Shown here: one piece after another, positions 1-47,511 of the stretch
How positions within the stretch are numbered: position 1 is the first letter of the stretch
How the letters are laid out: each line of letters begins with the position of its first letter
DNA from: a virus
Lineage: Duplodnaviria > Heunggongvirae > Uroviricota > Caudoviricetes
Direction: 5' to 3' (one strand)
Virus record (IMG/VR): IMGVR_UViG_2541047920_000001
Length of the DNA: 47,511 bases
Made by a program: the position numbers and the translations under genes
Notes under the pieces: generated by a model
What the model was told of the DNA's origin: nothing
What the model saw: only the letters and a program-made list of their open reading frames with translations
Databases searched by the model: none

Positions 1-1
1 A

Positions 2-1282
2 TTAATTTTTCATTGCTTCGTTATGGGGCATGGTTGGGGCAAACTCGCTTAACTGTGTATTTAACAAAGCTACCTGTGCATTATTGTTTTCAGACATCCA
101 TTTTCCGTATACCTGAAATACCATTTGCGCATCTGCATGGCCCATCTGGTTTGCTATAAATGCCGGGTTAGCACCAGCTGTCAGCGACCAGCAGGCATAA
201 GTATGTCTCGACTGATATGATTTTCGATGGCGGAGTCCGGCACGTTTTATCGCTGCGTCCCACATCTGCCTTATTGAGTCAACGGTAAAATGGTCACCAT
301 AATTTTTTACTCTCGCTGACACTTCAGGTTGAAAAACAAAGGTGCATTTTTGTTTTTCTGTTCTGCCATACTCTCTGAGGTGAACATCAATGATATGCTC
401 TTTGCTCAGTCTCGTTAATGTCATCTGACTCCGAAGAGCGTCGATTGCTGGCTTAATAAGATGAATGACCCGATTGGTTCCCGCCTGTGTTTTTGGTACC
501 GTGAAACGGTCTTTTGCTAAATTTCTCCTGATCATCATTGTTCCATTTTTCAGATCTATGTCCTCCCATCCAAGTGCACACAGCTCACCAGGGCGAACGC
601 CAGTATAAACAGAAACACACCATAAATTTTTTGCTTGCTGATTTCTGCACGCATCGATAAGACGGATAAATTCCTCCCGCGAAAGAGGATCCGGAATGGT
701 TCTTGATTCCTTTAATGGCGAGATCCCCTTAAACGGATTATCTGGCAGGTAACCGTTATCAACACCAAACTGGAACACGGCGTTAAGATTTGTCATGTAA
801 TTATTTACAGTTACAGCCGATCTCCCTGGTTGTGTAACAATATAGTTACTTTTGGGGATCTGGTATCCAGTCAGTAGCTCTTTACGAACCTCCAGTAATT
901 TTTCTTTATTAATCGATGAGGCAAGATTTTTTTCACCGATTATGCTCAGGATATTTTTGATGACGGCACGGTATGTGTTGAGTGATGTTTTGGCGACTTC
1001 AGTTTCTTTCAGTGCCAGAAATTTTTCAGCCAGTTCTTTTATGGTTAAATCTTGTCGGGCCTCACCAAATTTTTCCAGATTGCGTGAGGAGGGAAACTGT
1101 TTTGCATAGTCGAAAACACCAGTTTTTATTGCGTAACAAACAGAGGCGCGTAGTTCACCTGCAACGCGCCTGTTTTTTGCTGTGTCAGGAACCCCCAGAT
1201 TTTCCCTGACTCTTACGCCTTTATAAACAAACCAGATACGTAATTTCCCTCCATGGTTTTCCACGCCTGTCGGATATTTCAT
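2..1282 (-). CDS. Phage integrase, tyrosine recombinase family
   Basis: 431-aa ORF 2..1297 on minus strand; start set at second Met (MKYPTG) which has an AGAGAGG RBS. Sits at the prophage end next to an excisionase-like gene, with the tyrosine-recombinase C-terminal catalytic region (…RHTYACW…). Stop codon is at positions 2-4, so the gene is complete. Confidence 0.85.
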   Translation of the reverse strand: MKYPTGVENHGGKLRIWFVYKGVRVRENLGVPDTAKNRRVAGELRASVCYAIKTGVFDYAKQFPSSRNLEKFGEARQDLTIKELAEKFLALKETEVAKTSLNTYRAVIKNILSIIGEKNLASSINKEKLLEVRKELLTGYQIPKSNYIVTQPGRSAVTVNNYMTNLNAVFQFGVDNGYLPDNPFKGISPLKESRTIPDPLSREEFIRLIDACRNQQAKNLWCVSVYTGVRPGELCALGWEDIDLKNGTMMIRRNLAKDRFTVPKTQAGTNRVIHLIKPAIDALRSQMTLTRLSKEHIIDVHLREYGRTEKQKCTFVFQPEVSARVKNYGDHFTVDSIRQMWDAAIKRAGLRHRKSYQSRHTYACWSLTAGANPAFIANQMGHADAQMVFQVYGKWMSENNNAQVALLNTQLSEFAPTMPHNEAMKN

Positions 1283-1316
1283 TTCAACCTCTCTCATTAG
1301 TTAGTGTGGCTTTTAG

Positions 1317-1568
1317 TCAAGTAAGATGACGTCTTGGTCTCGCTGATGCCTGGCGCTCAATCCAGCGATCAATTTCTTCCAGGTTGTAAAAGCATGGACT
1401 GTTATCCCATGGCATACCGTCATGAGCGACATGCTTATATTCCCTTCCTTCCATAAACGATTTTTCCCGGGCCTTTTTTAACGTACCTTTTTTTATTCCT
1501 TTCAGCGCAATTAACTGCTCTTCGGATACCCATTTGCCGGGAGAGACAATCATGATTACTTCGCTCAT
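1317..1568 (-). CDS. Excisionase-like small protein (Xis-like)
   Basis: 83-aa ORF immediately upstream of int on the same strand, basic C-terminus; position and size typical of lambdoid xis. Confidence 0.55.
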   Translation of the reverse strand: MSEVIMIVSPGKWVSEEQLIALKGIKKGTLKKAREKSFMEGREYKHVAHDGMPWDNSPCFYNLEEIDRWIERQASARPRRHLT

Positions 1569-1640
1569 CGATTTCTTTATCTCTTACATCAGACGAGCGC
1601 CGGTTGCAGAATACCAGTCACAACCGGCGACAGTTGAACA

Positions 1641-4112
1641 TTAAGAATCAGCCTGACTCGGGATCAGTTTTTGCCAGATAACTGAAACGTATTTTGCCTG
1701 GTAACGGGCGTCATCAAGTGCATTATGCCGCTCACCTTCGAATGGAATAGCCGTTCTGGCATCGAAGTCTATGGCTTTCCCCAGCTCAACGATTGTGCGT
1801 ACATCGCGATCGTTGTAGTAACGCCACGGGCAGGGGATCCCCTGCCGTTCGTATGAACGGCGCAAAATCGTGTTGTCGAAGTTGGCTCCATTTCCCCAGA
1901 CCTGAACAAAAAATTCACCGGAGTTTTCGTCGATAAATTCCCGCAATTGTAACAGTGCATCATCTAACGGGATTTCATCGGTCATAATGGCAGACTGCGC
2001 TTCACGTGATTGCTTCAGCCACCATTTAATGACGTCACGATCAATGACTCCGCCAGCAGTATTCAGATCTATGGTCTTGCTAAATTCCGGTCCCATATCT
2101 CCGGTTTGTGGATCGAAAAATATTGCGCCTATTGAGATAATCGGGGCATCAGGATTTTTTCCCATGGTTTCAAGGTCGATCATTAGATGGTCACACGTCC
2201 TGCTGGTGGATGTGATAACGTGATGACCGTTCACCGTAATTAAGGGATCTGCCGTCTCGCCAGTTTCACTATCGCTGGCGTGGTCCTGAGCGCTGCCAGC
2301 ATTCTCCTTGTGTGGATGTTCAGCGCCTTCCATTTTCTCCGAATCGTCTTCCTGAACTTCAACCTGGTTCTTGTCATCGAATGTTTCCTGGTATGTTGCG
2401 TCGCCCATCACCGCACCACATTCAGGGCAGTTGCCGCCGCCGGTCTGACCGCAGGCGGTGCAGATTTTTTCCGCTTCCTGTTGCGCTACTGGCTCAGGTT
2501 GTTTCGTTTCTGGCTCGTTTTGTAACGCATTTGGGCTGTTTTGTTCCGCTTTCTGGTCGTTCTGTTCCGTTTCTTGCTCGTTCTGGTTCACTGAATCGCG
2601 GGTTTCAATCCCCTTCACCCATTTCGGATCATTCGGATCGCTAATCCCTGCAACAAATTCACCACGTGATACAGCAAGCAACTGATTGGCGTCAGGCTGG
2701 CTGATATTGGCTGCCTGCATAATTTTGTTTACTTCGTCAGCGGTAATTTTTACCGGCTCTGGTTGTGCGGTCGTGTCAGATGCACCAGTATTTTGTTGTG
2801 AACCTGAGTATGTACCGTTTTTGCGGGCGAAATATTCTTCTTTCGTGATTTCAGTAGCCCCGGCAGCCAGCGCCTTATCCAGACCAGAAAGTTTGTTTGC
2901 GCGACCGTATTTTTCGCCATCCTTGTCGGTAAAGAGGAAGTAGAACGGCCCCTCACGCTCTACAGATGGTTCGACTTCCACTTTGCATTCAGTTTTTTCG
3001 TTGCCCGGAATTGCCGTTTCCACTGCATCAGTTTCTGGTACTGGCGACGAGAGAGTATCAGTTGCGCTCTGATTTGTTCCTTCATCTTCAAACACGCCCT
3101 TTGTAGTCAGGTATTTAGTAATGTATTTGTTCAGTGCCACAGGGTCTTTGTGAATGTCGATCGGACGTTCACGGACAAGGCCAAAAATAGTCTGGCGGTC
3201 GTAGCGAAGGGCATCAGGCTGTTTGCGCATTGATGCCGAGATACGCTTCCAGTCTTCGCGGTCGTTGTCGATAACTTCATTTTTTGCCCAGCGATGGATG
3301 CTGCCGTCAATGTTTCCGGCATCCACATCACCAGGCCAGAGAGCGTAGGCCAGTTCGTCATCCAGTGTTTTCCATGTCTGCTTGTATTCGCGATGAGTGG
3401 CAGCAATGACCGGGTTGATTTTTCCTGTTGAATTTTCAGTGTGCTGTTGATTGGCTCTGGCGCGGGCGAGATCAACAACAGACGTGTATTTTCCGGTTTC
3501 CTTGCGTTCATTTTCGCGACGTTTTTTCCAGATGCGCATCTCTGCCTGAATTTCGGGCCATTTAGCTCCAGGATTACATTTATGTTTAACCCACCCGATG
3601 GCATGCAGCTTAAGCTCCGGATACATGGCGTTAACTTCTGGCATTTTCATCAACGCTTCAACGATATGTCCGTCGAATGTTGCCATGTCTTCCTGCAACA
3701 ATTCCTGCGCGCTAATCACCATATCAACGGTGATGTTTTCACATGTGTCGAACTTAACCATGACAGCGTTCTGTACTTCAGGGGCCAGCTTGTCAAAAGT
3801 GACGTTCATCGGATCTGATTCAGTCTCAACCGGGACAAAGGAAGCAGACTCCTCATCCCAGCGGTTTTCCTGCATATATTCAGCATCCCAGGAATCGAGG
3901 GCAGGGCGGGGTATACCGGGTTTATCCTCGCAAACAAGAAATTTATAAGCGCAGTCCTGAGCAACCGGATAATGTTCCAGGAATTGCCAGTGAAATTTTG
4001 CGCGGGCGCGACGTTCATCACCGGCTTCAATGGCAGTGGCTACAGCGATTGCACCTTCTTCCTTTATTGCCTGTTCGTCCGGAATGGCGGCGCAAATAAA
4101 GACTTTACTCAT
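1641..4112 (-). CDS. Large early-region protein with C-terminal DEDDh (DnaQ/RNase T-like) 3'-5' exonuclease domain; YdfE-like
   Basis: 823-aa ORF. C-terminal about 180 aa carry exonuclease motifs (…IDLETMG…, …HNALDDARY…); central CxxC…CPxC zinc-ribbon-like motif; acidic Q/E-rich repeat region. Confidence 0.7.
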   Translation of the reverse strand: MSKVFICAAIPDEQAIKEEGAIAVATAIEAGDERRARAKFHWQFLEHYPVAQDCAYKFLVCEDKPGIPRPALDSWDAEYMQENRWDEESASFVPVETESDPMNVTFDKLAPEVQNAVMVKFDTCENITVDMVISAQELLQEDMATFDGHIVEALMKMPEVNAMYPELKLHAIGWVKHKCNPGAKWPEIQAEMRIWKKRRENERKETGKYTSVVDLARARANQQHTENSTGKINPVIAATHREYKQTWKTLDDELAYALWPGDVDAGNIDGSIHRWAKNEVIDNDREDWKRISASMRKQPDALRYDRQTIFGLVRERPIDIHKDPVALNKYITKYLTTKGVFEDEGTNQSATDTLSSPVPETDAVETAIPGNEKTECKVEVEPSVEREGPFYFLFTDKDGEKYGRANKLSGLDKALAAGATEITKEEYFARKNGTYSGSQQNTGASDTTAQPEPVKITADEVNKIMQAANISQPDANQLLAVSRGEFVAGISDPNDPKWVKGIETRDSVNQNEQETEQNDQKAEQNSPNALQNEPETKQPEPVAQQEAEKICTACGQTGGGNCPECGAVMGDATYQETFDDKNQVEVQEDDSEKMEGAEHPHKENAGSAQDHASDSETGETADPLITVNGHHVITSTSRTCDHLMIDLETMGKNPDAPIISIGAIFFDPQTGDMGPEFSKTIDLNTAGGVIDRDVIKWWLKQSREAQSAIMTDEIPLDDALLQLREFIDENSGEFFVQVWGNGANFDNTILRRSYERQGIPCPWRYYNDRDVRTIVELGKAIDFDARTAIPFEGERHNALDDARYQAKYVSVIWQKLIPSQADS

Positions 4113-4205
4113 TTTGTTTTAACCTCATGACAGATTTAAGGGTGAACAAATCCCTGCCATTGCTGGCATATAAGAATGAAATCGGATGTTTATTACGGAA
4201 CTGTT

Positions 4206-4397
4206 TTAAAGACCTGCCGGGATTTCGTTATTATCCTGGTGAATAACTTTATCGACAGGGTAACAGTTACCGGGAATTTTCTGTTCGGTTGCTGCAGTCA
4301 CACACTCCTGCATTGTCCTGTGAACACTGACTGCAATATCAACTGGTTCTCCGGAAACAAGAAAAACTGTCAGAACAAGTGCAAATGCTGTATTCAT
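4206..4397 (-). CDS. ydfD: YdfD-like small membrane (lysis) protein
   Basis: 63-aa product MNTAFALVLTVFLVSGEP… with hydrophobic N-terminus; start overlaps dicB stop (ATGA); matches my recollection of Qin YdfD. Confidence 0.6.
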   Translation of the reverse strand: MNTAFALVLTVFLVSGEPVDIAVSVHRTMQECVTAATEQKIPGNCYPVDKVIHQDNNEIPAGL

Positions 4398-4582
4398 TGC
4401 CAGCATCCTTTTTGTATCGGACGTAAACGGGCCAGCATTGAAAGAATGCATACTTTATTTAATAGCTCCCGTTCTTGTTTTCTCTTGTTAATGGCATCTT
4501 CAGTAAATACTGGGTTACTGATAGTGACACCAATTTCAAAACAACCTTCAGACGTATTAACGTTTGGTAATAACGTTTTCAT
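4394..4582 (-). CDS. dicB: DicB-like cell-division inhibitor
   Basis: 62-aa product MKTLLPNVNTSEGCFEIGVTISNPVFTEDAINKRKQERELL… recognised as DicB of the Qin/Kim prophage; lies just downstream of a DicF-like sRNA. Confidence 0.75.
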   Translation of the reverse strand: MKTLLPNVNTSEGCFEIGVTISNPVFTEDAINKRKQERELLNKVCILSMLARLRPIQKGCWQ

Positions 4583-4751
4583 TATCGCGTCCTCAACAAT
4601 GAATTTTGTGATGCAGTGCCTGGTGCCTCCAGGTGACGTTAACCAGTTAACAATTAACGTCGGATACAGAGAATCCACCCATAACACTGTTTTTGGTTTT
4701 AACTGTTCCGCGTGCGCTCAGCCGCATTCACCGCATCACAAAATTCACTTT

Positions 4752-4809
4752 AAAAACGGCGGCAGAGCAGTCACGGAGTAAAACTGATACCGCCAAACGT
4801 CACCAGAAA
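4752..4809 (-). ncRNA. dicF: DicF-like small regulatory RNA
   Basis: Minus-strand sequence UUUCUGGUGACGUUUGGCGGUAUCAGUUUUACUCCGUGACUGCUCUGCCGCC followed by a U-tract matches the DicF sRNA as I remember it; located between ydfA/B/C-like genes and dicB as in K-12. Confidence 0.7.
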
Positions 4810-5068
4810 ATTGATAACAGAGGGCGTTGCAGCGGGGTTGTCACTTAAGCGTATGGTCAACCTGACAACCCGGTGTCCTCAACGGGGAAGGAATAACCCC
4901 GCCATACTTACCGCCGCGCCATTTTGCGGGTTGCCACAACCGGAAGCGCACGGTCGAATTAAATTTAACGACACCGTACAGTGAGACGAACTTCGCCGTG
5001 CGCTTTCGTGTTGTGTGCCTGCTTTTAACCACGTCAGGCGAGGTGGTATCCTTAAAATCACCACAGTT

Positions 5069-5644
5069 TTAAGGATTCATTAAGCAATGTCGCAACCACC
5101 AATAAATCCGCTTAAGAACATGAAAATTGATTACTGGTATAAAGCGCTTACAGTTGTTGGCGCTGCGTTGTTTGTCTTTAATGGAACGTCTTTTTTTGAC
5201 AGATATCCCGTTGTTCCATTGGGTTTTTTGTCCTCCGGCATCTTTTTTATTGGTTTGGGGGAGTGGATTAATCACCCTCTCAAAGTGAGATTTATTGGTC
5301 CTGGAGTTTGGACTCGTGGATATAATCGTTCTTCGTGCGCACTCGGTATCATCTTCGACATACTTGGTTGTTTCCTGATTGTTACAGGAGTCGTCAAGTT
5401 CTTCTGATGTAAAACCGCAAATGGGGCACGTAACGGGAATTTTGAAAAGCGTTTCTCCGGGTTCCAGAACAAAATTTTCTGCGGTCTGATTTTGCTTCTC
5501 ATATTTGTGCTCCGCGTCATTGTGAGAGCACATTCTTATTCTGAGTGCCTGTTTAAACTCACTGAAGCTGAGAGCTTCTTCGCCTTCGGCAAGGCCTTCG
5601 AAGTATTCTTCGTAAGCCTTTTCCATGATTGTGTCGAAATCCAT
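5069..5644 (-). CDS. YdfB/YdfC-like early protein (extent uncertain)
   Basis: Start MDFDTIMEKAYEEYFEG… with CPICGF zinc-ribbon-like motif; N-terminal about 90 aa look protein-like, the C-terminal K/R/N-rich tail may be read-through; overlaps a plus-strand hydrophobic ORF. Confidence 0.4.
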   Translation of the reverse strand: MDFDTIMEKAYEEYFEGLAEGEEALSFSEFKQALRIRMCSHNDAEHKYEKQNQTAENFVLEPGETLFKIPVTCPICGFTSEELDDSCNNQETTKYVEDDTECARRTIISTSPNSRTNKSHFERVINPLPQTNKKDAGGQKTQWNNGISVKKRRSIKDKQRSANNCKRFIPVINFHVLKRIYWWLRHCLMNP

Positions 5645-5645
5645 A

Positions 5646-5801
5646 TCACTCACCTGAGTTTCTTTCCAGCCAGCGACGGGCACCATTTTCGGTTTTAAAC
5701 GTTTTGCTTTTGGTATACGTCATCGCGGTGAACGTGCCGTCCTGGTTGGGAAACACGCCGTACACCAGAGATTCGCTGTTGCCAAGATCGATAGTATCCA
5801 T
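5646..5801 (-). CDS. ydfA: YdfA-like small protein
   Basis: 51-aa product MDTIDLGNSESLVYGVFPNQDGTFTAMTYTKSKTFKTENGARRWLERNSGE; first gene downstream of the repressor gene on the minus strand. Confidence 0.55.
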   Translation of the reverse strand: MDTIDLGNSESLVYGVFPNQDGTFTAMTYTKSKTFKTENGARRWLERNSGE

Positions 5802-6093
5802 GCTGACCTCATTTCCCCTTAACGCCGGGGTAGCGGAACAAAAACCTGCTGCATAGTTATTAAAGTTGAACCCTGCCGTCATGTTCTTACGCCTCGGGCT
5901 GGCTACTTAACCCCTGACCACTGCCTGGTAACTCGAAGTATTGCCCTGCATTCTGTGGGGCGGGGTGAGAGAATGAATGAAGTTTAGAAAAATGAACATT
6001 TAAGGTCAATGTTTTTTTATCAAAACATTTTAAGCAGGCAGCTGTTACGCCATCACTACGATGGCATACAGTTAATCAAATAGATGAGGTTGG

Positions 6094-6732
6094 TTAAATA
6101 TCTTGTTGAATTTTAAAGCATACTCCCAATATGCAAGATAGATCATCCAGCATAATTGAAGGGTAGCGAGGATTCGTGGGGACTAAAAGAATATCCGGCC
6201 CTTCTATCTCCAGTTTGCGAATGACAGGCGTTGTGGTCCCTTTGGGTAAGGCAAGGACAATATTTCCTGGTTGTACGATTCGATCGGGATCAACAAAAAC
6301 TGTTGAACCATTTGGGATGGAAACTCCACCACCAGATGTCGACATACTGTCACTCTCTAGAACAACAGCAAAGGTATTGGCCGGGATTTCTCCGACAAGC
6401 TGCACACAAGAGGTTATTGAGGAATTTTTCATATAATCACTCCAGCTTGCTGCCTGCTGAAGTGATAGTAGCGGAACCGTTTTTATCGGCGGTAAAGATA
6501 GATCAAGCGAATCACCTGTATTTAACTCTCCTCCATTAAGAAGCCAATTTTCGTTTACTTTCAATATCTTTGCCAGTGAGCTTATGTAACGCGAGGACGG
6601 CGCTCCTCCACCGTTCATCCATTGACTTACGGAGCCTTTTGATGCGCCAGTGGCATTGACAAGGTCTTTGCCTTTCAAGTTTAGCGCATGCATACGTTGG
6701 GTTATGCGTTCAGATATTGTTTGCTTGTTCAT
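6094..6732 (-). CDS. CI-like prophage repressor (HTH domain + LexA/S24-type autopeptidase domain)
   Basis: 212 aa; N-terminal HTH (…LKGKDLVNATGASKGSVSQWMNG…), C-terminal S24-like segment; divergent from a cro-like gene. Confidence 0.85.
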   Translation of the reverse strand: MNKQTISERITQRMHALNLKGKDLVNATGASKGSVSQWMNGGGAPSSRYISSLAKILKVNENWLLNGGELNTGDSLDLSLPPIKTVPLLSLQQAASWSDYMKNSSITSCVQLVGEIPANTFAVVLESDSMSTSGGGVSIPNGSTVFVDPDRIVQPGNIVLALPKGTTTPVIRKLEIEGPDILLVPTNPRYPSIMLDDLSCILGVCFKIQQDI

Positions 6733-6794
6733 GTTTTGATTTTAAAACACAGATGGTTTTGTTTCTTGACTTTCTTTGGTTTTGATTATTAAAC
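6733..6794. promoter_or_regulatory. Divergent promoter/operator region with two similar 16-bp operator-like sites
   Basis: GTTTTGATTTTAAAAC (6733-6748) and GTTTTGATTATTAAAC (6779-6794) share a GTTTT…AAAC inverted-repeat frame; TTGACT -35-like hexamer at 6765-6770 for rightward transcription. Confidence 0.4.
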
Positions 6795-6823
6795 TTTTGG
6801 CGTTCAGTTTTATGGAGCGAATC

Positions 6824-7066
6824 ATGAAAAAATCAGAAGTATTAGGCTATTTTGGCGGAGTTGTTAAAACAGCCGCCGCTCTAGGAACGTCAAAAACCAC
6901 AGTCAGCATGTGGGGGGAAGACGTTCCGTGGAAATGGGCGTTGCTAATTCAGGCAGTCACTGCCGGGGCGCTCAAATATGAGTTACACATACCGACGGTT
7001 GTCATTCCCGGTTCTGATCATAATCCGCCTTCTAACCAAGGGGGGATTCATGAAAATCAAGCATGA
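6824..7066 (+). CDS. Cro-like / YdaS-like small HTH regulator
   Basis: 80 aa from ATG at 6824 (GGAG RBS); divergent from repressor; small protein typical of lambdoid cro position. Confidence 0.6.
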   Translation: MKKSEVLGYFGGVVKTAAALGTSKTTVSMWGEDVPWKWALLIQAVTAGALKYELHIPTVVIPGSDHNPPSNQGGIHENQA

Positions 7067-7475
7067 ACACATCCGCATGGCGATGAATGCCTGGGCACGT
7101 CCTGATGGCGAAAAAGTTCCGGCAGCTGGAATAACCCAGGCTTATTTTGAGTTGGGTATGACGTTTCCTAAACTGTACGACGACAGCCATCCGGAAGCCC
7201 TGGCTCGCAATACCCAGAAAATTTTCCGCTGGATAGAGAAAGACACCCCTGATGCAGTTGAAAAAATTCAGGCGTTGTTACCAGCGATCGAAAAGGCAAT
7301 GCCACCTTTGCTGGTGGCCAGAATGCGCAGCCACAGTTCAGCTTATTTTCGGGAGCTGGTGGAGACGCGGGAGCGACTGGTGAGAGACGCTGATGATTTT
7401 GTCGCAGTGGCAATCGCCGGTTTCAATCAGATGAACCGTGGTGGCCCGGCTGGAAATGCTGTGGCAGTACATTGA
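7050..7475 (+). CDS. CII-like / YdaT-like regulatory protein
   Basis: 141 aa (MKIKHEHIRMAMNAWARPDGEKV…) in the cII position between cro-like and replication genes. Confidence 0.5.
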   Translation: MKIKHEHIRMAMNAWARPDGEKVPAAGITQAYFELGMTFPKLYDDSHPEALARNTQKIFRWIEKDTPDAVEKIQALLPAIEKAMPPLLVARMRSHSSAYFRELVETRERLVRDADDFVAVAIAGFNQMNRGGPAGNAVAVH

Positions 7476-7546
7476 CTGACAATAGCCATATCGAATCGCT
7501 TCCGGCAACTCGTGAGTAAAAAGATTCGGTATCAGAAGAGGTGAGT

Positions 7547-8617
7547 ATGGCTAACGCCTGGCTCAGATTATGGCATGACATGCCAAATGACCCTAAGTGG
7601 CGAACAATTGCCAGGGTGTCAGGGCAGCCAATTGCAACAGTGATGGCAGTGTATATCCACCTCCTGGTGAGCGCGTCACGAAATGTCACGCGAGGTCACA
7701 TTGATGTCACGACAGAAGATTTGGCAAGTGCGCTCGACGTGACAGAAGAGGTAATTGATTCAATTTTGCAGACGATGCAGGGGCGGGTACTTGATGGTGA
7801 TTTAATCACTGGATGGGAAAAACGCCAGGTGCTGAAAGAGGACAACGGTAATATTTCGCAAACCGCAAAATCTCCGGCAGAGCGCAAGAGGGCGCAGCGA
7901 GAGAGGGAAAGAAAGCGGGAACAAAATGGCGATTGTCACGGCGAGTCACGAAATGTCACGCACATGTCACGACGAGTCACGACAGATAAAGATACAGATA
8001 AAGATACAGATCAAGAAGATCAAAACACTATGGTCCATGGCGTAAAAAACGCCGCGAACCAGGCAGGGGATGTTCAGACCGTCAATCTTGGTCAGCCAGC
8101 AGGCACGACACCGGAAGCCGATTCAGCGTATGCGCTGAAAGCCGATTCGGGCGCTGTGCAGCAGGTGATGACCGCAAGGCAGGAGCAATCACACCAACTT
8201 CAGCAGCCTGAAGCCGATTCCGCCATTCAGCGGGAAGCCGATCGGGTAGTCCCGGAAAACACCGGGCAGCCTGTGGGACGAGTGGATTATCCTGATGTGT
8301 TCGAACAGGTCTGGCGGGAATACCCGTTGCGTGCCGGGGCAAGCCCGAAGAAATCCGCTTTCAGTGCCTGGAAGGCCAGATTACGCGAGGGGGTGCCACC
8401 AGAGGCCATGCTGGATGGCGTGAGGCGTTACGCAAGATACCTGGCGGCTACCGGGAAAACGGGAACGGAATTTGTTCAGCGAGCGACGACGTTTTTTGGA
8501 CCGGACCGGAATTTTGAAAACCCCTGGTTGCTCCCGGTAAGCGGTACGAACAACCAGCGTTGTGTGAATCATATTTCTGAACCGGATACCGAAATTCCAC
8601 CGGGCTTCAGGGGGTAA
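7547..8617 (+). CDS. Replication initiation protein (lambda O-like position) carrying internal origin iterons
   Basis: 356 aa; N-terminus …WLRLWHDMPNDPKWRTIARVSG…; GTCAC(G) iteron clusters lie within its coding sequence. Confidence 0.65.
   Translation: MANAWLRLWHDMPNDPKWRTIARVSGQPIATVMAVYIHLLVSASRNVTRGHIDVTTEDLASALDVTEEVIDSILQTMQGRVLDGDLITGWEKRQVLKEDNGNISQTAKSPAERKRAQRERERKREQNGDCHGESRNVTHMSRRVTTDKDTDKDTDQEDQNTMVHGVKNAANQAGDVQTVNLGQPAGTTPEADSAYALKADSGAVQQVMTARQEQSHQLQQPEADSAIQREADRVVPENTGQPVGRVDYPDVFEQVWREYPLRAGASPKKSAFSAWKARLREGVPPEAMLDGVRRYARYLAATGKTGTEFVQRATTFFGPDRNFENPWLLPVSGTNNQRCVNHISEPDTEIPPGFRG
7672..8012 (+). repeat. Putative replication origin: two GTCACG iteron clusters plus adjacent GATAAAGATACAGA direct repeat
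   Basis: GTCAC(G/A) at 7675, 7685, 7695, 7706 and at 7935, 7945, 7955, 7966, 7976 with about 10-11 bp phasing; 17-mer GTCACGAAATGTCACGC occurs twice; followed by gataaagatacagataaagatacaga (7983-8012). Confidence 0.5.
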
Positions 8618-8657
8618 GTGTGTATTTCAGGTCATGAGGTAATTTTCAGGAGGACTT

Positions 8658-9083
8658 GTGGCAAAAGTTTTTACACAAGAAGAGCGAGAAAAAATTAAGG
8701 GGCTGGTTGTTGAACTTGTACGTCTGAGTGGTCGCGAGACGTTACGGGCTCTGGAGGCTAAAACCGGTGCATCAAGGTATTACATAAGCACTCTCGCCAG
8801 AGAGCTGGTTGCCAGCGGCGATGTATACAACTCTGGTTACGGATTATTCCCGTCTGAACAGGCTCGTAAGGACTGGCAAAATGCCCGCAAAAAACTCTCA
8901 AGGGCAAAGCTGAAGAAAAAAACATCTGTGGTTGATCCGGACCTTATCTGGTCATTACCTGACGGAGAAATACGTCGCTACGACAGTCGTCTAAACATAA
9001 TCTGTCGCGAGTGCCGGAAGAGCGAAGTTATGCAGCGTGTTCTGACGTTTTATCAGGGGAATTATCGGGAGGTGATGCTGTGA
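8658..9083 (+). CDS. Hypothetical protein, possible HTH-containing nin-region protein
   Basis: 141-aa ORF with GTG start after AGGAGGA RBS; basic K/R-rich segment. Confidence 0.5.
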   Translation: MAKVFTQEEREKIKGLVVELVRLSGRETLRALEAKTGASRYYISTLARELVASGDVYNSGYGLFPSEQARKDWQNARKKLSRAKLKKKTSVVDPDLIWSLPDGEIRRYDSRLNIICRECRKSEVMQRVLTFYQGNYREVML

Positions 9084-9313
9084 GTACATCGGCTACCATT
9101 CTCGACATGTGCTGTGGCAGTCGCATGCTCTGGTTCGATAAGAATGACGAATGGTCGATATTTAGCGATATCAGGAAAGAGGAACATTCGCTATGTGATG
9201 GACGTCACCCGATTATTAATCCCGACATTATCGCTGATTTTCGTGCGCTGCCGTGGTTGTCTGCTTTGCATCAAAAGCAGACATTACCAGATTTAGACAT
9301 CTGTTTCCGATAG
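9080..9313 (+). CDS. Small ORF with class-I methyltransferase motif-I-like N-terminus (possible gene remnant)
   Basis: 77 aa from GTG (GGGAGG RBS); sequence …[14 protein letters not shown]… resembles a SAM-binding motif I but the ORF is far too short for a methyltransferase. Confidence 0.3.
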
Positions 9314-9366
9314 CCCGTTCTGATGCTACACTTTTTGCTATTTTCATGAACCTCATAAACACATTT

Positions 9367-10032
9367 ATGACTGTTGCTGATTTCAAACGCCCCAAATTGG
9401 AGCTCCCAAACGGGGCAAAAAAACTATTACTGCACTCTTGCTGTGCTCCATGTTCCGGTGAAGTGATGGAGGCGCTTCAGGCCTCGGGAATCGACTACAC
9501 CATCTTTTTCTACAACCCGAACATTCATCCTCAGAAAGAGTATTTAATTCGTAAGGATGAGAATATTCGCTTTGCTAAACAACACGGCGTGCCATTTATT
9601 GATGCTGATTACGACACAGACAACTGGTTTGAGCGAGCCAAAGGAATGGAATGGGAGCCTGAACGAGGGATCCGTTGTACCATGTGTTTTGACATGCGTT
9701 TTGAGCGGACTGCACTGTATGCCGCTGAAAATGGTTTCAGTGTGATCAGTAGCTCACTGGGCATTTCACGCTGGAAAAATATGCAGCAGGTTAACGACTG
9801 TGGACGGCGAGCCGTCGCGCATTATCCGGGCATGGTGTACTGGGATTATAACTGGCGAAAACAGGGCGGCTCTTCCCGCATGATTGAAATCAGCAAGCGC
9901 GAACAATTCTATCAGCAGGAATATTGTGGCTGCGTGTATTCACTGCGCGATACCAATCTACACCGCAAATCTCAGGGACGCCCTCTAATCAAAATTGGTC
10001 AACTGCACTACGGTAAGGAAGGACAGGAATGA
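9367..10032 (+). CDS. queH: QueH-like (DUF208) epoxyqueuosine reductase homologue
   Basis: N-terminal …[14 protein letters not shown]… and later …RCTMCF… and …EYCGCVYS… cysteine motifs that I recognise as the QueH/DUF208 signature; about 221 aa (alternative start 9346). Confidence 0.65.
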
Positions 10033-10644
10033 TTTTATATTATGCCAACGGAGCGTAGCAGTGTTTCTATATATAGTACGCCTACCTTAATTTTCAAATA
10101 ATCATGATTAATGAGCAGGTCATCAGTGCAAGCAATGACCTGCTCATCTTGTTGAAATTAGAGGAAATCTTGCAGCCATGATATGGCTTAAAATAACGTT
10201 TGATTATTTTACCTGCTGTTTGTCCCTGGTTTAAAGTCGGTTGTCTGATTTGATTACGCGCAACTGACGCTTACGTATTGAAGTAACGAGCACGAAGACA
10301 CATATTTATCAGTGCCTGTATACGTCAAGAGCAGGAGATTTATGTGCTGGTTCTCAAATGCACGCTGGCTATTGTGGCTGTAATGGCAATTTATTGTCTT
10401 GTTATTGTTCTTATGGATCACCTTTCTGATTGATTTCATATTGGCGAGGTAGCGGTAGTTAAGTAGAATGGCTGCGGGTGCTTGAGGCTATCTGCCTCGG
10501 GCATGAACACCAACGGCAGATAGAGAAAAGCCCCAGTTAACATTACGCGTCCTGCAAGACGCTTAACATTAATCTGAGGCCAATTTCATGCTAGACACAT
10601 GTAGGTTAGCCTCTTACGTGCCGGAAGGCAAGGAGAAGCAGGCT

Positions 10645-10800
10645 ATGAAGCAGCAAAAGGCGATGTTAATCGCCCTGATCGTCATCTGTTTAACCGTCAT
10701 AGTGACGGCACTGGTAACGAGGAAAGACCTCTGCGAGGTACGAATCCGAACCGGCCAGACGGAGGTCGCTGTCTTCACAGCTTACGAACCTGAGGAGTAA
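10645..10800 (+). CDS. hokD: Hok/Gef family membrane toxin (HokD/RelF-like)
   Basis: 51-aa product MKQQKAMLIALIVICLTVIVTALVTRKDLCEVRIRTGQTEVAVFTAYEPEE; RBS GGAGAAG; an in-frame upstream extension gives the listed ORF 10588..10800. Confidence 0.85.
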   Translation: MKQQKAMLIALIVICLTVIVTALVTRKDLCEVRIRTGQTEVAVFTAYEPEE

Positions 10801-10870
10801 GAGACTAGGCGGGGGAGAAATCCCTCGCCACCTCTGATGAGTCAGGCATCCTCAATGCACCCGCGCTTAA

Positions 10871-10889
10871 CCCGCTTCGGCGGGTTTTT
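10871..10889 (+). terminator. Rho-independent terminator downstream of hok
   Basis: CCCGC-TTCG-GCGGG hairpin followed by TTTTT. Confidence 0.7.
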
Positions 10890-10966
10890 CTAGCATCTAT
10901 CTGGTTGACAAAGTCGATGTTAAATGGAAATATGGTTGACACCAAAACAACAAGGATATTACGGTC

Positions 10967-11581
10967 ATGCAGAATTTATCTCAACAGTTGTTAGAAGCAT
11001 ATGACAAGGAGTGCCGCAAAGAGCTTTCGATCGCGTTAGCACAGGCTTATCTTCATTCGCATATGAAGGCAAAAGAGTTTGGTTCTTTTTGGGCTCAAGC
11101 ACAGTCATATTTGCGCTGGTTTTATGCCGATGCATTGCTTGAGAATGCGGCTAAGCGTGTGGGGCTGGATTTTGAAGTCGGTAGCAATGCTGCTAAAAAT
11201 TGTAAACACATTGCGATTCACTCGAACAACTGGAAAATGACGGCACATCATTTATCGGGTAATGCGCCACTTCCTAAGCAGGCATTGTATAGAGCTGTTT
11301 ACGCTAATCAAAATTATGAATTGAATTTTGGGGATGAAAATGCCGACTCCCTGGATGGGAGAGCGTCTGGTGGACATGTTTATATGTTACATGATGGCAG
11401 TAATCAGCACTTGTCCAAACTGAATTTAACTGTTCCTTCTTCGGATAATTACGGGATTCTTTATACTGAGTCTTTACCAATTATGACGATGGTAGAAGTT
11501 GAAGCAGAAAATGTGGATTCTGAGATTGAAGATAAAATCAAGATTCTTACCGAACAAATAATTAAATCACAGCAATCATGA
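10967..11581 (+). CDS. Hypothetical protein, upstream partner of the HTH-ImmA/IrrE gene (candidate effector)
   Basis: 204-aa ORF with no motif I recognise; stop overlaps the start of the next gene (ATGA), implying translational coupling; lower GC than flanks by eye. Confidence 0.6.
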   Translation: MQNLSQQLLEAYDKECRKELSIALAQAYLHSHMKAKEFGSFWAQAQSYLRWFYADALLENAAKRVGLDFEVGSNAAKNCKHIAIHSNNWKMTAHHLSGNAPLPKQALYRAVYANQNYELNFGDENADSLDGRASGGHVYMLHDGSNQHLSKLNLTVPSSDNYGILYTESLPIMTMVEVEAENVDSEIEDKIKILTEQIIKSQQS

Positions 11582-12723
11582 GCATGAATATCGCACAAAC
11601 ACCATTTACTGATAAATCGTTTAATCCTCGTCGCCTTGAGGAGGCAAGAGAGGCAAAAGGGTTGACGATGGCTGAACTTGCCAGAGTGCTCAATATTTCA
11701 AGACAAGCTATTTCGTCATTTGAGAAGGGGTTGAAGTCTCCCTCTGCTGATACACTTTCTGCAATAGCCAAGGTGTTAGGATTTCCAGAACGATTTTTCT
11801 TAGCCTCCAGTGCTTCTCCATCTCTGGAGGGGGCGATTCATTTTAGAAGTCGTTCAACTGCGACCAAAAAGGCTCGAGTTACAGGGAAAACACGTGGGCG
11901 TTGGGCGGCATTAATATTGGATGAATGTCTAAAATATGCTCAATTACCAGATGTGGTTCTGCCTGAATTCGATATTATTGATTTTGAGGTTCTGTCTCTA
12001 TCTGATATTGAGGATATGTCCACCCAATTAAGGCGTTTTTGGGGGTTAGGTGATGGTCCAATACTCAATTTAACTAGACTTGTTGAAAATAAAGGAATCG
12101 TGGTTTCTCATTTACCTTCTGGTGAGAAAGTTGATGCCTTTTCGTTCTGGCATAATGGGCGGCCTTTAATTATGTTAGATAGCTCGAAGACGGCTGTTCG
12201 CATGCGATTTAGTCTTGCTCATGAACTTGGCCATTTAATTATGCATAGGGCAGTGGAGGATGACTACCTGAATGATAAAGAATTATTCGACCTGGTGGAG
12301 TTGCAGGCCGATTATTTTGCCTCCAGCTTTTTAATGCCAGCCACCACTTTCGGGCGTGAATTTTATAGTCCAAATTTATCAGCGTTAGAACGATTAAAAC
12401 TACGTTGGATTACATCTATCGGTAGTATTGCCATGAGGAGTCATAGCCTTAAGTTAATCAGCGATAATCAGAAAAGCTATATATTTAAGCAATTAGCGCC
12501 ATTCCATCGTAGGGAGCCGTTAGATGATGCAATCCCAAAAGAAGAGCCTGAGTTACTTAATAAGTTACTTTTACTTCTTGATAAGCATTCAATCATAAAG
12601 GTAACTGAGTTAACTGATATCTTTGCTCTTCCCTTAAATGAGTTATCTGCAATTACACGATTTAAAGAATCAGATATGATTCATTCTGACAATGTTATTT
12701 CATTTACCATAAAACAAAAATAA
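11578..12723 (+). CDS. HTH-XRE DNA-binding domain fused to ImmA/IrrE-family zinc metallopeptidase (DUF955-like) with C-terminal extension
   Basis: 381 aa; N-terminal HTH (…LTMAELARVLNISRQAISSFEKG…); HEXXH motif in …SLAHELGHLIMH…; low-GC region ending in a terminator. Confidence 0.8.
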   Translation: MSMNIAQTPFTDKSFNPRRLEEAREAKGLTMAELARVLNISRQAISSFEKGLKSPSADTLSAIAKVLGFPERFFLASSASPSLEGAIHFRSRSTATKKARVTGKTRGRWAALILDECLKYAQLPDVVLPEFDIIDFEVLSLSDIEDMSTQLRRFWGLGDGPILNLTRLVENKGIVVSHLPSGEKVDAFSFWHNGRPLIMLDSSKTAVRMRFSLAHELGHLIMHRAVEDDYLNDKELFDLVELQADYFASSFLMPATTFGREFYSPNLSALERLKLRWITSIGSIAMRSHSLKLISDNQKSYIFKQLAPFHRREPLDDAIPKEEPELLNKLLLLLDKHSIIKVTELTDIFALPLNELSAITRFKESDMIHSDNVISFTIKQK

Positions 12724-12735
12724 TTCTCATTCATA

Positions 12736-12755
12736 CCCGCCTCGGCGGGTTTTTG
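12736..12755 (+). terminator. Rho-independent terminator after the two-gene cassette
   Basis: CCCGCC-TC-GGCGGG hairpin plus TTTTTG. Confidence 0.7.
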
Positions 12756-12829
12756 TTTTACGTATTCTGGTTTACAATCCACAGGCCAGCCTGAACAACT
12801 GGCACCTGCTGCGCCAGCAGAGACAACCG

Positions 12830-13108
12830 ATGGCGCACGATACCAAATTACACAATTCTGATGATTCTGCCGTCTTTGCCAGCAGGCACGGGCGGCGCTC
12901 TCACGCATTTAAATCTGATTGGTACCAGCATCCCCCATGCACTGAAGAACAGGCCGAATGGCTGATTCATTCTTACCGCAGGCGCGGGTTCGAGGTTAAG
13001 AAAGCTCTCAGTCTCGACTATCGGCACTGGATAATCTCTGTCAGGCTGCCTTATTCCGAACGCCCACCACGTGCGTCCCGCACTTTCCAGCAACGGATCT
13101 GGAGGTAA
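12830..13108 (+). CDS. Rem-like small protein
   Basis: 92-aa ORF immediately upstream of the ydfU-like gene; TAA stop two bases before the GTG start of the next gene. Confidence 0.45.
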   Translation: MAHDTKLHNSDDSAVFASRHGRRSHAFKSDWYQHPPCTEEQAEWLIHSYRRRGFEVKKALSLDYRHWIISVRLPYSERPPRASRTFQQRIWR

Positions 13109-13109
13109 C

Positions 13110-14159
13110 GTGCGGGTATTACTTAGACCTGTTCTGGTGCCAGAGCTTGGGCTGGTGGTCCTTAAACTAGGCCGTGAATCCATGCCGGTATTCCACAATA
13201 CCCGGGTACTGGTGGAGCCGGAACCGAAAAGCATGCGTAATCTGCCGTCCGGGGTCGTTCCTGCCGTTCGCCAGCCGCTGGTGGAAGACAAAACATTGCT
13301 GCCGTTTTTCAGTAACGCACGGGTGATTCGTGCTGCTGGTGGTGCTGGTGCATTGTCTGACTGGCTGTTGCGCCATATTAAATCCTGCCAGTGGCCGCAC
13401 GGCGATTATCATCACAGCGAAACCGTCATTCACCGTTATGGTACCGGCGCAATGGTGTTGTGCTGGCACTGCGACAACCAACTGCGTGACCAGACATCCG
13501 AATCACTCGAGCAACTTGCTCATCAAAACCTGTCAGCATGGATGATTGACGTCATCGGTCACGCAATAAGCGGTACGCAGGAGCGTGAATTATCTCTGGC
13601 TGAATTATCCTGGTGGGCGCTCCGCAATCAGGTGGCGGACGCGCTACCGGAAGCGGTATTACGTCGTTCGCTGGGATTACCAGCGGAAAAAATCTGCTCG
13701 GTGTACCGCGAGAGCGACATCGTACCGGGAGAGCAGACCGCCACCAGCATATTGAAACAACGCACAAAAAATCTTGCACCGTTGCCTTACGCCCACCAGC
13801 AACAAAAACCACCACAGGAAAAGACGGTGGTAAGCATCACCGTTGATCCAGAGTCTCCGGAATCTTTCATGAAGCTGCCTAAACGTCGCCGCTGGGTTAA
13901 GGAGAAATACACACGTTGGGTTAAGACACAGCCGTGTGCTTGCTGCGGTATGCCAGCCGACGATCCGCATCATCTGATTGGTCACGGGCAGGGCGGAATG
14001 GGAACAAAAGCACATGATCTCTTTGTGTTGCCTTTGTGCAGAAAGCATCACAACGAGCTGCATACGGATACAGTGGCATTTGAAGAGAAGTATGGCTCCC
14101 AACTGGAGCTGATATTTCGTTTTATCGATCGCGCGCTGGCAATTGGCGTACTGGCGTAA
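13110..14159 (+). CDS. YdfU-like DUF968 protein
   Basis: GTG start with GGAGG RBS gives 349 aa; C-terminal cysteine/histidine cluster (…QPCACCG…DPHHLIGHG…CRKHHNELH…) typical of DUF968. Confidence 0.6.
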   Translation: MRVLLRPVLVPELGLVVLKLGRESMPVFHNTRVLVEPEPKSMRNLPSGVVPAVRQPLVEDKTLLPFFSNARVIRAAGGAGALSDWLLRHIKSCQWPHGDYHHSETVIHRYGTGAMVLCWHCDNQLRDQTSESLEQLAHQNLSAWMIDVIGHAISGTQERELSLAELSWWALRNQVADALPEAVLRRSLGLPAEKICSVYRESDIVPGEQTATSILKQRTKNLAPLPYAHQQQKPPQEKTVVSITVDPESPESFMKLPKRRRWVKEKYTRWVKTQPCACCGMPADDPHHLIGHGQGGMGTKAHDLFVLPLCRKHHNELHTDTVAFEEKYGSQLELIFRFIDRALAIGVLA

Positions 14160-14172
14160 GTGGATAACGAGC

Positions 14173-14925
14173 ATGAACCTTGAAGCCTTACCGAAATATT
14201 ACTCCCCGAAATCTCCAAAACTGAGCGATGACGCACCGGCGACAGGCTCTGGTGGTTTAACAATTACGGATGTAATGGCAGCGCAGGGGATGGTGCAGTC
14301 GAAAGCACCACTTGGGTTGGCCTTATTTCTGGCAAAAGTTGGTGTTCAGGACCCTCAGTTTGCGATTGAAGGCCTGCTAAATTACGCGATGGCACTGGAT
14401 AACCCGACATTGAACAAATTGAGTGAAGAAATCCGGTTACAGATTATTCCTTACCTCGTGAGTTTTGCCTTTGCTGATTACTCCAGGTCTGCGGCAAGTA
14501 AGGCTCGCTGTGAGCATTGTTCAGGTACGGGATTTTATAATGTATTGCGCGAAGTGGTGAAACACTACAGACGCGGGGAATCTGTAATCAAGGAAGAATG
14601 GGTGAAGGAACTATGTCAGCATTGCCATGGTAAGGGCGAAGTCAGCACAGCGTGCAGAGGGTGTAAGGGTAAAGGGATTGTTCTGGATGAAAAAAGAACC
14701 CGGTTTCATGGCGTACCGGTATATAAGATTTGTGGGCGTTGTAATGGAAACCGGTTTAGTCGTTTACCGACCACGCTGGCACGACGTCATGTCCAGAAGC
14801 TGGTACCAGACCTGACCGATTATCAGTGGTATAAGGGGTATGCGGACGTCATTGATAAACTGGTAACAAAGTGCTGGCAGGAAGAAGCATACGCGGAAGC
14901 GCAATTGAGGAAGGTGACGAGATAA
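14173..14925 (+). CDS. Late-gene antiterminator Q-like protein
   Basis: 250 aa from MNLEALP; multiple CxxC zinc-finger motifs ([31 protein letters not shown]); followed by a promoter/terminator unit. Confidence 0.7.
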
Positions 14926-14956
14926 ATGATTTTTGCTGAAGATGGCGACATGATGT

Positions 14957-14985
14957 TTGCATTTTTCAAAAAACATGGATAAGAT
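14957..14985 (+). promoter_or_regulatory. Candidate late promoter (pR'-like)
   Basis: TTGCAT (14957-14962) and TAAGAT (14980-14985) with 17-bp spacing, about 30 bp after the Q stop and about 50-70 bp before a strong terminator. Confidence 0.3.
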
Positions 14986-15032
14986 TTTCTCAACGATGGG
15001 CTTTGTGTATCCGACGTTTAGAAAAAAGTAGA

Positions 15033-15057
15033 AAACCCGCTGATAAGCGGGTTTTTG
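15033..15057 (+). terminator. Rho-independent terminator (tR'-like) downstream of Q
   Basis: AAACCCGC-TGATAA-GCGGGTTTTT hairpin. Confidence 0.65.
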
Positions 15058-15600
15058 TGCTTTAAATGGGGCAATAGAGATATTGAATCTCATCCCGGGA
15101 TAAACATTGGGAGTTGAAGGTCCACGCGAACCATTTATCCGGCAAAATTCCACGCGTAATCCTGTGGTAATTTCTTCTGCATCTCGAAGATTGAGAGCTG
15201 AAACGTGAAGCTGGGCATCGATACGCCATCGGATGGGAATATAAGACCTTTGCTGCTTTTGTAGTCAAAGTTTTTGACAATTCCTGTCATTTTAGGGGAC
15301 AGAAAAACTCCTTAATACTGATAACCTGGTGCACCATACACACGTTCCTGGAGAAAACTACTTTGTTGATAGGGTTGAAGGTGGCTGGATGTCTAAAATA
15401 AACATTGCTTCATATGTTCAACTATGAGTTAATGACTGCGTCGGTTTGAAGAACAGACGATATACGAAGTAGTTTACTAAAGCAGTTCTCATTTCAGGTG
15501 TTATTCACTTATTCCTTCTTTGAGTCTCTCCAATTAAGTACGAAGTCGTTTCTGTTATGCAAACCATTTATGCCGAAAGGCTCAAGTTAAGGAATGTAGA

Positions 15601-15816
15601 ATGTCAAATAAAATGACTGGTTTAGTAAAATGGTTTAACGCTGATAAAGGTTTCGGCTTTATTTCTCCTGTTGATGGTAGTAAAGATGTGTTTGTGCATT
15701 TTTCTGCGATTCAGAATGATAATTATCGAACCTTATTTGAAGGTCAAAAGGTTACCTTCTCTATAGAGAGTGGTGCTAAAGGTCCTGCAGCAGTAAATGT
15801 CATCATTACTGATTAA
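15601..15816 (+). CDS. cspB: Cold-shock protein, CspA family (CspB-like)
   Basis: 71-aa product [23 protein letters not shown]… with RNP1-like KGFGFI and VFVHF motifs; long 5' leader. Confidence 0.85.
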
Positions 15817-16097
15817 AATTCATCGCTCGTCTGTATACGATAACGAAGAAGGCTGATGCCTGAGTAGAGATACGGACAGAGTAGTGAATATTGGATCTCT
15901 TTAATAAAAAGTAAGGAGGTCCAATACATGAAACAATGGCCAGCATATTTGGCAAAATCTTAATCAGGAAAAGTATGCTAACCATTGTGGTGAAGTGCAG
16001 GTTTGCTGCATGAATAGTTTTACAGCAGAAGCTAACTGCTGGCATGGCAAAACAAAGTGCGTAAGTGGATGACTCCCACAAAAAGCACCACAATCTC

Positions 16098-16120
16098 AAA
16101 CCCGCTCAGGCGGGTTTTTT
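16098..16120. terminator. Rho-independent (possibly bidirectional) terminator between cspB-like gene and convergent small gene
   Basis: AAACCCGC-TCAG-GCGGGTTTTTT. Confidence 0.6.
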
Positions 16121-16179
16121 ATTATCTGCTTTAAATATATTATTAAAATATAAAAAATACTTGTTACTAATAAAATCAA

Positions 16180-16350
16180 TCAGGCTACAGCTTTAAGATT
16201 TGTCTGGAATACTTTGTTGCAATGAGGGCAGATCAAAAGGGCACCTTTTTGTACTCTTGAAAAACTGTGTTCTGACTCTTGGGTGCAGTTTGGGCAGGAA
16301 CATTTAACGAGATAATTACGGCGTGATTTTGAGTCTTTACGTTCTGACAT
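16180..16350 (-). CDS. Small zinc-ribbon protein (hypothetical)
   Basis: 56 aa from MSERKDSK; two CxxC pairs (CSCPNC, CPHC). Confidence 0.45.
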   Translation of the reverse strand: MSERKDSKSRRNYLVKCSCPNCTQESEHSFSRVQKGALLICPHCNKVFQTNLKAVA

Positions 16351-16569
16351 AGGCTTTTCCTGTATAAATGGCCGTATACAGTACACTAAATATGAAAACA
16401 TTTCTCGTATTATTATTTTATATATAACTTTCTTTCAAAATAATTACTCACATTTTTAATGTGTATGTTTCTTTAGCGCCGTTGAGAACAACGTGTGCTG
16501 TCAAAACTACCCCGTAGACTCCGATCTTTTCAAACATATTGCACCATCCGTGTACATCGGGGTGAGGAT

Positions 16570-16785
16570 ATGAAATCAATGGATAAGTTAACAACAGGTG
16601 TTGCCTATGGCACATCGGCGGGTAATGCTGGTTTCTGGGCATTGCAGTTACTCGATAAAGTAACTCCGTCACAGTGGGCTGCAATCGGTGTGCTGGGTAG
16701 CCTGGTTTTTGGCCTGCTGACGTATCTGACAAATCTTTATTTCAAGATTAAAGAAGACAGGCGTAAGGCTGCGAGAGGAGAGTAA
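16570..16785 (+). CDS. Class II holin (S21/EssD-like) with dual-start MKSM motif
   Basis: 71 aa; two predicted TM segments; N-terminal MKSMDK dual start; first gene of the lysis cassette. Confidence 0.8.
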
Positions 16786-16789
16786 TCCA

Positions 16790-17097
16790 ATGACTCAAGA
16801 CTATGAACTGGTTGTGAAAGGAGTCCGTAATTTTGAGAATAAAGTTACGGTAACTGTAGCCTTACAGGACAAAGAACGCTTTGACGGTGAAATTTTTGGC
16901 CTGGATGTCGCCATGGACCGTGTTGAAGGAGCTGCGCTGGAGTTTTATGAGGCAGCAGCCAGAAGGAGCGTCCGGCAAGTCTTCCTGGAAGTAGCAGAAA
17001 AATTGTCAGAAAAAGTTGAGTCTTATCTGCAGCATCAGTACTCCTTTAAGATTGAAAATCCTGCCAATAAGCACGAGCGTCCTCATCATAAATATAT

Positions 17098-17101
<4 letters not shown>
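16790..17101 (+). CDS. YdfR-like protein (DUF1327) in lysis cassette
   Basis: 103-aa ORF between holin and endolysin. Confidence 0.6.
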
Positions 17102-18125
<1,024 letters not shown>

Positions 18126-18487
18126 GGTAATATTAAATCGGAACATTTACATCGCGGAATGTAAAATTTAAATAAAAAGGACTCTTCCATGAGCCAAAAT
18201 TCCTGAAATCTTAAGGGTAAGATAAAAGGTCTTAATCAGAATGACACGTTTTATTAATAAATAAAGCTATTCTTTCATTGCTGTGTTTTTCTTTACAAAA
18301 GTAATCCTTGCTATGGGTGGTTAATCATGCGTTAATGGTGTTCTGGTTTGTTACAAATTTATCTGAAGCAGTCATTGTTATAATTTTATTATTTGTACCT
18401 CTTGAGATTTCCTTGTTGGTTTTTCTCTCTGATATTTTTTTTCGGACCATTCTGCCCAAGGGCTAATTTCTTCAAAAGGTAATAATT

Positions 18488-18700
18488 ATGTCTAACAAAA
18501 TGACTGGTTTAGTGAAATGGTTTAACCCTGAAAAAGGTTTTGGTTTCATCACGCCGAAAGATGGCAGCAAAGATGTGTTTGTCCATTTCTCAGCAATTCA
18601 GAGCAACGATTTCAAAACATTAACTGAGAATCAGGAAGTTGAATTTGGTATTGAGAACGGACCTAAAGGTCCTGCCGCTGTTCATGTAGTGGCGCTTTGA
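18488..18700 (+). CDS. cspI: Cold-shock protein, CspA family (CspI-like)
   Basis: 70-aa product [39 protein letters not shown]…; long AT-rich leader. Confidence 0.85.
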
Positions 18701-18971
18701 GGTAGACAATATTACAAACCATATTCACTTTAGATGCCCGTGTTGTCATGGTTCCCAGTATAGAACATCATCTTTTGATGTTTCTGACATGAATCCTTTC
18801 GGGGCAAAATGTATCTTTTGTAAATCAATGATGATTACATTTGATAATATTTCACAATACTTAAATGCCAGCCGTCTGTCGTTGGATTTAAAAAAGTGAA
18901 AATGAAGGCTCCTTCGGGAGCTTTTTTGCTTGGTATCTATTCGATGGATACTCACATACTACGGTAACATC

Positions 18972-19202
18972 ATGAAAAAAATCATAGTTTTTTTTAACTC
19001 TGAACCAGCAGTGGTAGTGCCAGCGATGACTGGAGTTAACACCATCATGCGTGAATATCCAAATGGCGAAAAAACACACCTTACTGTAATGGCCGCAGGG
19101 TTTCCATCTCTGACCGGAGATCATAAAGTCATTTATGTAGCCGCGGATCGACATGTTACTTCAGAAGAAATTCTGGAAGCAGCAATAAGGCTCTTGAGTT
19201 GA
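18972..19202 (+). CDS. Hypothetical small protein
   Basis: 76 aa from MKKIIVFF…; weak RBS. Confidence 0.35.
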   Translation: MKKIIVFFNSEPAVVVPAMTGVNTIMREYPNGEKTHLTVMAAGFPSLTGDHKVIYVAADRHVTSEEILEAAIRLLS

Positions 19203-19370
19203 TTTGATGCTATTGTATTGATAATTCAGGAAAATTCTCTTTGTCTGTTTGTGTAAAATTTAGACTATCGTATGTTGATTATTGCGATGTTTCATCTTAT
19301 CTTTTACACGTTTGCACCATATAATCGACTTACTGTGTAACTGGAAAGTCATAACAGACTAAAAGAGGAA

Positions 19371-19547
19371 ATGATGAATATTGAAAACTTAAAAACAAAA
19401 GCAGAAGCAGATATTTCTGAATATATAACAAAAAAAATTATTGAACTTAAGAAAAAGACCGGGAAAGAAGTTACCAGTATTCAGTTTACCGCACGGGAAA
19501 AAATGACGGGTCTTGAAAGCTATGATGTCAAGATTAATTTAATCTGA
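19371..19547 (+). CDS. gnsB: GnsA/GnsB-family small protein
   Basis: 58-aa ORF (below the 60-aa ORF-track cutoff) MMNIENLKTKAEADISEYITKKIIELKKKTGKEVTSIQFTAREKMTGLESYDVKINLI; RBS AAGAGGAA. Confidence 0.65.
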   Translation: MMNIENLKTKAEADISEYITKKIIELKKKTGKEVTSIQFTAREKMTGLESYDVKINLI

Positions 19548-19698
19548 TGTATTCAATAATAAAATTTATCCATAAACCTCGTTTTTACGGGGTTTTGTTA
19601 TATTTGAATGGTTCCGAATATCTAAATCACAATTGTTGATGGTTTTTATTAAACCAATGCAGTCCGGCTCAGGAGTGAGAGAAGCCGGACGTTATGGT

Positions 19699-20109
19699 TT
19701 AGCGTGGTAAGATCTGTGTAGTTTTCTGGATGCTTTCAGTAAATAGTAATGAGTTATCAAAGGCATAGTAATATCTTTGGTGTTCCTGGATATTTGTAAC
19801 CCATCGGAAAACTCCTGCTTTAGCAAGATTTTCCCTGTATTGTTGAAATGTGATTTCTTTTGATTTCAACTTATTATAGGAGGTCTCTATAAGATGTTTG
19901 TTTCTGGAGAATTTAACATTTACAACCTTTTTGAGTCCTTTTACTAACACTATGTTGTCGTTTTCTAACACAATGTGAATATTATCTGTGGCTAAATAGT
20001 AAATATAAAGTGAGACATTGTGACGTTTTAGCTCAGAATAAAATAATTCACAGTTTAAATCTTTACGCACTTGATCGAATATTTCTTTAAAAATGGCAGC
20101 CTGAGCCAT
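19699..20109 (-). CDS. ydfO: YdfO-like protein (DUF1398)
   Basis: 136 aa from [19 protein letters not shown]…. Confidence 0.65.
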
Positions 20110-20409
20110 TGGTAAACCTTCCATGTGATACGATGGCGCGTAGTTTGCATTATCGTGTTTATTGTTTCAATCTGGTCTGACCTCTTTGTGTTTTGTTGAT
20201 GATTTATGTCAAATATTAAGCCTGTTTTTAATGAATAGTGTTGATTGCGTAACAAAATTGAGCCTTGCTGGCATCCAGGAGGGATATGCAACCGACAGAT
20301 GTATGTAAGGTCGATGTACTCAAACTTTCATACTTTTCCTCTTTTATGCAGTAAGATTTGAAGTAATATTTTAACCGCTAGATGACGAGCAAACGCATGG
20401 AGCGACAAA

Positions 20410-20616
20410 ATGAATAAAGAACAATCTGCTGATGAACTCTCGTTGGATCTGATTCGTGTAAAAAATATGCTTAATAGCACCATTTCTATGAGTTACCCGG
20501 ATGTTGTAATTGCATGTATAGAACATCAGGTGTCTCTGGAAGCATTCAGGGCAATTGAGGCAGCGTTGGTGAAGCACGATAAGAATTCGAAGGATTATTC
20601 CCTGGTGGTTGACTGA
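20410..20616 (+). CDS. Hypothetical small protein
   Basis: 68-aa ORF with GGAG RBS upstream of the cos region. Confidence 0.4.
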
Positions 20617-20939
20617 GCACCATAACTGCTAATCATTCAAACTATTTCACCTGTGACAGAGTCAATATCGCATTCTGTCACTGTCAGGTTAATACAGAGC
20701 TGCAATTCAACTACTGCAATGTCCTCGTAATTAGGTGAATTTACAATATCGTCCTGTTCGGATGCCGGCTGCATTGCTGAAGATGAGGCATTTATGGTTC
20801 GCATATTTTCCCCTCATGCTCGTCAGTCCTGTGCGTAGGAAGAAACAGGACACTCACACTAATTTGTGTGGGCATGCTGTGATGTCCTTCTGAATTATTC
20901 CTATGCCATTATGTAAAGCGCTGTATCAGATGCTCGTCA

Positions 20940-21176
20940 CGGCTGTCAGGCTGTCAGGCTGTCGGGTCCTCCCGGTGGGGGCCCCTGTCACGGGGCGGGA
21001 GCGTCGCGGAAAAAGGCTAGTTTTTGCATTTCCATGGCGGCGGCAGCATGTTTGGTAATTTATTGATAATTAAAAGTTATTTCTCTTTTCACCTGTACAA
21101 TATTTTTTTCTTCCTGTCATTAGACCAGTTTGCAATTAATTGAAATATATAAATAAACCTGATTTTCACCTGCCAG
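20940..21176 (+). other. Putative cos region (cosQ-cosN-cosB) upstream of the terminase small-subunit gene
   Basis: GC-rich segment …CACGGGGCGGGAGCGTCGCGG… (about 20988-21009) resembles lambda cosN (GGGCGGCGACCTCGCGGG) as I recall it; tandem CTGTCAGG/CTGTCGGG repeats at 20942-20966; AT-rich tract before Nu1-like gene. Confidence 0.45.
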
Positions 21177-21188
21177 ATGGAGTTGCTT

Positions 21189-21716
21189 ATGTCAAATGTG
21201 AGCGGGATCGGTGATGCTTATTACTGGAGTGTTTTTAAAATCGCCGAGGCCTTTGGGCTTCACCGGGACACAGTAAAAAAACGGCTCCTCGCGGCCAACA
21301 CTCCTGTGGCTGCGACTGTCAGGGGGAACCCCGTTTACGCCCTGCAGCATGTCGGGCCCGCCCTGTTTAGTGTGAAGCATGAGGCAGCAGACTCTGTTCA
21401 TGATCCATCCCGTATGGAGCCGAAAGAGAGAAAGGACTGGTACCAGTCTGAAAATGAAAGGATCAAGCTGGAAAAGGAGCAGCGAAAACTCATCCCAGTT
21501 GATGAAGTAGTCATCGTCTATTCGTCCATGAGAAAGGCTGTCGTCCAGGTTCTGGAGACAATTCCGGATGTTCTTGAACGCGATTGCGCTCTGACTCCTC
21601 AGGCCGTCGGCGTTGTACAGCAGGCCATTGATGACCTGCGATACACTCTTCAGGAAAAATCCTACGAGGCTTGTGCTGCTGAATTAATTCCTGATGAGGA
21701 AGGAGAGAGTCTCTAG
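21189..21716 (+). CDS. Terminase small subunit (Nu1-like)
   Basis: About 175 aa; immediately upstream of and coupled to the large terminase gene; start chosen at ATG with GGAG RBS. Confidence 0.7.
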   Translation: MSNVSGIGDAYYWSVFKIAEAFGLHRDTVKKRLLAANTPVAATVRGNPVYALQHVGPALFSVKHEAADSVHDPSRMEPKERKDWYQSENERIKLEKEQRKLIPVDEVVIVYSSMRKAVVQVLETIPDVLERDCALTPQAVGVVQQAIDDLRYTLQEKSYEACAAELIPDEEGESL

Positions 21717-21724
21717 GAGGAATA

Positions 21725-23824
21725 ATGGGTTTTTCATCAGCCCGAAATTTGGGAAGGGACATATCGGCAGGATTTTCCCCACCACGTCGCATGCCGATTT
21801 CGGAGGCTGTTAAAAAATTCATGCGTGTTCCCAAGGGGGCTGGTAACTCGGTGCCATGGGATCCTGAACTGACACCCTACATCATTGAGCCCATGAACTG
21901 CCTGGCATCGCGTGAATACGATGCGGTGATTTTTGTTGGTCCTGCGCGAACAGGGAAGACCATTGGTCTGATCGATGGATGGATTGTCTATACCATCGTT
22001 TGCGATCCTTCGGACATGCTCGTTGTGCAGATGACCGAAGATAAGGCCCGCGAGCATTCTAAAAAGCGCCTCGACAGAACGTTCAGAAGCAGTGCGGCGG
22101 TAAAGAAAAGAATGAGTCCACGTCGTAACGACAATAATGTCCATGATAAGACGTTCAGGGATGGCTCGTTCCTTAAAATTGGTTGGCCCTCGGTCAACAT
22201 TATGTCGTCGTCGGATTACCGGTTTGTCGCCTTAACCGATTACGACCGTTTTCCGGAGAATATCGACAGCGAGGGTGATGGTTTCTCCCTGGCCTCAAAA
22301 CGTACCACCACATTTATGTCCGCCGGGATGACTCTGGTGGAGAGCTCGCCGGGACGTGACATCTGCGACAGTAAATGGCGACGTAAGTCGCCTCATGAAG
22401 CGCCACCGACGACTGGTATTCTTTCCCTTTACAATCGTGGTGACCGCCGCCGCTGGTACTGGCCATGTCCGCACTGCGGTGAATATTTTCAGCCAGCTAT
22501 GGATGCCATGACCGGCTACCGTAATGAACCGGATCCCTTTAAAGCCAGTGAGGCGGCGTATCTACTTTGCCCGCACTGCAGCGGCATTATCACTGCGGAG
22601 AAAAAGCGTGAGCTCAATAGTGCAGGAGTCTGGTTGCGTGAAGGTCAGGTCATTGATCGTAACGGCAACGTTTCCGGTGAACCGCGCCGCTCCCGTATCG
22701 CCAGTTTCTGGATGGAAGGGCCAGCTGCTGCGTATCAGACCTGGGCGCAACTGGTTTACAAATTACTGACTGCAGAACAGGAGTATGAAGCGACAGGAAG
22801 CGAAGAAACACTCAGGGCGGTTATCAACACCGACTGGGGATTGCCTTATCTTCCTCGTGCCAGCATGGAGCAACGAAAAAGTGAACTGCTTGAGCAGCGG
22901 GCAGAGCCAGTTCCTTCCTGCAGTGTGCCGGATGGCGTTAATTTCCTTGTGGCGACAGTGGATGTGCAGGCGGGACGTCATCGCCGTTTTGTGGTTCAGG
23001 TAACGGGCTATGGCAGTCGTGGCGAACGCTGGATTATTGATCGTTACAATATCACGCAGTCATTGCGCAGTGACTGCGACGGGGAGAGCCAGCGAATTGA
23101 TCCGGCCAGCTATCCGGAAGACTGGGATGTCCTGCTGACGGATGTTTTTCATAAAAGCTGGCCGCTGGCCTCCGATCCTTCTCAACAAATGCGACTGATG
23201 GCAATGGCGGTGGACTCCGGCGGTGAAGACGGGGTCACTGATAATGCCTATAAATTCTGGCGTCGTTGCCGTCGTGATGGCCTTGGTAAACGTATTTACC
23301 TGTTTAAGGGCGACAGCATCCGGCGCGCAAAACTGATCACCCGTACATTCCCTGATAACACCGGACGAACGGGCCGACGGGCGCAGGCCGCAGGTGATGT
23401 GCCGCTCTGGCTTCTTCAGACGGATGCACTGAAAGACCGGGTGAATAACGCGTTATGGCGTGACTCGCCAGGTCCCGGCTATGTGCATTTCCCTGACTGG
23501 CTGGGGAGCTGGTTTTACGACGAACTGACGTATGAAGAGCGGAGCAGTGACGGGAAATGGAGTAAGCCGGGTCGCGGTGCCAACGAAGCTTTTGACCTGA
23601 TGGTGTATGCCGAGGCTCTGGTCATTCTGCATGGATACGAAAAGATCCGCTGGCCGGATGCACCGGAGTGGGCGAGCCGGGAAACCTGGCTGGAGTGTGT
23701 CCCGGACAGTACCGAACCGTCACCCTCACCGGAACCGGTATCCACGCCTGTTAAAAAACAAAAACGGAAGAAAACAGTAACTGACGATGTTAACCCCTGG
23801 CTGACTTCCGGAGGATGGTTATGA
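21725..23824 (+). CDS. Terminase large subunit (lambda gpA-like)
   Basis: 699 aa; Walker A-like …VGPARTGKT…; CPHCG zinc motifs; position between Nu1-like and W/portal genes. Confidence 0.85.
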   Translation: MGFSSARNLGRDISAGFSPPRRMPISEAVKKFMRVPKGAGNSVPWDPELTPYIIEPMNCLASREYDAVIFVGPARTGKTIGLIDGWIVYTIVCDPSDMLVVQMTEDKAREHSKKRLDRTFRSSAAVKKRMSPRRNDNNVHDKTFRDGSFLKIGWPSVNIMSSSDYRFVALTDYDRFPENIDSEGDGFSLASKRTTTFMSAGMTLVESSPGRDICDSKWRRKSPHEAPPTTGILSLYNRGDRRRWYWPCPHCGEYFQPAMDAMTGYRNEPDPFKASEAAYLLCPHCSGIITAEKKRELNSAGVWLREGQVIDRNGNVSGEPRRSRIASFWMEGPAAAYQTWAQLVYKLLTAEQEYEATGSEETLRAVINTDWGLPYLPRASMEQRKSELLEQRAEPVPSCSVPDGVNFLVATVDVQAGRHRRFVVQVTGYGSRGERWIIDRYNITQSLRSDCDGESQRIDPASYPEDWDVLLTDVFHKSWPLASDPSQQMRLMAMAVDSGGEDGVTDNAYKFWRRCRRDGLGKRIYLFKGDSIRRAKLITRTFPDNTGRTGRRAQAAGDVPLWLLQTDALKDRVNNALWRDSPGPGYVHFPDWLGSWFYDELTYEERSSDGKWSKPGRGANEAFDLMVYAEALVILHGYEKIRWPDAPEWASRETWLECVPDSTEPSPSPEPVSTPVKKQKRKKTVTDDVNPWLTSGGWL

Positions 23825-24033
23825 ACCAGAATGATATCGAAGCCATGATTCAGCGTTATACGGAAGCTGAAATGGCGGTGCTGGACGGAAAATCCGTCAC
23901 CTTTAATGGTCAGCAGATGACCATGGAAAACTTATCTGAGATCCGGCAGGGACGGCAGGAGTGGGAGCGCCGCCTTGCGGCTCTGATTACACGACGACGG
24001 GGGCATCCCGGGTACCGGCTGGCGAGGTTCTGA
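23821..24033 (+). CDS. Head-tail joining protein (lambda gpW-like)
   Basis: About 70 aa ending …RRRGHPGYRLARF, similar in length and C-terminus to gpW; stop overlaps the portal start (TGATG). Confidence 0.65.
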   Translation: MNQNDIEAMIQRYTEAEMAVLDGKSVTFNGQQMTMENLSEIRQGRQEWERRLAALITRRRGHPGYRLARF

Positions 24034-25541
24034 TGGCAATTCTTGATGATGTGATTGGCGTTTTTTCACCAGGATGGAAAGCGGCAAGGCTGCGTTCCCG
24101 GGCGGTGATCCAGGCTTATGAGGCCGTAAAAACGACGCGGACACACAAAGCCCGGCGGGAAAACCGAACTGCCGACCAGTTAAGCCTCTACGGGGCCGTG
24201 TCGTTACGTGAGCAGGCCCGTTACCTTGATAACAACCACGATCTGGTCATTGGTGTATTTGACAAGCTGGAAGAACGGGTGGTGGGGAAAAACGGGATTA
24301 TTGTCGAGCCACATCCGGTATTACGCAATGGGGCCATTGCCCGTGATCTGGCAGCGGAGATACGCACCCGATGGAGTGAATGGTCTGTCAGTCCGGAAGT
24401 TACCGGGCAGTTTACCCGTCCGATGCTGGAACGTCTGATGCTGCGTACCTGGCTGCGCGATGGTGAGGTGTTTGCCCAGATGGTTTCCGGGCGCATAAAC
24501 AGCCTGACGCCTTCTGCCGGTGTTCATTTCTGGCTGGAGGCACTCGAGCCAGACTTTATTCCCATGACCAGTGATGAGAGCAACAGGCTGAATCAGGGCG
24601 TGTTTGTTGATGACTGGGGGCGTCCCGAAAAATATCTGGTGTATAAAAGTCGTCCTGTATCCGGACGGCAGATGGAAACCAAAGAAGTGGATGCAGAGCG
24701 AATGCTGCATCTTAAATTTGTTCGCCGTCTGCACCAGATGCGCGGGACGTCTTTATTGTCCGGTGTGCTGATCCGCCTCAGTGCCCTGAAAGAATATGAA
24801 GATTCTGAGCTGACTGCAGCAAGGATCGCTGCTGCTCTGGGGATGTACATCCGCAAAGGCGACGGACAGAGCTATGAAACGGATGGTAATGACAGCAAGG
24901 AGAATGAACGCGAGCTTACCATTCAGCCAGGCATTATTTACGACGATCTGAAACCCGGCGAAGAAATCGGAATGGTGAAGTCGGATCGCCCCAATCCTAA
25001 CCTTGAAACTTTTCGTAATGGTCAGTTGCGTGCCGTGGCGGCGGGCAGTCGTCTGAGTTTTTCCAGTACAGCGCGCAACTATAACGGCACTTACAGCGCC
25101 CAGCGTCAGGAGCTGGTTGAATCCACTGATGGCTACCTGATCCTGCAGGACTGGTTTATTGGTGCCGTCACCCGCCCGATGTATCGTGCCTGGCTGAAAC
25201 AGGCTGTGGCATCCGGTGTTATCAGGCTACCCCGCGATCTTGACCGTTCTTCACTGTATACCGCGGTGTATTCCGGACCGGTGATGCCGTGGATTGACCC
25301 TGTTAAGGAGGCTGAGGCCTGGAAAATTCAGATTCGTGGTGGAGCGGCGACAGAATCAGACTGGGTACGTGCAGGTGGTCGTAATCCGGATGATGTCAAA
25401 CGTCGGCGCAAGGCAGAAATTGATGAAAACCGCAAGCTGGATCTGGTATTTGATACCGATCCGGCCAGTGATAAAGGAGGCAGCAGTGCCGCAACGAAAC
25501 GACAGGAGCCGCAGCACACCGACGACCAGTCCGAAGAATAA
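24033..25541 (+). CDS. Portal protein (lambda gpB-like)
   Basis: 502 aa from MAILDD…; acidic C-terminus; gene order W-B-C as in lambda. Confidence 0.8.
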   Translation: MAILDDVIGVFSPGWKAARLRSRAVIQAYEAVKTTRTHKARRENRTADQLSLYGAVSLREQARYLDNNHDLVIGVFDKLEERVVGKNGIIVEPHPVLRNGAIARDLAAEIRTRWSEWSVSPEVTGQFTRPMLERLMLRTWLRDGEVFAQMVSGRINSLTPSAGVHFWLEALEPDFIPMTSDESNRLNQGVFVDDWGRPEKYLVYKSRPVSGRQMETKEVDAERMLHLKFVRRLHQMRGTSLLSGVLIRLSALKEYEDSELTAARIAAALGMYIRKGDGQSYETDGNDSKENERELTIQPGIIYDDLKPGEEIGMVKSDRPNPNLETFRNGQLRAVAAGSRLSFSSTARNYNGTYSAQRQELVESTDGYLILQDWFIGAVTRPMYRAWLKQAVASGVIRLPRDLDRSSLYTAVYSGPVMPWIDPVKEAEAWKIQIRGGAATESDWVRAGGRNPDDVKRRRKAEIDENRKLDLVFDTDPASDKGGSSAATKRQEPQHTDDQSEE

Positions 25542-25554
25542 TTCCTGGTTCAGG

Positions 25555-27513
25555 ATGCAGGCTGGTCACCAGAGTGACGCGGATATTTATATTTATGACG
25601 AGATTGGTTTCTGGGGTGTTACAGCGAAGCAGTTTATCAGTGATCTGAATGCACTGGGCGATATCACCCACATTAATCTCCATATCAATTCACCGGGTGG
25701 CGATGTCTTTGAAGGCATCGCCATTTTTAATGCGCTGAAAACACATGGTGCGTCCATTACCGTTTATGTCGACGGTGTGGCGGCGTCAATGGCGTCGGTC
25801 ATTGCGATGGTGGGAAACCCGGTCATTATGCCGGAAAACACCTTCATGATGATTCATAAACCATTTGGCTTTACGGGCGGTGATGCGGAGGACATGCGCA
25901 CCTATGCCGACCTGCTCGATAAGGTTGAGGCGGTTCTGTTACCCGCTTATGCACAGAAAACCGGGAAAACCACCGATGAAATTGCTGCCATGCTGGCGGA
26001 TGAGACCTGGATGTCCGGTGCCGAATGTCTGGCACATGGATTTGCTGATCAGGTGACGCCAGCCGTTAAGGCAATGGCATGTATTCAGTCAAAACGTACA
26101 GAGGAATTTAAAAAGATGCCGGAATCCATTCGAAACATGATTACTCCGCCACGCAACAGTGCTCCACGCGTACAGGATGATGAACCTGCAGCCTCCCGGA
26201 CGCCAGTGCAGGCAGCAGCACCCGTGGTGGATGAAAACAGTATCCGTGCGCAGGTACTGGCAGAGCAAAAAGCGCGTGTAAACGGTATTAATGATCTGTT
26301 TGCCATGTTTGGCGGGCGTTATCAGACGCTGCAGGCTCAGTGTCTTGCCGATCCTGAGTGTTCGCTGGAGCAGGCCCGCGAAAAGCTGTTGAACGAGATG
26401 GGGCGCGAGTCCACGCCATCCAATAAAAATACACCGGCTCATATTTATGCCGGTAACGGTAATTTTGTGGGGGACGGGATCCGCCAGGCGCTGATGGCGC
26501 GTGCCGGATTTGAAAAAACCGAACGTGATAATGTCTACAACGGGATGACCCTGCGTGAATATGCCCGTATGTCACTGACTGAACGGGGTATTGGGGTTTC
26601 CGGTTATAACCCGATGCAGATGGTCGGTGCGGCGTTCACCCACAGTACGTCTGACTTCGGTAATATTCTGCTGGATGTTGCGAACAAAGCCATTCTGCAG
26701 GGCTGGGAAGATGCTCCTGAAACCTATGAACAATGGACGCGGAAAGGTCAGTTGTCTGATTTTAAAATTGCCCATCGTGTGGGTATGGGGGGCTTCAGTG
26801 CTCTGCGTCAGGTGCGTGAAGGGGCGGAATATAAATACGTCACCACCGGAGATAAACAGGCCACTATTGCACTGGCGACCTATGGCGAGCTGTTCAGTAT
26901 CACCCGTCAGGCCATTATCAATGATGATCTGAATATGCTGACCGATGTCCCGATGAAACTGGGCCGTGCGGCGAAATCCACTATTGCCGATCTGGTTTAT
27001 GCCATTCTGACGTCTAACCCGAAAATCTCCACAGATAATGTAAGTCTGTTCGATAAAGCGAAACATGCAAACGTACTGGAGAGCGCTGCAATGGACGTGG
27101 CATCGCTGGATAAAGCCCGCCAGTTGATGCGCGTTCAGAAAGAGGGGGAGCGTCATCTGAATATTCGTCCTGCGTTCGTACTGGTACCGACGGCGATGGA
27201 GTCTGTTGCTAACCAGGTCATTCGCTCCTCAAGTGTCAAGGGGGCTGACATTAACGCCGGTATTATTAACCCGGTGAAAGATTTTGCGACCGTTATTGCA
27301 GAGCCTCGTCTTGATGATAACAGCCAGACCACCTTCTACCTGGCTGCGTCAAAAGGCTCCGATACGATTGAAGTGGCTTATCTCAACGGTGTGGATACGC
27401 CATATATTGATCAGATGGAGGGCTTCAGTGTGGATGGCGTGACAACGAAAGTGCGTATTGACGCCGGTGTCGCGCCAGTTGATCACCGCGGTCTGGTGAA
27501 ATGTACGGCGTAA
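25555..27513 (+). CDS. Prohead protease (ClpP/S49-like) - scaffold - major capsid protein, single ORF
   Basis: 652 aa from MQAGHQ; N-terminal ClpP-like domain (…NSPGGDV…MAASMASVIAM…), Ala/Gln-rich middle, C-terminal capsid-like domain. Confidence 0.75.
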   Translation: MQAGHQSDADIYIYDEIGFWGVTAKQFISDLNALGDITHINLHINSPGGDVFEGIAIFNALKTHGASITVYVDGVAASMASVIAMVGNPVIMPENTFMMIHKPFGFTGGDAEDMRTYADLLDKVEAVLLPAYAQKTGKTTDEIAAMLADETWMSGAECLAHGFADQVTPAVKAMACIQSKRTEEFKKMPESIRNMITPPRNSAPRVQDDEPAASRTPVQAAAPVVDENSIRAQVLAEQKARVNGINDLFAMFGGRYQTLQAQCLADPECSLEQAREKLLNEMGRESTPSNKNTPAHIYAGNGNFVGDGIRQALMARAGFEKTERDNVYNGMTLREYARMSLTERGIGVSGYNPMQMVGAAFTHSTSDFGNILLDVANKAILQGWEDAPETYEQWTRKGQLSDFKIAHRVGMGGFSALRQVREGAEYKYVTTGDKQATIALATYGELFSITRQAIINDDLNMLTDVPMKLGRAAKSTIADLVYAILTSNPKISTDNVSLFDKAKHANVLESAAMDVASLDKARQLMRVQKEGERHLNIRPAFVLVPTAMESVANQVIRSSSVKGADINAGIINPVKDFATVIAEPRLDDNSQTTFYLAASKGSDTIEVAYLNGVDTPYIDQMEGFSVDGVTTKVRIDAGVAPVDHRGLVKCTA

Positions 27514-27599
27514 ACGTCGCAGACAACAACTCTGATGGCCCGTAAGGGCTTTTTTTGTACCTGAAATCAGCCCCTGAACGGGGCTGTGCGGAGACAGTT

Positions 27600-27923
27600 A
27601 TGGCAAAGAATTTTGTAGAAGAAGGAAAAACGGTGGCGATTGTTGCCAGTGCAGCCATCAGCAGCGGAGAGCTGGTGCAGGTGGGTGATGTTTTTGCGGT
27701 GGCGCTGACCGATATTCCACAGGGTGAAACAGGCGACGGCATGACCGAAGGTGTGTTTATGCTGCCTAAGCTGAAAACGGATGACATGAAAACGGGTAAG
27801 AAGGTTTATCTGAAGTCCGGAAAAGTTCAGCTGACTAACAGCGGCTCTGATCCGCTGGTCGGGGTTGTCTGGGCAGATGCCGGAACCAGTGCAGAAGAAG
27901 TGCCGGTAAAACTCAATGTCTGA
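27600..27923 (+). CDS. Putative head-associated protein (FI-position / decoration-like)
   Basis: 107 aa from MAKNF (GGAG RBS), between the capsid and an FII-like gene. Confidence 0.45.
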   Translation: MAKNFVEEGKTVAIVASAAISSGELVQVGDVFAVALTDIPQGETGDGMTEGVFMLPKLKTDDMKTGKKVYLKSGKVQLTNSGSDPLVGVVWADAGTSAEEVPVKLNV

Positions 27924-28191
27924 TCCCTTTTCCCGGCTGGCAGCGCGTATGGATGCGATCACGGTCAGAAAGATGGGAAAGACAGCCTCGATTAATGATG
28001 TCGATATGACTGTGATCCCGGGAGAAACACTGGCAGAGCTGAATGCTCTGTCCGGACCTGCGGTCTCTCTGGTGGTGTTTTCTTCGGGATACCGCCCACG
28101 GCGCGGGGATCGCGTTGTTTATGACGGACAACAATGGACGGTCACACGGCATGAACGCTTTAACGGTAAGCCAATGATCTTTATTGAGTAA
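27916..28191 (+). CDS. Head-tail joining protein (lambda gpFII-like)
   Basis: 91 aa; …RRGDRVVYDGQQWTV… resembles gpFII …RRGDTLTIGEENFWV…; located before Z- and U-like genes. Confidence 0.6.
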   Translation: MSDPFSRLAARMDAITVRKMGKTASINDVDMTVIPGETLAELNALSGPAVSLVVFSSGYRPRRGDRVVYDGQQWTVTRHERFNGKPMIFIE

Positions 28192-28202
28192 GGAGGTGTG
28201 GG

Positions 28203-28793
28203 ATGAAGGGGCTTGAGAATGCCATCCGCAATCTGAACAGCCTTGATACCCGTATGATGCCACAGGCCAGCGCATGGGCGATAAACCGTGTGGCACAGAA
28301 AGCGGTCTCGGTTGCCACCCGGCAGGTTGCCGGGAATACCGTTGCGGGAGATAACCAGGTGAAAGGGATCCCCCTGAAACTGGTACGTCAGCGTGTCCGG
28401 GTGTTTAAAGCCAGTCCGTCAGGAAAAATGACGGCCAGGATCCGCGTTAACCGGGGCAATCTGCCCGCCATCAAACTGAACACAACACGGCGGCGTGCTG
28501 GTGAAGGACTGAGAGTGGGAAAATACTTTTTCCGGGGGGCATTTGTTCAGCAACTGGCGAATGGCCGCTGGCATGTTCTGAGGCGTCTTCCTGAAGCGCG
28601 TTTTGCAACAGGGCATGACCATCAGGGCAGGCCAAGAAAAAATCGTCTTCCTGTGGAGGTAGTGAAAATCCCGCTGTCCGGACCGCTGACACAGGCATTT
28701 GAAGATGCCCGCGACCACATCATTGCTGCGGAAATGCCGAAACAGCTGGGGTATGCACTGAAACAACAACTGAGGTTATGGCTGACCCGATGA
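28203..28793 (+). CDS. Tail completion protein (lambda gpZ-like)
   Basis: 196 aa; strong similarity to gpZ as recalled (MxKGLE…AINRVA…, …QQLxNGRWHV…VVKIP…LGYAL). Confidence 0.8.
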   Translation: MKGLENAIRNLNSLDTRMMPQASAWAINRVAQKAVSVATRQVAGNTVAGDNQVKGIPLKLVRQRVRVFKASPSGKMTARIRVNRGNLPAIKLNTTRRRAGEGLRVGKYFFRGAFVQQLANGRWHVLRRLPEARFATGHDHQGRPRKNRLPVEVVKIPLSGPLTQAFEDARDHIIAAEMPKQLGYALKQQLRLWLTR

Positions 28794-29191
28794 ACCGACA
28801 TACACAAATCCGCCAGGTCGTACTGGCACGCCTTCGGGAACAGTGTGGAGACAGCGCCACGTTTTTTGACGGGCTTCCGGCATTTATTGATGCGCAGGAA
28901 CTGCCTGCCGTGGCGGTGTGGCTGAGTGATGCTCAGTACACCGGAAAAATGACGGATGAAGATGACTGGCAGGCTGTTCTGCATATTGCCGTCTTCATCC
29001 GGGCACAGGCACCGGATTCAGAGCTGGATATGTGGATGGAGAGCACCATTTTCCCGGCCCTGAATGATGTACCGGCACTTTCCGGACTCATCGACACCCT
29101 GAACCCACTCGGTTTTAACTATCAACGTGATAATGAGATGGCCACCTGGGCGATGGCGGAAATCACGTACCAGATCACGTACACGAATTAA
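28778..29191 (+). CDS. Tail terminator protein (lambda gpU-like)
   Basis: 137 aa; …ATFFDG…PAVAVWL…YTG…W…HI…F…AQ.PDSELD.WMES.I.P…PALS.LI… matches gpU. Confidence 0.8.
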   Translation: MADPMNRHTQIRQVVLARLREQCGDSATFFDGLPAFIDAQELPAVAVWLSDAQYTGKMTDEDDWQAVLHIAVFIRAQAPDSELDMWMESTIFPALNDVPALSGLIDTLNPLGFNYQRDNEMATWAMAEITYQITYTN

Positions 29192-29201
29192 GGAGGTGGT
29201 A

Positions 29202-29945
29202 ATGACCACACCAAATCCACTGGCAAAGACGAAAGGTGCGGGGACGACGTTCTGGATGTATACCGGCAACGGCGATGCGTTTGCGAACCCTTTGTCGGAC
29301 ACTGACTGGCTGCGTCTTGCGATGGTGAAGGATCTGCAACCTGGCGAAATGACCGCTGATGCAGAAGATGACACTTATCTCGATGATGAAGATGCAGACT
29401 GGAAAACGACAACCCAGGGGCAGAAATCCGTTGGTGATACTTCGGCGACGCTGGCCTGGCGTCCGGGTGACAGCGGGCAGAAAAAACTGGTTCAGTTGTT
29501 CGACTCCGGTGAAGTCTGCGCGTTTCGTATCAAATATCCCAACGGCACTGTTGATGTTTTCCGTGGCTGGCTGAGCTCACTGGGTAAAACCATTGCCTCA
29601 AAAGACGTGATGACCCGCACTGTGAAAATCAGCGGTGTGGGGCGTCCGTATCTGGCAGAGGAAGGCACTGAAACCGTGAGCGTTACCGGGCTGACAGTAT
29701 CACCGGCGTCTGCCAGTGTAAAAGTGGGAGCAACCACCACGCTGACCTTTACAGTAAAACCTGACGGAGCCAGTGACAAAGCGATCAGGGTGCATTCGTC
29801 AGATCCACAGACTGCCACGGTTACCCTGAACGGACTTGTGGCCACGGTAAAAGGCGTGAAGCAGGGCAGTGTCAGCATTGTGGGCATGACCGCTGACGGG
29901 AATTTTGTGGCTGTGACTGCGGTGACTGTCAGCGCCGCAGGTTAA
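29202..29945 (+). CDS. Major tail protein (lambda gpV-like) with C-terminal Ig-like domain
   Basis: 247 aa from MTTPNP (AGGAGG RBS); C-terminal Thr/Val-rich Ig-like segment. Confidence 0.8.
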   Translation: MTTPNPLAKTKGAGTTFWMYTGNGDAFANPLSDTDWLRLAMVKDLQPGEMTADAEDDTYLDDEDADWKTTTQGQKSVGDTSATLAWRPGDSGQKKLVQLFDSGEVCAFRIKYPNGTVDVFRGWLSSLGKTIASKDVMTRTVKISGVGRPYLAEEGTETVSVTGLTVSPASASVKVGATTTLTFTVKPDGASDKAIRVHSSDPQTATVTLNGLVATVKGVKQGSVSIVGMTADGNFVAVTAVTVSAAG

Positions 29946-29965
29946 CAGGACGATACTCATCATTT

Positions 29966-29989
29966 GCCCCGGTTATGCGGGGCTTTTTT
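29966..29989 (+). terminator. Hairpin plus T-tract between V and G (attenuator-like)
   Basis: GCCCCG-GTTAT-GCGGGGC followed by TTTTTT. Confidence 0.5.
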
Positions 29990-30002
29990 GCAGGTGGAGA
30001 AC

Positions 30003-30392
30003 ATGATGTTTCTGAAACAGGACACGTTTAATTATGAAAAACAGTCCGTGGTGCTCAGTGAGCTGTCCGGGCTGCAGAGAATTGAATATCTGACGTTTGT
30101 TCAGCAGCGAACGGCAAAGTTTGATGCCGTGGAGGGAGAACTGCCGGAGGCTGAACGACAGATTGCTTTTCTGCGGATGGGGATGGATATCAATGCCTGG
30201 CTGGTTTCCCGCTCACTGTGGAATGCGGATCAGTCTAAGGATGTAGAGACGCTTTGCGCATCCGTTATTACAACATGGTCGTATGATGCCCTGGGTGCGG
30301 GGGCGGAGATGGTTCTGTCGCTGAGCGGTATGGGGGCCATTGATAATGCCGTGGATGATGAGCATGAGGCGCTGACGCCGGAAAAGTCCTGA
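30003..30392 (+). CDS. Tail assembly chaperone (lambda gpG-like)
   Basis: 129 aa MMFLKQDTFNYEKQSVVLSELSGLQRIEYL… resembles gpG. Confidence 0.8.
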   Translation: MMFLKQDTFNYEKQSVVLSELSGLQRIEYLTFVQQRTAKFDAVEGELPEAERQIAFLRMGMDINAWLVSRSLWNADQSKDVETLCASVITTWSYDALGAGAEMVLSLSGMGAIDNAVDDEHEALTPEKS

Positions 30393-30730
30393 CGCGGGAA
30401 ATGCAGTTTGTCATGCGGCTTGCCCGGGAGTTCCGGCGGGCAGACTGGCGGCGGATGCTGTCGGAAATGTCGGCCACTGAGCTTGGTGAGTGGGGCGATT
30501 ATTTCCGGATGCAGAGCTTCAGTGATGTGTGGATGGATGCGCAGTTTGCCTCGCTGAAGGCATTGATCGTGAGAATGGTGTCCGGCAGCAGTGATGCTGC
30601 GGTGGCTGATTTCAGCCTTTTACCGGAAGAGAACGGGATACCGGAGCGAACGGACGAAGAACTGATGCATCTTGGGGAAGGTATTTCCGGAGGTGTGCGT
30701 TATGGACCAGATAGCCAACCTGGTCATTGA
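30368..30730 (+). CDS. Tail assembly chaperone T domain, -1 frame relative to G (expected G-T programmed frameshift product)
   Basis: Open frame in the -1 phase from 30368 overlapping the 3' end of G; no independent RBS; G then G-T arrangement matches lambda. Confidence 0.6.
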   Translation, partial: GADAGKVLTREMQFVMRLAREFRRADWRRMLSEMSATELGEWGDYFRMQSFSDVWMDAQFASLKALIVRMVSGSSDAAVADFSLLPEENGIPERTDEELMHLGEGISGGVRYGPDSQPGH

Positions 30731-33700
30731 TTTGGGGATTGATGCGGCAGAGTTTAAAAATGAAATTCCCCGTATCAAAAACCTTCTGAATGGTGCAGCC
30801 AGCGATGCAGAACGGTCTTCTGCCCGTATGCAGCGTTTTATGGAGCGTCAGACTCAGGCCGCCCGGCAGACAACGCAGGCAGCTTCTTCGGCTGCAACAG
30901 CCGCATCCGTCCATGCGCAGACGGTGGAGAAGAACGCACAGGCTCATGAACGCATGGCCCGCGAGGTGGAGAAAACCCGCCAGCGCATGGAGGCACTGAG
31001 CCAGAAAATGCGCGAGGAACAGGCGCAGGCCATGGCTCTGGCGGAGGCTCAGGATAAAGCGGCTGCTGCGTTTTATCGTCAGATTGACAGTGTGAAACAG
31101 GCCAGTGCGGGGCTGCAGGAATTACAGCGTATTCAGCAGCAGATCCGACAGGCCAGAAACAGTGGCGGGATTGGTCAGCAGGATTATCTGGCGCTGATTT
31201 CTGAGGTTACGGCGAAAACCCGTGTTCTTACGCAGGCTGAGGCAGAGGCTACCCGACAGAAAGTGGCGTTTATCCGTCAGCTTAAAGAGCAGGCAACCCG
31301 CCAGAATCTTTCTTCTTCTGAGTTGCTTCGTGCCAGGGCTGCCCAGCTGGGGGTAAGCAGTGCTGCAGAAGTGTATATCCGCAAAATGGAGCGGGCAGGA
31401 AAAGCCACGCATTCGCTGGGTCTGAAAAGTGCAGCGGCCCGCCAGGAGATAGGCGTTCTGATAGGTGAACTGGCCCGCGGCAATTTAGGGGCGCTGAGGG
31501 GATCCGGGATAACGCTGGCTAACCGTGCCGGATGGATAGACACACTGATGTCACCGAAAGGCATGATGCCAGGTGGGGTTATTGGTGGTATTGCCGCGGC
31601 TGTCTATGGTCTGGGTAAAGCCTGGTATGACGGTCAGAAGGAGGGGGAAGAATTTAACCGCCAGCTGTCGCTGACGGGGCATTATGCCGGAGTCACTGCC
31701 GGGCAGCTGTGGACGCTCAGTCGTGCTATTTCCGGGAATGGTATCACGCAACATGCTGCAGCCGGTGCGCTGGCTCAGGTGGTGGGGAGTGGTGCATTTC
31801 GTGGAAACGATATCGGTATGGTGGCGAGAGCTGCCGCACAGATGGAGCGATCGGTTGGCCAGTCGGTCAGCGATACCATAAATCAGTTTAAGCGGCTGAA
31901 GGATGATCCTGTAAATGCCGCGAAGTCTCTGGACAATGAGCTGCATTTTCTTACTGCCACTCAGCTTGAGCAGATACGCGTCCTTGGAGAGCAGGGGCGG
32001 TCCAGTGATGCGGCACGGATAGCCATGTCTGCACTGGCAGAGGAAACCGGTCGGCGTACTGCGGATATTGATAATAACCTCAATGCGCTGGGCAGTACGC
32101 TGCAAACTTTGTCTGACTGGTGGAAGCAGTTCTGGGATGCGGCCATGAATATTGGTCGTGAAGATTCGCTGGATGCGCAGATTGCCACTTTGCAGGAGAA
32201 AGTGTCGCGGGCGAAAAGACTCCCCTGGACGGCGTCATCTTCTCAGGTTGAATACGATCAGCAGCGTCTTAACGATCTTCAGGAGAAAAAACGCCAGAAG
32301 GATTTGCAGGATGCAAAAGAGCAGGCAGAGCGGAATTATCAGGAGCAACAGAAACGCCGTAATGCTGAAAATGCTGCACTGAACCGGATGAATGAAACGG
32401 AAGCTGCACGACATCAGCGTGAAATTGCGCGTATTAATGCCATGCAGTACGCCGATCAGGCTGTCAGGGATGCGGCGATACAACGTGAAAATGAACGTTA
32501 CGAGAAAGCCCTGGCATCCGGTAAGAAAAAAACACGCGAAACCCGTAATGATGAGGCCACCCGGTTATTGCTGCAGTACAGTCAGCAACAGGCACAGGTG
32601 GAAGGACAGATTGCTGCTGCCAGACAGTCAGCAGGCATTGCCACGGAAAGGATGACAGAAGCGCATAAACAGCTTCTGGCTCTGCAGCAGCGCATCAGCG
32701 ACCTGGACGGGAAAAAACTGACGGCAGATGAAAAGAGTGTGCTGGCCCGTAAAGATGAACTGATTCAGGCACTGACGCTGCTGGATGTAAAACAGCAGGA
32801 GCTTCAGAAACAGACGGCACTCAACGAGCTGAAGAAAAAAACAATTCAGCTGACCAGTCAACTGGCTGAAGAAGAGCGCGCTCAGCGTCAGCAACATGAC
32901 CTGGATATCGCCACGGTGGGTATGGGTGATCAGCAGCGACAGCGATATCAGGTACAACTGAGTCTTCGCCAGAAATACCAGCAACAGCTGGAGCAGTTGA
33001 GGCGGGATAGTGAGCAGAAAGGGACATATAACACGGATGACTACAGAAAGGCCGAGCAGGCGCTGACGGAGAGCCTGAACCGACAACTGAATGAGAATCG
33101 CCGTTACTGGCAACAGCTTGAAGTTGTGCAGGGTAACTGGAAAAACGGAGTCCTGCGTGCATTTCAGGATTTTACCGTGGATGCAGATAATACGGCAGAA
33201 ACAGCAGAACAGGTGTTCTCGTCAGCCTTCAGCAACATGGGAAATGGCCTGGCAACTTTTGTCACTACCGGCAAACTCAATTTCAAATCCTTCACCTCTT
33301 CTGTGCTGTCAGATATGGCGAAAATCCTGGCGCAGGCAACCATGATGAAATCGATAAAAGGGATTGGCAGTGTACTGGGATTTGATCTCAGCAGCCTTTC
33401 CCTGAATGCCAATGGGGGGATTTATCAGTCTGCTGATTTGAGTCGTTACAGTGGCACGGTGGTTAACCGTCCGACGTTTTTTGCTTTTGCAAAAGGCGCG
33501 GGTGTGATGGGGGAAGCGGGACCTGAAGCCATTCTGCCATTGCGTCGTGGTGCTGACGGTAAGCTGGGGGTTGTGGCGGATATTGGGGGTTCAGGTATGG
33601 CGATGTTTTCCCCGCAGTACAACATCGAGATCAATAACGATGGCACGAACGGGCAGATAGGTCCGGCTGCCCTGAAGGCGGTTTATGACCTCGGGAAAAA

Positions 33701-33767
33701 AGCGGCAGCGGACTTTATGCAACAGCAGGCCCGTGATGGTGGTCGGTTAAGTGGAGCATATCGGTAA
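30702..33767 (+). CDS. Tail tape-measure protein (lambda gpH-like)
   Basis: About 1021 aa, long Ala/Gln/Glu-rich coiled-coil protein between G-T and M. Confidence 0.85.
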   Translation: MDQIANLVIDLGIDAAEFKNEIPRIKNLLNGAASDAERSSARMQRFMERQTQAARQTTQAASSAATAASVHAQTVEKNAQAHERMAREVEKTRQRMEALSQKMREEQAQAMALAEAQDKAAAAFYRQIDSVKQASAGLQELQRIQQQIRQARNSGGIGQQDYLALISEVTAKTRVLTQAEAEATRQKVAFIRQLKEQATRQNLSSSELLRARAAQLGVSSAAEVYIRKMERAGKATHSLGLKSAAARQEIGVLIGELARGNLGALRGSGITLANRAGWIDTLMSPKGMMPGGVIGGIAAAVYGLGKAWYDGQKEGEEFNRQLSLTGHYAGVTAGQLWTLSRAISGNGITQHAAAGALAQVVGSGAFRGNDIGMVARAAAQMERSVGQSVSDTINQFKRLKDDPVNAAKSLDNELHFLTATQLEQIRVLGEQGRSSDAARIAMSALAEETGRRTADIDNNLNALGSTLQTLSDWWKQFWDAAMNIGREDSLDAQIATLQEKVSRAKRLPWTASSSQVEYDQQRLNDLQEKKRQKDLQDAKEQAERNYQEQQKRRNAENAALNRMNETEAARHQREIARINAMQYADQAVRDAAIQRENERYEKALASGKKKTRETRNDEATRLLLQYSQQQAQVEGQIAAARQSAGIATERMTEAHKQLLALQQRISDLDGKKLTADEKSVLARKDELIQALTLLDVKQQELQKQTALNELKKKTIQLTSQLAEEERAQRQQHDLDIATVGMGDQQRQRYQVQLSLRQKYQQQLEQLRRDSEQKGTYNTDDYRKAEQALTESLNRQLNENRRYWQQLEVVQGNWKNGVLRAFQDFTVDADNTAETAEQVFSSAFSNMGNGLATFVTTGKLNFKSFTSSVLSDMAKILAQATMMKSIKGIGSVLGFDLSSLSLNANGGIYQSADLSRYSGTVVNRPTFFAFAKGAGVMGEAGPEAILPLRRGADGKLGVVADIGGSGMAMFSPQYNIEINNDGTNGQIGPAALKAVYDLGKKAAADFMQQQARDGGRLSGAYR

Positions 33768-34096
33768 TGGAGACGTTTCACTGGAAAGTGCGCCCGGATA
33801 TGAATGTGGTATCAGAGCCGAAAGTGGTGACAGTGAAGCTGGGCGATGGTTATGAACAGCGTCGTGCGGCGGGACTGAATAACCAGTTGTCGACTTACAG
33901 CGTGACGATACGTGTTCGTAAATGTGAACACCCATCTTTAAAAGCCTTTCTGGAACGGCACGGTGGCGTCCGTGCATTTCAGTGGACGCCACCTTATGAC
34001 TGGAAACCGATCAGGGTGGTTTGTCGTAAATGGTCGGCAAGCGTGGGGGCGCTGTGGGTAACCATAACGGCAGATTTTGAACAGGTCGTGGCATAG
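33767..34096 (+). CDS. Minor tail protein M
   Basis: 109 aa, similar to lambda gpM; start overlaps the H stop. Confidence 0.8.
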   Translation: METFHWKVRPDMNVVSEPKVVTVKLGDGYEQRRAAGLNNQLSTYSVTIRVRKCEHPSLKAFLERHGGVRAFQWTPPYDWKPIRVVCRKWSASVGALWVTITADFEQVVA

Positions 34097-34105
34097 GAGG
34101 CTCTG

Positions 34106-34804
34106 ATGCAGGATATTCCACAGGAAACACATCATGAGACGACACGCCTCACTCAGTCAGCCCAGGTGGTGCTCTGGGAAATCGATCTGACAGAGGTCGG
34201 TGGTGAACGTTATTTTTTCTGTAATGAGCAGAACGAAAAAGGTGAGCCGGTTACCTGGCAGGGGCGGCAGTATCAGGCATACCCCATTCAGGGGACGGGA
34301 TTTGAACTGAACGGCAAGGGCAGTACTGCCCGTCCGACACTGACGGTTTCTAACCTGCACGGAATGGTCACCGGGATGGCGGAAGACCTGCAGAGTCTGG
34401 TCGGCGGAACGGTGGTCAGGCGTAAGGTTTACGCCCGTTTTCTGGATGCGGTGAACTTCGTCAACGGAAACAGTGACGCCGACCCGGAGCAGGAGGTGGT
34501 CAGCCGCTGGCGCATCGAGCAGTGCAGCGAACTGAGCGCGGTGAGCGCCTCTTTTGTACTGTCCACGCCGACGGAAACGGATGGCGCTGTTTTTCCGGGG
34601 CGCATCATGCTGGCCAACACCTGTACCTGGACCTATCGCGGTGATGAGTGCGGTTATAGCGGTCCGGCTGTCGCGGATGAATATGACCAGCCGACGTCCG
34701 ATATCACGAAGGATAAATGCAGCAAATGCCTGAGTGGCTGTAAGTTTCGCAATAACGTCGGCAACTTTGGCGGCTTCCTTTCCATTAACAAACTTTCGCA
34801 GTAA
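34106..34804 (+). CDS. Minor tail protein L
   Basis: 232 aa, near-identical in many stretches to lambda gpL as recalled (…VVLWEIDLTEVGGERYFFCNEQNEKGEPVTWQGRQYQ…). Confidence 0.9.
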   Translation: MQDIPQETHHETTRLTQSAQVVLWEIDLTEVGGERYFFCNEQNEKGEPVTWQGRQYQAYPIQGTGFELNGKGSTARPTLTVSNLHGMVTGMAEDLQSLVGGTVVRRKVYARFLDAVNFVNGNSDADPEQEVVSRWRIEQCSELSAVSASFVLSTPTETDGAVFPGRIMLANTCTWTYRGDECGYSGPAVADEYDQPTSDITKDKCSKCLSGCKFRNNVGNFGGFLSINKLSQ

Positions 34805-34809
34805 ATCCC

Positions 34810-35553
34810 ATGACAGAGACAGAATCAGCGATTCTGGCGCACGCCCGGCGATGTGCGCCAGCGGAGTCGTGCGGCTTCGTGGTGAGAACGCCGGAGGGGG
34901 AAAGATATTTTCCCTGCGTGAATATCTCCGGTGAGCCGGAGGATTATTTCCGGATGTCGCCGGAGGACTGGCTGCAGGCAGAAATGCAGGGTGAGATTGT
35001 GGCGCTGGTCCACAGCCACCCCGGTGGTCTGCCCTGGCTGAGTGAGGCCGACCGGCGGCTGCAGGTGCAGAGTGATTTGCCGTGGTGGCTGGTCTGCCGG
35101 GGGACGATTCATAAGTTCCGCTGTGTGCCGCATCTCACCGGGCGGCGCTTTGAGCACGGGGTGACGGACTGTTACACGCTGTTCCGGGATGCTTATCATC
35201 TGGCGGGGATTGAGATGCCGGATTTTACGCGGGAGGATGACTGGTGGCGTCACGGTCAGAATCTCTATCTGGATAATCTGGAGGCAATGGGGCTGTATCA
35301 GGTGCCGTTGTCAGCGGCGCAGCCGGGCGATGTGCTGCTGTGCTGCTTTGGTTCATCGGTGCCGAATCATGCCGCCATTTACTGTGGTGACGGCGAGCTG
35401 CTGCACCATATTCCTGAACAACTGAGCAAACGAGAGAGGTATACCGACAAATGGCAGCGACGCACACACTCCCTCTGGCGTCACCGGGCATGGCACGCAT
35501 CTGCCTTTACGGGGATTTACAACGATTTGGTCGCCGCATCGACCTTCGTGTGA
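34810..35553 (+). CDS. Tail tip assembly protein K (NlpC/P60 + MPN/JAB-like)
   Basis: 247 aa, lambda gpK-like; HSHP motif. Confidence 0.85.
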   Translation: MTETESAILAHARRCAPAESCGFVVRTPEGERYFPCVNISGEPEDYFRMSPEDWLQAEMQGEIVALVHSHPGGLPWLSEADRRLQVQSDLPWWLVCRGTIHKFRCVPHLTGRRFEHGVTDCYTLFRDAYHLAGIEMPDFTREDDWWRHGQNLYLDNLEAMGLYQVPLSAAQPGDVLLCCFGSSVPNHAAIYCGDGELLHHIPEQLSKRERYTDKWQRRTHSLWRHRAWHASAFTGIYNDLVAASTFV

Positions 35554-36098
35554 AAACGGGGGCTGAAGCCATCCGGGCGCTGGCCACGCAGCTTCCGGCG
35601 TTTCGTCAGAAACTGAGCGACGGCTGGTACCAGGTACGCATTGCCGGGCGTGATGCCGGTGAAACCGAATTGTCTGCCCGTCTTAATGAGCCGCTGGCAA
35701 ATGGTGCCGTGATCCACATCGTGCCGCGTCTGGCGGGAGCTAAAAGTGGCGGTGTGTTTCAGGTGGTGCTGGGGGCGGCGCTGATTGCGGTGGCATGGTG
35801 GAACCCTGTGGGCTGGCTGGGAGCCGCGGCTGTATCGGGTATGTATGCGGCAGGGGCCAGTATGATCCTGGGCGGAGTGGCGCAGATGCTGGCACCGAAA
35901 GCCAGGACGCCCACGGCAGCAAGTACAGATAACGGCAAACAGAACACCTATTTCTCCTCACTGGATAACATGGTTGCCCAGGGCAATGTTCTGCCCGTTC
36001 TGTACGGTGAAATGCGCGTGGGGTCACGGGTGGTTTCTCAGGAGATCAGCACGGCAGACGAAGGGGATGGTGGTCAGGTTGTGGTGATTGGTCGCTGA
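35451..36098 (+). CDS. Tail tip assembly protein I
   Basis: 215 aa MAATHTLPLASPGMARICLYGDLQRFG…, lambda gpI-like; overlaps the 3' end of K. Confidence 0.85.
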   Translation: MAATHTLPLASPGMARICLYGDLQRFGRRIDLRVKTGAEAIRALATQLPAFRQKLSDGWYQVRIAGRDAGETELSARLNEPLANGAVIHIVPRLAGAKSGGVFQVVLGAALIAVAWWNPVGWLGAAAVSGMYAAGASMILGGVAQMLAPKARTPTAASTDNGKQNTYFSSLDNMVAQGNVLPVLYGEMRVGSRVVSQEISTADEGDGGQVVVIGR

Positions 36099-36117
36099 TG
36101 AAAAACGTTTTATGTGA

Positions 36118-36138
36118 AACCGCCTCCGGGCGGTTTTG
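36118..36138 (+). terminator. Hairpin plus T-tract between I and J
   Basis: CCGCC-TCCG-GGCGG followed by TTTTG. Confidence 0.35.
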
Positions 36139-36158
36139 TCGTTTATGGAGCGTTAGGA

Positions 36159-39100
36159 ATGGGTAAAGGCAGCAGTAAGGGGCATACTCCGCGCGAAGCG
36201 AAGGACAACCTGAAGTCCACGCAGTTGCTGAGTGTGATCGATGCCATCAGCGAAGGGCCGGTTGAAGGTCCGGTAGGTGGATTAAAAAGCGTGCTGCTGA
36301 ACAGTACGCCAGTGCTGGACATTGAGGGGAATACCAACATCTCCGGCGTCACGGTGGTGTTCCGGGCCGGTGAGCAGGAGCAAACACCGCCGGAGGGATT
36401 TGAATCCTCCGGCTCCGAGACGGTGCTGGGTACGGAAGTGAAATACGACACGCCGATCACCCGGACCATCACGTCGGCAAACATTGACCGACTGCGTATT
36501 ACCTTCGGCGTGCAGGCACTGGTGGAAACCACCTCAAAGGGGGACAGGAATCCGTCGGAAGTCCGCCTGCTGGTTCAGATACAACGTAACGGTGGCTGGG
36601 TGACGGAAAAAGACATCACCATTAAAGGCAAAACCACCTCACAGTATCTGGCCTCGGTGGTGGTGGGTAACCTGCCGCCGCGCCCGTTCAATATCCGGAT
36701 GCGCAGGATGACGCCGGACAGCACCACAGACCAGCTGCAGAACAAAACGCTCTGGTCGTCATACACCGAAATCATCGATGTGAAACAGTGCTACCCGAAC
36801 ACGGCACTGGTTGGCGTGCAGGTGGACTCGGAGCAGTTCGGCAGCCAGCAGGTGAGCCGTAATTATCATCTTCGCGGGCGCATTCTGCAGGTGCCGTCGA
36901 ACTATAACCCGCAGACGCGGCAATACAGCGGTATCTGGGACGGAACGTTAAAACCGGCATACAGCAACAACATGGCCTGGTGTCTGTGGGATATGCTGAC
37001 CCATCCGCGCTACGGCATGGGGAAACGTCTTGGTGCGGCGGATGTGGATAAATGGGCGCTGTATGTCATCGGCCAGAATTGCGACCAGTCGGTGCCGGAC
37101 GGCTTTGGCGGCACGGAGCCGCGCATCACCTGTAACGCTTACCTGACCACACAGCGCAAGGCGTGGGATGTGCTCAGTGATTTCTGCTCGGCGATGCGCT
37201 GTATGCCGGTATGGAACGGGCAGACGCTGACGTTCGTGCAGGACCGACCGTCGGATAAGGTGTGGACCTATAACCGCAGTAATGTGGTGATGCCGGATGA
37301 TGGCGCGCCGTTCCGCTACAGCTTCAGCGCCCTGAAGGACCGCCATAATGCCGTTGAGGTGAACTGGATTGACCCGAACAATGGCTGGGAGACGGCGACA
37401 GAGCTTGTTGAAGATACGCAGGCCATTGCCCGTTACGGTCGTAATGTCACGAAGATGGATGCCTTTGGCTGTACCAGCCGGGGGCAGGCGCACCGCGCCG
37501 GGCTGTGGCTGATTAAAACAGAACTGCTGGAAACGCAGACCGTGGACTTCAGCGTGGGCGCAGAAGGGCTTCGCCATGTACCGGGTGATGTTATTGAAAT
37601 CTGCGATGATGACTATGCCGGTATCAGCACCGGTGGGCGCGTGCTGGCGGTGAACAGCCAGACCCGGACGCTGACGCTCGACCGTGAAATCACGCTGCCA
37701 TCCTCCGGTACCACGCTGATAAGCCTGGTTGACGGAAGTGGCAATCCGGTCAGCGTGGAGGTTCACTCCGTCACCGACGGCGTGAAGGTGAAAGTGAGCC
37801 GTGTTCCTGACGGCGTTGCTGAATACAGCGTGTGGGGGCTGAAGCTGCCGACGCTGCGCCAGCGCCTGTTCCGCTGCGTGAGTATCCGTGAGAACGACGA
37901 CGGCACGTATGCCATCACCGCCGTGCAGCATGTACCGGAAAAAGAGGCCATCGTGGATAACGGGGCGCACTTTGACGGCGAACAGAGTGGCACGGTGAAT
38001 GGTGTCACGCCGCCAGCGGTGCAGCACCTGACCGCAGAAGTTACTGCAGACAGCGGGGAATATCAGGTGCTGGCGCGATGGGACACACCGAAGGTGGTGA
38101 AGGGCGTGAGCTTCCTGCTCCGTCTGACCGTAACAGCGGACGACGGCAGTGAGCGGCTGGTCAGCACGGCCCGGACGACGGAAACAACATACCGCTTCAG
38201 GCAGCTGGCGCTGGGGAACTACAGGCTGACAGTCCGGGCAGTAAATGCCTGGGGGCAGCAGGGAGACCCGGCGTCGGTATCGTTCCGGATTGCCGCACCG
38301 GCAGCGCCGTCACAGATTGAGCTGACTCCGGGCTATTTTCAGATAACCGCCACGCCGCATCTTGCGGTTTATGATCCGACGGTACAGTTTGAGTTCTGGT
38401 TCTCGGAAAAGCGGATTGCGGATATCAGGCAGGTTGAAACCACAGCACGCTATCTTGGCACGGCGCTGTACTGGATAGCCGCCAGTATCAATATCAAACC
38501 GGGCCATGATTATTATTTTTACATCCGCAGTGTGAACACCGTTGGCAAATCGGCATTTGTGGAGGCTGTTGGCCAGCCGAGTGATGATGCATCCGGCTAT
38601 CTGAATTTTTTCAAAGGAGAGATAGGGAAAACCCATCTGGCTCAGGAGCTGTGGACGCAGATTGATAACGGTCAGCTTGCGCCTGACCTGGCGGAAATCA
38701 GAACGTCCATCACGGATGTCAGTAATGAAATCACGCAGACCGTCAATAAGAAACTGGAAGACCAGAGTGCGGCAATCCAGCAGATACAGAAGGTTCAGGT
38801 TGATACAAATAATAACCTGAACAGCATGTGGGCTGTGAAGCTGCAGCAGATGCAGGACGGACGCCTTTATATCGCGGGTATTGGTGCCGGTATTGAGAAT
38901 ACCCCTGACGGTATGCAGAGTCAGGTGCTGCTGGCGGCGGACAGGATTGCGATGATTAATCCTGCGAATGGCAACACAAAACCGATGTTTGTTGGTCAGG
39001 GCGATCAGATATTCATGAACGAAGTGTTCCTGAAATATCTGACGGCTCCCACCATTACCAGCGGCGGTAATCCTCCGGCATTTTCCCTGACACCGGACGG

Positions 39101-39638
39101 GCGGCTGACGGCGAAAAATGCCGATATTAGCGGTAACGTGAATGCGAACTCCGGGACGCTCAACAACGTCACGATTAACGAGAACTGCCGGGTTCTGGGA
39201 AAACTGTCCGCGAACCAGATTGAAGGCGATCTCGTTAAAACAGTGGGCAAAGCTTTCCCCCGGGACTCCCGTGCACCGGAACGGTGGCCATCAGGGACCA
39301 TTACCGTCAGGGTTTATGACGATCAGCCGTTTGACCGGCAGATTGTTATTCCGGCGGTGGCATTCAGCGGCGCTAAACATGAGAGAGAGCATACTGATAT
39401 TTACTCCTCATGCCGTCTGATAGTGCGGAAAAACGGTGCTGAAATTTATAACCGTACCGCGCTGGATAATACGCTGATTTACAGTGGCGTTATTGATATG
39501 CCTGCCGGTCACGGTCACATGACGCTGGAGTTTTCGGTGTCAGCATGGCTGGTAAATGACTGGTATCCCACAGCAAGTATCAGCGATCTGCTGGTTGTGG
39601 TGATGAAGAAAGCCACCGCAGGCATCAGTATCAGCTGA
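36159..39638 (+). CDS. Tail tip / host-specificity protein J
   Basis: About 1159 aa from [26 protein letters not shown]…, long identity to lambda gpJ N-terminal and central regions as recalled; C-terminal about 150 aa diverge. Confidence 0.9.
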
Positions 39639-39666
39639 ATTTTATAACCCATATACGGGCGCCAGA

Positions 39667-39691
39667 AATGGCGCCTTTTTTATTGCAGAAA
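39667..39691 (+). terminator. Rho-independent terminator after J
   Basis: GGGCGCC-AGAAAT-GGCGCC followed by TTTTTT. Confidence 0.7.
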
Positions 39692-39705
39692 AGCGAGAGG
39701 TAATT

Positions 39706-40305
39706 ATGCGTAAAGTTTGTGCCGCCATTTTTTCCGCAGCCATTTGTCTGGCCGTATCCGGTGCGCCTGCATGGGCATCTGAACATCAGTCCACGCTGAG
39801 CGCGGGGTATCTTCATGCCTCGACGAACGTTCCCGGCAGCGATGATCTGAACGGGATTAACGTGAAATACCGTTATGAGTTTACGGACACACTGGGGATG
39901 GTGACGTCATTCAGCTATGCAGGAGACAAGAATCGCCAGCTTACCCGTTACAGCGATACCCGCTGGCATGAAGATTCCGTGCGTAACCGCTGGTTCAGCG
40001 TGATGGTGGGGCCGTCTGTGCGCGTGAATGAATGGTTCAGCGCGTATGCGATGGCGGGTATGGCTTACAGCCGTGTTTCGACTTTCTCCGGAGATTATAT
40101 CCGCGTAACTGACAACAAGGGGAAAACGCACGATGTGCTGACCGGAAGTGATGACGGTCGCCACAGCGACACGTCTCTGGCATGGGGGGCTGGCGTGCAG
40201 TTTAACCCGACCGAATCCGTGGCCATTGATATTGCTTATGAAGGTTCCGGCAGTGGCGACTGGCGCACTGACGGTTTCATCGTTGGTGTCGGTTATAAAT
40301 TCTGA
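39706..40305 (+). CDS. lom: Lom-like outer-membrane beta-barrel protein (Ail/PagC/OmpX family)
   Basis: 199 aa with signal peptide and C-terminal …GVGYKF; own terminators on both sides (moron). Confidence 0.8.
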
Positions 40306-40333
40306 TTAGCCAGGTAACACAGTGTTATGACAG

Positions 40334-40357
40334 CCCGCCGGTTCAGGCGGGCTTTTT
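40334..40357 (+). terminator. Rho-independent terminator after lom
   Basis: GCCCGCC-GGTTCAG-GCGGGC followed by TTTTTT. Confidence 0.7.
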
Positions 40358-40369
40358 TGTGGAGTGGAT

Positions 40370-42775
40370 ATGGCAGCAGTAAAAATCTCAGGTGTGCTGA
40401 AAGATGGTGCGGGAAAACCAATACAGAACTGCACTATTCAACTGAAGGCAAAGCGTAACAGCACCACGGTACTGGTCAACACAGTGGCCTCTGAAAATCC
40501 GGATGAAGCCGGGCGTTACAGCATGGATGTTGAGTATGGCCAGTACAGCGTCACCCTGCTGGTTGAAGGTTTTCCGCCTTCACATGCCGGAACCATTACC
40601 GTCTATGAAGGTTCCAGACCAGGTACGCTGAATGATTTTCTCGGTGCCATGACGGAAGATGATGTCATGCCGGAGGCATTGCGTCGTTTTGAGGAAATGG
40701 TGGAAGAAGCGGCACGCAACGCTGAAGCCGCCTCTCAGAGCGCAGCGGCGGCAAAGAAATCCGAAACTGCAGCGGCATCATCGAAGAACGCGGCGAAAAC
40801 CTCAGAAACGAATGCAGCTAACAGCGCACAGGCGGCAGCGGCCTCGCAGACTGCATCGGCAAACTCCGCAACAGCAGCTAAAAAATCAGAAACCAACGCG
40901 AAAAATAGCGAGACAGCCGCAACGACAAGCGAAACCAACGCAAAGTCCAGCCAGACGGCAGCGAAGACCAGCGAAACGAATGCTAAAGCCAGTGAAACTG
41001 CAGCAAAAAACAGCCAGGTTTCAGCAGCCCAAAGCGAGAGCGCGGCAGCCGGTTCTGCGACTTCAGCAGCTGGATCAGCAACTGCTGCGGCTAACAGCCA
41101 GAAAGCTGCGAAGACGAGTGAAACTAACGCAAAGTCCAGCCAGACGGCAGCGAAGACCAGCGAAACGAATGCCAAAGCCAGTGAAACTGCGGCGAAAAGC
41201 AGTCAGGATGCAGCGGCCCAAAGCGAGAGTGCCGCAGCCAGTTCTGCAAGCGCGGCGGCTGCTTCTGCCACTGCATCAGCTAACAGTCAAAAAGCAGCAA
41301 AAACCAGTGAAACCAACGCAAAGGCGAGCGAGACTGCGGCGGCGAACTCGGCGCAAGCATCGGCAGCAAGCCAGACAGCAGCTAAAGCAAGTGAAGACGC
41401 AGCCAGAGAGTATGCAAGCCAGGCAGCGGAGCCGTATAAACAAGTTTTGCAGCCGTTGCCCGATGTGTGGATACCGTTTAATGATTCACTGGATATGATT
41501 ACGGGCTTTTCGCCATCATATAAAAAAATTGTTATTGGCGACGATGAAATAACAATGCCTGGCGACAAGATTGTAAAGTTTAAACGCGCATCGAAAGCAA
41601 CTTACATTAATAAATCTGGTGTGCTGACAGAGGCTGCCATTGACGAGCCACGATTTGAACGTGATGGCCTGCTTATTGAGGGGCAAAGAACTAACCTGCT
41701 AATCAATTCAACAAATCCGACTAAATGGAACAAGTCGTCAAATATGATCTTAAGTGCATCAGGTGTAGATGATTTCGGATTCCAGTACGCAAAATTTACA
41801 TTAAAACCAGAAATGGTAGGGCAAATTTCAGCGATTAACATAGTAACCGTTTCCGGCAGTAAAGGTTTTGATGTAACAGGCGGAGAAAAGTATGTAACCA
41901 TATCATGCAGGGTGCAAAGTGGCACTCCAAATTTAAGATGCCGATTACGATTTGAAAACTATGATGGTTCTACCTACACATTCTTAGGTGACGCTTACTT
42001 AAATACGACAGATTTATCTATTGATAAGACGGGTGGTGCCGCTAATCGCATTACTGCAAGAGCTGTTAAAGATGAAGCAAGCAAATGGATCTTTTTTGAG
42101 GCGACAATTAAGGCACTTGATACAGAAAATATGATAGGTGGAATGGTTCAGTATGCCCCGGCAAAAGGAGTGGGCACTGGCGCGGATGATTATATTTATA
42201 TTGCGACCCCTCAAGTTGAAGGTGGGGCATGCGCTTCATCGTTTATTATAACAGGCGCATCCCCTGTAACACGCGCCAGCGATATTGTAACGGTCCCCAT
42301 TTCTCTAAATTGGTGCAATCCCGCTATTAGTTCATTAGCAGAAGTTAATACCAATTGGGATGAATCGCCAAACAAAGAAGGTAGCGCACGTATTCTTAAT
42401 ATTTCCACTACGGGAGATACAACTGAAATTGCAGATGAAAGTTATATGTATTTGGGGTATACATCTTTGGGAGCACGCGCAATCATTACAAATGGTAAAG
42501 GCACTAAAATAGAATATAAAAGCGTTATAGAACGACCAGAGAGAAAAAGCATTATCGGCTTTAGATTCACAGAAAGTCGAGAATTGTGTGTTGTGGTTAA
42601 CGGTAATATTGGTGCTAAGGTAGTTTCTCCTTATAAAAAACACAAATATACAGGAGGCTTCATTAATATTGGTGGTCAATCATCATCCGGCAACCGTCAC
42701 CTATTTGGACACGTTCGAAATCTGCGTATTTGGCACAAGGCATTGACTGATGCTCAGATGGGGGAGTCAATCTAA
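40370..42775 (+). CDS. Side tail fibre protein (Stf-like) with repeat-rich shaft and distinct low-GC C-terminal receptor-binding module
   Basis: About 801 aa; N-terminus matches lambda Stf (MAVKISGVLKDGAGKPIQNCTIQLKA…); central 14-residue KTSETNAK(A/S)SETAA-type repeats; last about 400 aa AT-rich, ending in a LamG-like …LFGHVRNLRIWHKAL… segment. Confidence 0.8.
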   Translation: MAAVKISGVLKDGAGKPIQNCTIQLKAKRNSTTVLVNTVASENPDEAGRYSMDVEYGQYSVTLLVEGFPPSHAGTITVYEGSRPGTLNDFLGAMTEDDVMPEALRRFEEMVEEAARNAEAASQSAAAAKKSETAAASSKNAAKTSETNAANSAQAAAASQTASANSATAAKKSETNAKNSETAATTSETNAKSSQTAAKTSETNAKASETAAKNSQVSAAQSESAAAGSATSAAGSATAAANSQKAAKTSETNAKSSQTAAKTSETNAKASETAAKSSQDAAAQSESAAASSASAAAASATASANSQKAAKTSETNAKASETAAANSAQASAASQTAAKASEDAAREYASQAAEPYKQVLQPLPDVWIPFNDSLDMITGFSPSYKKIVIGDDEITMPGDKIVKFKRASKATYINKSGVLTEAAIDEPRFERDGLLIEGQRTNLLINSTNPTKWNKSSNMILSASGVDDFGFQYAKFTLKPEMVGQISAINIVTVSGSKGFDVTGGEKYVTISCRVQSGTPNLRCRLRFENYDGSTYTFLGDAYLNTTDLSIDKTGGAANRITARAVKDEASKWIFFEATIKALDTENMIGGMVQYAPAKGVGTGADDYIYIATPQVEGGACASSFIITGASPVTRASDIVTVPISLNWCNPAISSLAEVNTNWDESPNKEGSARILNISTTGDTTEIADESYMYLGYTSLGARAIITNGKGTKIEYKSVIERPERKSIIGFRFTESRELCVVVNGNIGAKVVSPYKKHKYTGGFINIGGQSSSGNRHLFGHVRNLRIWHKALTDAQMGESI
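40770..41400 (+). repeat. Imperfect tandem coding repeats (about 42 bp units) within the stf shaft
   Basis: Repeated units such as …gcgaagaccagcgaaacgaatgc(t/c)aaagccagtgaaactgc… seen many times; also generates spurious alternative-frame ORFs. Confidence 0.7.
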
Positions 42776-43056
42776 TGAAAGATTTAACACTCAAATTTGC
42801 CGACAGGGCCGACTTTTCGGCCTTTATGGGAAGTATTGGCTATTATAATGACGAGTCGATGCAGGATGATATTCTGATTGATGTGATAGGTAACGTGTAC
42901 AAAGAAACCGGAGAGCTGACTGAAGATGGCGAACCGGTATGTGTTAAGGAAGATGGATATTTTGTAAACGTGCGCATTATTAAGGATACGCAAATATCGT
43001 CATTATTCGATGAATACGCGGTTGCTGTTGAGCATCAACTTCGTGGCTGGATGTGA
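42775..43056 (+). CDS. Hypothetical acidic protein downstream of stf (possible fibre accessory or chaperone)
   Basis: 93-aa ORF whose start overlaps the stf stop (TAATG); low GC; no similarity to Tfa noted. Confidence 0.45.
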   Translation: MKDLTLKFADRADFSAFMGSIGYYNDESMQDDILIDVIGNVYKETGELTEDGEPVCVKEDGYFVNVRIIKDTQISSLFDEYAVAVEHQLRGWM

Positions 43057-43065
43057 GGTAGAGAA

Positions 43066-43770
43066 ATGGCTACATCAACAGTAATTCCGGGAGACATCAC
43101 CACGCTGAAGGGAGATGTTAGTAAAGCAAAGGAAGATATTTCCTCTATTAACGGAAAAGTATCAACGCTTCAGACTGATATGGCCAGTGCAAAGCAGGAT
43201 ATCAGCACCAGATACACAAAAACTGAAGTTGATAATAAGCTGAAAAACAAAGTGGAAGTGAACGATCTGGAAAGTGGTCGTTATGGCGGAGATTTTTACC
43301 CGCTGACTGGCCGTGAAGCGTTTTATTTATGGGGATTGGGCACAACTACAGCGGCGGCAAATCTTTATCTTAATCCTGACCCTGCAATTTCGTCTGTGCT
43401 GCGGTCAACATCGTCTATCCGCTATAAACATTCAGTAGAGACGATAGATTCAGAGCACGCCGATCTCATTTTCAGGATGCGCCCTGTGTGGTACAGGTCG
43501 CAATGCGAAAATGACAGGCGTGACTGGGGATTCTATGGATTGATTGCCGAGGAAGTTGGAGAAATTGCCCCTCAGTTTGTTCACTGGCGACCAGCCAACG
43601 AAGATGATGCACCGGAAACCATTTCCAGCAATGGCCTTGTTGCCGAAGGTGTAATGTACGAACGTCTGGTTGTTCCACTGATTCACCATATCCAGAAGCT
43701 GACTGAAAGAGTTGATGAACTTGAGTCAGAATTAAAGTTGTTATCCGTTTCCCGAAGCGATATCGGATAA
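43066..43770 (+). CDS. Coiled-coil protein with C-terminal S74-type intramolecular-chaperone (auto-processing) domain motif
   Basis: 234 aa; C-terminal …SSIRYKHSVETID…RMRPVWYRSQ…WGFYGLIAEEVGEIAPQFV…ELESELKLL follows the S-x-R-x-K … RPV.Y … G.IAEEV pattern of tail-fibre/endosialidase C-terminal chaperone domains. Confidence 0.5.
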   Translation: MATSTVIPGDITTLKGDVSKAKEDISSINGKVSTLQTDMASAKQDISTRYTKTEVDNKLKNKVEVNDLESGRYGGDFYPLTGREAFYLWGLGTTTAAANLYLNPDPAISSVLRSTSSIRYKHSVETIDSEHADLIFRMRPVWYRSQCENDRRDWGFYGLIAEEVGEIAPQFVHWRPANEDDAPETISSNGLVAEGVMYERLVVPLIHHIQKLTERVDELESELKLLSVSRSDIG

Positions 43771-43780
43771 AGGAGGCGTA

Positions 43781-44074
43781 ATGGATATAACACCTTTCCT
43801 TCATGCACTTTGTGCTGTGGCTGCGCAGGTACTGGTTGGTCTTTTTACCGGAAACTGGGCTTACGGGGCGATAGCTGGTTGTACGTTCTTCATTGCGCGT
43901 GAACATACCCAGGCAGAATATCGCTGGATTGAAATGTTCGGGCATGGCAAGCGTATGAATATGCCGTGGTGGGGCGGTTTTGATCCGCGTGCGTGGGATG
44001 TGGCAAGCCTGATGGATTTTGCTGTGCCGGTGGTGGCGTGTCTGCTGGTCTGGCTGTTGGTTAATCGTGGGTGA
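43781..44074 (+). CDS. Small integral membrane protein (hypothetical; candidate moron)
   Basis: 97 aa with two or three hydrophobic segments; AGGAGG RBS; host-like GC. Confidence 0.5.
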   Translation: MDITPFLHALCAVAAQVLVGLFTGNWAYGAIAGCTFFIAREHTQAEYRWIEMFGHGKRMNMPWWGGFDPRAWDVASLMDFAVPVVACLLVWLLVNRG

Positions 44075-44084
44075 AAAAAGGTGA

Positions 44085-44204
44085 GCTGTATATGCAACGG
44101 AGGAAGAAACCTCGTTGCGGGAAGCCTGGAAGAAGTATCGGGTGTTGCTGAACCGTGTTGATACGTCAACTGCACAGGATATTGAATGGCCAGCACTGCC
44201 GTAG
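44085..44204 (+). pseudogene. 3' remnant of a tail fibre assembly (tfa) gene
   Basis: Open frame without a start codon encoding …[34 protein letters not shown], the conserved C-terminal end of Tfa proteins; begins directly after a stop codon. Confidence 0.6.
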
Positions 44205-44301
44205 GGTAAAACATATAAATTCTATAATTAGATGTATCTTTCCATTTACGGCAAGGAAGGGGGCTTGGAAGACGTAAGGCATCTCACACCGAGATTATTT
44301 T

Positions 44302-44892
44302 TTATATGTCAGGTGTCTGAAGTTTTGCTTTGGCTCTTAAAATGGTTTGCCGCGAGGTTTTGAATTCCCGGGCAATGGCACTTATACTTACACCTGACTT
44401 AATCCGTTCGAATACCACCTGTTTCTGTTCTTCATTTAACACAGGTGGTCGACCAAAACGTTTCCCTGCGCCCCGGGCTCTTACTATCCCGGAATGAGTG
44501 CGTTCAAGTAAAAGGTCTCGTTCAAATTCAGCGACTGCTGAAATTACTTGCATCATCATTTTTCCTGTTGGACTGGTCAGGTCAATGCCCCCCAATGCTA
44601 AGCAATGCACTCTGATACCTGTTTCGGTCAGTTGTTCCACTGTTTTCCTGATATCCATTGCATTACAACCAAGGCGATCCAGTTTTGTCACAATCAATTG
44701 ATCACCACATTTCAGGCGAGCAAGCAACCGGTTAAAACCAGGACGCTCACTGGTTGCTGCTGAGCCGCTAATGTGTTCTTCGATTATTTGCTGAGGTTTG
44801 ATTTTAAAACCTGCACTTTCGATTTCCCGGCGTTGATTTTCGGTGGTCTGATCCAGCGTTGATATCCGACAGTAAGCAAAAATTCGAGACAT
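44302..44892 (-). CDS. pin: Pin-type serine DNA invertase (Hin/Gin/Pin family)
   Basis: 196 aa; N-terminal catalytic …[11 protein letters not shown]… (Ser nucleophile context), C-terminal HTH; adjacent to tail-fibre genes. Confidence 0.9.
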
Positions 44893-45208
44893 AGTGAGAC
44901 TCTATACGAAATTGGTGTTCATATCATAATGCATCTCAGAAAATAATTTTGATTATTTTTGTGCATGTTTGTATGTACACGTTCGAAAATAAACGAATGC
45001 GTATGCAACCCCGTAATTTTGGTGAGACCCAAAATCGATTTTGTGAAAAATGGCTTTAACTCGGTTTGTTTTTCGAGTTCCGGGCGGACTCAAGGAAGAA
45101 GAATAGTGTTGCGTGTTATTTTAACCAGATTTCAAGTTGTTTGGTCGTGGAAAAGTGGAGCAAAATGTTGTTAAAGTGGAAAAATGATAAAAAAGTAAGT
45201 TTATTATA

Positions 45209-45442
45209 TTACATTTTACCATTTAAATTTTGGTTGTCTTTAAGAACTGATATCGCTGTTTGTAATAATTCTTTGTTATCCAGCCATGATTTTTTCTTTA
45301 TGTTTCCTTCAATGTAATCAAGCAATGTTCTGGTATTGATAGGTCTTCCCTGTTTTGCTACTTCCACTACAGCATCCCCTAGGATAATTCTGACTTCAGG
45401 AAGCTGCGCAGGGAACCACTTTAGGGTGTCTTTTGATTTCAT
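45209..45442 (-). CDS. ydfK: YdfK-like cold-shock-inducible small protein
   Basis: 77 aa from MKSKDTLKWFPAQLPEVRIILGDAVVEVAKQGRPINTRTLLDYIEGNIKKKSWLDNKELLQ…. Confidence 0.7.
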   Translation of the reverse strand: MKSKDTLKWFPAQLPEVRIILGDAVVEVAKQGRPINTRTLLDYIEGNIKKKSWLDNKELLQTAISVLKDNQNLNGKM

Positions 45443-46227
45443 GAATATATTCCTTAAAATATTATTGATTTTCATTGCGATATTGTATGTCTGATTCAGG
45501 ATATGTTGACTTATACATCGGTTTTGTCTGGGTTATTGGATATGCCAATCCCTAATTTTATTAGAGCATGACTAAAAATGCTGAATATGATAAGGAGCGA
45601 AGTGATTATCAGTATGCTGTTCATATAGCCTCGAATTAGTAATGTGTTATATATGATATAGTTGACAATTTTTATCCTGGGTGTTCTTAAAGTTCGTAGA
45701 TAAACATTGTCGTTTCAGGTATACAGGAATGCTAACAGATGGCGGCAAAAATCAGGCGGTTTATGGCGCAAGCTGAAGTGGCAACTGCAAACTATCTTAT
45801 GCAGAGACTCTACACGGATTGGGTTTAAAAGTATACATAGATAACAGTTTTTATCTGAAGAAGAAAAATATCAAGGTGATATAGCCTATATGCCTTTGAT
45901 GCGGAGGAATGAATGTGATGGGAGTGATGTATCTGAATAGTTGAAAAACCGCAGACACGCCTTATGCAAGAACGTGCTGCGGTTGGCTGGTAAATTTTTC
46001 GATAGTGCGAGTATTGAATGATTTCCAGCCGTTATTGATTTTACGCGTAACTCCATGAAAAAACTACTTATCTGTTGAGGAGTTTTTTTGGGGCATATAT
46101 GGGACAGAAATAGGCCCCAGATAGACACTGAGATCGAACTTAGGATGCTTTTTAAAAAATGCAACTATCTGAAAAAACCTAGAAAACGCCAAGGAAACCA
46201 CAGGATGGGAAAAAACACCTGTGAATT

Positions 46228-47511
46228 ATGGACTTCCAGTTATATTCGCTCGGCGCAGCGTTAGTGTTTCATGAAATATTTTTTCCTGAATCATCAACGG
46301 CAATGGCGTTAATTCTGGCAATGGGAACCTATGGTGCAGGTTATGTGGCACGTATTGTCGGAGCATTTATTTTCGGCAAAATGGGCGACAGAATAGGGCG
46401 TAAAAAAGTGCTCTTTATTACCATCACCATGATGGGGATCTGTACCACCTTAATTGGTGTGTTACCGACTTATGCACAAATTGGTGTTTTTGCCCCCATC
46501 TTGCTGGTGACGCTGCGTATTATTCAGGGGTTGGGTGCAGGTGCGGAAATTTCCGGTGCCGGTACGATGCTGGCGGAATATGCGCCAAAAGGTAAGCGCG
46601 GAATTATCTCCTCATTTGTGGCTATGGGAACTAACTGCGGAACCCTGAGCGCAACGGCAATCTGGGCCTTTATGTTCTTCATTCTCAGTAAAGAGGAACT
46701 GCTGGCGTGGGGATGGCGTATACCTTTCCTGGCGAGCGTTGTCGTGATGGTCTTTGCTATCTGGTTGCGTATGAATCTGAAAGAAAGCCCGGTCTTTGAG
46801 AAGGTTAACGACAGCAACCAACCGACAGCAAAACCTGCACCTGCTGGTAGCATGTTCCAGAGCAAATCCTTCTGGCTGGCAACAGGGCTGCGTTTTGGTC
46901 AGGCTGGTAACTCAGGTTTAATTCAGACTTTCCTTGCAGGCTATTTAGTGCAGACGTTATTGTTTAACAAAGCAATTCCAACAGATGCATTGATGATCAG
47001 TTCGATTCTCGGCTTTATGACCATTCCGTTCCTTGGTTGGTTATCCGATAAAATTGGTCGCCGGATCCCGTATATTATTATGAATACCTCTGCGATTGTG
47101 CTGGCATGGCCAATGCTTTCTATCATCGTAGATAAAAGCTATGCCCCGAGCACCATTATGGTTGCACTGATTGTGATTCATAACTGTGCGGTGCTTGGAT
47201 TATTTGCTCTGGAAAACATTACCATGGCAGAAATGTTCGGCTGTAAAAACCGCTTTACCCGAATGGCTATTTCTAAAGAAATTGGTGGTCTTATCGCTTC
47301 CGGTTTTGGTCCTATCCTGGCGGGGATTTTCTGCACCATGACGGAATCCTGGTATCCGATCGCCATTATGATCATGGCATATTCTGTGATTGGTTTAATC
47401 TCTGCGCTGAAAATGCCAGAAGTGAAAGACCGTGATTTAAGTGCGCTGGAAGACGCCGCAGAAGATCAACCACATGTTGTAAGAGCTGCACAACCGTCCA
47501 GAAGTCTGTAA
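46228..47511 (+). CDS. ydfJ: MFS transporter (MHS family, YdfJ-like), apparently lacking the first transmembrane segment; host gene at prophage boundary
   Basis: 427 aa; MFS signature GxxxDRIGRKK occurs at residue about 52, i.e. about 35-40 residues earlier than expected, consistent with 5' truncation; 12-TM-like hydrophobic profile otherwise. Confidence 0.75.
   Translation: MDFQLYSLGAALVFHEIFFPESSTAMALILAMGTYGAGYVARIVGAFIFGKMGDRIGRKKVLFITITMMGICTTLIGVLPTYAQIGVFAPILLVTLRIIQGLGAGAEISGAGTMLAEYAPKGKRGIISSFVAMGTNCGTLSATAIWAFMFFILSKEELLAWGWRIPFLASVVVMVFAIWLRMNLKESPVFEKVNDSNQPTAKPAPAGSMFQSKSFWLATGLRFGQAGNSGLIQTFLAGYLVQTLLFNKAIPTDALMISSILGFMTIPFLGWLSDKIGRRIPYIIMNTSAIVLAWPMLSIIVDKSYAPSTIMVALIVIHNCAVLGLFALENITMAEMFGCKNRFTRMAISKEIGGLIASGFGPILAGIFCTMTESWYPIAIMIMAYSVIGLISALKMPEVKDRDLSALEDAAEDQPHVVRAAQPSRSL

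Follow-up and report, generated by a model that had tools for sequence, protein, structure and literature searches.

A predicted phage replication origin embedded in the gene of its putative initiator

The stretch of DNA analysed here (47.5 kb in all, and referred to as the window) is a Qin-type lambdoid prophage next to rspAB. Positions 7675-8031, within the putative replication initiator gene of this prophage, most probably form the phage replication origin, embedded in the gene of the protein predicted to recognise it. This reading follows from the layout, in which domain-specific repeats and then an unwinding-prone tract lie inside an initiator gene of the early right operon, an arrangement that matches two established origins. 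The downstream repeat array (array B) and the adjoining A+T-rich tract would be the origin core, and the upstream array (array A) would, by inference, supply auxiliary sites. The features of the gene are listed below.

7547-8617, plus strand: putative replication initiator gene, 356 aa
7675-7711, plus strand: iteron array A, four direct GTCAC(G/A) cores at 7675, 7685, 7695 and 7706 (spacing 10, 10 and 11 bp)
7739-7743, minus strand (GTGAC on the plus strand): possible extra iteron core, inverted, 28 bp after array A
7935-7981, plus strand: iteron array B, five direct GTCACG cores at 7935, 7945, 7955, 7966 and 7976 (spacing 10, 10, 11 and 10 bp)
7982-8031, plus strand: A+T-rich tract with purines on the coding strand, (ACAGATAAAGAT) x2.9 followed by CAAGAAGATCAAAACAC; predicted DNA-unwinding element

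The repeats, the tract and the encoded protein

The original prediction described GTCAC(G) repeats about one helical turn apart in two clusters, at 7675-7711 and 7935-7981, lying wholly within the coding sequence of the initiator, and both the spacing and the placement are confirmed: all nine cores are on the coding strand within the open reading frame 7547-8617, and eight of them read GTCACG, the exception being GTCACA at 7695. The two arrays have in common the 17-mer GTCACGAAATGTCACGC, which does occur twice as had been claimed (7675-7691 and 7945-7961), and the GATAAAGATACAGA direct repeat reported to follow them is found within a 12-bp unit, ACAGATAAAGAT, that is repeated 2.9 times at 7982-8016, directly after array B. 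The pentamer GTCAC is not in itself over-represented in the 47.5-kb window (85 observed, 79 expected). What is exceptional is its phasing, as the pattern GTCACN5-6GTCAC has seven matches, all inside the initiator gene, against 0.09 expected, and none of 100 shuffles reaches seven. No unrelated 5-mer forms more than three such phased pairs in the window, no 1-kb tile holds more than two outside the gene, either in the window or among 98 flank tiles of homologous loci, and a second GTCACG array was found nowhere in the 47.5 kb. A chance origin of the phased arrangement is excluded.

The cores are distributed over all three codon phases (2, 0, 1 and 0 in array A; 1, 2, 0, 2 and 0 in array B), and when synonymous codons were shuffled with the protein preserved, GTCAC appeared 3.1 times on average and eight times at most, so that none of 5000 shuffles attained the nine observed. 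The encoded peptide is indeed repetitive, as the original prediction had it (SRNVTRGHIDVTT and ESRNVTHMSRRVTT in the translated arrays); because the cores occupy differing codon phases and the synonymous shuffle never gives nine, this repetition is dictated by the DNA repeat and is not its cause. The four array-A cores were also compared among 21 homologous genes with the same core, which are 63-72% identical in nucleotides to the window gene. Third codon positions were 98% conserved within these cores and 55% conserved at 54 other positions with a conserved amino acid (Mann-Whitney p = 5e-6, a value which, like those for codon bias, overstates independence, the homologous loci being related by descent). 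By these sequence comparisons, the direct GTCACG arrays are under purifying selection as DNA. At the inverted core (7739), all 20 homologues with D-V-T/S encode the Val by GTG, while the third positions around it vary; of the 24 GTCACG-type genes examined, 18 have the GTGAC motif there. This core is perhaps a candidate auxiliary site.

The A+T-rich tract that follows array B has the lowest GC content of the gene (32-34%) and contains its least stable 40-mer, with its start at 7986 and a value of -43.4 kcal/mol (gene mean -57.3, standard deviation 3.8). The same property is found among relatives: the 45 nt after array B are A+T-richer than the gene in 54 of 55 homologous loci (mean 64% versus 44%), and on average they are purine-rich on the coding strand (71% versus 56% over the 55 loci). 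The tract is mostly built of (GATAAA)n, (GATACA)n or (GAGAA)n, independently of the repeat core or of the GC content of the host. Codon choice for aspartate and lysine differs between the tract and the rest of the gene as follows.

Asp as GAT, all loci: tract 89%, rest of gene 45%
Lys as AAA, all loci: tract 81%, rest of gene 47%
Asp as GAT, genes with GC of at least 58%: tract 79%, rest of gene 36%
Lys as AAA, genes with GC of at least 58%: tract 71%, rest of gene 32%

This biased choice shows that the tract, too, is selected as DNA. It contains two GATC sites (8009-8012 and 8018-8021). DnaA boxes (TTATNCACA, at most one mismatch) are absent between 4257 and 8563, and their count over the whole window is at chance level; a reading of the GAT-rich tract as DnaA-trios was dropped, since its strand polarity does not fit trios and DnaA boxes are lacking. 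No known RNA family was matched in 7400-8700 (Rfam), and on the minus strand a promoter-like match (7959-7932) does not rise above chance level for the region.

The encoded protein was modelled with AlphaFold from a 20-sequence alignment, and its parts are the following.

aa 1-95: winged-helix domain, confident in the model
aa 110-126: basic helix in the model
aa 128-244: disordered linker in the model, of low complexity (DKDTDKDTD)
aa 245-330: helical C-terminal domain, confident in the model
last 24 residues: conserved C-terminal tail, ending ...EPDTEIPPGFRG

The segment encoded by array A, aa 43-55, is a surface loop, modelled with low confidence, that lies between two N-terminal-domain helices, and array B encodes aa 130-145, at the start of the disordered linker; as the model has it, both arrays are placed in coding segments that tolerate arbitrary sequence, which allows the repeat number to change in frame (array A is found with four or six copies).

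The gene was originally termed O-like, a label that homology does not bear out. Pfam Phage_rep_O is absent among the matches of the whole protein (E <= 0.01) and of its N-terminal and C-terminal parts searched separately (E <= 1), and, judged by sequence, the protein is not a homologue of lambda O. The whole protein matches no Pfam family at E <= 0.01, and sequence searches of NCBIfam and the PDB likewise gave no significant family; PHROGs alone gave one, an end-to-end match to PHROG 3729, 'replication initiation protein' (E 6e-256), and the NCBI cluster that holds the protein is named 'phage replisome organizer'. The N-terminal 126 aa align with positions 1-119 of the 121 of Pfam PF09681 (Phage_rep_org_N) at 16.6 bits, below the threshold of 23.3 (E 0.008); a scan of 36 relatives did not lift this match above the threshold, as just six of them matched the family, with a best E of 0.01. 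TIGR01714 likewise falls short of its threshold (15.5 bits against 49.8), and the C-terminal domain matches no Pfam family. A Foldseek search of the full model against the PDB had no significant hit, a result probably explained by the disorder of 43% of the model. The protein may thus be described as 'replisome organizer'-like, with a putative DnaD-N-type winged helix as its N-terminal domain.

Core types among the relatives

At least 80% of the gene is held by 1647 of 5426 complete E. coli genomes, where the alleles are mosaic, some sharing only nt 1-458 with the window gene and others only nt 448/476-1071; these complementary segments place a module junction in the A+T-rich tract, where alleles swap N-terminal and C-terminal modules (mosaic breakpoints at gene nt 448-476). 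One allele, which combines the N-terminal part of the window protein with a DnaT-domain C-terminal part and is followed by a 'replication protein P' gene, retains both arrays, with array A enlarged to six copies by a 21-bp, two-unit insertion in frame that adds 7 aa. Alleles with the C-terminal part of the window protein and an unrelated N-terminal part contain no GTCAC whatever and carry instead their own AAGGGGCTT repeats, phased at 11 bp and also in two clusters. A scan of viral contigs yielded 80 copies of the gene, the N-terminal domain being identical in all of them. A small plasmid using the gene as its replicon was not found in the plasmid collection, which held it only in large plasmids bearing prophages and in two 50.9-kb circular phage genomes filed as plasmids. 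The gene is mostly annotated as a 'hypothetical protein', and is unannotated in some Pseudomonas phage records.

Far from being absent from related initiator genes, a finding that would have spoken against the original prediction, the repeats recur across homologues. Pseudomonas and Aeromonas phages whose N-terminal domain is 70% identical have GTCACG arrays at the same gene positions, and in Ralstonia phage Hennie (38% identical) both places are occupied by GCAACG arrays, the homologous codons having shifted in concert from GTC ACG and GGT CAC to GCA ACG and GGC AAC. Scanning bacteria at one genome per species added 59 loci from Gamma-, Beta- and Alphaproteobacteria and from some metagenome-assembled genomes, and in nearly all of these the top pentamer with a 10-11-bp phase forms two clusters, at gene nt ~130-165 and 330-500. 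About 60 related genes thus follow one plan: array A lies in the part that encodes the N-terminal-domain loop, array B in that for the linker, and an A+T- and purine-rich tract comes next. The phages and prophages with this plan include those of Escherichia, Pseudomonas, Aeromonas, Ralstonia, Bordetella and Sphingomonas, among others. Array B has three to six copies in nearly all homologues. The exceptions to the plan (loci L114, L116, L125, L109, L113 and L008) have no array A, or few or irregular repeats, and since array A is missing in some relatives it may be dispensable.

Six core types were distinguished, with ACG(C) as their common part, and the same core is found in arrays A and B at 49 of the 53 loci with phased pairs in both regions. 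Even within one host genus, lineages have differing cores, and the core tracks the N-terminal domain. In a neighbour-joining tree of this domain with the iteron-encoded loop masked (a rough tree, without support values), core types mostly follow the clades, and several switches look independent. On this sequence evidence, the arrays co-evolve with each other and with the surrounding N-terminal part of the protein. As array A lies inside the coding sequence of the N-terminal domain, the link between repeat and domain is partly physical, and linkage alone is no proof of recognition. When the iteron-encoded loop is set aside, core type is tracked best by two alignment columns, those of residues 114 and 117. 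These residues are one helical turn apart on the basic helix, between the invariant R113 and R118, and their codons do not overlap the repeat cores. The correspondence is given below.

GTCACG: residue 114 K; residue 117 Q
CGAACGC: residue 114 A or S; residue 117 W
GGAACGC: residue 114 K; residue 117 W
GTAACGC: residue 114 V or A; residue 117 Y or F
GTGACGC: residue 114 T; residue 117 Y
GCAACGC: residue 114 S or A; residue 117 H or R

Held-out loci fit this table, including those displaced in the tree (L120 with K/Q, L118 with V/Y and L133 with A/H), as does L137 (T/Y), a tree-displaced locus that was part of the first analysis. In this exploratory comparison, which is correlative and may be confounded by phylogeny, residues 114 and 117 may read the variable 5' bases of the repeat.

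Prophage setting, proposed mechanism and alternatives

The gene order of the prophage is int, xis, exo, dicB, DicF, ydfA/B, an S24 repressor, cro, a ydaT/cII-like gene, the initiator gene, DUF977, queH and hokD/sok, with ydfU, ydfT, cspB, essD and rrrQ later in the window, so that the initiator gene sits in the early right operon. Within the window, the prophage encodes neither a helicase nor a helicase loader. In relatives, the downstream gene is P-like (annotated 'replication protein P'), DnaC/IstB-like or dnaB. In the free phage Tritos, as in the window prophage, the initiator gene is directly followed by DUF977; the Tritos gene is 98.6% identical and has the same arrays, and this phage also has no helicase or loader. 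A 2025 survey counted 34 of 314 lambdoid phages of Enterobacteriales with an initiator only, and described their replication as 'not yet understood' (PMC12315714). Where a phage has no helicase or loader of its own, host DnaB-DnaC would need to be recruited directly. The conserved tail of the window protein is of potential interest here, as its 24 residues weakly match the C-terminal end of the DnaT model (E 0.0014), and its DNA is 89-97% identical in otherwise different prophage initiator genes, some of which are annotated as O family. In E. coli genomes the tail DNA does not match dnaT, and no literature on the tail peptide was found.

The following course of initiation can be proposed. On array B, monomers of the initiator would occupy one face of the helix in head-to-tail order, and they would also bind the auxiliary array A, about 260 bp upstream. 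The resulting nucleoprotein complex, aided by transcription from the early rightward promoter, would melt the adjoining A+T-rich tract, and the C-terminal domain and the conserved tail would then bring in the replicative helicase; hypothetically, the DnaT-like tail might recruit host primosome components or DnaB-DnaC directly. A broader proposal, tentative and rather doubtful as a whole, is that these genes represent a large undescribed family of origins of Proteobacteria phages, in which a single basic helix would read 6-7-bp repeats spaced one turn apart by means of a 114/117 code, a second array would lie in the loop of the protein's own DNA-binding domain, and a DnaT-like tail would plug into the host primosome or DnaB-DnaC in phages without a loader, such as the window prophage and Tritos.

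The same arrays could be accounted for in other ways. They might be sites at which the initiator, or another phage protein, binds for regulation only, for instance to repress its own gene by blocking transcription through it, or to be titrated, with the true origin elsewhere. Autoregulation is common among iteron-type initiators, and an accessory or regulatory role would suit array A, which lies 260 bp from the A+T-rich tract and is missing in some relatives; a precedent for a further site is the initiator G38P of phage SPP1, which besides its origin oriL also binds oriR, a second site at which it is believed to stall forks (PMC6316719). An exclusively regulatory role is nevertheless unlikely, since array B adjoins a least-stable tract that is kept by codon choice and that a pure operator does not need, the 47.5-kb window offers no other GTCACG array, and the layout is that of origins proven by experiment (PMC5737612, PMC7466680). 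Regulation and origin function can, moreover, coexist.

Readings in which the arrays have nothing to do with initiation are much less probable. It is very improbable that they are recognised by a host factor or another phage factor in some other process, with the arrays acting as a centromere for partition, as a signal for packaging or as a hotspot of recombination at a module boundary. Plasmid centromeres such as R1 parC also have direct repeats phased at 10-11 bp in two clusters, a resemblance that speaks for such a reading, as does the mosaic junction of the N-terminal and C-terminal modules at the A+T-rich tract; yet no partition genes are nearby, the element integrates (int, xis), packaging signals belong in terminase genes, loci with a common core have differing neighbour genes, and a host factor would not explain a core that varies within one host genus and follows the N-terminal domain. 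The least credible account denies the repeats any function as DNA and derives them from a repetitive or low-complexity peptide, or from slippage during replication. The peptide encoded by both arrays is in fact repetitive (RNVT..VTT), the linker is of low complexity and repeat number differs between alleles; against this, a period of 10-11 bp is not a multiple of three and the cores use every phase, synonymous positions are almost invariant within cores and not elsewhere, the cores shift in concert in both arrays between lineages, and the codon shuffle never attains their number. An origin at 7675-8031 is accordingly preferred as the probable reading of these features.

If this origin is accepted, a concrete and testable origin would be assigned to a replication module present in about a third of complete E. 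coli genomes, and the plan of an origin inside an initiator gene would extend to a family spanning three classes of Proteobacteria. The six natural repeat specificities offer a ready-made experiment on how the specificity between initiator and origin is switched, and the case bears on the initiator-only lambdoid phages without helicase or loader, whose replication the survey cited above (PMC12315714) leaves to be explained. The origin and its cognate N-terminal domain would also predict replication incompatibility or interference between co-resident prophages, and they could serve as orthogonal replicon parts.

Comparison with known systems

That an origin may lie inside the gene of its initiator is a textbook principle; in the open-access literature, no description was found of GTCACG iterons or of an origin for this protein family, and neither iterons nor an origin come up in the papers that deal with the 'Eru' replication-region types of Stx phages. 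The noteworthy features of the present case are the 6-bp direct cores spaced at one turn, the two co-evolving arrays, one of them within a segment that encodes a DNA-binding domain, and the loader-less context.

The iterons of lambda are about 19 bp long and are bound by dimers of the O protein. Together with an A+T-rich tract they occupy the middle of gene O, and each of them is an inverted repeat (PMC7466680). The window gene resembles lambda O/ori in having repeats and an A+T-rich tract in mid-gene, downstream of cro and cII in the early right operon, in that the N-terminal domain and the origin travel as one module and the C-terminal domain as another, and in that added iterons lengthen the protein, as with the two extra iterons of Stx phages, which give O 13 more residues (PMC7466680). 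In contrast to lambda, it has no detectable homology to O, it has two arrays of 6-bp direct cores with a period of 10-11 bp where lambda has a single array of long inverted-repeat iterons, and there is no analogue in the window prophage of the lambda P protein, which loads DnaB. In its core, the original prediction of a lambdoid-type origin is borne out. Iterons inside an initiator gene and followed by an A+T-rich tract are supported by selection at synonymous sites, by the recurrence of the plan in about 60 homologues, by the unrelated repeats that accompany an unrelated N-terminal domain and by the least-stable tract; the likeness does not extend to the repeats themselves, which are unlike the inverted iterons of lambda, or to array A, which has no lambda counterpart within a DNA-binding-domain coding segment.

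The RepA_N plasmid initiators (RepA of pSK41 and its relatives) belong to Gram-positive plasmids, and no sequence similarity to the window protein was detected. DnaD, DnaB(Bsu) and DnaT are adaptors encoded by the host, without an origin of their own, and the Pfam searches linked the C-terminal domain of the window protein to no family.

The oriL of phage SPP1 lies inside gene 38, where repeats bound by G38P are next to an A+T-rich unwinding element, and it suffices for in vitro replication (PMC5737612, PMC6316719). The window gene shares with G38P/oriL both this placement of direct repeats, here predicted sites of the initiator, and adjoining A+T-rich element within the initiator gene and the 'replisome organizer' type of protein, in which the DNA-binding domain is N-terminal. 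The two systems differ in that the similarity of this domain is sub-threshold only (Phage_rep_org_N), and SPP1 has its own loader G39P and helicase G40P, neither of which has a counterpart in the window prophage. SPP1 also has its distant oriR, of which no equivalent was seen in the window. The window gene has two arrays, one inside the coding segment of the DNA-binding domain. With these differences taken into account, G38P/oriL of SPP1 is the closer precedent for the origin proposed here, and lambda is an analogue.

Domain variants of the initiator gene

The putative replication initiator gene of the prophage carries two arrays (A and B) of phased GTCAC(G) repeats followed by a predicted unwinding tract, and variants of this gene were found at several homologous loci. 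In E. coli O157 86-24 (L002, 1981-3072) and strain 3-72 (L003, 2013-3098), an unrelated second N-terminal domain (MRDYAKVSPRFW...) is joined to the same C-terminal domain as that of the window's initiator; these genes have their own AAGGGGCTT repeats, which are 11-bp-phased and form two clusters, and a (GAACAG)n tract comes after them. The two loci look like an independent case of the same origin plan. The homologues of a Serratia sp. (L128) and a Pantoea sp. (L138) encode an additional domain (YVYYV...GISRNPWAR...) at about nt 330-700 of the gene, directly C-terminal of the N-terminal domain and at the expected position of array B. This domain is flanked by CTACGTAG-like repeats and may be a nuclease-like element inserted where the origin would be expected.

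Initiator homologues with GTCACG arrays also lie unannotated, in gaps between annotated CDSs, in Pseudomonas phage phi1 (KT887557; L004, 2501-3400) and in CP137943 (L150, about 4001-4900), a circular lambdoid phage genome of 50.9 kb that is filed as a P. aeruginosa plasmid.

Predicted unwinding tract, linker and tail

Two GATC (Dam) sites (window 8009-8012 and 8018-8021) fall within the predicted unwinding tract, and GATC occurs in this tract in several homologues as well (...AAAGATCTAAAAGAT...); the sites might have a role in control by methylation or by SeqA, or their presence might be incidental. Further downstream, a 36-nt direct repeat (copies at 8111-8146 and 8207-8242, 75% identical) codes for PEADS... 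within the disordered linker, and E. coli alleles differ from one another through in-frame deletions in this region, with protein lengths ranging from 302 to 374 aa.

The final 63 nt of the gene (8555-8617) encode the tail CVNHISEPDTEIPPGFRG, and this DNA is shared, at 89-97% nucleotide identity, by the 3' ends of prophage initiator genes that differ otherwise and are annotated as 'phage O protein family', 'phage replication protein O' or 'HTH domain protein'. There is a weak match between this tail and the C-terminal end of the DnaT model (E 0.0014). The tail has the appearance of a small module common to several initiator genes, and is perhaps a peptide on which a host protein docks.

Gene neighbourhood and prophage cargo

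The 212-aa product of the repressor ORF (6094-6732, minus strand) combines an HTH at its N terminus with an S24 peptidase domain. In the RefSeq annotation of an assembly with a 100% identical initiator gene, the repressor is represented only by its C-terminal 112 aa (window 6094-6432), named 'LexA family transcriptional regulator'. Rfam matches add four RNA elements, which are typical cargo of Qin-type prophages:

4757-4808, minus strand, DicF sRNA
10476-10650, plus strand, sok antitoxin RNA, beside hokD
15440-15863, plus strand, cspA-type thermoregulator leader
18342-18727, plus strand, cspA-type thermoregulator leader

Downstream of the initiator gene (window 8618-10100), no gene for a helicase or helicase loader is present, and the order is:

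8658-9083, DUF977/Ren-like gene, the first after the initiator gene
between this gene and queH, truncated methyltransferase
end at 10032, queH

According to a 2025 survey, the replication of loader-less lambdoid phages of this kind is not understood (PMC12315714). In Tritos, a free phage, the genes after the initiator are arranged as in the window, likewise without a helicase or loader gene.

Follow-up and report, generated by a model that had tools for sequence, protein, structure and literature searches.

A queH gene in the cargo slot of a Qin-type lambdoid prophage of Escherichia coli

QueH is a small iron-sulfur enzyme of the last step of queuosine tRNA modification. In tRNA-Asp, -Asn, -His and -Tyr it reduces epoxyqueuosine (oQ) at position 34 to queuosine (Q), and it does not use cobalamin, which E. 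coli does not synthesize de novo. A gene of this family was noticed in a prophage of E. coli, i.e. in a host that performs the same reaction with an enzyme of its own. The question raised by this locus is what a second enzyme may contribute, and whether it serves the bacterium or the phage.

The window (the whole stretch of DNA analyzed, 47,511 nucleotides) is a complete-looking Qin-type lambdoid prophage of 47.5 kb, located between rspB and a truncated ydfJ, and the gene is thus prophage-borne, as a preliminary description of the locus, made from the nucleotide sequence, had stated. A RefSeq record of its E. coli host, strain GABEEC10, is 100% identical to the window, and the chromosome of this strain contains an intact queG gene (379 aa) between nnr and tRNA-Gly genes. 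QueG (YjeS) is the native E. coli enzyme, dependent on cobalamin and [4Fe-4S]. The reaction that it catalyzes, the conversion of oQ34 to Q34 in tRNA (PMC5372724; PMC4646009), is identical to that of the QueH family, while the two families are non-homologous. The cobalamin dependence of the oQ-to-Q step in E. coli and of QueG was described by Frey et al. 1988 and by Miles et al. 2011 (both cited in PMC4646009) and is also given in PMC11841063; QueH has been described as iron-dependent and not B12-dependent (PMC13443448).

The features of the locus are as follows (positions in the window):

8658..9083, + strand: DUF977/LygF/Ren-like gene (PF06163, E 9e-28; phrog_142), a conserved phage gene that delimits the cargo slot on its upstream side
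9080..9252, + strand: methyltransferase 5′ remnant, the first ~58 codons of a phage class-I SAM-dependent DNA methyltransferase gene, with motif I retained
9253..9366, + strand: leader of the queH cassette, with a hairpin and a conserved extended -10 promoter-like element
9367..10032, + strand: queH coding sequence (221 aa), epoxyqueuosine reductase QueH (DUF208/PF02677)
10039..10410, + strand: 3′ segment, which accompanies queH in this haplotype and in GPEC657 and is absent from the ST131/O157 haplotype (BLAST breakpoints)

The product of the prophage gene

The queH ORF begins with an ATG codon at position 9367 and ends with a stop codon at 10030-10032. The preliminary description had placed both this ORF and the shorter one upstream exactly, and the three cysteine motifs that it quoted are all present in the translation. 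An in-frame ATG at position 9346, chosen as the start codon in the annotation of phage HannyBb, was rejected: GPEC657 has ATT at this position and an in-frame TAA 9 nt ahead of the conserved ATG, and the N-termini of the orthologues agree with a start at 9367.

The assignment of the product to QueH/DUF208, for which an HMM search had been set beforehand as the refuting test, was decisively confirmed. The Pfam search gave a match to PF02677 of 220.8 bits (E 1.7e-65) spanning profile positions 1-174 of 175; against the curated cut-off of this family (23.5 bits) the match is, as judged from the profile score, far beyond chance. The search identified a single domain and detected no cobalamin-binding domain, and NCBIfam gave no match for either the QueH product or the upstream 77-aa fragment.

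The QueH family was reportedly discovered by Zallot et al. in 2017, and the metal-binding residues of the T. maritima enzyme (TmQueH) are said, by Li et al. in 2021, to be the cysteines of a CC...CxxC...CxC pattern. The same order of cysteines is found in the prophage protein, and Cys25, 26, 104, 107, 187 and 189 are invariant in an alignment with TmQueH and nine proteobacterial orthologues. TmQueH was also retrieved with the prophage protein in a search of PDB (E 5e-22). An AF2 model of the protein, of only moderate confidence (pLDDT 70.4, pTM 0.71), has the QueH fold, with the five top-ranking Foldseek matches all being TmQueH structures (E 5e-10 to 5e-9; target-normalised TM 0.80-0.83).

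Compared with TmQueH (PDB 7LC5/7LC7/9DEU; COG1636), the prophage protein thus shares the full profile, the six cysteines, the predicted fold and the small single-domain architecture. It differs in (i) an overall identity of only 30-33%, (ii) a C-terminal extension of ~25 aa, (iii) the presence of Cys29 at the position of Asp13 and (iv) its location on a prophage, not in a housekeeping locus. Residue C9 of TmQueH (changed in the mutant structure 9d86) aligns with C25 of the query, and Asp13 (changed in the D13N structure 9dco) aligns with Cys29. Cysteine occupies the latter position in each of the 20 aligned proteobacterial orthologues and also in QueH of Acinetobacter. Since it is found in every gammaproteobacterial orthologue examined, Cys29 is a feature of the clade and not a defect.

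We infer from these sequence comparisons that 9367-10032 is a functional queH gene, whose product would be enzymatically active in E. coli. The finding is correct and largely ordinary: the family is known, and the name that the product already bears in RefSeq (WP_001595803.1, "epoxyqueuosine reductase QueH") is right. Of mild interest is that queH moves on prophages and plasmids among hosts already possessing the B12-dependent QueG.

Cassette boundaries and putative regulatory signals

Comparison with related prophages delimited the cassette. Its 5′ junction is located at 9252/9253 and its 3′ junction at 10038 or 10410-10445. The homology with phage PhiR42_1 at the DNA level stops at 9246-9252, and the versions in the ST131, O157 and ERP001 prophages are homologous from 9252/9253 onward. 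In every E. coli prophage context that was inspected, the DUF977 gene lies immediately 5′ of queH, and sister phages and prophages with the same flanks (PhiR42_1 and the Qin prophage of BL21(DE3)) lack queH; as is typical of morons, the gene forms a separate insertion flanked by conserved phage genes and missing from close phages. Other cargo of the slot includes hokD, a restriction-modification system, Doc and RosmerTA.

A detailed inspection of the leader revealed a hairpin at 9254-9289 (core stem 9258-9267/9274-9283; -18.4 kcal/mol, z -4.3), followed by the extended -10 element TGCTACACT at 9324-9332, 34 nt 5′ of the queH ATG. All 80 of the 80 viral contigs analyzed have TGCTACACT 34-35 nt before the ATG, and the conserved forms of the element are TGCTACACT and TGCTACAAT. 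The motif ATGCTACA is nearly invariant in 14 contexts (prophages, plasmids and chromosomes) that otherwise cannot be aligned in their flanking sequences; some relatives (Scandinavium, Kluyvera, Enterobacter and Symbiopectobacterium) share it upstream of the gene. The -35 region of the putative promoter is weak and an obvious Shine-Dalgarno sequence is absent.

The 3′ segment contains a terminator-like hairpin (stem 10111-10123/10135-10147; -22 kcal/mol, z -4.0), followed by CUUGUUG, which constitutes a weak U-tract. The cassette resembles other lambdoid morons in its sharp junctions, absence from sister phages, own promoter-like element, 3′ hairpin and use of a shared cargo slot. It departs from them in that the putative promoter and terminator fail strict consensus scans: beside queH, the sigma-70 promoter scan called nothing, the TGCTACACT site included, and the terminator scan, likewise silent there, skipped the 3′ hairpin because its loop exceeds 8 nt. 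An Rfam search of the queH leader identified no riboswitch (preQ1 riboswitches included) or other RNA family, the only match being sok, further downstream. ARAGORN found no tRNA genes.

Distribution, relatives and selection

The queH gene is present in 995 of 5426 complete E. coli genomes (~18%), nearly always on the chromosome, and wherever the chromosomal surroundings were inspected, they proved to be a Rac/Qin-type lambdoid prophage with queH directly after the DUF977 gene. It was also found in at least 189 IMG/VR contigs, in one isolated viable phage, HannyBb, and on 302 plasmids, whose hosts include Klebsiella and Escherichia. On IncF plasmids queH occurs alone, accompanied by 50-95 nt of its upstream sequence. 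All 40 of the matches sampled across the ranking bear the name QueH. The hosts of the mobile gene (E. coli, E. albertii, Klebsiella, Enterobacter and Salmonella) are QueG-bearing Enterobacteriaceae. Carriage varies among laboratory strains: E. coli B ATCC 11303 has queH, BL21(DE3) has deleted it, and K-12 is not known to carry it.

The gene is under strong purifying selection. Among prophage alleles, dN/dS amounts to 0.02-0.05, with dS of up to 0.45, and all 80 of the 80 IMG/VR copies are intact, with only six distinct protein sequences among them.

The closest relatives (78-88% identity) are QueH proteins encoded on chromosomal contigs of Symbiopectobacterium, Erwinia, Brenneria, Pantoea, Serratia, Photorhabdus and Dickeya, together with QueH of Acinetobacter, whose gene lies in a chromosome-like neighbourhood. 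Similarly close proteins named QueH occur in Providencia and Proteus. The copies of other Enterobacterales, located on long contigs or complete chromosomes that do not contain the prophage flank genes of the window, share the CCAPC motif and the length of the prophage protein, whereas here the gene is an accessory one, carried by a mobile element in a host already equipped with QueG. The premise of the preliminary description that enterobacteria normally use QueG holds for this host, but the closest relatives of the gene are encoded in other Enterobacterales. In other genera, the chromosomal QueH loci gave no blastn match to either the leader or the 3′ segment, and the comparison thus points to no particular donor species.

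Proposed role, alternatives and the upstream methyltransferase remnant

It is probable (roughly 0.7 in our estimate) that queH is a self-promoted moron, whose predicted product would provide cobalamin-independent conversion of oQ to Q. The gene would originate from a gammaproteobacterial lineage that uses QueH, another member of the Enterobacterales being the most plausible source, and may have been captured as a single-gene cassette of ~0.8-1.2 kb, which came to lie behind the DUF977 gene in Qin/Rac-type lambdoid prophages, in their slot for cargo genes (morons). In the haplotype analyzed here, its arrival by recombination would have cut the 3′ two-thirds off a resident methyltransferase gene, leaving a dead 5′ stump. 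The cassette appears to supply its own extended -10 promoter (TGCTACACT) and probably also a terminator hairpin, which would make transcription of queH in the lysogen likely, independently of the repressed pR operon. Since queH is co-oriented with this operon, read-through during lytic growth is equally possible. The host retains QueG, which needs cobalamin, and the second enzyme would probably be of benefit under B12 scarcity or lack of uptake, in that tRNA is finished to Q instead of remaining at oQ. The preliminary description had proposed a moron as well, a view that fits the promoter-like element, the purifying selection, the absence of the gene from sister phages and the intact host queG.

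The selective advantage is a conjecture, because we know of no fitness difference or phenotype that distinguishes oQ from Q, and deletion of queG does not affect growth. The latter result was reported in PMC11841063. The purifying selection acting on queH suggests that finishing oQ to Q may matter for fitness in the absence of B12. We therefore advance only tentatively, as less probable than its opposite, the broader view of queH as a mobile "B12-independence upgrade", spread by prophages and IncF plasmids with its own promoter and kept under strong purifying selection. If this were true, the oQ/Q difference would have a real fitness effect in nature, e.g. in cobalamin-poor niches, and the effect may appear in btuB mutants resistant to phages or colicins; moreover, no enzyme devoted to the tRNA-specific end of the Q pathway would have been documented on a phage before QueH. 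Literature searches retrieved no paper on prophage- or plasmid-borne QueH, nor on this protein. A second, cobalamin-independent oQ reductase would in any case be encoded in ~18% of complete E. coli genomes and on hundreds of plasmids of Klebsiella and Escherichia, despite the QueG of the host, and strains may differ in the Q/oQ status of their tRNA in B12-free media.

Of the competing explanations, the least improbable, though still unlikely, is that QueH serves the phage, being transcribed from pR only after induction and tuning the Q content of host tRNA for the translation of phage late genes. The gene indeed belongs to the early-right operon and has the same orientation as the replication genes and Q, with no canonical terminator between the DUF977 gene and queH, and it is carried by the viable phage HannyBb. 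However, the gene and its upstream motif are also kept on conjugative IncF plasmids and at non-phage chromosomal loci, and its upkeep is for this reason independent of the phage life cycle. The turnover of tRNA during the lytic cycle is, moreover, probably short for an enzyme of the last maturation step.

It is far less probable that the QueH fold acts here on another substrate (e.g. a 7-deazaguanine base of DNA, a free nucleoside or some other epoxide) or has a role in defence or counter-defence. The cargo slot may invite such a view, as queH is found beside hok/sok and the RosmerTA defence system in this prophage and adjoins a restriction-modification system in the O157 version, and so may the cysteine in place of Asp13 of TmQueH. 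However, the 78-88% identity to QueH of other Enterobacterales and Acinetobacter, all with the CCAPC motif, gives no sign of neofunctionalisation, and PADLOC contains no defence model matching QueH. The annotation of the whole 47.5-kb prophage (in the 100% identical RefSeq record) includes no other 7-deazaguanine gene, no DpdA/Tgt-like transglycosylase gene and none of the preQ0 genes (FolE, QueD, QueE and QueC). The prophage shares with the DpdA/FolE/QueD/QueE/QueC clusters of phages the carriage of genes of the 7-deazaguanine/queuosine pathway, but these clusters modify phage DNA and are devoid of QueA, QueG and QueH, whereas here queH stands alone. The precedent invoked by the preliminary description, that of queuosine genes in phages, is real in that such genes have been reported, but those reported so far concern preQ0/DpdA DNA modification, and the precedent is not really applicable; Hutinet et al. 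2019 did not find QueA, QueG or QueH in the viruses they analyzed (PMC6884629).

The view that queH is a neutral or decaying passenger without a current function is largely refuted by the selection statistics. The Qin prophage of BL21(DE3) has lost the gene through a 1361-bp deletion with no obvious harm, and the methyltransferase gene next door has decayed, but the low dN/dS at appreciable dS, the intactness of every IMG/VR copy and the number of complete E. coli genomes that carry the gene, with the QueH name on each sampled match, are contrary to neutrality. The DLP12 region of BL21(DE3) was rejected as a location of queH, as the gene is absent there and belongs to Qin.

The 77-aa ORF upstream (GTG at 9080 to the stop codon at 9311-9313) is a methyltransferase remnant, as had been proposed from its start, which resembles a SAM-binding motif. 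This motif I aligns with that of full-length relatives (160-175 aa, with DPPH as motif IV), and the tblastn comparison with phage methyltransferases proposed in the preliminary description revealed 60-71% identity over residues 1-62. The PHROG matches (phrog_11564, E 2.9e-28; phrog_954, E 1.4e-24) cover residues 3-61 only. Homology stops after ADFRALP (approximately residue 58); past position 9252 the ORF reads cassette DNA, from which its last 19 residues derive. It corresponds to about the first third of a ~165-aa enzyme, with the catalytic DPPH and everything after it absent, and is annotated in RefSeq as a methyltransferase pseudogene missing its C-terminus. The Pfam search gave no match for this fragment.

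The further suggestion that the methyltransferase was linked to QueH did not hold, since each occurs without the other and the methyltransferase is a usual resident of the slot. PhiR42_1 has the methyltransferase gene at the slot and no queH, related genes in Klebsiella and Salmonella phages have no queH annotated beside them, and the prophages of ST131, O157, ERP001 and GPEC657, like the plasmids, have queH without any such remnant. The resident methyltransferase is no partner of QueH but a bystander. The idea of a functional two-gene unit, past or present, to which the adjacency and common orientation of stump and queH and the co-occurrence of the stump with the 3′ segment (10039-10410) in each of the 14 viral contigs with this haplotype might point, is already refuted, because the two genes are distributed independently, and the fragment lacks the catalytic motif in any case.

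The function of QueH is missed by phage annotation resources: the family to which the gene belongs, PHROG 3217, is labelled "unknown function", and in HannyBb the product is annotated as a hypothetical protein.

QueH protein of the Qin-type prophage

The window comprises a complete-looking Qin-type lambdoid prophage, with rspB on one side and a truncated ydfJ on the other, according to the RefSeq annotation of Escherichia coli GABEEC10 (NZ_CP118407.1), one of three E. coli chromosomes that are 100% identical over 1.8 kb around queH. The gene order in this identical record agrees with the prophage location proposed in the preliminary description: (i) integrase, excisionase, exonuclease, dicB and DicF, (ii) cI-like repressor, cro, ydaT, an O-like replication gene and DUF977, (iii) a cargo slot with a methyltransferase pseudogene, QueH and hokD, (iv) two cargo genes, DUF968, Q antiterminator, csp genes and lysis genes, and (v) terminase, portal, capsid and tail genes. 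The following features were located:

4757-4808, minus strand: DicF sRNA, adjoining dicB (Rfam, 72.5 bits)
7541-8617, plus strand: gene of 358 aa at the replication-initiator position (RefSeq "hypothetical protein")
9367-10032, plus strand: queH, an open ORF of 221 aa (PF02677)
15440-15863 and 18342-18727, plus strand: two cspA-type thermoregulator leaders (Rfam), 5' of the prophage cold-shock genes cspB and cspI

DicF and the two cspA-type leaders are typical Qin features. A Pfam search with the 358-aa product gave no match; its last 24 residues weakly resemble the C-terminus of the primosomal protein DnaT (NCBIfam E 0.0014, far under the cut-off).

The identity, motifs and coordinates of QueH in the preliminary description were borne out, and the Pfam search suggested there assigned the protein to PF02677 (QueH, formerly DUF208) with 220.8 bits (E 1.7e-65; gathering score 23.5) over profile positions 1-174 of 175. 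The sequence of the Thermotoga maritima QueH (TmQueH) crystal structure matched residues 20-196 (E 5e-22). Both this observation and the main interpretation built on it are judged right. The two genes are also already annotated, since PGAP names the product "epoxyqueuosine reductase QueH" (WP_001595803.1) and recognizes the methyltransferase pseudogene; the family is known, this very protein is named in RefSeq, and little here is new.

Alignment to TmQueH and to nine QueH proteins of proteobacteria shows that Cys25, 26, 104, 107, 187 and 189 are invariant, as are the FFYNPNI, ERTA and YCGC blocks. TmQueH residues C9 and D13, mutated in PDB entries 9d86 (C9S) and 9dco (D13N), correspond to Cys25 and Cys29, respectively. 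Cys29 lies inside a block shared without change by the 20 proteobacterial orthologues aligned and by one Acinetobacter QueH; a cysteine at the D13 position is therefore a trait of the clade rather than damage. The top PDB matches to an AlphaFold2 model (pLDDT 70, pTM 0.71) were five TmQueH entries (target-normalised TM 0.80-0.83), with the adenine-nucleotide alpha-hydrolase-type TtuA, LarE and argininosuccinate synthetase far behind.

The gene is intact (218-224 aa) in 80/80 IMG/VR copies examined, which encode only six distinct protein sequences, and it is under purifying selection, with dN/dS of 0.02-0.05 among prophage alleles (dS up to 0.45).

Truncated methyltransferase and cassette boundaries

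Upstream of queH lie the following features:

9080 (GTG) to 9311-9313 (stop), plus strand: 77-aa ORF with a methyltransferase-like start
9254-9289: stable hairpin GTCTGCTTT-N6-AAAGCAGAC (-18.4 kcal/mol, z -4.3)
9324-9332: extended -10-like motif TGCTACACT

PGAP describes 9080-9265 as "methyltransferase; incomplete; missing C-terminus". In tblastn and PHROG searches, residues 1 to approximately 60 of the 77-aa ORF showed 60-71% identity to small phage DNA methyltransferases (phrog_954 and phrog_11564), and no match was found beyond this point. Full-length relatives have 160-175 aa; one example, from an Stx2c phage, reads ...ADFRALPFADASFPMVIFDPPHLERVGDNAW.... The homology ends past ADFRALP, and the ORF lacks the catalytic DPPH motif and all beyond.

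The sister phage PhiR42_1, which has no queH, carries a methyltransferase in the same slot, behind the DUF977/LygF gene. DNA homology of the window to PhiR42_1 ends at 9246-9252 and that to queH prophages lacking the methyltransferase remnant begins at 9252/9253; the junction is therefore known to a precision of a few bases, and the final 19 codons of the ORF are cassette DNA. The methyltransferase is a normal resident of the phage slot, truncated upon the arrival of queH.

The preliminary description had regarded the ORF as a possible remnant of a linked methyltransferase. The matching residues uphold the remnant; the linkage fails, as each gene occurs without the other: no queH is annotated beside related methyltransferase genes of Klebsiella and Salmonella phages, and four prophage types, as well as plasmids, carry queH but no methyltransferase. 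The methyltransferase is not a partner of QueH.

The DNA common to the window and the ST131-, O157- and ERP001-type prophages of E. coli spans 9253-10038, and that shared with the GPEC657 type spans 9319-10445. Two haplotypes were distinguished among the 80 viral contigs: 14 contain, like the window, the methyltransferase remnant plus the 3' segment 10039-10410, and the rest contain neither. The copies on IncF plasmids share only the gene, 50-95 nt upstream and approximately 30 nt downstream.

The sequence ATGCTACA(C/A)T is nearly invariant among 14 contexts (prophage, plasmid and chromosomal) in which the remaining flanks cannot be aligned. It is promoter-like, reading as an extended -10 element (TGn + TAnAnT), and lies 34-35 nt before the queH ATG in 80/80 viral contigs. 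A strict consensus promoter scan made no call at this motif because the -35 region is weak. An Rfam search of the queH leader yielded no family match, preQ1 riboswitches included. The in-frame ATG at 9346 was rejected as the start codon, since GPEC657 lacks it and the N-termini of orthologues fit 9367.

The hairpin at 9254-9289 coincides with the left end of the cassette. The Salmonella IncF copy and one of two Klebsiella plasmid copies have the same outer arms, GTCTG...CAGAC, around a different interior. The hairpin could be a relic of the terminator of an upstream gene, an insulator or a protein-binding site. A second hairpin lies downstream of queH:

10111-10147: hairpin with a 13-bp stem (-22 kcal/mol, z -4.0) and only a weak U-tract

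Distribution and predicted role of queH

The gene is mobile and widespread. Of 5426 complete E. coli genomes, 995 have the gene, at 1013 sites on chromosomes and 3 on plasmids; among the carriers are ST131, O157:H7, O104:H4, E. coli B and C. All E. coli chromosomal contexts inspected place it in a Rac/Qin-type prophage, directly behind DUF977 and ahead of variable cargo (hokD, an NgoMIV-type restriction-modification system, Doc or DUF1971). QueH is encoded by at least 189 IMG/VR contigs, and the isolated phage HannyBb shares 2.3 kb with the window at 97% identity. The gene is not recognised as QueH in phage resources: in HannyBb (PP925841, 33011-33697) it is labelled hypothetical, with the start set at an upstream ATG, and in PHROGs the family is phrog_3217, "unknown function". 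The profile of phrog_3217 begins at QueH residue 34, which suggests that its members include truncated gene calls.

Homologues occur on 302 plasmids (99 of Klebsiella, 67 of Escherichia). In Salmonella and Klebsiella, IncF plasmids carry queH as a lone gene (90-97% aa identity) with unrelated neighbours: fec iron-dicitrate transport, repA and copC, or NACHT and dgt. Of three such plasmids inspected, two were typed as conjugative and one as mobilizable. A literature search found no paper on phage- or plasmid-borne QueH, and Hutinet et al. 2019 (PMC6884629) reported no QueA, QueG or QueH homologue in the viruses analyzed there.

Outside Escherichia and its mobile elements, the nearest proteins are 78-92% identical. 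Among them, the copies in Scandinavium, Kluyvera and Enterobacter look accessory. Close queH genes are on chromosomal contigs in Symbiopectobacterium, Erwinia, Brenneria, Pantoea, Serratia, Photorhabdus and Dickeya; Providencia and Proteus also have close proteins named QueH. In the 328-kb record "Acinetobacter phage MD-2021a" (CAKLQH020000001.1), a QueH homologue lies amid soxR, cynX, ycaQ and an outer-membrane protein gene; this neighbourhood is chromosome-like, not phage-like, and the record is probably mislabelled.

E. coli is known to lack de novo cobalamin synthesis. GABEEC10, host of the identical prophage, has an intact queG, and QueH is therefore redundant in the reaction. QueG and the conversion of epoxyqueuosine (oQ) to queuosine (Q) in E. 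coli depend on cobalamin, according to the passages of PMC4646009 citing Frey et al. 1988 and Miles et al. 2011, and likewise PMC11841063; QueH is described as an iron-dependent alternative (PMC13443448; PMC9508795). The best-supported model is a self-promoted moron: queH would have a promoter of its own, and QueH would allow the lysogen to finish the Q modification of tRNA-Asp, -Asn, -His and -Tyr in the absence of B12. The analysis establishes the family of the protein, its intactness and purifying selection, the mobility of the gene, the junctions, the conserved promoter-like motif and the queG of the host; we infer that QueH is active in E. coli, that queH is transcribed in the lysogen and that it confers a selective advantage.

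It is possible that queH is expressed in the phage phase only, although this is hard to reconcile with its maintenance on plasmids. We also considered action on a different substrate, or in defence; against this, the prophage contains no Dpd or preQ0 genes (RefSeq annotation of the identical record), QueH has no PADLOC match, and the protein is close to chromosomal-contig QueH of other genera. A neutral passenger is contradicted by the dN/dS values, and a methyltransferase-QueH unit by the independent distributions. The remaining interest lies in the spread of a mobile, strongly conserved, putatively B12-independent oQ reductase across QueG-bearing Enterobacteriaceae, which hints at an unrecognised fitness role of the oQ-to-Q step.

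Like the window, the Qin prophage of E. coli B ATCC 11303 contains the methyltransferase remnant, queH and hokD. Relative to this strain (retrieved-region 11356-12716), BL21(DE3) has a clean 1361-bp deletion with 100% identical flanks, removing the 3' end of DUF977, the remnant, queH and approximately 290 nt downstream. Since queH is kept in one strain and deleted in the other, the two may differ in tRNA Q/oQ status without B12.

Cargo downstream of queH

The slot after queH is a hot spot for defence and addiction cargo. In the window it contains:

10476-10800, plus strand: complete hok/sok type I toxin-antitoxin locus, with sok (10476-10650; Rfam, 114 bits), a mok-like ORF (10588-10800) and hokD (10645-10800)
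10967-11581, plus strand: RmrT, 204 aa (RosmerTA match, E 7.5e-10; RefSeq "hypothetical protein")
11578-12723, plus strand: RmrA, 381 aa, HTH plus HExxH peptidase (RosmerTA match, E 5.5e-102; RefSeq "ImmA/IrrE family metallo-endopeptidase")

The hok/sok locus is the commonest downstream neighbour of queH (69/80 viral contigs). In the O157:H7 variant (Z1814, retrieved-region 5851-7861), hokD is replaced by a DNA cytosine methyltransferase and an NgoMIV-family restriction endonuclease, and ERP001 has a Hok/Gef gene and a Doc toxin in this position. The overlapping pair at 10967-12723, just downstream, matches the RosmerTA anti-phage defence system, and is present in only 1/80 queH-bearing viral contigs.

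Follow-up and report, generated by a model that had tools for sequence, protein, structure and literature searches.

The region from 10441 to 10890 of the window (the whole stretch of caudovirus DNA analysed, 47,511 nucleotides long, IMG/VR record IMGVR_UViG_2541047920_000001) is very probably a complete hok/mok/sok type I toxin-antitoxin cassette of the hokD/hokW subtype, which follows the mechanism of its family and whose relBE-less state is ancestral. At the sequence level it contains a Hok reading frame, a mok frame with its own Shine-Dalgarno (SD) sequence, and a Sok gene. The predicted folds contain the tac/fbi pairing, the masking of the mok SD by ucb together with the switch to tac/ucb and SD/dcb pairing, and a metastable 5′ hairpin (Table 1). 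The locus is already known, an identical sequence being present in RefSeq and a near-identical phage locus having been experimentally characterised, and it holds no new biology. The present results correct the reading of such loci: a hokD-type gene without relBE is an intact, ancestral and more widespread cassette, not a remnant that is missing its partners. For the identical chromosomal sequence, PGAP annotates just the 51-aa CDS, under the name hokD, and leaves the mok frame, the Sok gene and the mRNA elements unannotated. Since PGAP labels the CDS only and the Rfam 'sok' model matches the sense strand, the antitoxin is easily missed by readers of the annotation.

Table 1. Features read from, or predicted in, the hok/mok/sok region (positions of the window)
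Feature	Position	Strand	Description and basis
hok promoter-like site	10441..10469	+	TTGGCG (-35), 17-nt spacer, TAGAAT (-10); ends 7 nt before the conserved 5′ end
Putative full-length hok mRNA, ~415 nt	10476..10890	+	5′ end from start of Rfam match and conserved GGGUGCUUGAGG; 3′ end from T run of terminator
tac, translational activator element	10476..10487	+	GGGUGCUUGAGG; at the mRNA 5′ end; motif conserved in relatives
Leader hairpin	10488..10523	+	CTATCTGCC (10488-10496) with GGCAGATAG (10515-10523); within inverted repeat I1
Predicted Sok antisense RNA gene, 71 nt	10526..10596 (start 10596)	-	15-nt single-stranded 5′ tail, 52-nt hairpin, UUUU
ucb, upstream complementary box (anti-SD)	10528..10536	+	AAGCCCCAG; pair probabilities
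mok SD	10576..10579	+	GAGG; equivalent to R1 GAGG 105-108 (PMC9841398)
mok reading frame, 70 codons	10588..10800	+	In frame with hok, common stop; layout as annotated for mokW/hokW of 933W
sok promoter	10603..10631	-	-35 TTGCCT (10631-10626), 17-nt spacer, -10 TAACCT (10608-10603); start at about 10596; read from the sequence
Second long-range helix, 5′ arm	10607..10617	+	UAGCCUCUUAC; partner 10797-10807 spans the hok stop codon; closed full-length RNA
dcb, downstream complementary box	10609..10613	+	GCCUC; adjoins the sok -10; pair probabilities
hok toxin gene, 51 aa	10645..10800	+	SD AGGAG at 10631-10635; Pfam HOK_GEF; PGAP name hokD
Small hairpin presenting UACG	10778..10792	+	Tyr47 codon TAC (10783-10785) and G10786
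3′ stem-loop	10808..10829	+	GGCGGGGGA-GAAA-UCCCUCGCC; fold and consensus fold of relatives
fbi, fold-back inhibitory element	10850..10862	+	CCUCAAUGCACCC; 12 pairs with tac and one bulged U
Intrinsic terminator	10869..10890	+	Hairpin 10869-10886 with CCCGC-UUCG-GCGGG core, then T run; fold and sequence

A sequence-only reading of this DNA had identified a 51-aa Hok/Gef-type ORF at 10645-10800 with an in-frame upstream extension from 10588. The toxin is confirmed by the Pfam family HOK_GEF (E=1.2e-23; 82.9 bits against a cut-off of 22) and by the 100% identity of the protein, residue for residue, to HokD/RelF of K-12. The extension turned out to be the mok frame: the 70-aa ORF matches PHROG 251, 'MokW-like host killing' (7.7e-33), and its ATG is kept in at least 90% of the 37 related mRNAs described below. 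By analogy with the rest of the family, translation of hok is probably coupled to that of mok. PADLOC was found to have no model matching Hok.

The ends of the hok mRNA are set by homology and should be read as putative. The Rfam family RF01794 (model positions 1-157) matches 10476-10650 end to end with 114 bits against a gathering score of 59. The match lies on the plus strand, so that the model, despite its name, reports the hok leader here and not the strand of the antisense gene. The promoter-like site upstream agrees with the consensus at 9 of 12 positions; however, the scan finds about as many sites in shuffled sequences, which makes the match weak on its own. Its -10 hexamer and the bases that follow are common to 933W, HannyBb and Tritos, and 10441-10469 probably serves as the hok promoter. 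As to the other end, a strong terminator had been proposed from the sequence. The hairpin and the T run are indeed present at that place, but the consensus scan for terminators listed neither this site nor any other terminator-like site, and the word 'strong' thus rests on the fold and on a reading of the sequence. One likely reason for the omission is that the maximal stem uses two of the T's. The stem-loop at 10808-10829 is expected, by analogy, to end up as the final hairpin once the mRNA has been processed; the equivalent hairpin of R1 shields the truncated mRNA from 3′-to-5′ exonucleases (PMC9841398).

The RNA was folded at several lengths, all folds being equilibrium predictions. The 417-nt transcript (10476-10892) has a predicted energy of -172.2 kcal/mol against -131.5 ± 6.5 kcal/mol for shuffled sequences (z=-6.28; none of 100 shuffles as good). 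In the full-length RNA, tac pairs with fbi with probabilities of 0.90-1.00, and the duplex of these two elements reaches -21.5 kcal/mol (z=-3.6 against shuffled 3′ UTR). Similarly, ucb 10530-10536 pairs with 10574-10580 in the mok SD region (p 0.97-0.99), with A10577 unpaired opposite C10533. R1 has the same unpaired-A geometry, and the substitution A106G strengthens the stem there (PMC9841398). The bases of the leader hairpin pair with a probability of at least 0.97; an inverted repeat had been noted in the leader at about 10489-10522, and the hairpin at 10488-10523 agrees with it within a base or two. The second long-range helix, 10607-10617 with 10797-10807, corresponds to the inverted repeat I4 (11 nt, 91% complementary) and forms with p 0.7-0.8. 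It was considered as the ucb/dcb pair and ruled out, given the published positions of the two boxes, with the anti-SD ucb at about +55-60 and dcb overlapping the sok promoter (PMC9841398).

Shortening the RNA at its 3′ end changes the predicted fold. When the RNA ends at 10846 or 10840, tac pairs with ucb 10528-10534 (p 0.86-0.96) and the mok SD pairs with dcb 10610-10613 (p 0.90-0.95 for the end at 10846 and 0.57-0.59 for that at 10840). With the end at 10850 or 10844, the tac:ucb probability is just 0.11 and 0.34, respectively, so whether the open state is predicted depends on where the 3′ end is assumed to lie. In the first 125 nt alone (10476-10600), 10478-10488 pairs with 10494-10504, which sequesters tac; this, too, is an equilibrium prediction only. 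In the nascent transcript, tac is accordingly modelled as pairing with the region of the leader hairpin's 5′ arm, 10494-10504, in a predicted metastable structure. The modelled closed (tac/fbi, SD/ucb), open (tac/ucb, SD/dcb) and nascent states match the published pathway of R1 (PMC9841398). A check for conserved leader elements had been proposed by the sequence-only reading; tac, fbi and ucb were all located, and dcb in addition.

Other RNA models were tried on the same DNA and rejected. On the hok 3′ UTR, the isrK model reached 26 bits where its gathering score is 50, and the rsmX, snoRNA and SRP models gave E-values of 0.08 or worse within 9900-11200. These sub-threshold matches are ascribed to chance or to a generic two-hairpin resemblance.

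One scan of species-representative genomes gave 53 related loci, from which 37 distinct full-length mRNAs (Escherichia, Shigella, Kluyvera, Pseudocitrobacter, Photorhabdus, and Pantoea) were aligned with MAFFT. The consensus fold of these 37 relatives, computed without input from our model of the elements, recovers the tac:fbi closing helix, the ucb/SD stem extension, the 3′ stem-loop, and the hairpin at Tyr47. The tac:fbi pair 4:409 is U-A in 22 of the relatives and C-G in 11. Cognate tac and fbi covary at two positions among Escherichia, Kluyvera, and Photorhabdus, the second compensatory change being a distal one from G-C to A-U that appears in the table of duplexes; this table leans towards pairing, since the partner was picked by complementarity. 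Column-wise covariation was scored for tac:fbi pairs 1-6 only, because the fbi bulge shifts the register in the Photorhabdus rows. A separate duplex search placed fbi 45-56 nt past the stop codon in nearly every related locus. In the ucb/SD stem extension, pairs 61:101 and 65:96 show 13 double-sided changes each. The pairs of the leader hairpin (13-20 with 42-49 of the consensus) are kept in the 37 relatives, with a few double-sided changes. The second long-range helix gives no evidence of covariation, since its consensus pairs (141-147 with 329-337) are essentially invariant among the same relatives.

The antisense gene lies opposite the leader. Its coordinates were transferred from the sokW misc_RNA annotated in 933W through a gap-free alignment. 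The predicted Sok is complementary to the mok SD (10576-10579) and to the AUG at 10588, and its fold has an energy of -28.7 kcal/mol (z=-5.12). Of its 71 bases, 7 are not those of SokW, and 6 of these 7 fall in the 5′ recognition tail; despite these differences Sok is still fully complementary to its own target, because it is encoded in cis. Both hexamers of the sok promoter are identical in 933W/Sp5. The consensus promoter scan did not list this promoter, the reason being that no more than 3 of the 6 bases of its -10 agree with the consensus. In the study of Takada et al. (2021), the mutagenic primer YO-421, used for the promoter-less sokW, alters exactly the -10 hexamer that corresponds to 10603-10608. 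This -10 mutation of sokW made the hokW-sokW locus toxic and abolished protection (PMC8621323). Of the two modes of regulation that the sequence-only reading had offered, the first, antisense control by the locus itself, is supported at the sequence level by a minus-strand Sok gene with promoter, tail, and terminator hairpin at 10526-10596. Sok itself is probably expressed.

The closest characterised relative is hokW-mokW-sokW of the Stx2 phages 933W and Sp5 (VT2-Sakai), whose DNA is 94% identical over a stretch that begins about 20 nt before the mRNA start and runs to fbi. As in the window, the 933W locus has a 51-aa Hok, an in-frame mok of 70 codons and a 71-nt antisense gene, and the hexamers of the sok promoter as well as the pairing of tac with fbi are the same. 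Within fbi, the sole difference between the window and 933W is the bulged base. HokW differs from the Hok of the window in a few C-terminal residues, and there is no homology in the terminator or in the -35 region of the hok promoter. The surroundings differ as well, the 933W cassette being located near the end of the record beside L0139-L0141. The hokW-sokW locus was characterised as a toxin-antitoxin system of type I in which HokW is toxic and goes to the inner membrane (PMC8621323). sokW expressed from its own promoter protects the cell, with a partial dependence on RNase III and Hfq, and the locus gives a twofold benefit for phage release after induction (PMC8621323).

The cassette also shares the layout of R1 hok/sok (parB), the prototype of the family, namely tac, fbi, ucb, the mok SD, and dcb, with the sok promoter overlapping dcb. 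The closed and open conformations, together with an A in the mok SD that stays unpaired and faces a C of ucb, are common to both in prediction. At the protein level the distance is larger, about 44% identity being reported between HokW and R1 Hok (PMC8621323). The window differs from R1 in that mok is in frame with hok, and the Sok hairpin is made longer by 16 nt that are inserted in the leader compared with the Rfam model. Since the R1 system is plasmid-borne and the present cassette is prophage-borne, classical post-segregational plasmid stabilisation is not an obvious role for it.

Work on R1 and hokW suggests how the locus might operate. The weak promoter at 10441-10469 would give rise to a stable mRNA of about 415 nt, the 5′ tac of which would be held in a local hairpin during synthesis. 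Once the 3′ end is made, tac (10476-10487) would pair with fbi (10850-10862) and ucb (10530-10536) would mask the mok SD (10576-10579); in this closed full-length form the RNA would be neither translated nor bound by Sok. Slow 3′ trimming would then remove fbi, with tac passing to ucb and the mok SD to dcb (10610-10613). In the open RNA, mok would become translatable and hok would be translated through coupling. As long as the cassette is transcribed, the short-lived Sok (10596 to 10526, minus strand) would pair with the mok start region, block translation and trigger cleavage by RNase III. When the supply of Sok stops, the 51-aa Hok would be made and would insert into the inner membrane. We infer by analogy that the locus in the window is transcribed, that its promoters are active, that Sok is expressed, that the mRNA is processed at its 3′ end, and that the system is active.

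A cassette that looks intact may nevertheless be an inactive relic, which, like the chromosomal hok loci of K-12, does not reach useful levels of toxin or antitoxin and which hitch-hikes in its prophage. Chromosomal hokA, hokB, and hokC are reported, in work cited in the preprint 10.1101/2025.08.07.668861, to be unable to mediate post-segregational killing, so an intact sequence is no guarantee of activity. In addition, the promoter hexamers are weak by consensus, and decayed copies do occur among the relatives: one locus (L009) has a mutated tac, indels and a decayed leader and still encodes a protein 100% identical to HokD. In the window, however, no functional element is missing, and the predicted folds keep all helices intact. 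The differences from the active hokW-sokW fall in loops, in the fbi bulge and in the Sok tail, and none of them affects a paired position or a promoter hexamer. The compensatory changes in helices across genera point to continuing selection on the RNA structure, and the 94%-identical hokW-sokW locus is active in vivo (PMC8621323). With this evidence we regard the relic as highly unlikely and a working cassette as the better reading.

The sequence-only reading had described the hok gene as retained without relBE, having seen no relB/relE-like ORF in the 600 bp upstream. The absence itself is real and reaches well beyond those 600 bp, as tblastn with K-12 RelB and RelE gave no match over all 47.5 kb of the window (best E-values 1.9 and 7.1). 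It is the history implied by 'retained' that has to be reversed. In the alignment with the Qin prophage of K-12, homology to the window begins only at about 10631, the hok SD, and the DNA upstream of this point in K-12 is relB-relE. K-12 DNA thus matches the window only from the hok ribosome-binding site on because relBE replaced the leader there; it sits where the leader, the mok start, and sok belong. From the hok SD through fbi and the terminator the two DNAs are nearly identical. The prophages are also of the same type, with rspAB and the integrase beside them and ydfU/ydfT downstream of the toxin gene. In contrast to the window, K-12 hokD (relF) is without the hok promoter, tac, ucb, the mok start and SD, and the sok gene with its promoter. 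The relBEF arrangement is defined by relB-relE directly before a leaderless hokD and by their joint transcription, which is documented for K-12 (PMC5120126). In the window, by contrast, the leader is complete and neither RelB nor RelE has a match.

The related loci lead to the same conclusion. Twenty of them that are without the exact tac motif were scanned with Rfam, and the hok-leader model matched 16. Of the four that it did not match, three (L010, L031, and L047) have relBE upstream; the remaining one is the decayed copy mentioned above, which has no relBE. Among 5426 complete E. coli genomes, the leader (10470-10640, at least 80% coverage) was found in 4287 and the relE-hokD junction in 1167, which makes the leader-bearing form about four times as widespread. 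The ancestral hokD ORF has been described as having about 70 codons and as having been cut to 51 through the integration of relBE (PMC6379469). Taken together, the K-12 alignment, the leaderless relBE-linked copies, the published history (PMC6379469), and the genome counts establish that hok without relBE is the ancestral and commoner state and that relBEF of K-12 is the rearranged form.

The chromosome of E. coli GABEEC10 contains the window region with 100% identity, as part of a lambdoid prophage integrated beside rspAB. The genes of this prophage follow in the order int, xis, exo, dicB, repressor, cro, replication genes, DUF977, QueH, and hokD; hokD is followed by another two genes, by ydfU and by ydfT, the last of which is a Q-like antiterminator, and the lysis and terminase genes come after these. 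This gene order identifies the prophage as a full-length relative of the cryptic K-12 prophage Qin. The cassette has queH on one side and a RosmerTA pair on the other and thus falls in the early-right (nin-like) part of the prophage, and the whole region is common to the temperate phages HannyBb, Tritos, and mEp460. The upstream gene that had been called queH-like is QueH (Pfam 2.7e-65). The small ORFs between queH and hok (10104-10439) gave no match to a PHROG family.

Read-through from queH was the second mode of regulation proposed by the sequence-only reading. In its strong form, hok would be driven mainly by transcription from queH or the early-right operon, and not by its own promoter together with Sok. 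The hok gene is co-oriented with cro, the replication genes, queH, and the gene for the Q-like antiterminator, so antiterminated early transcription during induction should cross hok. A 13-bp hairpin (10111-10147) follows queH, but its tail is U-poor and the terminator scan did not call it. Moreover, in Sp5 HokW is made only after prophage induction, when sokW RNA disappears (PMC8621323). On the other hand, the promoter-like site stands at the right distance from the conserved 5′ end, and the logic of the regulation works only if the RNA begins with tac. Contexts that lack queH, for instance 933W, also have the cassette, which there extends from some 20 nt before +1 as far as fbi and is likewise found in thousands of E. 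coli genomes, and hokW mRNA is already present in Sp5 lysogens before induction (PMC8621323). In lytic growth, control by read-through could come on top of control by Sok but cannot replace it. Given the promoter-like site, the hairpin after queH, and the cassettes found without queH, read-through is unnecessary as an explanation, and we consider it extremely improbable as the main drive of hok. Control by its own promoter and by Sok is preferred, although early-operon transcription during induction could still pass through the cassette.

The position in the early-right region, with the replication genes before the cassette and the Q-like antiterminator after it, also permits a further proposal, namely that the cassette is wired to induction: antiterminated early transcription, meeting the sok promoter head-on, would silence it, and Hok would act as an early helper of lysis. 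Judged from gene orientation only, this is rather unlikely. If it were true, transcriptional interference would provide a mechanism for the unexplained RecA-dependent disappearance of sokW RNA that was reported in Sp5 (PMC8621323).

Finally, the small hairpin at Tyr47 presents UACG and is predicted here to be a recoding motif of the TadA type, in which A-to-I editing would change Tyr to Cys. The motif and its editing have been described for the hok family (preprint 10.1101/2025.08.07.668861), and HokD is among the previously characterised toxic controls in the assay of that preprint. Among the 37 relatives, the stem pairs 310:324 and 311:323 of this hairpin show 14 and 12 double-sided changes, respectively.

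The hok reading frame carries a candidate site of RNA editing (see the table). Its UACG lies in a hairpin loop closed by a 3-bp stem, in which two pairs show 14 and 12 double-sided changes among 37 distinct full-length relatives of the hok mRNA. A-to-I recoding, which converts Tyr to Cys, was reported for the hokB, hokC, hokD, and hokE mRNAs (preprint 10.1101/2025.08.07.668861). The hairpin fits this reported recoding.

Coordinates of the features discussed (positions in the window)
Feature	Position	Strand	Description
queH	9367-10032	+	epoxyqueuosine reductase QueH; Pfam 2.7e-65; PHROG 3217
Hairpin after queH	10111-10147		perfect 13 bp, -22 kcal/mol, U-poor tail
29-aa ORF	10344-10433	+	MLVLKCTLAIVAVMAIYCLVIVLMDHLSD, strongly hydrophobic; GTG start, 6 nt past AGGAG
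35-aa ORF	10436-10543	-	antisense to the hok leader and Sok 3' end
UACG hairpin	10778-10792	+	Tyr47 codon TAC and next G (10783-10786) = TadA recognition sequence
RosmerTA-like pair	10967-12723	+	products: one of 204 aa, the other of 381 aa with HTH_3 and Peptidase_M78

Loci related to the hok cassette in other genomes differ in the state of the leader. An E. coli copy (L009, 381-700) encodes a HokD protein with 100% identity, yet its leader is decayed: the pairing element tac is mutated, and single-base deletions are found in ucb and in the Sok hairpin. No relBE is present at this locus. This decay is a second route of inactivation, distinct from that in K-12, where relBE lies in place of the hok leader, the mok start, and sok. 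Paired leader matches about 630 bp apart or less occur in Photorhabdus temperata and an Enterobacteriaceae genome (L040, at 556-703 and 1185-1333; L032, at 1-140 and 533-703), an arrangement in the DNA that points to putative tandemly repeated hok cassettes. HokD of the E. coli type (96-100%) is also encoded on tiny contigs in assemblies of the non-enterobacterial species Acinetobacter idrijaensis (L021, 275 bp) and Xanthomonas pisi (L026, 431 bp), and the simplest explanation is that E. coli or phage DNA contaminated both assemblies.

The Rfam family RF01794, named 'sok antitoxin', has 157 positions. It matches the hok-sense leader strand at 10476-10650 and in 16 related loci, and in none of these does it match the roughly 70-nt antisense gene. 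Annotation based on RF01794 would place Sok on the wrong strand and with the wrong length.

The 35-aa ORF has matches in three PHROG families without a known function (7511, at 2.4e-18; 19126; 19835), and its equivalent in phage HannyBb is annotated as a CDS. These families are probably collections of spurious ORF calls over hok leaders. The 29-aa ORF lies in the 440-bp gap between queH and hok, which is otherwise without annotation. It has no match among the PHROG families, and its DNA is also kept in phages HannyBb, Tritos, and mEp460 and in E. coli B and C. The ORF could encode a small membrane peptide or be mere noise.

An overlapping gene pair begins 77 nt past the hok terminator and matches the RosmerTA defence pair in PADLOC (RmrT, 7.5e-10; RmrA, 5.5e-102). 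Since this match adjoins the terminator, hok/sok neighbours a second defence module of the toxin-antitoxin type in the nin-like region of the prophage. On the upstream side, the identical RefSeq record has a truncated methyltransferase pseudogene ahead of queH, which is here a lone queH in a lambdoid phage.

What the first reader, a model, noticed from the sequence alone, without database searches (positions are those of the whole stretch)
10967..12766. Low-GC two-gene cassette: unknown protein coupled to an HTH-XRE/ImmA-IrrE metallopeptidase fusion, in the slot where Qin carries relBE
Seen: a 204-aa ORF whose stop overlaps (ATGA) the start of a 381-aa ORF with an N-terminal XRE-type HTH and a HEXXH zinc-peptidase motif (SLAHELGHLIMH); the pair is visibly more AT-rich than its flanks and is bracketed by rho-independent terminators (10871-10889 and 12736-12755). 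It lies between hok and the rem/ydfU-like genes, where K-12 Qin as I recall it has relBE-hokD. Established: ImmA/IrrE-type peptidases fused to XRE HTH domains act as sensors/antitoxins that cleave or control a partner, and such pairs recur in defence islands and prophage moron slots. Inference: this is a toxin-antitoxin or abortive-infection-like module whose effector is the uncharacterised 204-aa protein. This is the strongest candidate for an undescribed system in the window.
Basis: partly seen in the sequence, partly recalled or inferred. Interest (0 to 1): 0.8.

Follow-up and report, generated by a model that had tools for sequence, protein, structure and literature searches.

The report
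RosmerTA-type toxin–antitoxin prophage moron
This two-gene cassette in an E. coli lambdoid prophage is an untested member of the already described RosmerTA toxin–antitoxin/anti-phage family, so it is a real defence-type module but not a new kind of system.

The parts
10902..10941 (+). Cassette promoter/operator block. It has two invariant TGGTTGACA boxes (10902-10910 and 10933-10941) 31 bp apart. The first holds a consensus -35 TTGACA (10905-10910), followed by a 17-bp spacer with an extended -10 TG (10925-10926) and then AAATAT (10928-10933).
   Evidence: Conservation starts exactly here in six loci whose left flanks are unrelated. The same boxes lie at -65/-34 in 7 loci, and degenerate GTTGAC-type pairs occur in more distant loci. 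The consensus scan did not list it because the -10 matches only 3 of 6. The promoter and operator roles are inferred.
10967..11581 (+). rmrT-like toxin gene (204 aa; RefSeq WP_001180546.1, annotated as a hypothetical protein).
11578..12723 (+). rmrA-like antitoxin gene (381 aa; WP_000062344.1). XRE HTH at nt 11629-11796, M78 Zn-peptidase at nt 12085-12438 with HELGH at 12220-12234, and a conserved C-terminal region.
   Evidence: PADLOC RmrA PDLC03947 E 5.5e-102, residues 11-380 aligned to 7-381 of 383. Pfam HTH_3 plus Peptidase_M78. 31% identity over 354 aa to the verified OLC-716 RmrA, E 4e-41.
12735..12760 (+). Intrinsic terminator of the cassette (stem 12735-12750 plus T-run).
   Evidence: Found by the terminator scan. 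Folds at -12.1 kcal/mol, z -3.76. A hairpin plus T-run follows the rmrA stop in 5 of 6 divergent loci.
10870..10913 (.). Left copy of the ~45-bp imperfect direct repeat that bounds the insertion: the hok terminator hairpin ACCCGCTTCGGCGGGTTTTT, a spacer, then TCTGGTTGACAA.
   Evidence: Junction alignment with the empty site of E. coli E24377A.
12735..12779 (.). Right copy of the bounding repeat: the rmrA terminator ACCCGCCTCGGCGGGTTTTT, a spacer, then TCTGGTTTACAA (the rem-side promoter region).
   Evidence: The empty site has one copy, and the two window copies lie 1,865 bp apart.

Best explanation
The cassette is a RosmerTA-family toxin-antitoxin module carried as an autonomously expressed moron of a Tritos/Qin-like lambdoid prophage.

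Shown:
- The two genes are translationally coupled and have their own conserved promoter block and terminator.
- The downstream protein is a full-length RmrA (XRE HTH plus intact M78 Zn-peptidase plus C-terminal region).
- The upstream protein belongs to a modelled RmrT clade.
- The pair is inherited as a unit across unrelated mobile elements.
- It is transcribed in the lysogen.

Inferred from the family:
- RmrT is toxic when free. RmrA keeps it harmless, probably with help from ClpX/ClpP.
- The RmrA HTH represses the operon by binding the two GTTGACA boxes that bracket the -10 region.
- Infection by certain phages disturbs this balance, and the freed toxin arrests or kills the cell before the phage completes its cycle. 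The spectrum is probably narrow.

Inferred from the model:
- The toxin has a restriction-endonuclease-like alpha-beta-beta-beta-alpha-beta core.
- Its conserved residues (H81 at the start of beta-2, T92 and H94 in beta-3, plus N74, N78, R104, R109, N116 and H142) sit where such enzymes place D...(D/E)xK.
- My best guess is therefore a nucleic-acid-directed activity with non-canonical chemistry, or binding to a nucleic-acid-associated target. Membrane damage is less likely.
For: RmrA identity.

RmrT clade membership.

Linkage: 27 of 27 loci have an adjacent RmrA. Toxin/antitoxin identities co-vary: 100/100, 93/88, 73/83, 65/70, 53/66, 39/44, 33/46. A 22%-identity relative keeps the arrangement, as does another.

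Contexts:
- next to cI in a Yersinia prophage
- the nin region of a lambdoid prophage
- after a primase
- between the head protease and the terminase
- a defence island with SduA_C, Peptidase_U49, MC6/CTD10/DUF2326 and DUF2971
.

Moron anatomy and empty site.

Expression in the LF82 lysogen: 30x and 14x above the prophage background (PMC9928086).

Family-level experiments:
- The OLC-716 system defends, and a delta-rmrA mutant could not be obtained.
- Vmi480 is lethal and Vmi470 neutralises it.
- RipA/RipB depend on ClpX.
- The E101 module makes clpP essential.
- rmrA and clpX are essential only in the Pectobacteriaceae strains that carry RosmerTA.
- Phage Kita RmrTA defends against Bas54 and Bas59 according to the paper's main text; its Fig. 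5E legend names Bas54 and Bas60 instead.

Toxin fold and residues.
Against: - No experiment exists for this toxin clade, as far as I could find.
- The verified OLC-716 RmrT belongs to another clade with no detectable similarity.
- RmrT toxins are heterogeneous. One depolarises membranes and another targets DnaN, so function cannot be transferred between clades.
- The toxin's own PADLOC hit is partial, covering about half of the profile.
- The canonical nuclease residues are absent.
- Tested RosmerTA homologues in S. thermophilus were weak or narrow.
- The operator role of the repeated boxes is inferred from conservation alone.
Confidence: 0.8

Rival explanations
1. It is an addiction or stabilisation TA module whose main role is to keep the prophage, or to modulate host physiology, with no meaningful anti-phage activity. 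The neighbouring hok/sok locus would be a parallel.
For: It sits directly beside hok/sok. RipAB of S. pneumoniae has a physiological role in competence induction. RosmerTA homologues tested in S. thermophilus were inefficient against most phages. Vmi480/470 was described simply as a TA pair on a genomic island.
Against: The cassette also occurs in a chromosomal defence island beside Shedu-like, Lit-like and Abi-type genes. It also occurs in the cI-adjacent exclusion slot. Two RosmerTA systems with different toxins do defend. The two roles are not mutually exclusive.
Confidence: 0.15
2. It has reversed polarity, as in PD-lambda-2. The Xre-peptidase fusion would be the toxic or effector component, and the small upstream protein would be its inhibitor.
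For: In PD-lambda-2 the Xre-peptidase (B) alone is toxic and the upstream protein (A) rescues it. The 381-aa protein has a weak PADLOC hit to PD-Lambda-2_B (E 0.002).
Against: The RmrA match is about 100 orders of magnitude stronger and full length. The upstream protein is not HigB-like and has no PD-Lambda-2_A hit. There is no third gene, because a terminator follows at once. In verified relatives the peptidase gene is the one that cannot be deleted and the upstream gene is the lethal one.
Confidence: 0.04
3. It is an ImmA/ImmR- or IrrE/DdrO-type antirepressor that controls prophage induction, and the 204-aa gene is an unrelated neighbour.
For: The M78 domain is homologous to ImmA, IrrE and CapP.
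Against: Linkage to the 204-aa gene is strict across elements with unrelated regulatory modules. The prophage has its own S24 (LexA/cI-type) repressor at 6094-6732. The cassette is missing from the same junction in most related prophages: 41 of 5,426 genomes carry it, while 4,749 match the flanks. HTH and peptidase are fused, and the unit has its own promoter and terminator.
Confidence: 0.01

Closest known systems
RosmerTA (RmrT/RmrA), verified system of E. coli OLC-716 (Millman et al. 2022)
   Same: Two co-oriented genes, toxin first. The antitoxin has an XRE HTH, an M78 Zn-peptidase and a C-terminal region, and is 31% identical over 354 aa. Both match RmrA profiles full length.
   Different: The toxins are unrelated. 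OLC-716 RmrT (239 aa) matches PDLC03935 and PDLC03932. The window toxin matches PDLC03933, 34, 37 and 40. Profile-profile probability is 0.1%. The window's cassette is untested.
Vmi480/Vmi470 of Vibrio mimicus MGIVmi1 (Luo et al. 2015) and the E. coli E101 prophage module (Rousset et al.)
   Same: A toxin of about 200 aa with no known domain comes first, followed by an HTH-Zn-peptidase antitoxin of about 360-380 aa, on a mobile element. The toxin is lethal in E. coli and is neutralised by its partner. The E101 module is prophage-borne and makes clpP essential.
   Different: I could not obtain the sequences, so whether these toxins belong to the window's RmrT clade is unknown.
RipA/RipB (Spr1630/Spr1629) of Streptococcus pneumoniae
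   Same: A Rosmer-type pair. The antitoxin family model NF052239 aligns full length with the window's RmrA (187 bits, E 4.8e-55). The antitoxin is essential only when the toxin is present.
   Different: The score is below the equivalog cut-off of 335. RipA acts on the DnaN sliding clamp and needs ClpX for neutralisation. I could not test any relation of RipA to the window toxin.
RmrTA of Gordonia phage Kita (Ernits et al. 2023)
   Same: A phage-borne RosmerTA with an ImmA-type antitoxin and narrow anti-phage activity.
   Different: The Kita toxin has a membrane-associated C-terminus and depolarises the membrane. In the AF2 model the window toxin folds as one globular domain, and I saw no hydrophobic transmembrane-like stretch on reading its sequence; no TM predictor was run.
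PD-lambda-2 (Vassallo et al. 2022)
   Same: An Xre-peptidase fusion downstream of a small toxin-like gene, found in the E. coli mobilome.
   Different: It has three genes: a HigB-like first gene, the peptidase fusion as the toxic part, and a required third component. None of these holds here.
ImmA/ImmR (ICEBs1), IrrE/DdrO, CapP/CapH
   Same: An M78 peptidase working with an XRE HTH, and a homologous catalytic domain.
   Different: In those systems the peptidase and the HTH repressor are separate proteins that regulate an element or an operon (an integrase, DNA repair genes, CBASS). Here they are fused and tied to a toxin gene, with no such regulon nearby.

Membership tests
RosmerTA | The antitoxin RmrA has an N-terminal XRE-type HTH fused to an M78 (ImmA/IrrE) Zn-peptidase and matches an RmrA profile full length. 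| tested here: met
   PDLC03947 E 5.5e-102, residues 11-380 on profile 7-381 of 383; 14 RmrA models hit. Pfam HTH_3 plus Peptidase_M78.
RosmerTA | Intact metallopeptidase site: HEXXH plus the downstream E...A(D/N)xFAxxFLMP motif. | tested here: met
   H215ELGH219 and ELQADYFASSFLMP align with the verified RmrA.
RosmerTA | An adjacent, co-oriented partner gene that forms one operon with rmrA. | tested here: met
   ATGA overlap. An adjacent RmrA is present in 27 of 27 loci with downstream DNA. Shared promoter block and terminator.
RosmerTA | The partner matches an RmrT toxin profile. | tested here: met
   Its own hits are partial and moderate: PDLC03933 E 7.5e-10 over residues 47-161, and PDLC03934 E 6e-8. 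All 47 relatives hit PDLC03933, best 1.8e-53. I did not run the PADLOC or DefenseFinder system rules themselves.
RosmerTA | RmrT is toxic and RmrA neutralises it (rmrA cannot be deleted). | not testable with these tools
   Known only for other members.
RosmerTA | It protects against phage infection. | not testable with these tools
   Shown for OLC-716 and for phage Kita. I found no data for this cassette.
PD-(D/E)XK (restriction-endonuclease-like) nucleases, for the toxin | An alpha-beta-beta-beta-alpha-beta core fold. | tested here: inconclusive
PD-(D/E)XK (restriction-endonuclease-like) nucleases, for the toxin | The catalytic D ... (D/E)xK residues in beta-2 and beta-3. | tested here: not met
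   The family conserves H81, T92 and H94(S) instead, and has no conserved acidic or Lys residue in these strands.
PD-lambda-2 | Three genes: a HigB-like protein, an Xre-peptidase and a P4-antitoxin-like protein. | tested here: not met
   The upstream protein has no HigB or PD-Lambda-2_A hit. A terminator follows gene 2. The hit to PD-Lambda-2_B is only E 0.002.
ImmA/ImmR-type antirepressor module | A separate peptidase and cognate HTH repressor that control an element's integrase or lytic genes. | tested here: not met
   HTH and peptidase are fused. The prophage has its own S24 repressor. The cassette is dispensable for related prophages.
spr1629 (RipB) equivalog, NCBIfam NF052239 | A score above the curated cut-off of 335 bits. 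| tested here: not met
   187 bits. Partners of other clade members score 203-234 bits. This makes it a relative, not an equivalog.

The most novel reading that the evidence does not exclude
The RmrT clade to which the 204-aa protein belongs may be a previously unrecognised derivative of the restriction-endonuclease fold. In it the D/(D/E)xK triad is replaced by a His/Thr/His-Asn-Arg constellation. It would act either as a metal-independent nuclease or as a non-catalytic binder of a replication or nucleic-acid target. RmrA, together with ClpXP, would hold it in check. If so, the shared logic of RosmerTA would be a protease-antitoxin plus host-unfoldase checkpoint that phages trip.
Probability: 0.3. 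Interest if true: 0.5.

Novelty: new member of a known kind. Interest (0 to 1): 0.3.

Why it matters
RosmerTA is widespread, but its mechanism is poorly understood. The toxins are heterogeneous, and the roles of the peptidase and of ClpXP are unclear. This cassette is compact, naturally expressed and native to E. coli. It is present in the well-studied strain LF82 and in the isolated phage Tritos. It therefore offers a convenient model for one untested toxin clade, with concrete residues and operator boxes to mutate. For genome annotation, two proteins now named 'hypothetical protein' and 'ImmA/IrrE family metallo-endopeptidase' on more than 1,000 contigs could be renamed as a RosmerTA pair.

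Tried and rejected
- The first AlphaFold run used only close homologues (9 sequences) and gave pLDDT 38, so I discarded it.
- The afdb50 fold library was unavailable.
- Foldseek against PDB and BFVD gave no significant hits. hmmsearch of both toxin profiles against PDB sequences gave nothing.
- Pfam and NCBIfam on all 47 family members gave no family.
- The scan of species-representative genomes failed with A2 because no stretch was conserved enough, and found no relatives with A6.
- tblastn of the toxin found only phage Tritos among 50,697 phage records and nothing in 72,556 plasmids.
- I could not place RipA (Spr1630), Vmi480 or the E101 toxin (WP_001179380.1) relative to the window's clade. 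No sequences were obtainable, Piotrowski 2009 is not held, and cluster look-ups did not show the accessions.
- The indirect test through NF052239 scores did not discriminate.
- The LF82 CRISPRi preprint and its supplement say nothing on LF82_280/281 or on clpX/clpP essentiality.
- Millman's supplementary tables do not mention LF82 or the IMG genomes that carry this cassette; several of those tables were truncated when stored.
- I considered and rejected an antirepressor reading, PD-lambda-2 membership and CapH/CapP membership (see the membership tests).
Full report
OBSERVATION

The window holds two + strand ORFs: 10967..11581 (204 aa) and 11578..12723 (381 aa). The stop of the first overlaps the start of the second in ATGA.

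The 381-aa protein has Pfam HTH_3 at residues 20-73 and Peptidase_M78 at residues 170-287. It has an intact HELGH at 215-219 and the downstream M78 motif ELQADYFASSFLMP. The 204-aa protein has no Pfam or NCBIfam match.

The cassette's GC is 0.400, against 0.487 for the window and 0.459 and 0.549 for the flanks. GC3 is 0.33-0.37, against 0.48-0.55 in neighbouring genes. About 8% of same-size windows are as AT-rich, mostly the csp region.

The downstream terminator (12735-12750 plus T-run) is found by the scan and folds well. The upstream hairpin (10869-10886) also folds well, but it is the terminator of the hok/sok locus. Rfam places sok at 10476-10650, and hokD is at 10645-10800.

In Qin the order is relB-relE-hokD-rem-ydfU-Q. 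Here the cassette lies between hokD and a rem-like 92-aa gene, not at the relBE position.

WHAT IT IS

PADLOC profiles identify the 381-aa protein as RmrA. The match is full length (E 5.5e-102, residues 11-380 on 7-381 of 383), and 14 RmrA models are hit. The same profiles give the 204-aa protein partial hits to RmrT models: PDLC03933 at E 7.5e-10 and PDLC03934 at E 6e-8.

RmrT/RmrA is the RosmerTA system of Millman et al. [quoted passage not shown] It was verified with a system from E. coli OLC-716, and a delta-rmrA mutant could not be obtained.

The window's RmrA is 31% identical over 354 residues to the verified RmrA (E 4e-41). The two toxins are unrelated. BLASTP finds nothing. The verified toxin matches different PADLOC models, PDLC03935 and PDLC03932. 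Profile-profile probability is 0.1%. This fits the literature, which describes RmrA as a hub antitoxin paired with many different toxins (Ernits et al. 2023).

To place the toxin, I searched 5.8 billion clustered proteins. I found only 10 clusters, at 64-92% identity, in Salmonella, Yersinia and unnamed assemblies. An exhaustive HMM search with their alignment then found 78 representatives of 200-220 aa. I took 46 full-length ones. All 47 sequences, the window's included, hit RmrT model PDLC03933 (best 1.8e-53), and many also hit PDLC03940, 38, 34 and 37. The 204-aa protein is therefore a divergent branch of an RmrT clade that the defence-system databases already model. It is not a new partner. 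The clade has no Pfam, NCBIfam or PDB relative by sequence.

LINKAGE AND CONTEXT

I gathered loci from assemblies, IMG/VR and annotated genomes. In every locus that has the toxin gene and enough downstream DNA (27 of 27), an RmrA homologue starts at or within a few bases of the toxin's stop. Toxin and antitoxin identities fall together: 100/100, 93/88, 73/83, 72/80, 65/70, 53/66, 51/63, 39/44, 33/46. Relatives at about 20% identity keep the arrangement.

The surrounding genes are unrelated from locus to locus:
- directly after the cI-type repressor of a Yersinia lambdoid prophage
- after a DUF927 primase
- in a lambdoid nin region
- between the head protease and the terminase of another phage, on the opposite strand
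- beside a Bro-N gene and a giant PBECR1/LPD3 protein
- in a defence island with SduA_C (Shedu-like), Peptidase_U49 (Lit-like), MC6/CTD10/DUF2326 and DUF2971 genes
.

This pattern is typical of a mobile defence or TA cassette. It excludes the idea that the neighbour is unrelated.

CASSETTE ANATOMY

Upstream of the toxin gene, six loci with unrelated left flanks become alignable exactly at window 10902. The shared block is TGGTTGACAAA ... AAATG-n-AAA ... TGGTTGACA, with two invariant TGGTTGACA boxes 31 bp apart.

The first box contains a consensus -35 TTGACA. Seventeen bases further on lies an extended -10 (TG-n-AAATAT). The second box would lie near the transcription start. The boxes are at -65/-34 in seven loci, down to 53% toxin identity. 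Degenerate GTTGAC-type pairs bracket a -10-like box in more distant loci.

I read this as the cassette's own promoter with a candidate operator for the RmrA HTH. This is an inference: the consensus scan did not list the promoter.

After the rmrA stop, 5 of 6 divergent loci have a GC-rich hairpin and a T-run.

In E. coli, 4,749 of 5,426 complete genomes match the flanks, but only 41 carry the cassette. Another 46 have partial or diverged matches.

The empty site in strain E24377A has a single hairpin-plus-TCTGGTTTACAA element. In the window this element occurs on both sides of a 1,865-bp insert, at 10870-10913 and 12735-12779. The unit therefore has the promoter, genes and terminator of a classic moron.

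The same DNA is 99.9% identical in phage Tritos, a prophage of strain LF82. Published RNA-seq of the LF82 lysogen lists both genes among the morons, at 30x and 14x above the prophage background (PMC9928086).

The window itself is a complete lambdoid prophage. It has an integrase, DicF, an S24 repressor, replication genes, QueH, hok/sok, this cassette, DUF968, Q, csp genes, lysis genes and structural genes.

HOW IT PROBABLY WORKS

At the family level there is experimental support for three points:
- The upstream gene is lethal and the HTH-peptidase neutralises it. This was shown for Vmi480/470, for RipA/RipB including in trans, and is suggested by rmrA being undeletable or essential.
- Neutralisation is tied to ClpX or ClpP. 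Spr1630 makes clpX essential, the E101 prophage module makes clpP essential and transfers that trait to K-12, and clpX is essential only in the Pectobacteriaceae strains that carry RosmerTA.
- Some members protect against a narrow set of phages.

I therefore propose the following. RmrA represses the operon through its HTH and, with ClpXP, keeps RmrT inactive. A phage-induced disturbance frees RmrT, which then stops the cell. None of this has been tested for the present clade.

For the toxin itself, a first AlphaFold model from close homologues failed (pLDDT 38). A model built from the 47-sequence alignment is confident (pLDDT 86, pTM 0.82). It shows a long N-terminal helical hairpin, then beta-beta-beta-alpha-beta-beta-beta, then a C-terminal helix.

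The clade's conserved residues are N74, N78, H81, T92, H94(S), R104, R109, N116, H142 and E181. By secondary-structure position, H81 at the start of beta-2 and T92-x-H94 in beta-3 occupy the places of D and (D/E)xK. No structural superposition was available to confirm this. No acidic or lysine residue is conserved in those strands.

The fold assignment is therefore tentative, and canonical nuclease chemistry is not supported. The options are a non-canonical nucleic-acid-directed activity or a binding role. In the AF2 model the protein folds as one globular domain, and I saw no hydrophobic transmembrane-like stretch on reading its sequence; no TM predictor was run. This differs from the membrane-depolarising Kita toxin.

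A conserved acidic motif, E181-x-I-x-(D/E)-E, lies after the core. It is a candidate docking or cleavage site for RmrA. This is speculation.

COMPARISON AND NOVELTY

The pair meets every testable defining feature of RosmerTA (see the membership table). It fails the tests for PD-lambda-2, for ImmA/ImmR-type antirepressors and for the spr1629 equivalog. The toxin fails the catalytic-motif test for PD-(D/E)XK nucleases.

No held paper mentions the two RefSeq proteins (WP_001180546.1 and WP_000062344.1). No held paper reports a RosmerTA call in LF82. Databases call them 'hypothetical protein' and 'ImmA/IrrE family metallo-endopeptidase' or 'helix-turn-helix domain-containing protein'.

I could not determine whether RipA, Vmi480 or the E101 toxin belong to this same clade. 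If one does, the mechanism would be partly known already.

VERDICT

The functional interpretation is right in kind. The claim of an undescribed system is not supported. The cassette is an untested member, with a divergent toxin branch, of a known and widespread family. Interest is modest (0.3). Its value lies in being a tractable native E. coli model for an unstudied RmrT clade and for the unresolved RmrA/ClpXP mechanism.

Noticed in passing
window 10902-10941; also L003, L005, L007, L008, L023, L026 at the same offsets: An invariant direct repeat, TGGTTGACA twice and 31 bp apart, lies upstream of the toxin gene and brackets a -10-like box. Conservation begins exactly where the unrelated flanks end. 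Degenerate GTTGAC-type pairs occur in relatives at 22-39% toxin identity. It is a candidate operator for the RmrA HTH.
   Followed up: partly
window 10870-10913 and 12735-12779; empty site L010:600-660: The 1,865-bp cassette is bounded by a ~45-bp imperfect direct repeat made of a terminator hairpin plus TCTGGTT(G/T)ACAA. The empty site has the element once. This suggests insertion or exchange by recombination at terminator/promoter sequences shared between morons.
   Followed up: yes
window 10476-10800: A hok/sok (hokD) type I TA locus lies directly upstream, so two TA modules sit in tandem. In LF82, hokD is listed at 3,792x above the prophage background.
   Followed up: partly
window 9253-10032: A QueH (epoxyqueuosine reductase) homologue lies in the early region of the prophage (Pfam E 2.7e-65). 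Phage Tritos has a different gene at this place, a 1,335-bp hypothetical gene on the opposite strand. It may be another moron related to queuosine or 7-deazaguanine.
   Followed up: no
window 4757-4808 (-), 15440-15863 (+), 18342-18727 (+): Rfam finds DicF RNA and two cspA-type thermoregulator leaders, upstream of cspB- and cspI-like genes. The csp region near 18 kb has the lowest GC in the window (0.345).
   Followed up: no
L008:1-9330: A 73%-identical copy of the cassette sits in a defence island. The island has MC6/CTD10/DUF2326 genes, an SduA_C (Shedu-like) gene, an HTH gene, a Peptidase_U49 (Lit-like) gene and a DUF2971 gene.
   Followed up: no
L030:3844-8960: A 39%-identical toxin with its RmrA is inserted on the opposite strand between the head protease and the large terminase of a lambda-like morphogenesis module. 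This is an unusual place for a moron.
   Followed up: no
window 11507-11524 (toxin residues 181-186): The acidic motif E181-x-I-x-(D/E)-E after the folded core is conserved across the whole RmrT clade (E181 in 43 of 47 sequences). It may be a contact or cleavage site for RmrA, or a degron.
   Followed up: no
loci: At intermediate distances the antitoxin is more conserved than its toxin (for example 83% against 73%, 66% against 53% and 46% against 33%). The toxin therefore evolves faster.
   Followed up: partly
window 1641-4112 (-): An 823-aa ORF whose only recognised domain is a C-terminal Rv2179c-like 3'-5' exoribonuclease (E 5.9e-66). The N-terminal ~640 residues have no Pfam match.
   Followed up: no

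What the first reader, a model, noticed from the sequence alone, without database searches (positions are those of the whole stretch)
30360..30400. G-T programmed frameshift region with a non-canonical slippery sequence
Seen: the T reading frame is open only from 30368 and has no RBS or start of its own until an internal ATG at 30401, while G terminates at 30390-30392. Any G-T fusion must therefore shift -1 within 30368-30389. The only slippery-looking stretch is CCGGAAAAG (30378-30386), not the GGGAAAG heptamer of lambda. Established: a conserved -1 frameshift producing G-T is essentially universal in long-tailed phages. Inference: slippage here probably occurs on the A-AAA-G run with a different P-site context.
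Basis: partly seen in the sequence, partly recalled or inferred. Interest (0 to 1): 0.45.

Follow-up and report, generated by a model that had tools for sequence, protein, structure and literature searches.

The report
Lambda-type G-T tail chaperone frameshift site
This is the ordinary lambda-style ribosomal frameshift that makes the G-T tail-assembly fusion protein, using the heptamer G GAA AAG, which is the commonest slip site in this phage family and is already annotated as such in phages N15 and phi80.

Summary
G (30006-30392, Pfam Phage_TAC_2) ends at TGA 30390-30392. The T frame (Pfam Phage_tail_T) is -1 relative to G and is open only from 30368. Its first start codon is the ATG at 30401. 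The only slip-prone sequence in the 22-nt overlap is G GAA AAG (30380-30386).

This heptamer lies exactly where lambda has G GGA AAG. The fusion junctions align without a gap: lambda ...AGK|VFDGELSF.., window ...PEK|VLTREMQF...

The site is non-canonical only by the X_XXY_YYZ rule and by comparison with lambda.
- GGAAAAG is the heptamer in 20 of 24 diverged G-T lineages, and in 49 of 77 distinct IMG/VR sequences.
- All seven positions appear to be under nucleotide-level selection.
- GenBank records of N15 and phi80 already annotate GGAAAAG as the "slippery sequence for -1 translational frameshift".

No conserved downstream RNA structure was found. An SD-like GAGG lies 10 nt upstream here and in some other lineages, but not in all.

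Verdict: a real, conserved -1 frameshift site that is already known. Two points are worth recording. The window's own phage group (mEp460/cdtI) and RefSeq annotate T as a stand-alone ORF. The same heptamer was used as the "unfavourable" control in an in vitro frameshifting study.

The parts
29966..29990 (+). Terminator-like GC hairpin plus T-run between the major tail gene (V homologue) and G. This is context, not part of the frameshift signal.
   Evidence: Found by the terminator scan. The same site is annotated as a rho-independent terminator in mEp460 and N15.
30006..30392 (+). G, the tail assembly chaperone, and the zero-frame product (128 aa). An alternative ATG lies at 30003. The stop is TGA at 30390-30392.
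   Evidence: Pfam PF06894 Phage_TAC_2, E=5.9e-40. RefSeq annotates it as 'phage tail assembly chaperone G'. GGAG at 29996-29999 gives better spacing to the ATG at 30006.
30365..30367 (+). TGA in the T (-1) frame. It sets the 5' limit of the window in which the shift can occur.
30366..30369 (+). SD-like GAGG, 10 nt upstream of the heptamer. It is a possible dnaX-like stimulator, but this is only a hypothesis.
   Evidence: An SD-like 4-mer lies 6-17 nt upstream in 11 of 26 lineages, against 2.9 expected. GAGG sits at exactly -14 in 8 lineages. It is absent in lambda, N15 and phi80, and it overlaps a conserved Glu codon.
30380..30386 (+). Slippery heptamer G GAA AAG, read as GGA AAA G after the -1 shift.
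   Evidence: Positional homologue of lambda G GGA AAG. It is under nucleotide-level conservation. The same heptamer is annotated as the slippery sequence in N15 and phi80.
30386..30730 (+). The T portion, in the -1 frame from GTC at 30386 to the stop at 30728-30730. The fusion G-T is 30006..30386 joined to 30386..30730 (241 aa).
   Evidence: Pfam PF06223 Phage_tail_T, E=5.1e-15. The fusion aligns end to end with lambda GT.
30401..30403 (+). Internal ATG that public annotations use as the start of a stand-alone T ORF. It is probably just Met codon 6 of the T segment.
   Evidence: It is used as the T start in mEp460, PhiR55_1 and RefSeq. It is not conserved: most relatives have CTG, CGT or CTT there, and lambda has Leu. 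There is no spaced SD.
30702..33767 (+). Tape measure gene. It overlaps the end of T by 29 nt.
   Evidence: Pfam TMP_2, Tape_meas_lam_C and TMP_4; ORF list.

Best explanation
A small fraction of ribosomes translating G slip back one nucleotide on G GAA AAG (30380-30386) and continue in the T frame. This makes a 241-aa G-T fusion (...EALTPEK-VLTREMQF...). The remaining ribosomes terminate two codons later and make G.

The main determinant is tRNA-Lys moving from AAG to AAA. The P-site tRNA-Glu moves from GAA to GGA. It keeps its first- and third-position pairs and has a G.U pair at the middle position.

By homology with lambda, the G part of the fusion binds the tape measure protein and the T part recruits the major tail protein. 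The low slip frequency sets a high G:GT ratio.

Shown here: gene order and frames, homology, positional identity with the lambda site, and nucleotide-level conservation of all seven positions. Inferred: the re-pairing geometry, the efficiency, and the existence of the fusion protein.
For: 1. The locus is a lambda-type tail module in the order V - G - T - tape measure - M, L, K, I. G and T match the lambda G and T Pfam families.

2. The junctions align without a gap: lambda AGK|VFDGELSFALKLARE against window PEK|VLTREMQFVMRLARE. The 132-column DNA alignment of 26 diverse relatives is also gap-free. Columns 31, 32 and 34-37 (the heptamer) are invariant, and none of the 30 columns upstream is.

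3. Among 24 lineages clustered at 80% GT identity, 20 have GGAAAAG and 4 have GGGAAAG.
- The preceding codon is always NNG (CCG, GCG or CTG). Elsewhere in the same genes, G-ending codons make up only 32-53% for those amino acids.
- The Lys codon is AAG in 24 of 24, against 31% elsewhere.
- The Glu codon is GAA in 20 of 20, against 58% elsewhere.

4. IMG/VR was scanned with patterns anchored on the T motif at a fixed distance.
- Only 2 contigs have a first base other than G.
- Only 6 have a last base other than G.
- Only 1 has a second base other than G.

5. N15 (NC_001901) and phi80 (FN582354) annotate exactly GGAAAAG as the 'slippery sequence for -1 translational frameshift', and phi80 carries a joined gpG-T CDS. 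Gifsy-2 has the identical local sequence ACGCCGGAAAAGTCCTGA, and its T is annotated as part of a frameshift hybrid.

6. The sequenced phage records mEp460, cdtI, Ayreon, Tritos and HannyBb carry this exact site.

7. Literature support.
- A_AAG is the most shift-prone tetramer in E. coli (PMC4066793).
- Non-X_XXY precedents exist: A_CGA_AAG in cdd and G_CGA_AAG in IS1222 (PMC5009743).
- tRNA-Glu re-pairing from GAA to GGA through a G.U pair has been proposed for the GGGGGAA sites of actinophage chaperone genes. PRFect's 'twofour' motif class, named in that paper, appears to fit GGAAAA; this is my reading of the motif name (PMC10885494).
Against: No protein-level evidence was available here.

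In a reconstituted E. coli translation system, AUG GAA AAG (the same heptamer) was chosen as the sequence 'unfavorable for slippage', and it gave mainly zero-frame product (PMC6924986).

Reporter constructs carrying tetramers without a stimulator frameshift at only about 0.15% (PMC4066793).

No conserved downstream structure was found. Window folds gave z = -1.56 and 0.35. The alignment fold predicted only 4 pairs far downstream, with no covariation.

The upstream SD-like element is not universal. The efficiency could therefore be well below lambda's few percent.
Confidence: 0.82

Rival explanations
1. T is made on its own. Ribosomes that terminate at TGA 30390-30392 reinitiate 8 nt downstream at ATG 30401, or initiate there de novo. 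This gives the 109-aa protein that public records annotate, and no fusion is needed.
For: An ATG exists at 30401, and mEp460, PhiR55_1 and RefSeq/PGAP annotate T from it. The whole Pfam T domain lies downstream of it, at residues 35-110 of the T-frame translation. The stop-to-start distance is short enough for translational coupling.
Against: The ATG is not conserved. Most relatives have CTG, CGT or CTT there, and lambda has Leu.

There is no properly spaced SD, because GGGAA abuts the ATG.

The T-frame Glu codon just upstream of the ATG is nearly invariant, even though it lies beyond the G stop in lineages like this one.

This model does not explain the seven-position nucleotide conservation of the heptamer.

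In lambda, the G part of the fusion is what tethers T to the tape measure protein (review PMC5009743).
Confidence: 0.08
2. The shift is a single-tRNA event on the A_AAG tetramer only. Only tRNA-Lys slips, either in the A site or in the P site with TCC or the stop codon waiting. The identity of the upstream G GA is irrelevant.
For: A_AAG is the best tetramer in E. coli, and CGA_AAG sites work in cdd and IS1222. [quoted passage not shown] In some lineages the G stop follows the heptamer directly (G GAA AAG TAG in Proteus). Variants ending in AAA TAG also exist. Both would favour P-site slippage at a slow A site. The protein product would be identical.
Against: The first G is a synonymous third-codon position, yet it is G in 24 of 24 lineages and in all but 2 IMG/VR contigs. 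The P-site codon is restricted to GAA or GGA, with a single GCAAAAG exception. If only A_AAG mattered, any NNA codon and any preceding base would serve.
Confidence: 0.15
3. Slippage is transcriptional. RNA polymerase adds or drops an A in the A4 run, giving mRNAs that encode the fusion directly.
For: The site contains a short A run (AAAA, 30382-30385). Transcriptional slippage is a known alternative route to fusion products in some genes (PMC5009743).
Against: Four A residues fall well short of the runs used to flag slippage-prone sites: the GeneTack study set a minimum of 7 nt (PMC3711429). Lambda-type relatives have only AAA (GGGAAAG) at the same position. Conservation of the flanking G's and of the terminal G fits tRNA re-pairing rather than polymerase slippage.
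Confidence: 0.02

Closest known systems
Phage lambda G / G-T programmed -1 frameshift (Levin, Hendrix and Casjens 1993; Xu, Hendrix and Duda 2004, 2013, 2014; cited in PMC5009743)
   Same: The gene order is the same, and G and T belong to the same Pfam families. T is in the same -1 frame. The slip position is the same to the codon, and the A-site codon AAG is the same. Neither has a conserved downstream structure in this alignment.
   Different: The third base of the heptamer is A rather than G. The P-site codon is therefore GAA (Glu) rather than GGA (Gly), and re-pairing in the -1 frame needs a middle-position G.U pair. The G stop is 3 nt after the heptamer, against 15 nt in lambda. GT is 241 aa, against 279 aa.
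Phage N15 genes 14/15 and phage phi80 genes 14/15 (gpG-T), as annotated in GenBank
   Same: The heptamer GGAAAAG is identical, sits at the homologous position, and is explicitly annotated as the 'slippery sequence for -1 translational frameshift'.
   Different: GT protein identity to the window is only about 37%. The preceding codon is GCG rather than CCG. The G stop lies 15 nt downstream. Neither has GAGG at -14.
Salmonella prophage Gifsy-2 G/T (STM1039 / STM1041.1n)
   Same: GT identity is 54.5%. The local sequence ACGCCGGAAAAGTCCTGA is identical, and GAGG is 10 nt upstream. T is annotated as part of a frameshift hybrid.
   Different: The record gives no join or slippery-site feature, and the T-frame sequence after the stop differs.
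Non-X_XXY -1 sites built on A_AAG: B. subtilis cdd (A_CGA_AAG) and IS1222 (G_CGA_AAG); E. coli dnaX (A_AAA_AAG with an upstream SD and a hairpin)
   Same: All rely on E. coli-type tRNA-Lys slipping from AAG to AAA. The P-site codon does not re-pair perfectly. Here, a possible SD-like element sits at the dnaX-like 10-nt spacing.
   Different: No hairpin or pseudoknot was detected. The SD-like element is only 4 nt long and is specific to some lineages. The genes and products are unrelated.

Membership tests
Lambda-type G/G-T tail assembly chaperone frameshift | Two overlapping ORFs lie between the major tail protein gene and the tape measure gene. | tested here: met
   V homologue 29202-29945, G 30006-30392, T frame 30368-30730, tape measure from 30702.
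Lambda-type G/G-T tail assembly chaperone frameshift | The upstream ORF is homologous to gpG and the downstream ORF to gpT. | tested here: met
   PF06894, E=5.9e-40, and PF06223, E=5.1e-15. The fusion has 37% identity to lambda GT along its whole length.
Lambda-type G/G-T tail assembly chaperone frameshift | The downstream ORF is in the -1 frame, overlaps the 3' end of G, and has no conserved start codon or RBS of its own. | tested here: met
   Frame arithmetic and the 22-nt overlap. ATG 30401 has no spaced SD and is not conserved in relatives.
Lambda-type G/G-T tail assembly chaperone frameshift | A slippery heptamer lies in the overlap, at the position homologous to lambda G GGA AAG. | tested here: met
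   Gap-free alignment puts GGAAAAG on GGGAAAG.
Lambda-type G/G-T tail assembly chaperone frameshift | The heptamer obeys the canonical X_XXY_YYZ rule. | tested here: not met
   In G_GAA_AAG the P-site codon GAA becomes GGA in the -1 frame, which is a middle-position G.U pair with tRNA-Glu (noted as a second-position mismatch in PMC6924986). This is a rule about motif shape, not about family membership: N15 and phi80 use the same heptamer.
Lambda-type G/G-T tail assembly chaperone frameshift | The slip site is conserved at the nucleotide level beyond what the protein sequence requires. | tested here: met
   Codon-choice statistics.
Lambda-type G/G-T tail assembly chaperone frameshift | A G-T fusion protein is produced at a few percent of G and is required for tail assembly. 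| not testable with these tools
   This needs a western blot, mass spectrometry or genetics. The only indirect evidence is that sequenced phage records carry this site.
dnaX-type stimulated -1 frameshift | An upstream SD-like sequence at about 10 nt and a downstream stem-loop. | tested here: inconclusive
   GAGG lies 10 nt upstream here. SD-like 4-mers are enriched in relatives (11 of 26 against 2.9 expected), but they are absent in many and are confounded by a conserved Glu codon. No significant or conserved downstream structure was found.
Tetramer-only (Z_ZZN) -1 sites such as cdd and IS1222 CGA_AAG | A_AAG is sufficient, and the upstream bases are unconstrained. | tested here: not met
   A_AAG is present, but the upstream G and the G[A/G]A codon are also conserved.

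The most novel reading that the evidence does not exclude
G_GAA_AAG is a positively selected heptamer that does not fit X_XXY_YYZ. Its P-site tRNA-Glu re-pairs on GGA through a second-position G.U pair. In the native context, including the GAGG 10 nt upstream and the nearby G stop, it reaches a biologically tuned efficiency. This would hold even though the bare heptamer behaves as 'unfavourable' in a reconstituted system. If true, the bacterial -1 frameshift motif set should be widened, because genome screens limited to X_XXZ_ZZN miss it. It would also provide a natural, very widespread test case for P-site mismatch tolerance.
Probability: 0.4. Interest if true: 0.45.

Novelty: already known. 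Interest (0 to 1): 0.28.

Why it matters
The practical value lies mostly in annotation.
- This exact G-T region, at 95% identity or more, occurs in 1,846 of 5,426 complete E. coli genomes.
- In the RefSeq and phage records inspected for this clade, T is annotated as a stand-alone 109-aa ORF starting at a non-conserved ATG. The likely real product is a 241-aa G-T fusion.

There is also a small mechanistic point. The commonest slip site in the lambda-like G-T family is the heptamer that an in vitro study used as its poorly slipping control. Screens restricted to X_XXZ_ZZN motifs cannot find it. A reporter assay on this 60-nt region would show how much a second-position G.U pair in the P site costs in vivo. 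It would also show whether the upstream GAGG or the nearby stop codon compensates.

Tried and rejected
1. A downstream stimulatory hairpin or pseudoknot. Folds of 30380-30480 and 30387-30450 are no better than shuffled sequence (z = -1.56 and 0.35). RNAalifold on 26 diverse relatives finds only a 4-pair helix about 60 nt downstream, with no covariation. Rejected.

2. Statistical significance of the heptamer on its own. There are 13 copies in the window against 7.8 expected, so this is not informative.

3. Literature searches for 'GGAAAAG' plus frameshift returned only unrelated papers. The phrase search 'GAA AAG' found the Peng et al. control. A search on phi80/N15/frameshift gave nothing on experimental tests of this heptamer.

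4. The first IMG/VR and protein-guided scans returned only near-identical relatives. Diversity came from the one-genome-per-species collection and from pattern scans.

They were rerun with a longer anchor.

6. A universal upstream SD stimulator. It is enriched but not universal, and it is confounded with a conserved Glu codon. It is kept only as a hypothesis.

7. I could not obtain a true denominator for GGRAAAG sites in IMG/VR, because the scan stops at 120 rows.

Full report
WHAT IS THERE

The window carries a lambda-type tail module from an mEp460/cdtI-like lambdoid E. coli prophage. The region 29950-30750 is 97.5-99.9% identical to phages PhiR55_1, mEp460, Tritos, HannyBb, cdtI and Ayreon. 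It is present at 95% identity or more in 1,846 of 5,426 complete E. coli genomes.

The gene order is as follows.
- A major tail protein (Pfam Phage_TTP_12 plus a Big_2 Ig-like domain).
- G, at 30003/30006-30392 (PF06894 Phage_TAC_2, E=5.9e-40).
- A -1 frame ORF carrying PF06223 Phage_tail_T (E=5.1e-15).
- The tape measure gene, from 30702.
- Homologues of lambda M, L, K and I.

CHECK OF THE OBSERVATION

- G ends ...ACG CCG GAA AAG TCC TGA, with the stop at 30390-30392.
- The T frame has TGA at 30365-30367 and is open from 30368.
- It contains no ATG, GTG or TTG until the ATG at 30401. The G-rich stretch before that ATG (GGGAA, 30396-30400) abuts it, so it cannot act as a spaced Shine-Dalgarno sequence.
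- T is the -1 frame relative to G.
- Within the 22-nt overlap, the only repetitive sequence is G GAA AAG (30380-30386).

The heptamer by itself is not rare: the window has 13 copies against 7.8 +/- 3.1 expected. The case therefore rests on position and conservation.

COMPARISON WITH LAMBDA

I translated lambda G up to its known slip site and continued in the T frame, then did the same for the window. The two fusions align along their whole length at 37% identity.
- The junctions are in register: lambda ...PVSAGK|VFDGELSFALKLAREMGRPDW, window ...EALTPEK|VLTREMQFVMRLAREFRRADW.
- The window's heptamer is therefore lambda's G GGA AAG with one transition, at the same codon.
- The Met encoded by ATG 30401 aligns with a lambda Leu.

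CONSERVATION ACROSS RELATIVES

Eighty close relatives from IMG/VR all keep CCGGAAAAG.

The one-genome-per-species collection gave homologues at 38-56% identity from many Enterobacterales. These include Kosakonia, Xenorhabdus, Proteus, Kluyvera, Erwinia, Serratia, Enterobacter, Citrobacter, Edwardsiella and others.
- In every one, the G frame contains GGAAAAG or GGGAAAG at the same distance from the conserved T motif. The upstream sequence is unrelated between lineages.
- A 26-sequence DNA alignment is gap-free. None of the 30 columns upstream of the heptamer is invariant. Six of the seven heptamer columns are invariant and the third is G or A. Further invariant columns begin 20 bases downstream, in T-coding codons.

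I clustered the sequences at 80% GT identity, which gave 24 lineages: 20 with GGAAAAG and 4 with GGGAAAG.
- The codon before the heptamer encodes Pro, Ala or Leu but always ends in G. Elsewhere in these genes, G-ending codons for those amino acids make up 40%, 32% and 53%.
- The Lys codon is always AAG, against 31% elsewhere.
- The Glu codon is always GAA, against 58% elsewhere.
- The lineages are not phylogenetically independent, so I give no P value. The direction is nevertheless unambiguous.

As a collection-wide control, I scanned IMG/VR with patterns anchored on the T motif at fixed spacing.
- A first base other than G occurs in 2 contigs: AGAAAAG and AGGAAAG.
- A last base other than G occurs in 6 contigs: GGGAAAA or GGAAAAA. 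Five of these are followed directly by TAG.
- A second base other than G occurs in 1 contig: GCAAAAG.
- Among 77 distinct sequences in the sampled hits, 49 are GGAAAAG and 28 are GGGAAAG.

G GAA AAG is therefore the majority slip site of this family, not an oddity.

PRIOR KNOWLEDGE

The GenBank record of phage N15 marks GGAAAAG (10027-10033) as the 'slippery sequence for -1 translational frameshift'. The phi80 record does the same (10194-10200) and also gives a joined gpG-T CDS.

Gifsy-2 has the identical local sequence ACGCCGGAAAAGTCCTGA, and its T is described as part of a frameshift hybrid protein.

In contrast, mEp460, Ayreon, PhiR55_1 and RefSeq/PGAP annotate T in this clade as a separate ORF from the internal ATG, or from an even later start in Ayreon. 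The element and this heptamer variant are therefore already known. What is missing is consistent annotation.

MECHANISM

The E. coli literature supports tRNA-Lys slipping from AAG to AAA as the main driver.
- A_AAG is the most shift-prone tetramer, and G_GGA_AAG is among the best heptamers (PMC4066793; PMC5009743).
- Sites with imperfect P-site re-pairing are known: A_CGA_AAG in B. subtilis cdd and G_CGA_AAG in IS1222.

Here the P-site tRNA-Glu would move from GAA to GGA, which creates a middle-position G.U pair.
- The same GAA-to-GGA re-pairing through a G.U pair has been proposed for the GGGGGAA sites of actinophage chaperone genes. PRFect's 'twofour' motif class, named in that paper, appears to fit GGAAAA; this is my reading of the motif name (PMC10885494).
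- A thermodynamic analysis of dnaX variants found that A.U to G.U changes in the P site carry a moderate penalty, partly offset by the favourable A-site change from AAG to AAA (PMC6787027). That study did not test the second position.
- The conserved first G, and the restriction of the P-site codon to GAA or GGA, argue that P-site re-pairing matters. This counts against a pure tetramer mechanism.

A caution is needed. Peng et al. used AUG GAA AAG as their 'unfavorable' control and saw mainly zero-frame product in vitro (PMC6924986). Motifs without stimulators frameshift at well below 1% in reporter constructs. The efficiency here is therefore unknown and may be low. A low level would still fit the roughly 30:1 G:GT ratio reported for lambda (PMC5009743).

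STIMULATORS

I found no downstream structure.
- Folds of the window are no better than shuffled sequence.
- The alignment fold has no covariation.

Upstream, GAGG (30366-30369) lies 10 nt before the heptamer, which is the spacing used in dnaX.
- SD-like 4-mers occur 6-17 nt upstream in 11 of 26 lineages, against 2.9 expected from the rest of the G genes.
- GAGG is at exactly -14 in 8 lineages.
- However, lambda has GAGC there, and N15 and phi80 have GAAC. The motif also overlaps a conserved Glu codon. I treat it as an untested hypothesis.

The G stop lies 0, 3 or 15 nt after the heptamer in different lineages. It is 3 nt here.

RIVALS

Independent initiation or reinitiation at ATG 30401 is possible as a side reaction, but it does not explain three things.
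- The heptamer is conserved.
- The ATG is not conserved.
- A T-frame Glu codon upstream of the ATG is conserved.

Transcriptional slippage on four A residues is implausible, and it does not fit the lambda-type AAA sites.

VERDICT

This is a genuine, conserved, lambda-type -1 programmed frameshift site. The site is not novel, and within its family it is not unusual.

Noticed in passing
window 29966-29990: A strong terminator-like hairpin (GCCCCG-GTTATG-CGGGGC followed by TTTTTT) sits between the major tail gene and G. The same site is annotated as a rho-independent terminator in mEp460 and N15. It could attenuate transcription of G, T and the tape measure gene relative to the major tail gene.
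   Followed up: partly
window 30366-30369; relatives L094, L096, L098, L116, L141, L144, L156: GAGG lies exactly 10 nt upstream of the heptamer in this and seven other lineages. SD-like 4-mers occur 6-17 nt upstream in 11 of 26 lineages, against 2.9 expected. This is a dnaX-like spacing, but the motif is absent in lambda, N15 and phi80 and overlaps a conserved Glu codon.
   Followed up: partly
L099, L104-L106 (Proteus prophages); L282-L286 (IMG/VR): In some lineages the G stop codon follows the heptamer directly: G GAA AAG TAG in Proteus, and G GGA AAA TAG or G GAA AAA TAG in IMG/VR contigs. Five of the six IMG/VR contigs whose heptamer ends in A rather than G have this adjacent TAG. This suggests a stop-assisted P-site slip variant.
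   Followed up: no
L289 2267-2273; L279 482-488; L280 2130-2136: These are rare natural exceptions to the GGRAAAG rule at the homologous site: G CAA AAG, A GAA AAG and A GGA AAG. Each occurs in one contig. Whether they are functional, compensated or defective is unknown.
   Followed up: no
L128-L133, L135-L138 (genome-contig hits): Lambda-identical G-T sequence occurs on short or low-coverage contigs in assemblies labelled Neobacillus, Oceanobacillus, Kitasatospora, Chromatium, Shewanella, Pseudomonas, Paenibacillus and Leeuwenhoekiella. This is almost certainly lambda DNA contamination or spike-in in those assemblies.
   Followed up: no
window 25294-27513: A single long ORF (up to 739 aa) lies upstream of the tail genes. 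Its N-terminal part looks like a ClpP-type prohead protease and its C-terminal part looks capsid-like, which suggests a protease-capsid fusion gene. This rests on reading the translation only and was not checked against family libraries.
   Followed up: no
window 30702-30730: The tape measure ORF starts (ATG 30702) 29 nt before the T-frame stop (30728-30730). This overlap is longer than the 8-nt T/H overlap in lambda.
   Followed up: no
window 30003-30008: G has tandem ATG ATG start codons. mEp460 annotates the first and RefSeq the second. GGAG at 29996-29999 and lambda's MFLK N-terminus both favour the second (30006).
   Followed up: partly

Follow-up and report, generated by a model that had tools for sequence, protein, structure and literature searches.

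A short stand-alone S74 chaperone-domain protein is probably the distal subunit of a three-gene side-tail-fibre cassette

ORF234, a 234-residue protein encoded by the third gene of a compact side-fibre cassette, is probably a minimal distal fibre subunit that is trimerised by a C-terminal S74-type intramolecular chaperone (IMC) domain, cleaves itself and docks on the fibre encoded by the first gene. The gene lies in the window, here the whole 47,511-nt stretch of Caudoviricetes DNA that was analysed (IMG/VR record IMGVR_UViG_2541047920_000001). It is usually labelled 'tail fiber domain-containing protein' or 'putative lateral tail fiber chaperone', names that are probably a poor fit to this role. 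Most likely, ORF234 is an uncharacterised but fairly ordinary phage host-recognition part, encoded in a cassette that is shared by at least five phage groups. The original prediction had regarded so short a stand-alone S74 protein as unusual; a copy was found in 746 of 5,426 complete Escherichia coli genomes, and about 50 T1-like phages carry a stand-alone homologue with 57–62% sequence identity.

The cassette consists of a lectin-tipped fibre gene (gene 1), a gene for a protein of about 92 residues (gene 2) and gene 3, which in the window is ORF234 (Table 1). The fibre of the window, Stf803, contains an N-terminal anchor (PF08400, 223.9 bits, residues 5–134), an Ala/Ser-rich shaft (approximately residues 110–350), a conserved junction (residues 351–450), hypervariable lectin-type domains (residues 451–775) and a LamG-like end, as delineated by a conservation profile of 19 sequences. 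The NCBIfam model NF048003 (GTA_spike_fiber) matches residues 437–638, and the KarlJaspers homologue of Stf803 has a weak Laminin_G_3 match, under the Pfam cut-off. Residues 245–803 share 41–59% identity with the lateral fibres of Drexlerviridae and T5-like phages. Stf803 ends in lectin-type domains and has no recognisable Tfa or IMC.

Table 1. Features of the fibre locus, with positions in the window
Feature	Position	Strand	Remarks
Gene 1 (Stf803), a side tail fibre of 803 aa	40364–42775	+	PF08400 phage_tail_N anchor; proposed proximal fibre carrying ORF234
Gene 2 (orf93), conserved 93-aa protein	42775–43056	+	phrog_1361 (E 2.7e-44); start overlaps the stf stop (TAATG)
Shine-Dalgarno GAGG of ORF234	43055–43058	+	7 nt 5' of the ATG; letters TGAGGTAGAGAAATG, read directly from the sequence
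Gene 3 (ORF234), 234 aa	43066–43770	+	ATG start; stop codon included; proposed minimal distal fibre subunit with self-cleaving IMC
N-terminal motif M-A-T-S-T-V-I-P-G-D-I-T-T-L-K, aa 1–15	43066–43110	+	Common to all gene-3 alleles; proposed docking peptide
Heptad-repeat stalk, aa 10–48	43093–43209	+	Predicted trimeric coiled coil
'YTKTEVDNKL' shaft motif and short tip, aa 50–116	43213–43413	+	Predicted distal end left after cleavage
Predicted Ser/Lys dyad, codons S116-S117-I-R-Y-K121	43411–43428	+	Scissile bond S116|S117 predicted from alignments
IMC domain, aa 117–234	43414–43767	+	PF13884 match, AlphaFold2 model, Foldseek; ends in a long C-terminal helix (aa 198–233)
orf97, small membrane protein	43781–44074	+	phrog_1443; preceded by a Shine-Dalgarno of its own (AGGAGG); closes the tightly packed run of genes
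Tfa gene remnant, last ~36 codons	44094–44204		Downstream of ORF234
Pin-type invertase pinQ	44302–44892	minus	

Homologues of gene 2 (38–94% identity) lie directly 3' of gene 1 in every module examined, and gene 2 was found in 987 of the 5,426 E. coli genomes. An AlphaFold2 model of its product, built from 23 sequences of 82–97% identity, was unusable (pLDDT 46). No promoter-like or terminator-like site was found in the interval from stf to ORF234. The downstream gene orf97 is nearly identical to CPT_21_24 of phage 21, annotated as a putative membrane protein with two transmembrane segments, and it follows gene 2 in phage 21 and in ev207, both of which are devoid of gene 3. It was not found in the T1-like, T5-like or Queuovirinae modules examined; as its presence beside the module is confined to lambdoid phages, orf97 probably does not belong to the fibre. 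NCBIfam has no models for ORF234, orf93 or orf97. ORF234 was not assigned to the Tfa family, which is absent from its Pfam, NCBIfam and PHROG matches. The Tfa remnant downstream indicates that the locus was rearranged in the past, and both this stub and pinQ have the appearance of leftovers from an earlier Stf-Tfa cassette. The Pin-type invertase raised the possibility that ORF234 lies in an invertible segment, which was rejected: the inverted repeats found between positions 40300 and 45000 have only short arms, 73–88% complementary and in unrelated places.

Ten annotated phage loci have the same gene order. So do 77 of the 80 IMG/VR loci in which gene 2 shares at least 91% identity with its counterpart in the window; the other three stop at a contig edge. 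Gene 3 is exchanged independently of its neighbours: among these 80 loci, 30 contain the short allele and 47 the long one. In lambdoid phages, Drexlerviridae (T1-like), Queuovirinae, T5-like phages and Dhillonvirus, gene 1 (in its distal two-thirds), gene 2 and gene 3 are homologous and occur in the same order. The functional link with the adjacent receptor-binding fibre that had been predicted is supported. Gene-3 alleles encode proteins of 225–235, 293, 333–348 or 574 residues, which have only their first 15–48 residues in common (9 of the first 15 being invariant), with unrelated middles. Most terminate in an S74 domain; the Dhillonvirus allele retains the N-terminal motif and has PF25670 at its C-terminus, with no S74 domain. 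The same short allele is paired with at least seven gene-1 tip types (less than 90% mutual identity), and the association between gene-3 allele and gene-1 tip type is strong, if incomplete; co-adaptation, and not just linkage, could lie behind it. The N-terminal motif itself is too invariant to carry any signal of co-variation with genes 1 and 2. In phage 21, genes 1 and 2 are present, and searches of the whole genome for gene 3 (tblastn with nine alleles, and the family HMM) returned nothing; ev207 likewise contains genes 1 and 2 without gene 3. Two variants, P0033 and P0041, are located at contig ends, and their upstream neighbours are missing.

The shared N-terminal motif sits on otherwise unrelated distal modules. 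In the window it is located at residue 1 (MATSTVIPGDITTLK) and fits the pattern M-[AV]-T-x-T-x-I-P-x-D-I-x-x-L-K, which was matched in 75 of the 77 IMG/VR loci. Seven alleles from four lineages, which cannot be aligned further along, all have M1, T3, T5, I7, P8, D10, I11, L14 and K15, and the motif, as M-x-T-x-T-x-I-P-x-D-I-x-x-L-K, also opens Gp24 of phage IrisVonRoten and the Dhillonvirus allele; it begins all alleles of the gene class, across at least five phage lineages. Two PHROG profiles (phrog_4563 and phrog_19752) match residues 1–32 of ORF234 only, at their own positions 1–32.

As predicted originally, the N-terminal region of this 234-residue reading frame is heptad-like. About five and a half heptads span residues 10–48 (DITTLKG, DVSKAKE, DISSING, KVSTLQT and DMASAKQ), and are modelled by AlphaFold2 as a single helix (residues 11–47, pLDDT 77–88). 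The length of this stalk differs among homologues by whole heptads, with indels of 7 and 28 residues in the alignment, and the stalk weakly matches the coiled coil of the P22 tail needle (PDB code 4lin). The following segment (residues 50–116) was modelled with low confidence in the AlphaFold2 monomer, as expected if the trimer is intertwined. Within the short-allele family G71, L80, T93, T94, N99, P104, V111 and R113–S116 are invariant. The tip is conserved, with 60% identity between lambdoid and T1-like copies and a dN/dS of approximately 0.2; since receptor-binding tips are typically hypervariable, the ORF234 tip may bind no receptor.

The C-terminal half of ORF234 is a real S74-type intramolecular chaperone domain. 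The Peptidase_S74 profile (PF13884) matches residues 116–172 at profile positions 1–57 of 58, with a score of 27.2 bits (E 4.7e-6) against a gathering cut-off of 22 bits, so that the profile search proposed with the original prediction is positive. The four sequence signatures on which that prediction was based are all present: S117-I-R-Y-K121, RPVWY (139–143), GLIAEEV (158–164) and ELESELKLL (218–226). In the AlphaFold2 monomer model, residues 131–230 have a pLDDT of approximately 87–95 and residues 198–233 form a helix. The best Foldseek match is the MyRF ICA domain (PDB code 7dc3, E 1.7e-5, probability 1.0), and the sole fold matches with E below 0.35 are the solved IMCs 7dc3, 3gud and 3gw6. 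The domain has the expected C-terminal position, following a heptad stalk and a short tip that together comprise only 116 residues.

The predicted Ser-Lys dyad is conserved, although its serine has to be reassigned from Ser117 of the S-x-R-x-K signature to the preceding residue. The start of the Pfam profile, the T5-like L-shaped fibre of PDB entry 8hqz_d and the other gene-3 alleles all place the canonical nucleophile at Ser116, with Lys121 at +5: these two residues align with the Ser and Lys of 'TSGIEYK' in 8hqz_d and of 'SDRDLK' in other alleles. All of 43 homologues have K121 and at least 90% of them S116, and the +5 pair is located at the N-terminal edge of the S74 domain. The corresponding residues of K1F endosialidase, S911 and K916, are catalytic. 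With Ser116 as nucleophile, the predicted cut is between S116 and S117 and would divide the 26.2-kDa chain into a mature portion of 12.5 kDa and an IMC of 13.7 kDa. Judging from the conserved dyad, ORF234 is likely self-processing.

In the proposed assembly, the S74 domain would gather three chains and fold them from the C-terminus, after which the Ser116/Lys121 dyad would cut after Ser116 and free the chaperone. The resulting mature trimer of 116-residue chains would consist of the N-terminal peptide (residues 1–15), a coiled-coil stalk of approximately 5 nm (residues 10–48) and a small tip (residues 50–116). The peptide would dock the trimer on the proximal fibre Stf803, possibly together with gene 2, and bring it into the virion. 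The side fibre would thereby gain a second, conserved distal tip beside the hypervariable lectin domains of gene 1, and this tip may bind a receptor.

ORF234 is a real gene, and both halves of the protein are constrained. Pairwise dN/dS between eight sequenced copies is 0.13–0.30 overall, 0.15–0.37 for the mature part and 0.08–0.22 for the IMC; all eight are intact, with no frameshifts. ORF234 is present at 80% or more of its length in 740 of the 5,426 genomes and has its own Shine-Dalgarno sequence. It is also carried by PhiR49_1, IdasGreatGrand and PhiR55_1, three phages whose genomes were deposited as complete and whose propagation hosts are named. In BL21, ORF234 is intact although gene 1 is cut by IS3, so that its integrity in that strain is uninformative about function. 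These data bear on whether the gene might be the non-functional 3' end of a longer fibre gene that was disrupted when a new receptor-binding cassette recombined into stf. Such an origin would account for the resemblance of residues 50–224 to the extreme C-termini of one-piece fibres of 539–1243 residues (55–61% identity), for the alignment of ORF234 to the very end of phrog_3299 (positions 1147–1384 of 1385) and for the true Tfa remnant nearby, which attests to rearrangement of the locus. However, the similarity to one-piece fibres starts only at Y50, which indicates that residues 1–49 do not derive from the interior of a gene of this type; they are absent from long fibres and match instead the N-termini of other stand-alone gene-3 alleles. 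Furthermore, the position in the cassette is kept across virulent T1-like phages at about 60% identity. Together with the purifying selection and the intact copies, these features make a disrupted gene highly improbable. The earlier proposal of a truncated second fibre thus holds in part: a second fibre is the closest of the options then offered, and truncation is unsupported in view of the full length, the selection, the location of the N-terminal motif at residue 1 and the start of the one-piece similarity at residue 50.

Other readings accept a functional gene and differ in what its product does. A trans-acting assembly chaperone, in which a non-virion, IMC-driven ORF234 trimer templates or nucleates the trimerisation of Stf803 and is then discarded, would agree with the annotation of the T1-like homologues, with the invariable location of ORF234-type genes just 3' of a fibre gene, and with a gene-1 product that ends in single-chain-folding lectin domains and lacks a recognisable Tfa or IMC. 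The pairing of a conserved short allele with a variable gene-1 tip also fits a helper that acts on a conserved part of gene 1. Yet gene 3 is missing from phage 21 and ev207, in which genes 1 and 2 are present (the phage 21 side fibre being itself of putative function), and a helper would need neither a self-cleavage dyad nor a stalk that varies by heptads, nor the large receptor-binding domains of Gp24 or a non-S74 C-terminus such as that of the Dhillonvirus allele. In addition, one-piece fibres have an ORF234-type terminal cassette covalently attached as their end. A trans-acting role for the neighbouring fibre, also raised in the original prediction, is consequently unlikely, and the seven or more tip types that occur with one short allele count against it as well, as does the Dhillonvirus allele. 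A modest chance is given to a structural end cap, i.e. a degenerate distal module that kept docking and IMC folding, lost any receptor-binding domain and now seals the proximal fibre at its end or makes it more stable. The distance from the stalk to the predicted cleavage site is only about 50 residues, this stretch is conserved rather than hypervariable, longer gene-3 alleles have extra domains that are absent from the short one, and the hypervariable part of the module is the lectin region of gene 1. Against this, the ORF234 tip ends long fibres of several architectures and is therefore a generally used fibre end; the dN/dS of the mature half indicates constraint, but does not separate binding from a structural role. 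An end cap overlaps with the distal fibre subunit preferred here, the sole difference being whether the tip binds anything. There is also a slim chance that the short allele, rather than binding a receptor, provides a trimerisation nucleus or transient cap that is powered by the IMC and can detach, its peptide co-assembling with residues 351–450 of Stf803, with or without the 92-aa protein. If so, an 'intramolecular' chaperone would act between polypeptides, on a partner that lacks a C-terminal trimerisation domain of its own.

Side and lateral fibres set which strains a phage reaches and are exchanged in host-range engineering. A very common E. coli prophage gene, found in roughly one in seven complete genomes, can now be placed in a portable three-gene fibre cassette. 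The N-terminal motif of 15 residues resembles a universal plug by which various distal tips are attached and, if confirmed, would provide a practical handle for tip swapping. With a whole substrate of 116 residues, the short allele would also offer a compact system in which to study self-cleavage and folding driven by an IMC. None of these findings overturns current ideas on fibre architecture.

The closest described system is Gp22-Gp23-Gp24 of the T5-like phage IrisVonRoten (Bas32), in which Gp24 was modelled with AlphaFold-Multimer as a distal 'T-shaped' fibre at the end of the proximal Gp22 (Humolli et al. 2025, PLoS Biol, PMC11990801). The three-gene order is that of the window: Gp22 is 46% identical to Stf803 over residues 146–803, Gp23 is 38% identical to orf93, and Gp24 opens with the gene-3 motif (MVTKTVIPTDITKLK) and has an S74 IMC that aligns with ORF234 residues 86–228. 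At 574 residues, Gp24 includes a Gp12-like receptor-binding domain as well as a T5-like tip, whereas ORF234 lacks the former and most of the latter. PMC11990801 does not treat the short allele or the lambdoid versions, and its docking of Gp24 is a prediction rather than a structure. In the literature searched, this long-allele model was the only relevant work, and no experiments were found on either the 92-aa protein or a short S74 protein that stands alone.

The stand-alone Drexlerviridae genes, such as KarlJaspers bas06_0035 and SECphi27 gp79, are true orthologues of ORF234 (225–235 residues, 59–61% identity over nearly the full length) and likewise follow a lectin-tipped fibre and a 92-aa gene. 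They reside in virulent T1-like genomes beside a primase gene, whereas the copy in the window follows J-lom. They are annotated as 'putative lateral tail fiber chaperone', by the authors of the BASEL collection, or as 'chaperone of endosialidase'; no experimental support for the chaperone label was found in the literature searched. The T5-like phage DT57C has a branched lateral fibre made of more than one polypeptide, LtfA and LtfB, each with a terminal S74 IMC. Of the solved structures, the one closest to ORF234 in sequence is PDB entry 8hqz_d, by virtue of the LtfA shaft motif 'TYTKTEVDSAL' and its IMC; the chain has 1076 residues, as does the ltfA reading frame. DT57C has no gene-2 homologue between ltfA and ltfB. 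LtfB was rejected as a docking analogue, since its N-terminus lacks the gene-3 motif and its mode of attachment consequently differs from that of gene 3.

One-piece fibres ending in an ORF234-type cassette include lambdoid Stf proteins with phage_tail_N, such as P0185 and P0187; P0185 and related proteins have the equivalent of ORF234 residues 50–224 as their C-terminus. In these fibres, a single covalent chain runs from anchor and shaft to tip and IMC, with neither docking motif nor gene 2. A one-gene alternative is also found at the T1-like locus, where JakobBernoulli Gp36 is a fibre with a fused IMC (PMC11990801). ORF234 resembles K1F endosialidase, the T5-type L-shaped fibres and the MyRF ICA domain in its profile match, Ser/Lys spacing of +5, predicted fold and C-terminal helix. 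In those proteins, the domain terminates polypeptides of about 1,000 residues or longer, whereas cleavage of ORF234 would leave only 116.

The window is a lambdoid prophage that looks complete and is integrated in ydfJ (the Qin site). ORF234, the 234-residue ORF considered here, is the third gene of a fibre run in which gene 1 (stf) encodes the side tail fibre Stf803 and gene 2 encodes orf93. Promoter-like and terminator-like sites were looked for in the interval from stf to ORF234 and none was found. Between J and stf, lom is bracketed by strong terminator-like hairpins (39657–39676 and 40332–40353, plus strand), the arrangement of a moron that is expressed independently within the late operon. 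On the 3' side of the Tfa stub lie pinQ, ydfK, ynfT and a truncated ydfJ. A search across 40300–45000 gave no convincing inverted crossover sites, and the stub and pinQ look like what is left of an earlier invertible Stf-Tfa cassette, replaced by the three-gene module. The membrane protein that ends the run (phrog_1443) differs at only three residues from CPT_21_24 of phage 21, which is annotated with two TMDs. It lies 3' of the fibre module in lambdoid phages, with or without gene 3, is absent from the T1-like, T5-like and Queuovirinae versions of the module, and is possibly a moron or exclusion function.

Features of the fibre region (window coordinates)
Feature	Position	Strand	Remarks
J	36114-39638		upstream of fibre run
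lom	39706-40305		between J and stf
stf (gene 1), 803 aa	40364-42775	+	first of four tightly packed genes after lom
93-aa ORF (gene 2)	42775-43056	+	ATG overlaps stf stop (TAATG)
ORF234 (gene 3)	43066-43770	+	GAGG 7 nt 5' of ATG
97-aa membrane protein	43781-44074	+	AGGAGG 5' of start; last of the four-gene run
Tfa gene remnant, last ~36 codons	44094-44204	+	annotated as lacking N-terminus
pinQ invertase, intact	44302-44892	-	adjoins Tfa stub

The four motifs on which the original prediction based an S74-type intramolecular chaperone (IMC) are all present in ORF234 (residues 117–121, 139–143, 158–164 and 218–226), and its heptad-like N-terminus proved to contain clean heptads at residues 10–48. 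The Pfam Peptidase_S74 profile matches residues 116–172 with 27.2 bits, above the curated cut-off of 22 bits. The Ser-Lys dyad predicted from S-x-R-x-K also stands, except that alignments place the nucleophile one residue earlier, at Ser116, with Lys121 five residues on; among 43 homologues, Lys121 is invariant and Ser116 is at least 90% conserved. If the chain (26.2 kDa) is cut as predicted between Ser116 and Ser117, the products would be a mature part of 12.5 kDa and a chaperone of 13.7 kDa.

The AlphaFold2 model, built from the 43 homologues (mean pLDDT 72.8), consists of one helix (residues 11–47), a low-confidence stretch (63–110) and a confident domain from about residue 121 to 233 (pLDDT about 78–95) with a long helix at its end. 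The eleven best Foldseek matches of this model in the PDB are all solved intramolecular chaperones (E < 0.35; next match E 1.8), namely the MyRF ICA domain (7dc3, E 1.7e-5) and IMC entries 3gud and 3gw6. By sequence, the best solved relative is 8hqz_d (E 1.2e-7), a 1076-residue L-shaped tail-fibre chain of a T5-like phage, which ORF234 matches in a shaft motif (TYTKTEVD) and in the chaperone domain.

ORF234 belongs, as gene 3, to a portable three-gene cassette. Stand-alone homologues of 225–235 residues (57–62% identity) occur in about 50 virulent T1-like phages. In two of these, KarlJaspers and SECphi27, the homologue follows a lateral fibre gene and a 92-residue gene, whose products are 41–59% identical to Stf803 residues 245–803 and 46–52% identical to orf93, respectively; the fibre N-termini are unlike that of Stf803, as expected of phage-specific anchors. 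The same order of lectin-tipped fibre, ~92-residue gene and third gene is found in the lambdoid phages HannyBb and PhiR46_1 (the latter telomere-bearing), JenP2 (Queuovirinae), T5-like HMD-P4 and IrisVonRoten, and a Dhillonvirus. Gene 2 (92–93 residues, phrog_1361), which occurs in 987 of 5,426 E. coli genomes and in 181 phage records, lies directly 3' of the fibre gene in lambdoid, T1-like, T5-like, Queuovirinae, Dhillonvirus and rV5-like phages, even where gene 3 is lacking. Lectin-tipped fibres have no more constant partner. Gene 2 carries no functional annotation and could be the true assembly factor or adaptor of the module. About 20 records named "Campylobacter phage" (MG0656xx) share at least 92% identity with E. 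coli Hanrivervirus DNA or contain E. coli fibre genes of the rV5-like type, and look like mislabelled or contaminant assemblies.

Gene-3 alleles fall into sizes of 225–235 (the class of ORF234), 293, 333–348 and 574 residues. Every allele starts with M-[AV]-T-x-T-x-I-P-x-D-I-x-x-L-K, and in seven alleles of four lineages nine of the first 15 positions do not vary; beyond the first 15–48 residues the alleles are unrelated, except for the general S74 fold at the end. PHROG families 4563 and 19752 match only residues 1–32 of ORF234, at their own positions 1–32. The allele of Dhillonvirus LM40P1 (an unannotated record; L104:3770-4651) keeps the motif (MVTKTNIPADITALK) and ends in PF25670 (Phage tail protein C-terminal domain) without an S74 chaperone; therefore, the putative docking motif is not tied to IMC-type folding. 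Stalk length in the short-allele family varies by whole heptads (7 or 28 residues). The anatomy of gene 3 is that of a fibre module, and a constant N-terminal peptide with interchangeable distal parts is the build of fibre subunits that dock in a shared socket. The 574-residue allele, IrisVonRoten Gp24, was modelled with AlphaFold-Multimer as a "T-shaped" distal fibre on the proximal fibre Gp22, from which a galectin-like domain sticks out sideways (Humolli et al., PLoS Biol 2025, PMC11990801). Stf803 shares 46% identity with Gp22, and orf93 shares 38% with Gp23.

Stf803 residues 351–450 (82–89% conserved in 19 fibres of six phage groups) and the LamG-like last 28 residues (776–803) are conserved even between phage families, and the former may be the socket that receives the products of genes 2 and 3. 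The intervening lectin region (451–775) is hypervariable (23–63% per 25-residue block); the variation within the cassette lies here. Sorted by the last 400 residues of their gene 1 product, 74 close prophage loci fall into 13 types (clusters below 90% identity). The shaft (residues ~115–350; window 40700–41400, plus strand) consists of long degenerate Ala/Ser/Thr-rich repeats (…KTSETNAKASETAAK…), which also open long spurious reading frames, both out of frame with stf and on the minus strand.

Across 1.84 billion representative proteins, an exhaustive HMMER search returned 3,583 relatives (E ≤ 0.001). Those that are closest over their full length include one-piece fibres (539–1243 residues) whose extreme C-termini correspond to ORF234 residues ~50–224 (55–61% identity). 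Among them are lambdoid side fibres with a phage_tail_N anchor (P0185 and P0187) and fibres with Gp34_trimer, gp37_C or tail-collar N-terminal domains. Because one-piece fibres end in an ORF234-type cassette, phrog_3299 is matched at profile positions 1147–1384 of 1385. The similarity begins at Tyr50; the putative docking motif and the heptads thus belong to the stand-alone form alone, and ORF234 is more than the detached 3' end of a one-piece fibre gene. The T1-like JakobBernoulli locus has a one-gene alternative, a 741-residue fibre with a fused IMC, as described by the BASEL authors.

That ORF234 is a dead remnant is highly improbable. That it is a fragment of a disrupted gene is contradicted by its abundance and constraint: its DNA occurs in 746 of 5,426 complete E. 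coli genomes (at least 80% of its length in 740), always labelled by PGAP as a stand-alone "tail fiber domain-containing protein", and the nearest 90%-identity protein cluster has 2,928 members. Eight copies from chromosomes and isolated phages (PhiR49_1, IdasGreatGrand, PhiR55_1) are all intact, with pairwise dN/dS of 0.13–0.30 (mature half 0.15–0.37; chaperone half 0.08–0.22); both halves are under purifying selection. Among IMG/VR loci L023–L102, truncation affects two of 47 long (~346-residue) alleles (90 and 189 residues) and none of 30 short ones (227–241 residues). At the same Qin site in E. coli BL21-Gold(DE3) (NC_012947.1, 2191640-2204344), an IS3 element interrupts the fibre gene, yet the 93-, 234- and 97-residue genes 3' of it are intact, which is no guide to function.

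ORF234 could instead be a trans-acting chaperone dedicated to Stf803, a form of the trans-acting accessory raised originally, but we consider this unlikely, and three observations speak against it. Phage 21 and ev207 carry genes 1 and 2 plus the membrane protein without gene 3; in phage 21, tblastn with nine alleles and the family HMM on a six-frame translation gave only chance-level matches, whereas on the window the same HMM gave 337 bits. If the phage 21 side fibre is functional, gene 3 would be dispensable for the rest of the cassette. In 80 IMG/VR loci with gene 2 at least 91% identical to that of the window, gene 3 is the short allele in 30 and the ~346-residue allele in 47, with three at contig edges; it is exchanged independently of the gene 2 background. 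Nor does it track the tip of gene 1: the short allele accompanies seven tip clusters, the long allele ten, and both occur in four, yet allele and gene 1 type are still strongly associated. The "chaperone" label of the T1-like homologues is probably misleading.

A non-binding structural end-cap is somewhat less doubtful, though still improbable. The short-allele tip is conserved rather than variable, and therefore may have a structural role or recognise an invariant target instead of determining host range. The best-supported reading, which we consider likely, is that ORF234 encodes a minimal subunit forming the distal part of a two-tier side fibre. It would comprise a docking peptide, then a short coiled-coil stalk and a small tip, followed by an IMC that would fold the trimer and then remove itself. 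Such a fibre would be of a known kind, the multi-subunit lateral fibres with IMC-terminated distal parts.
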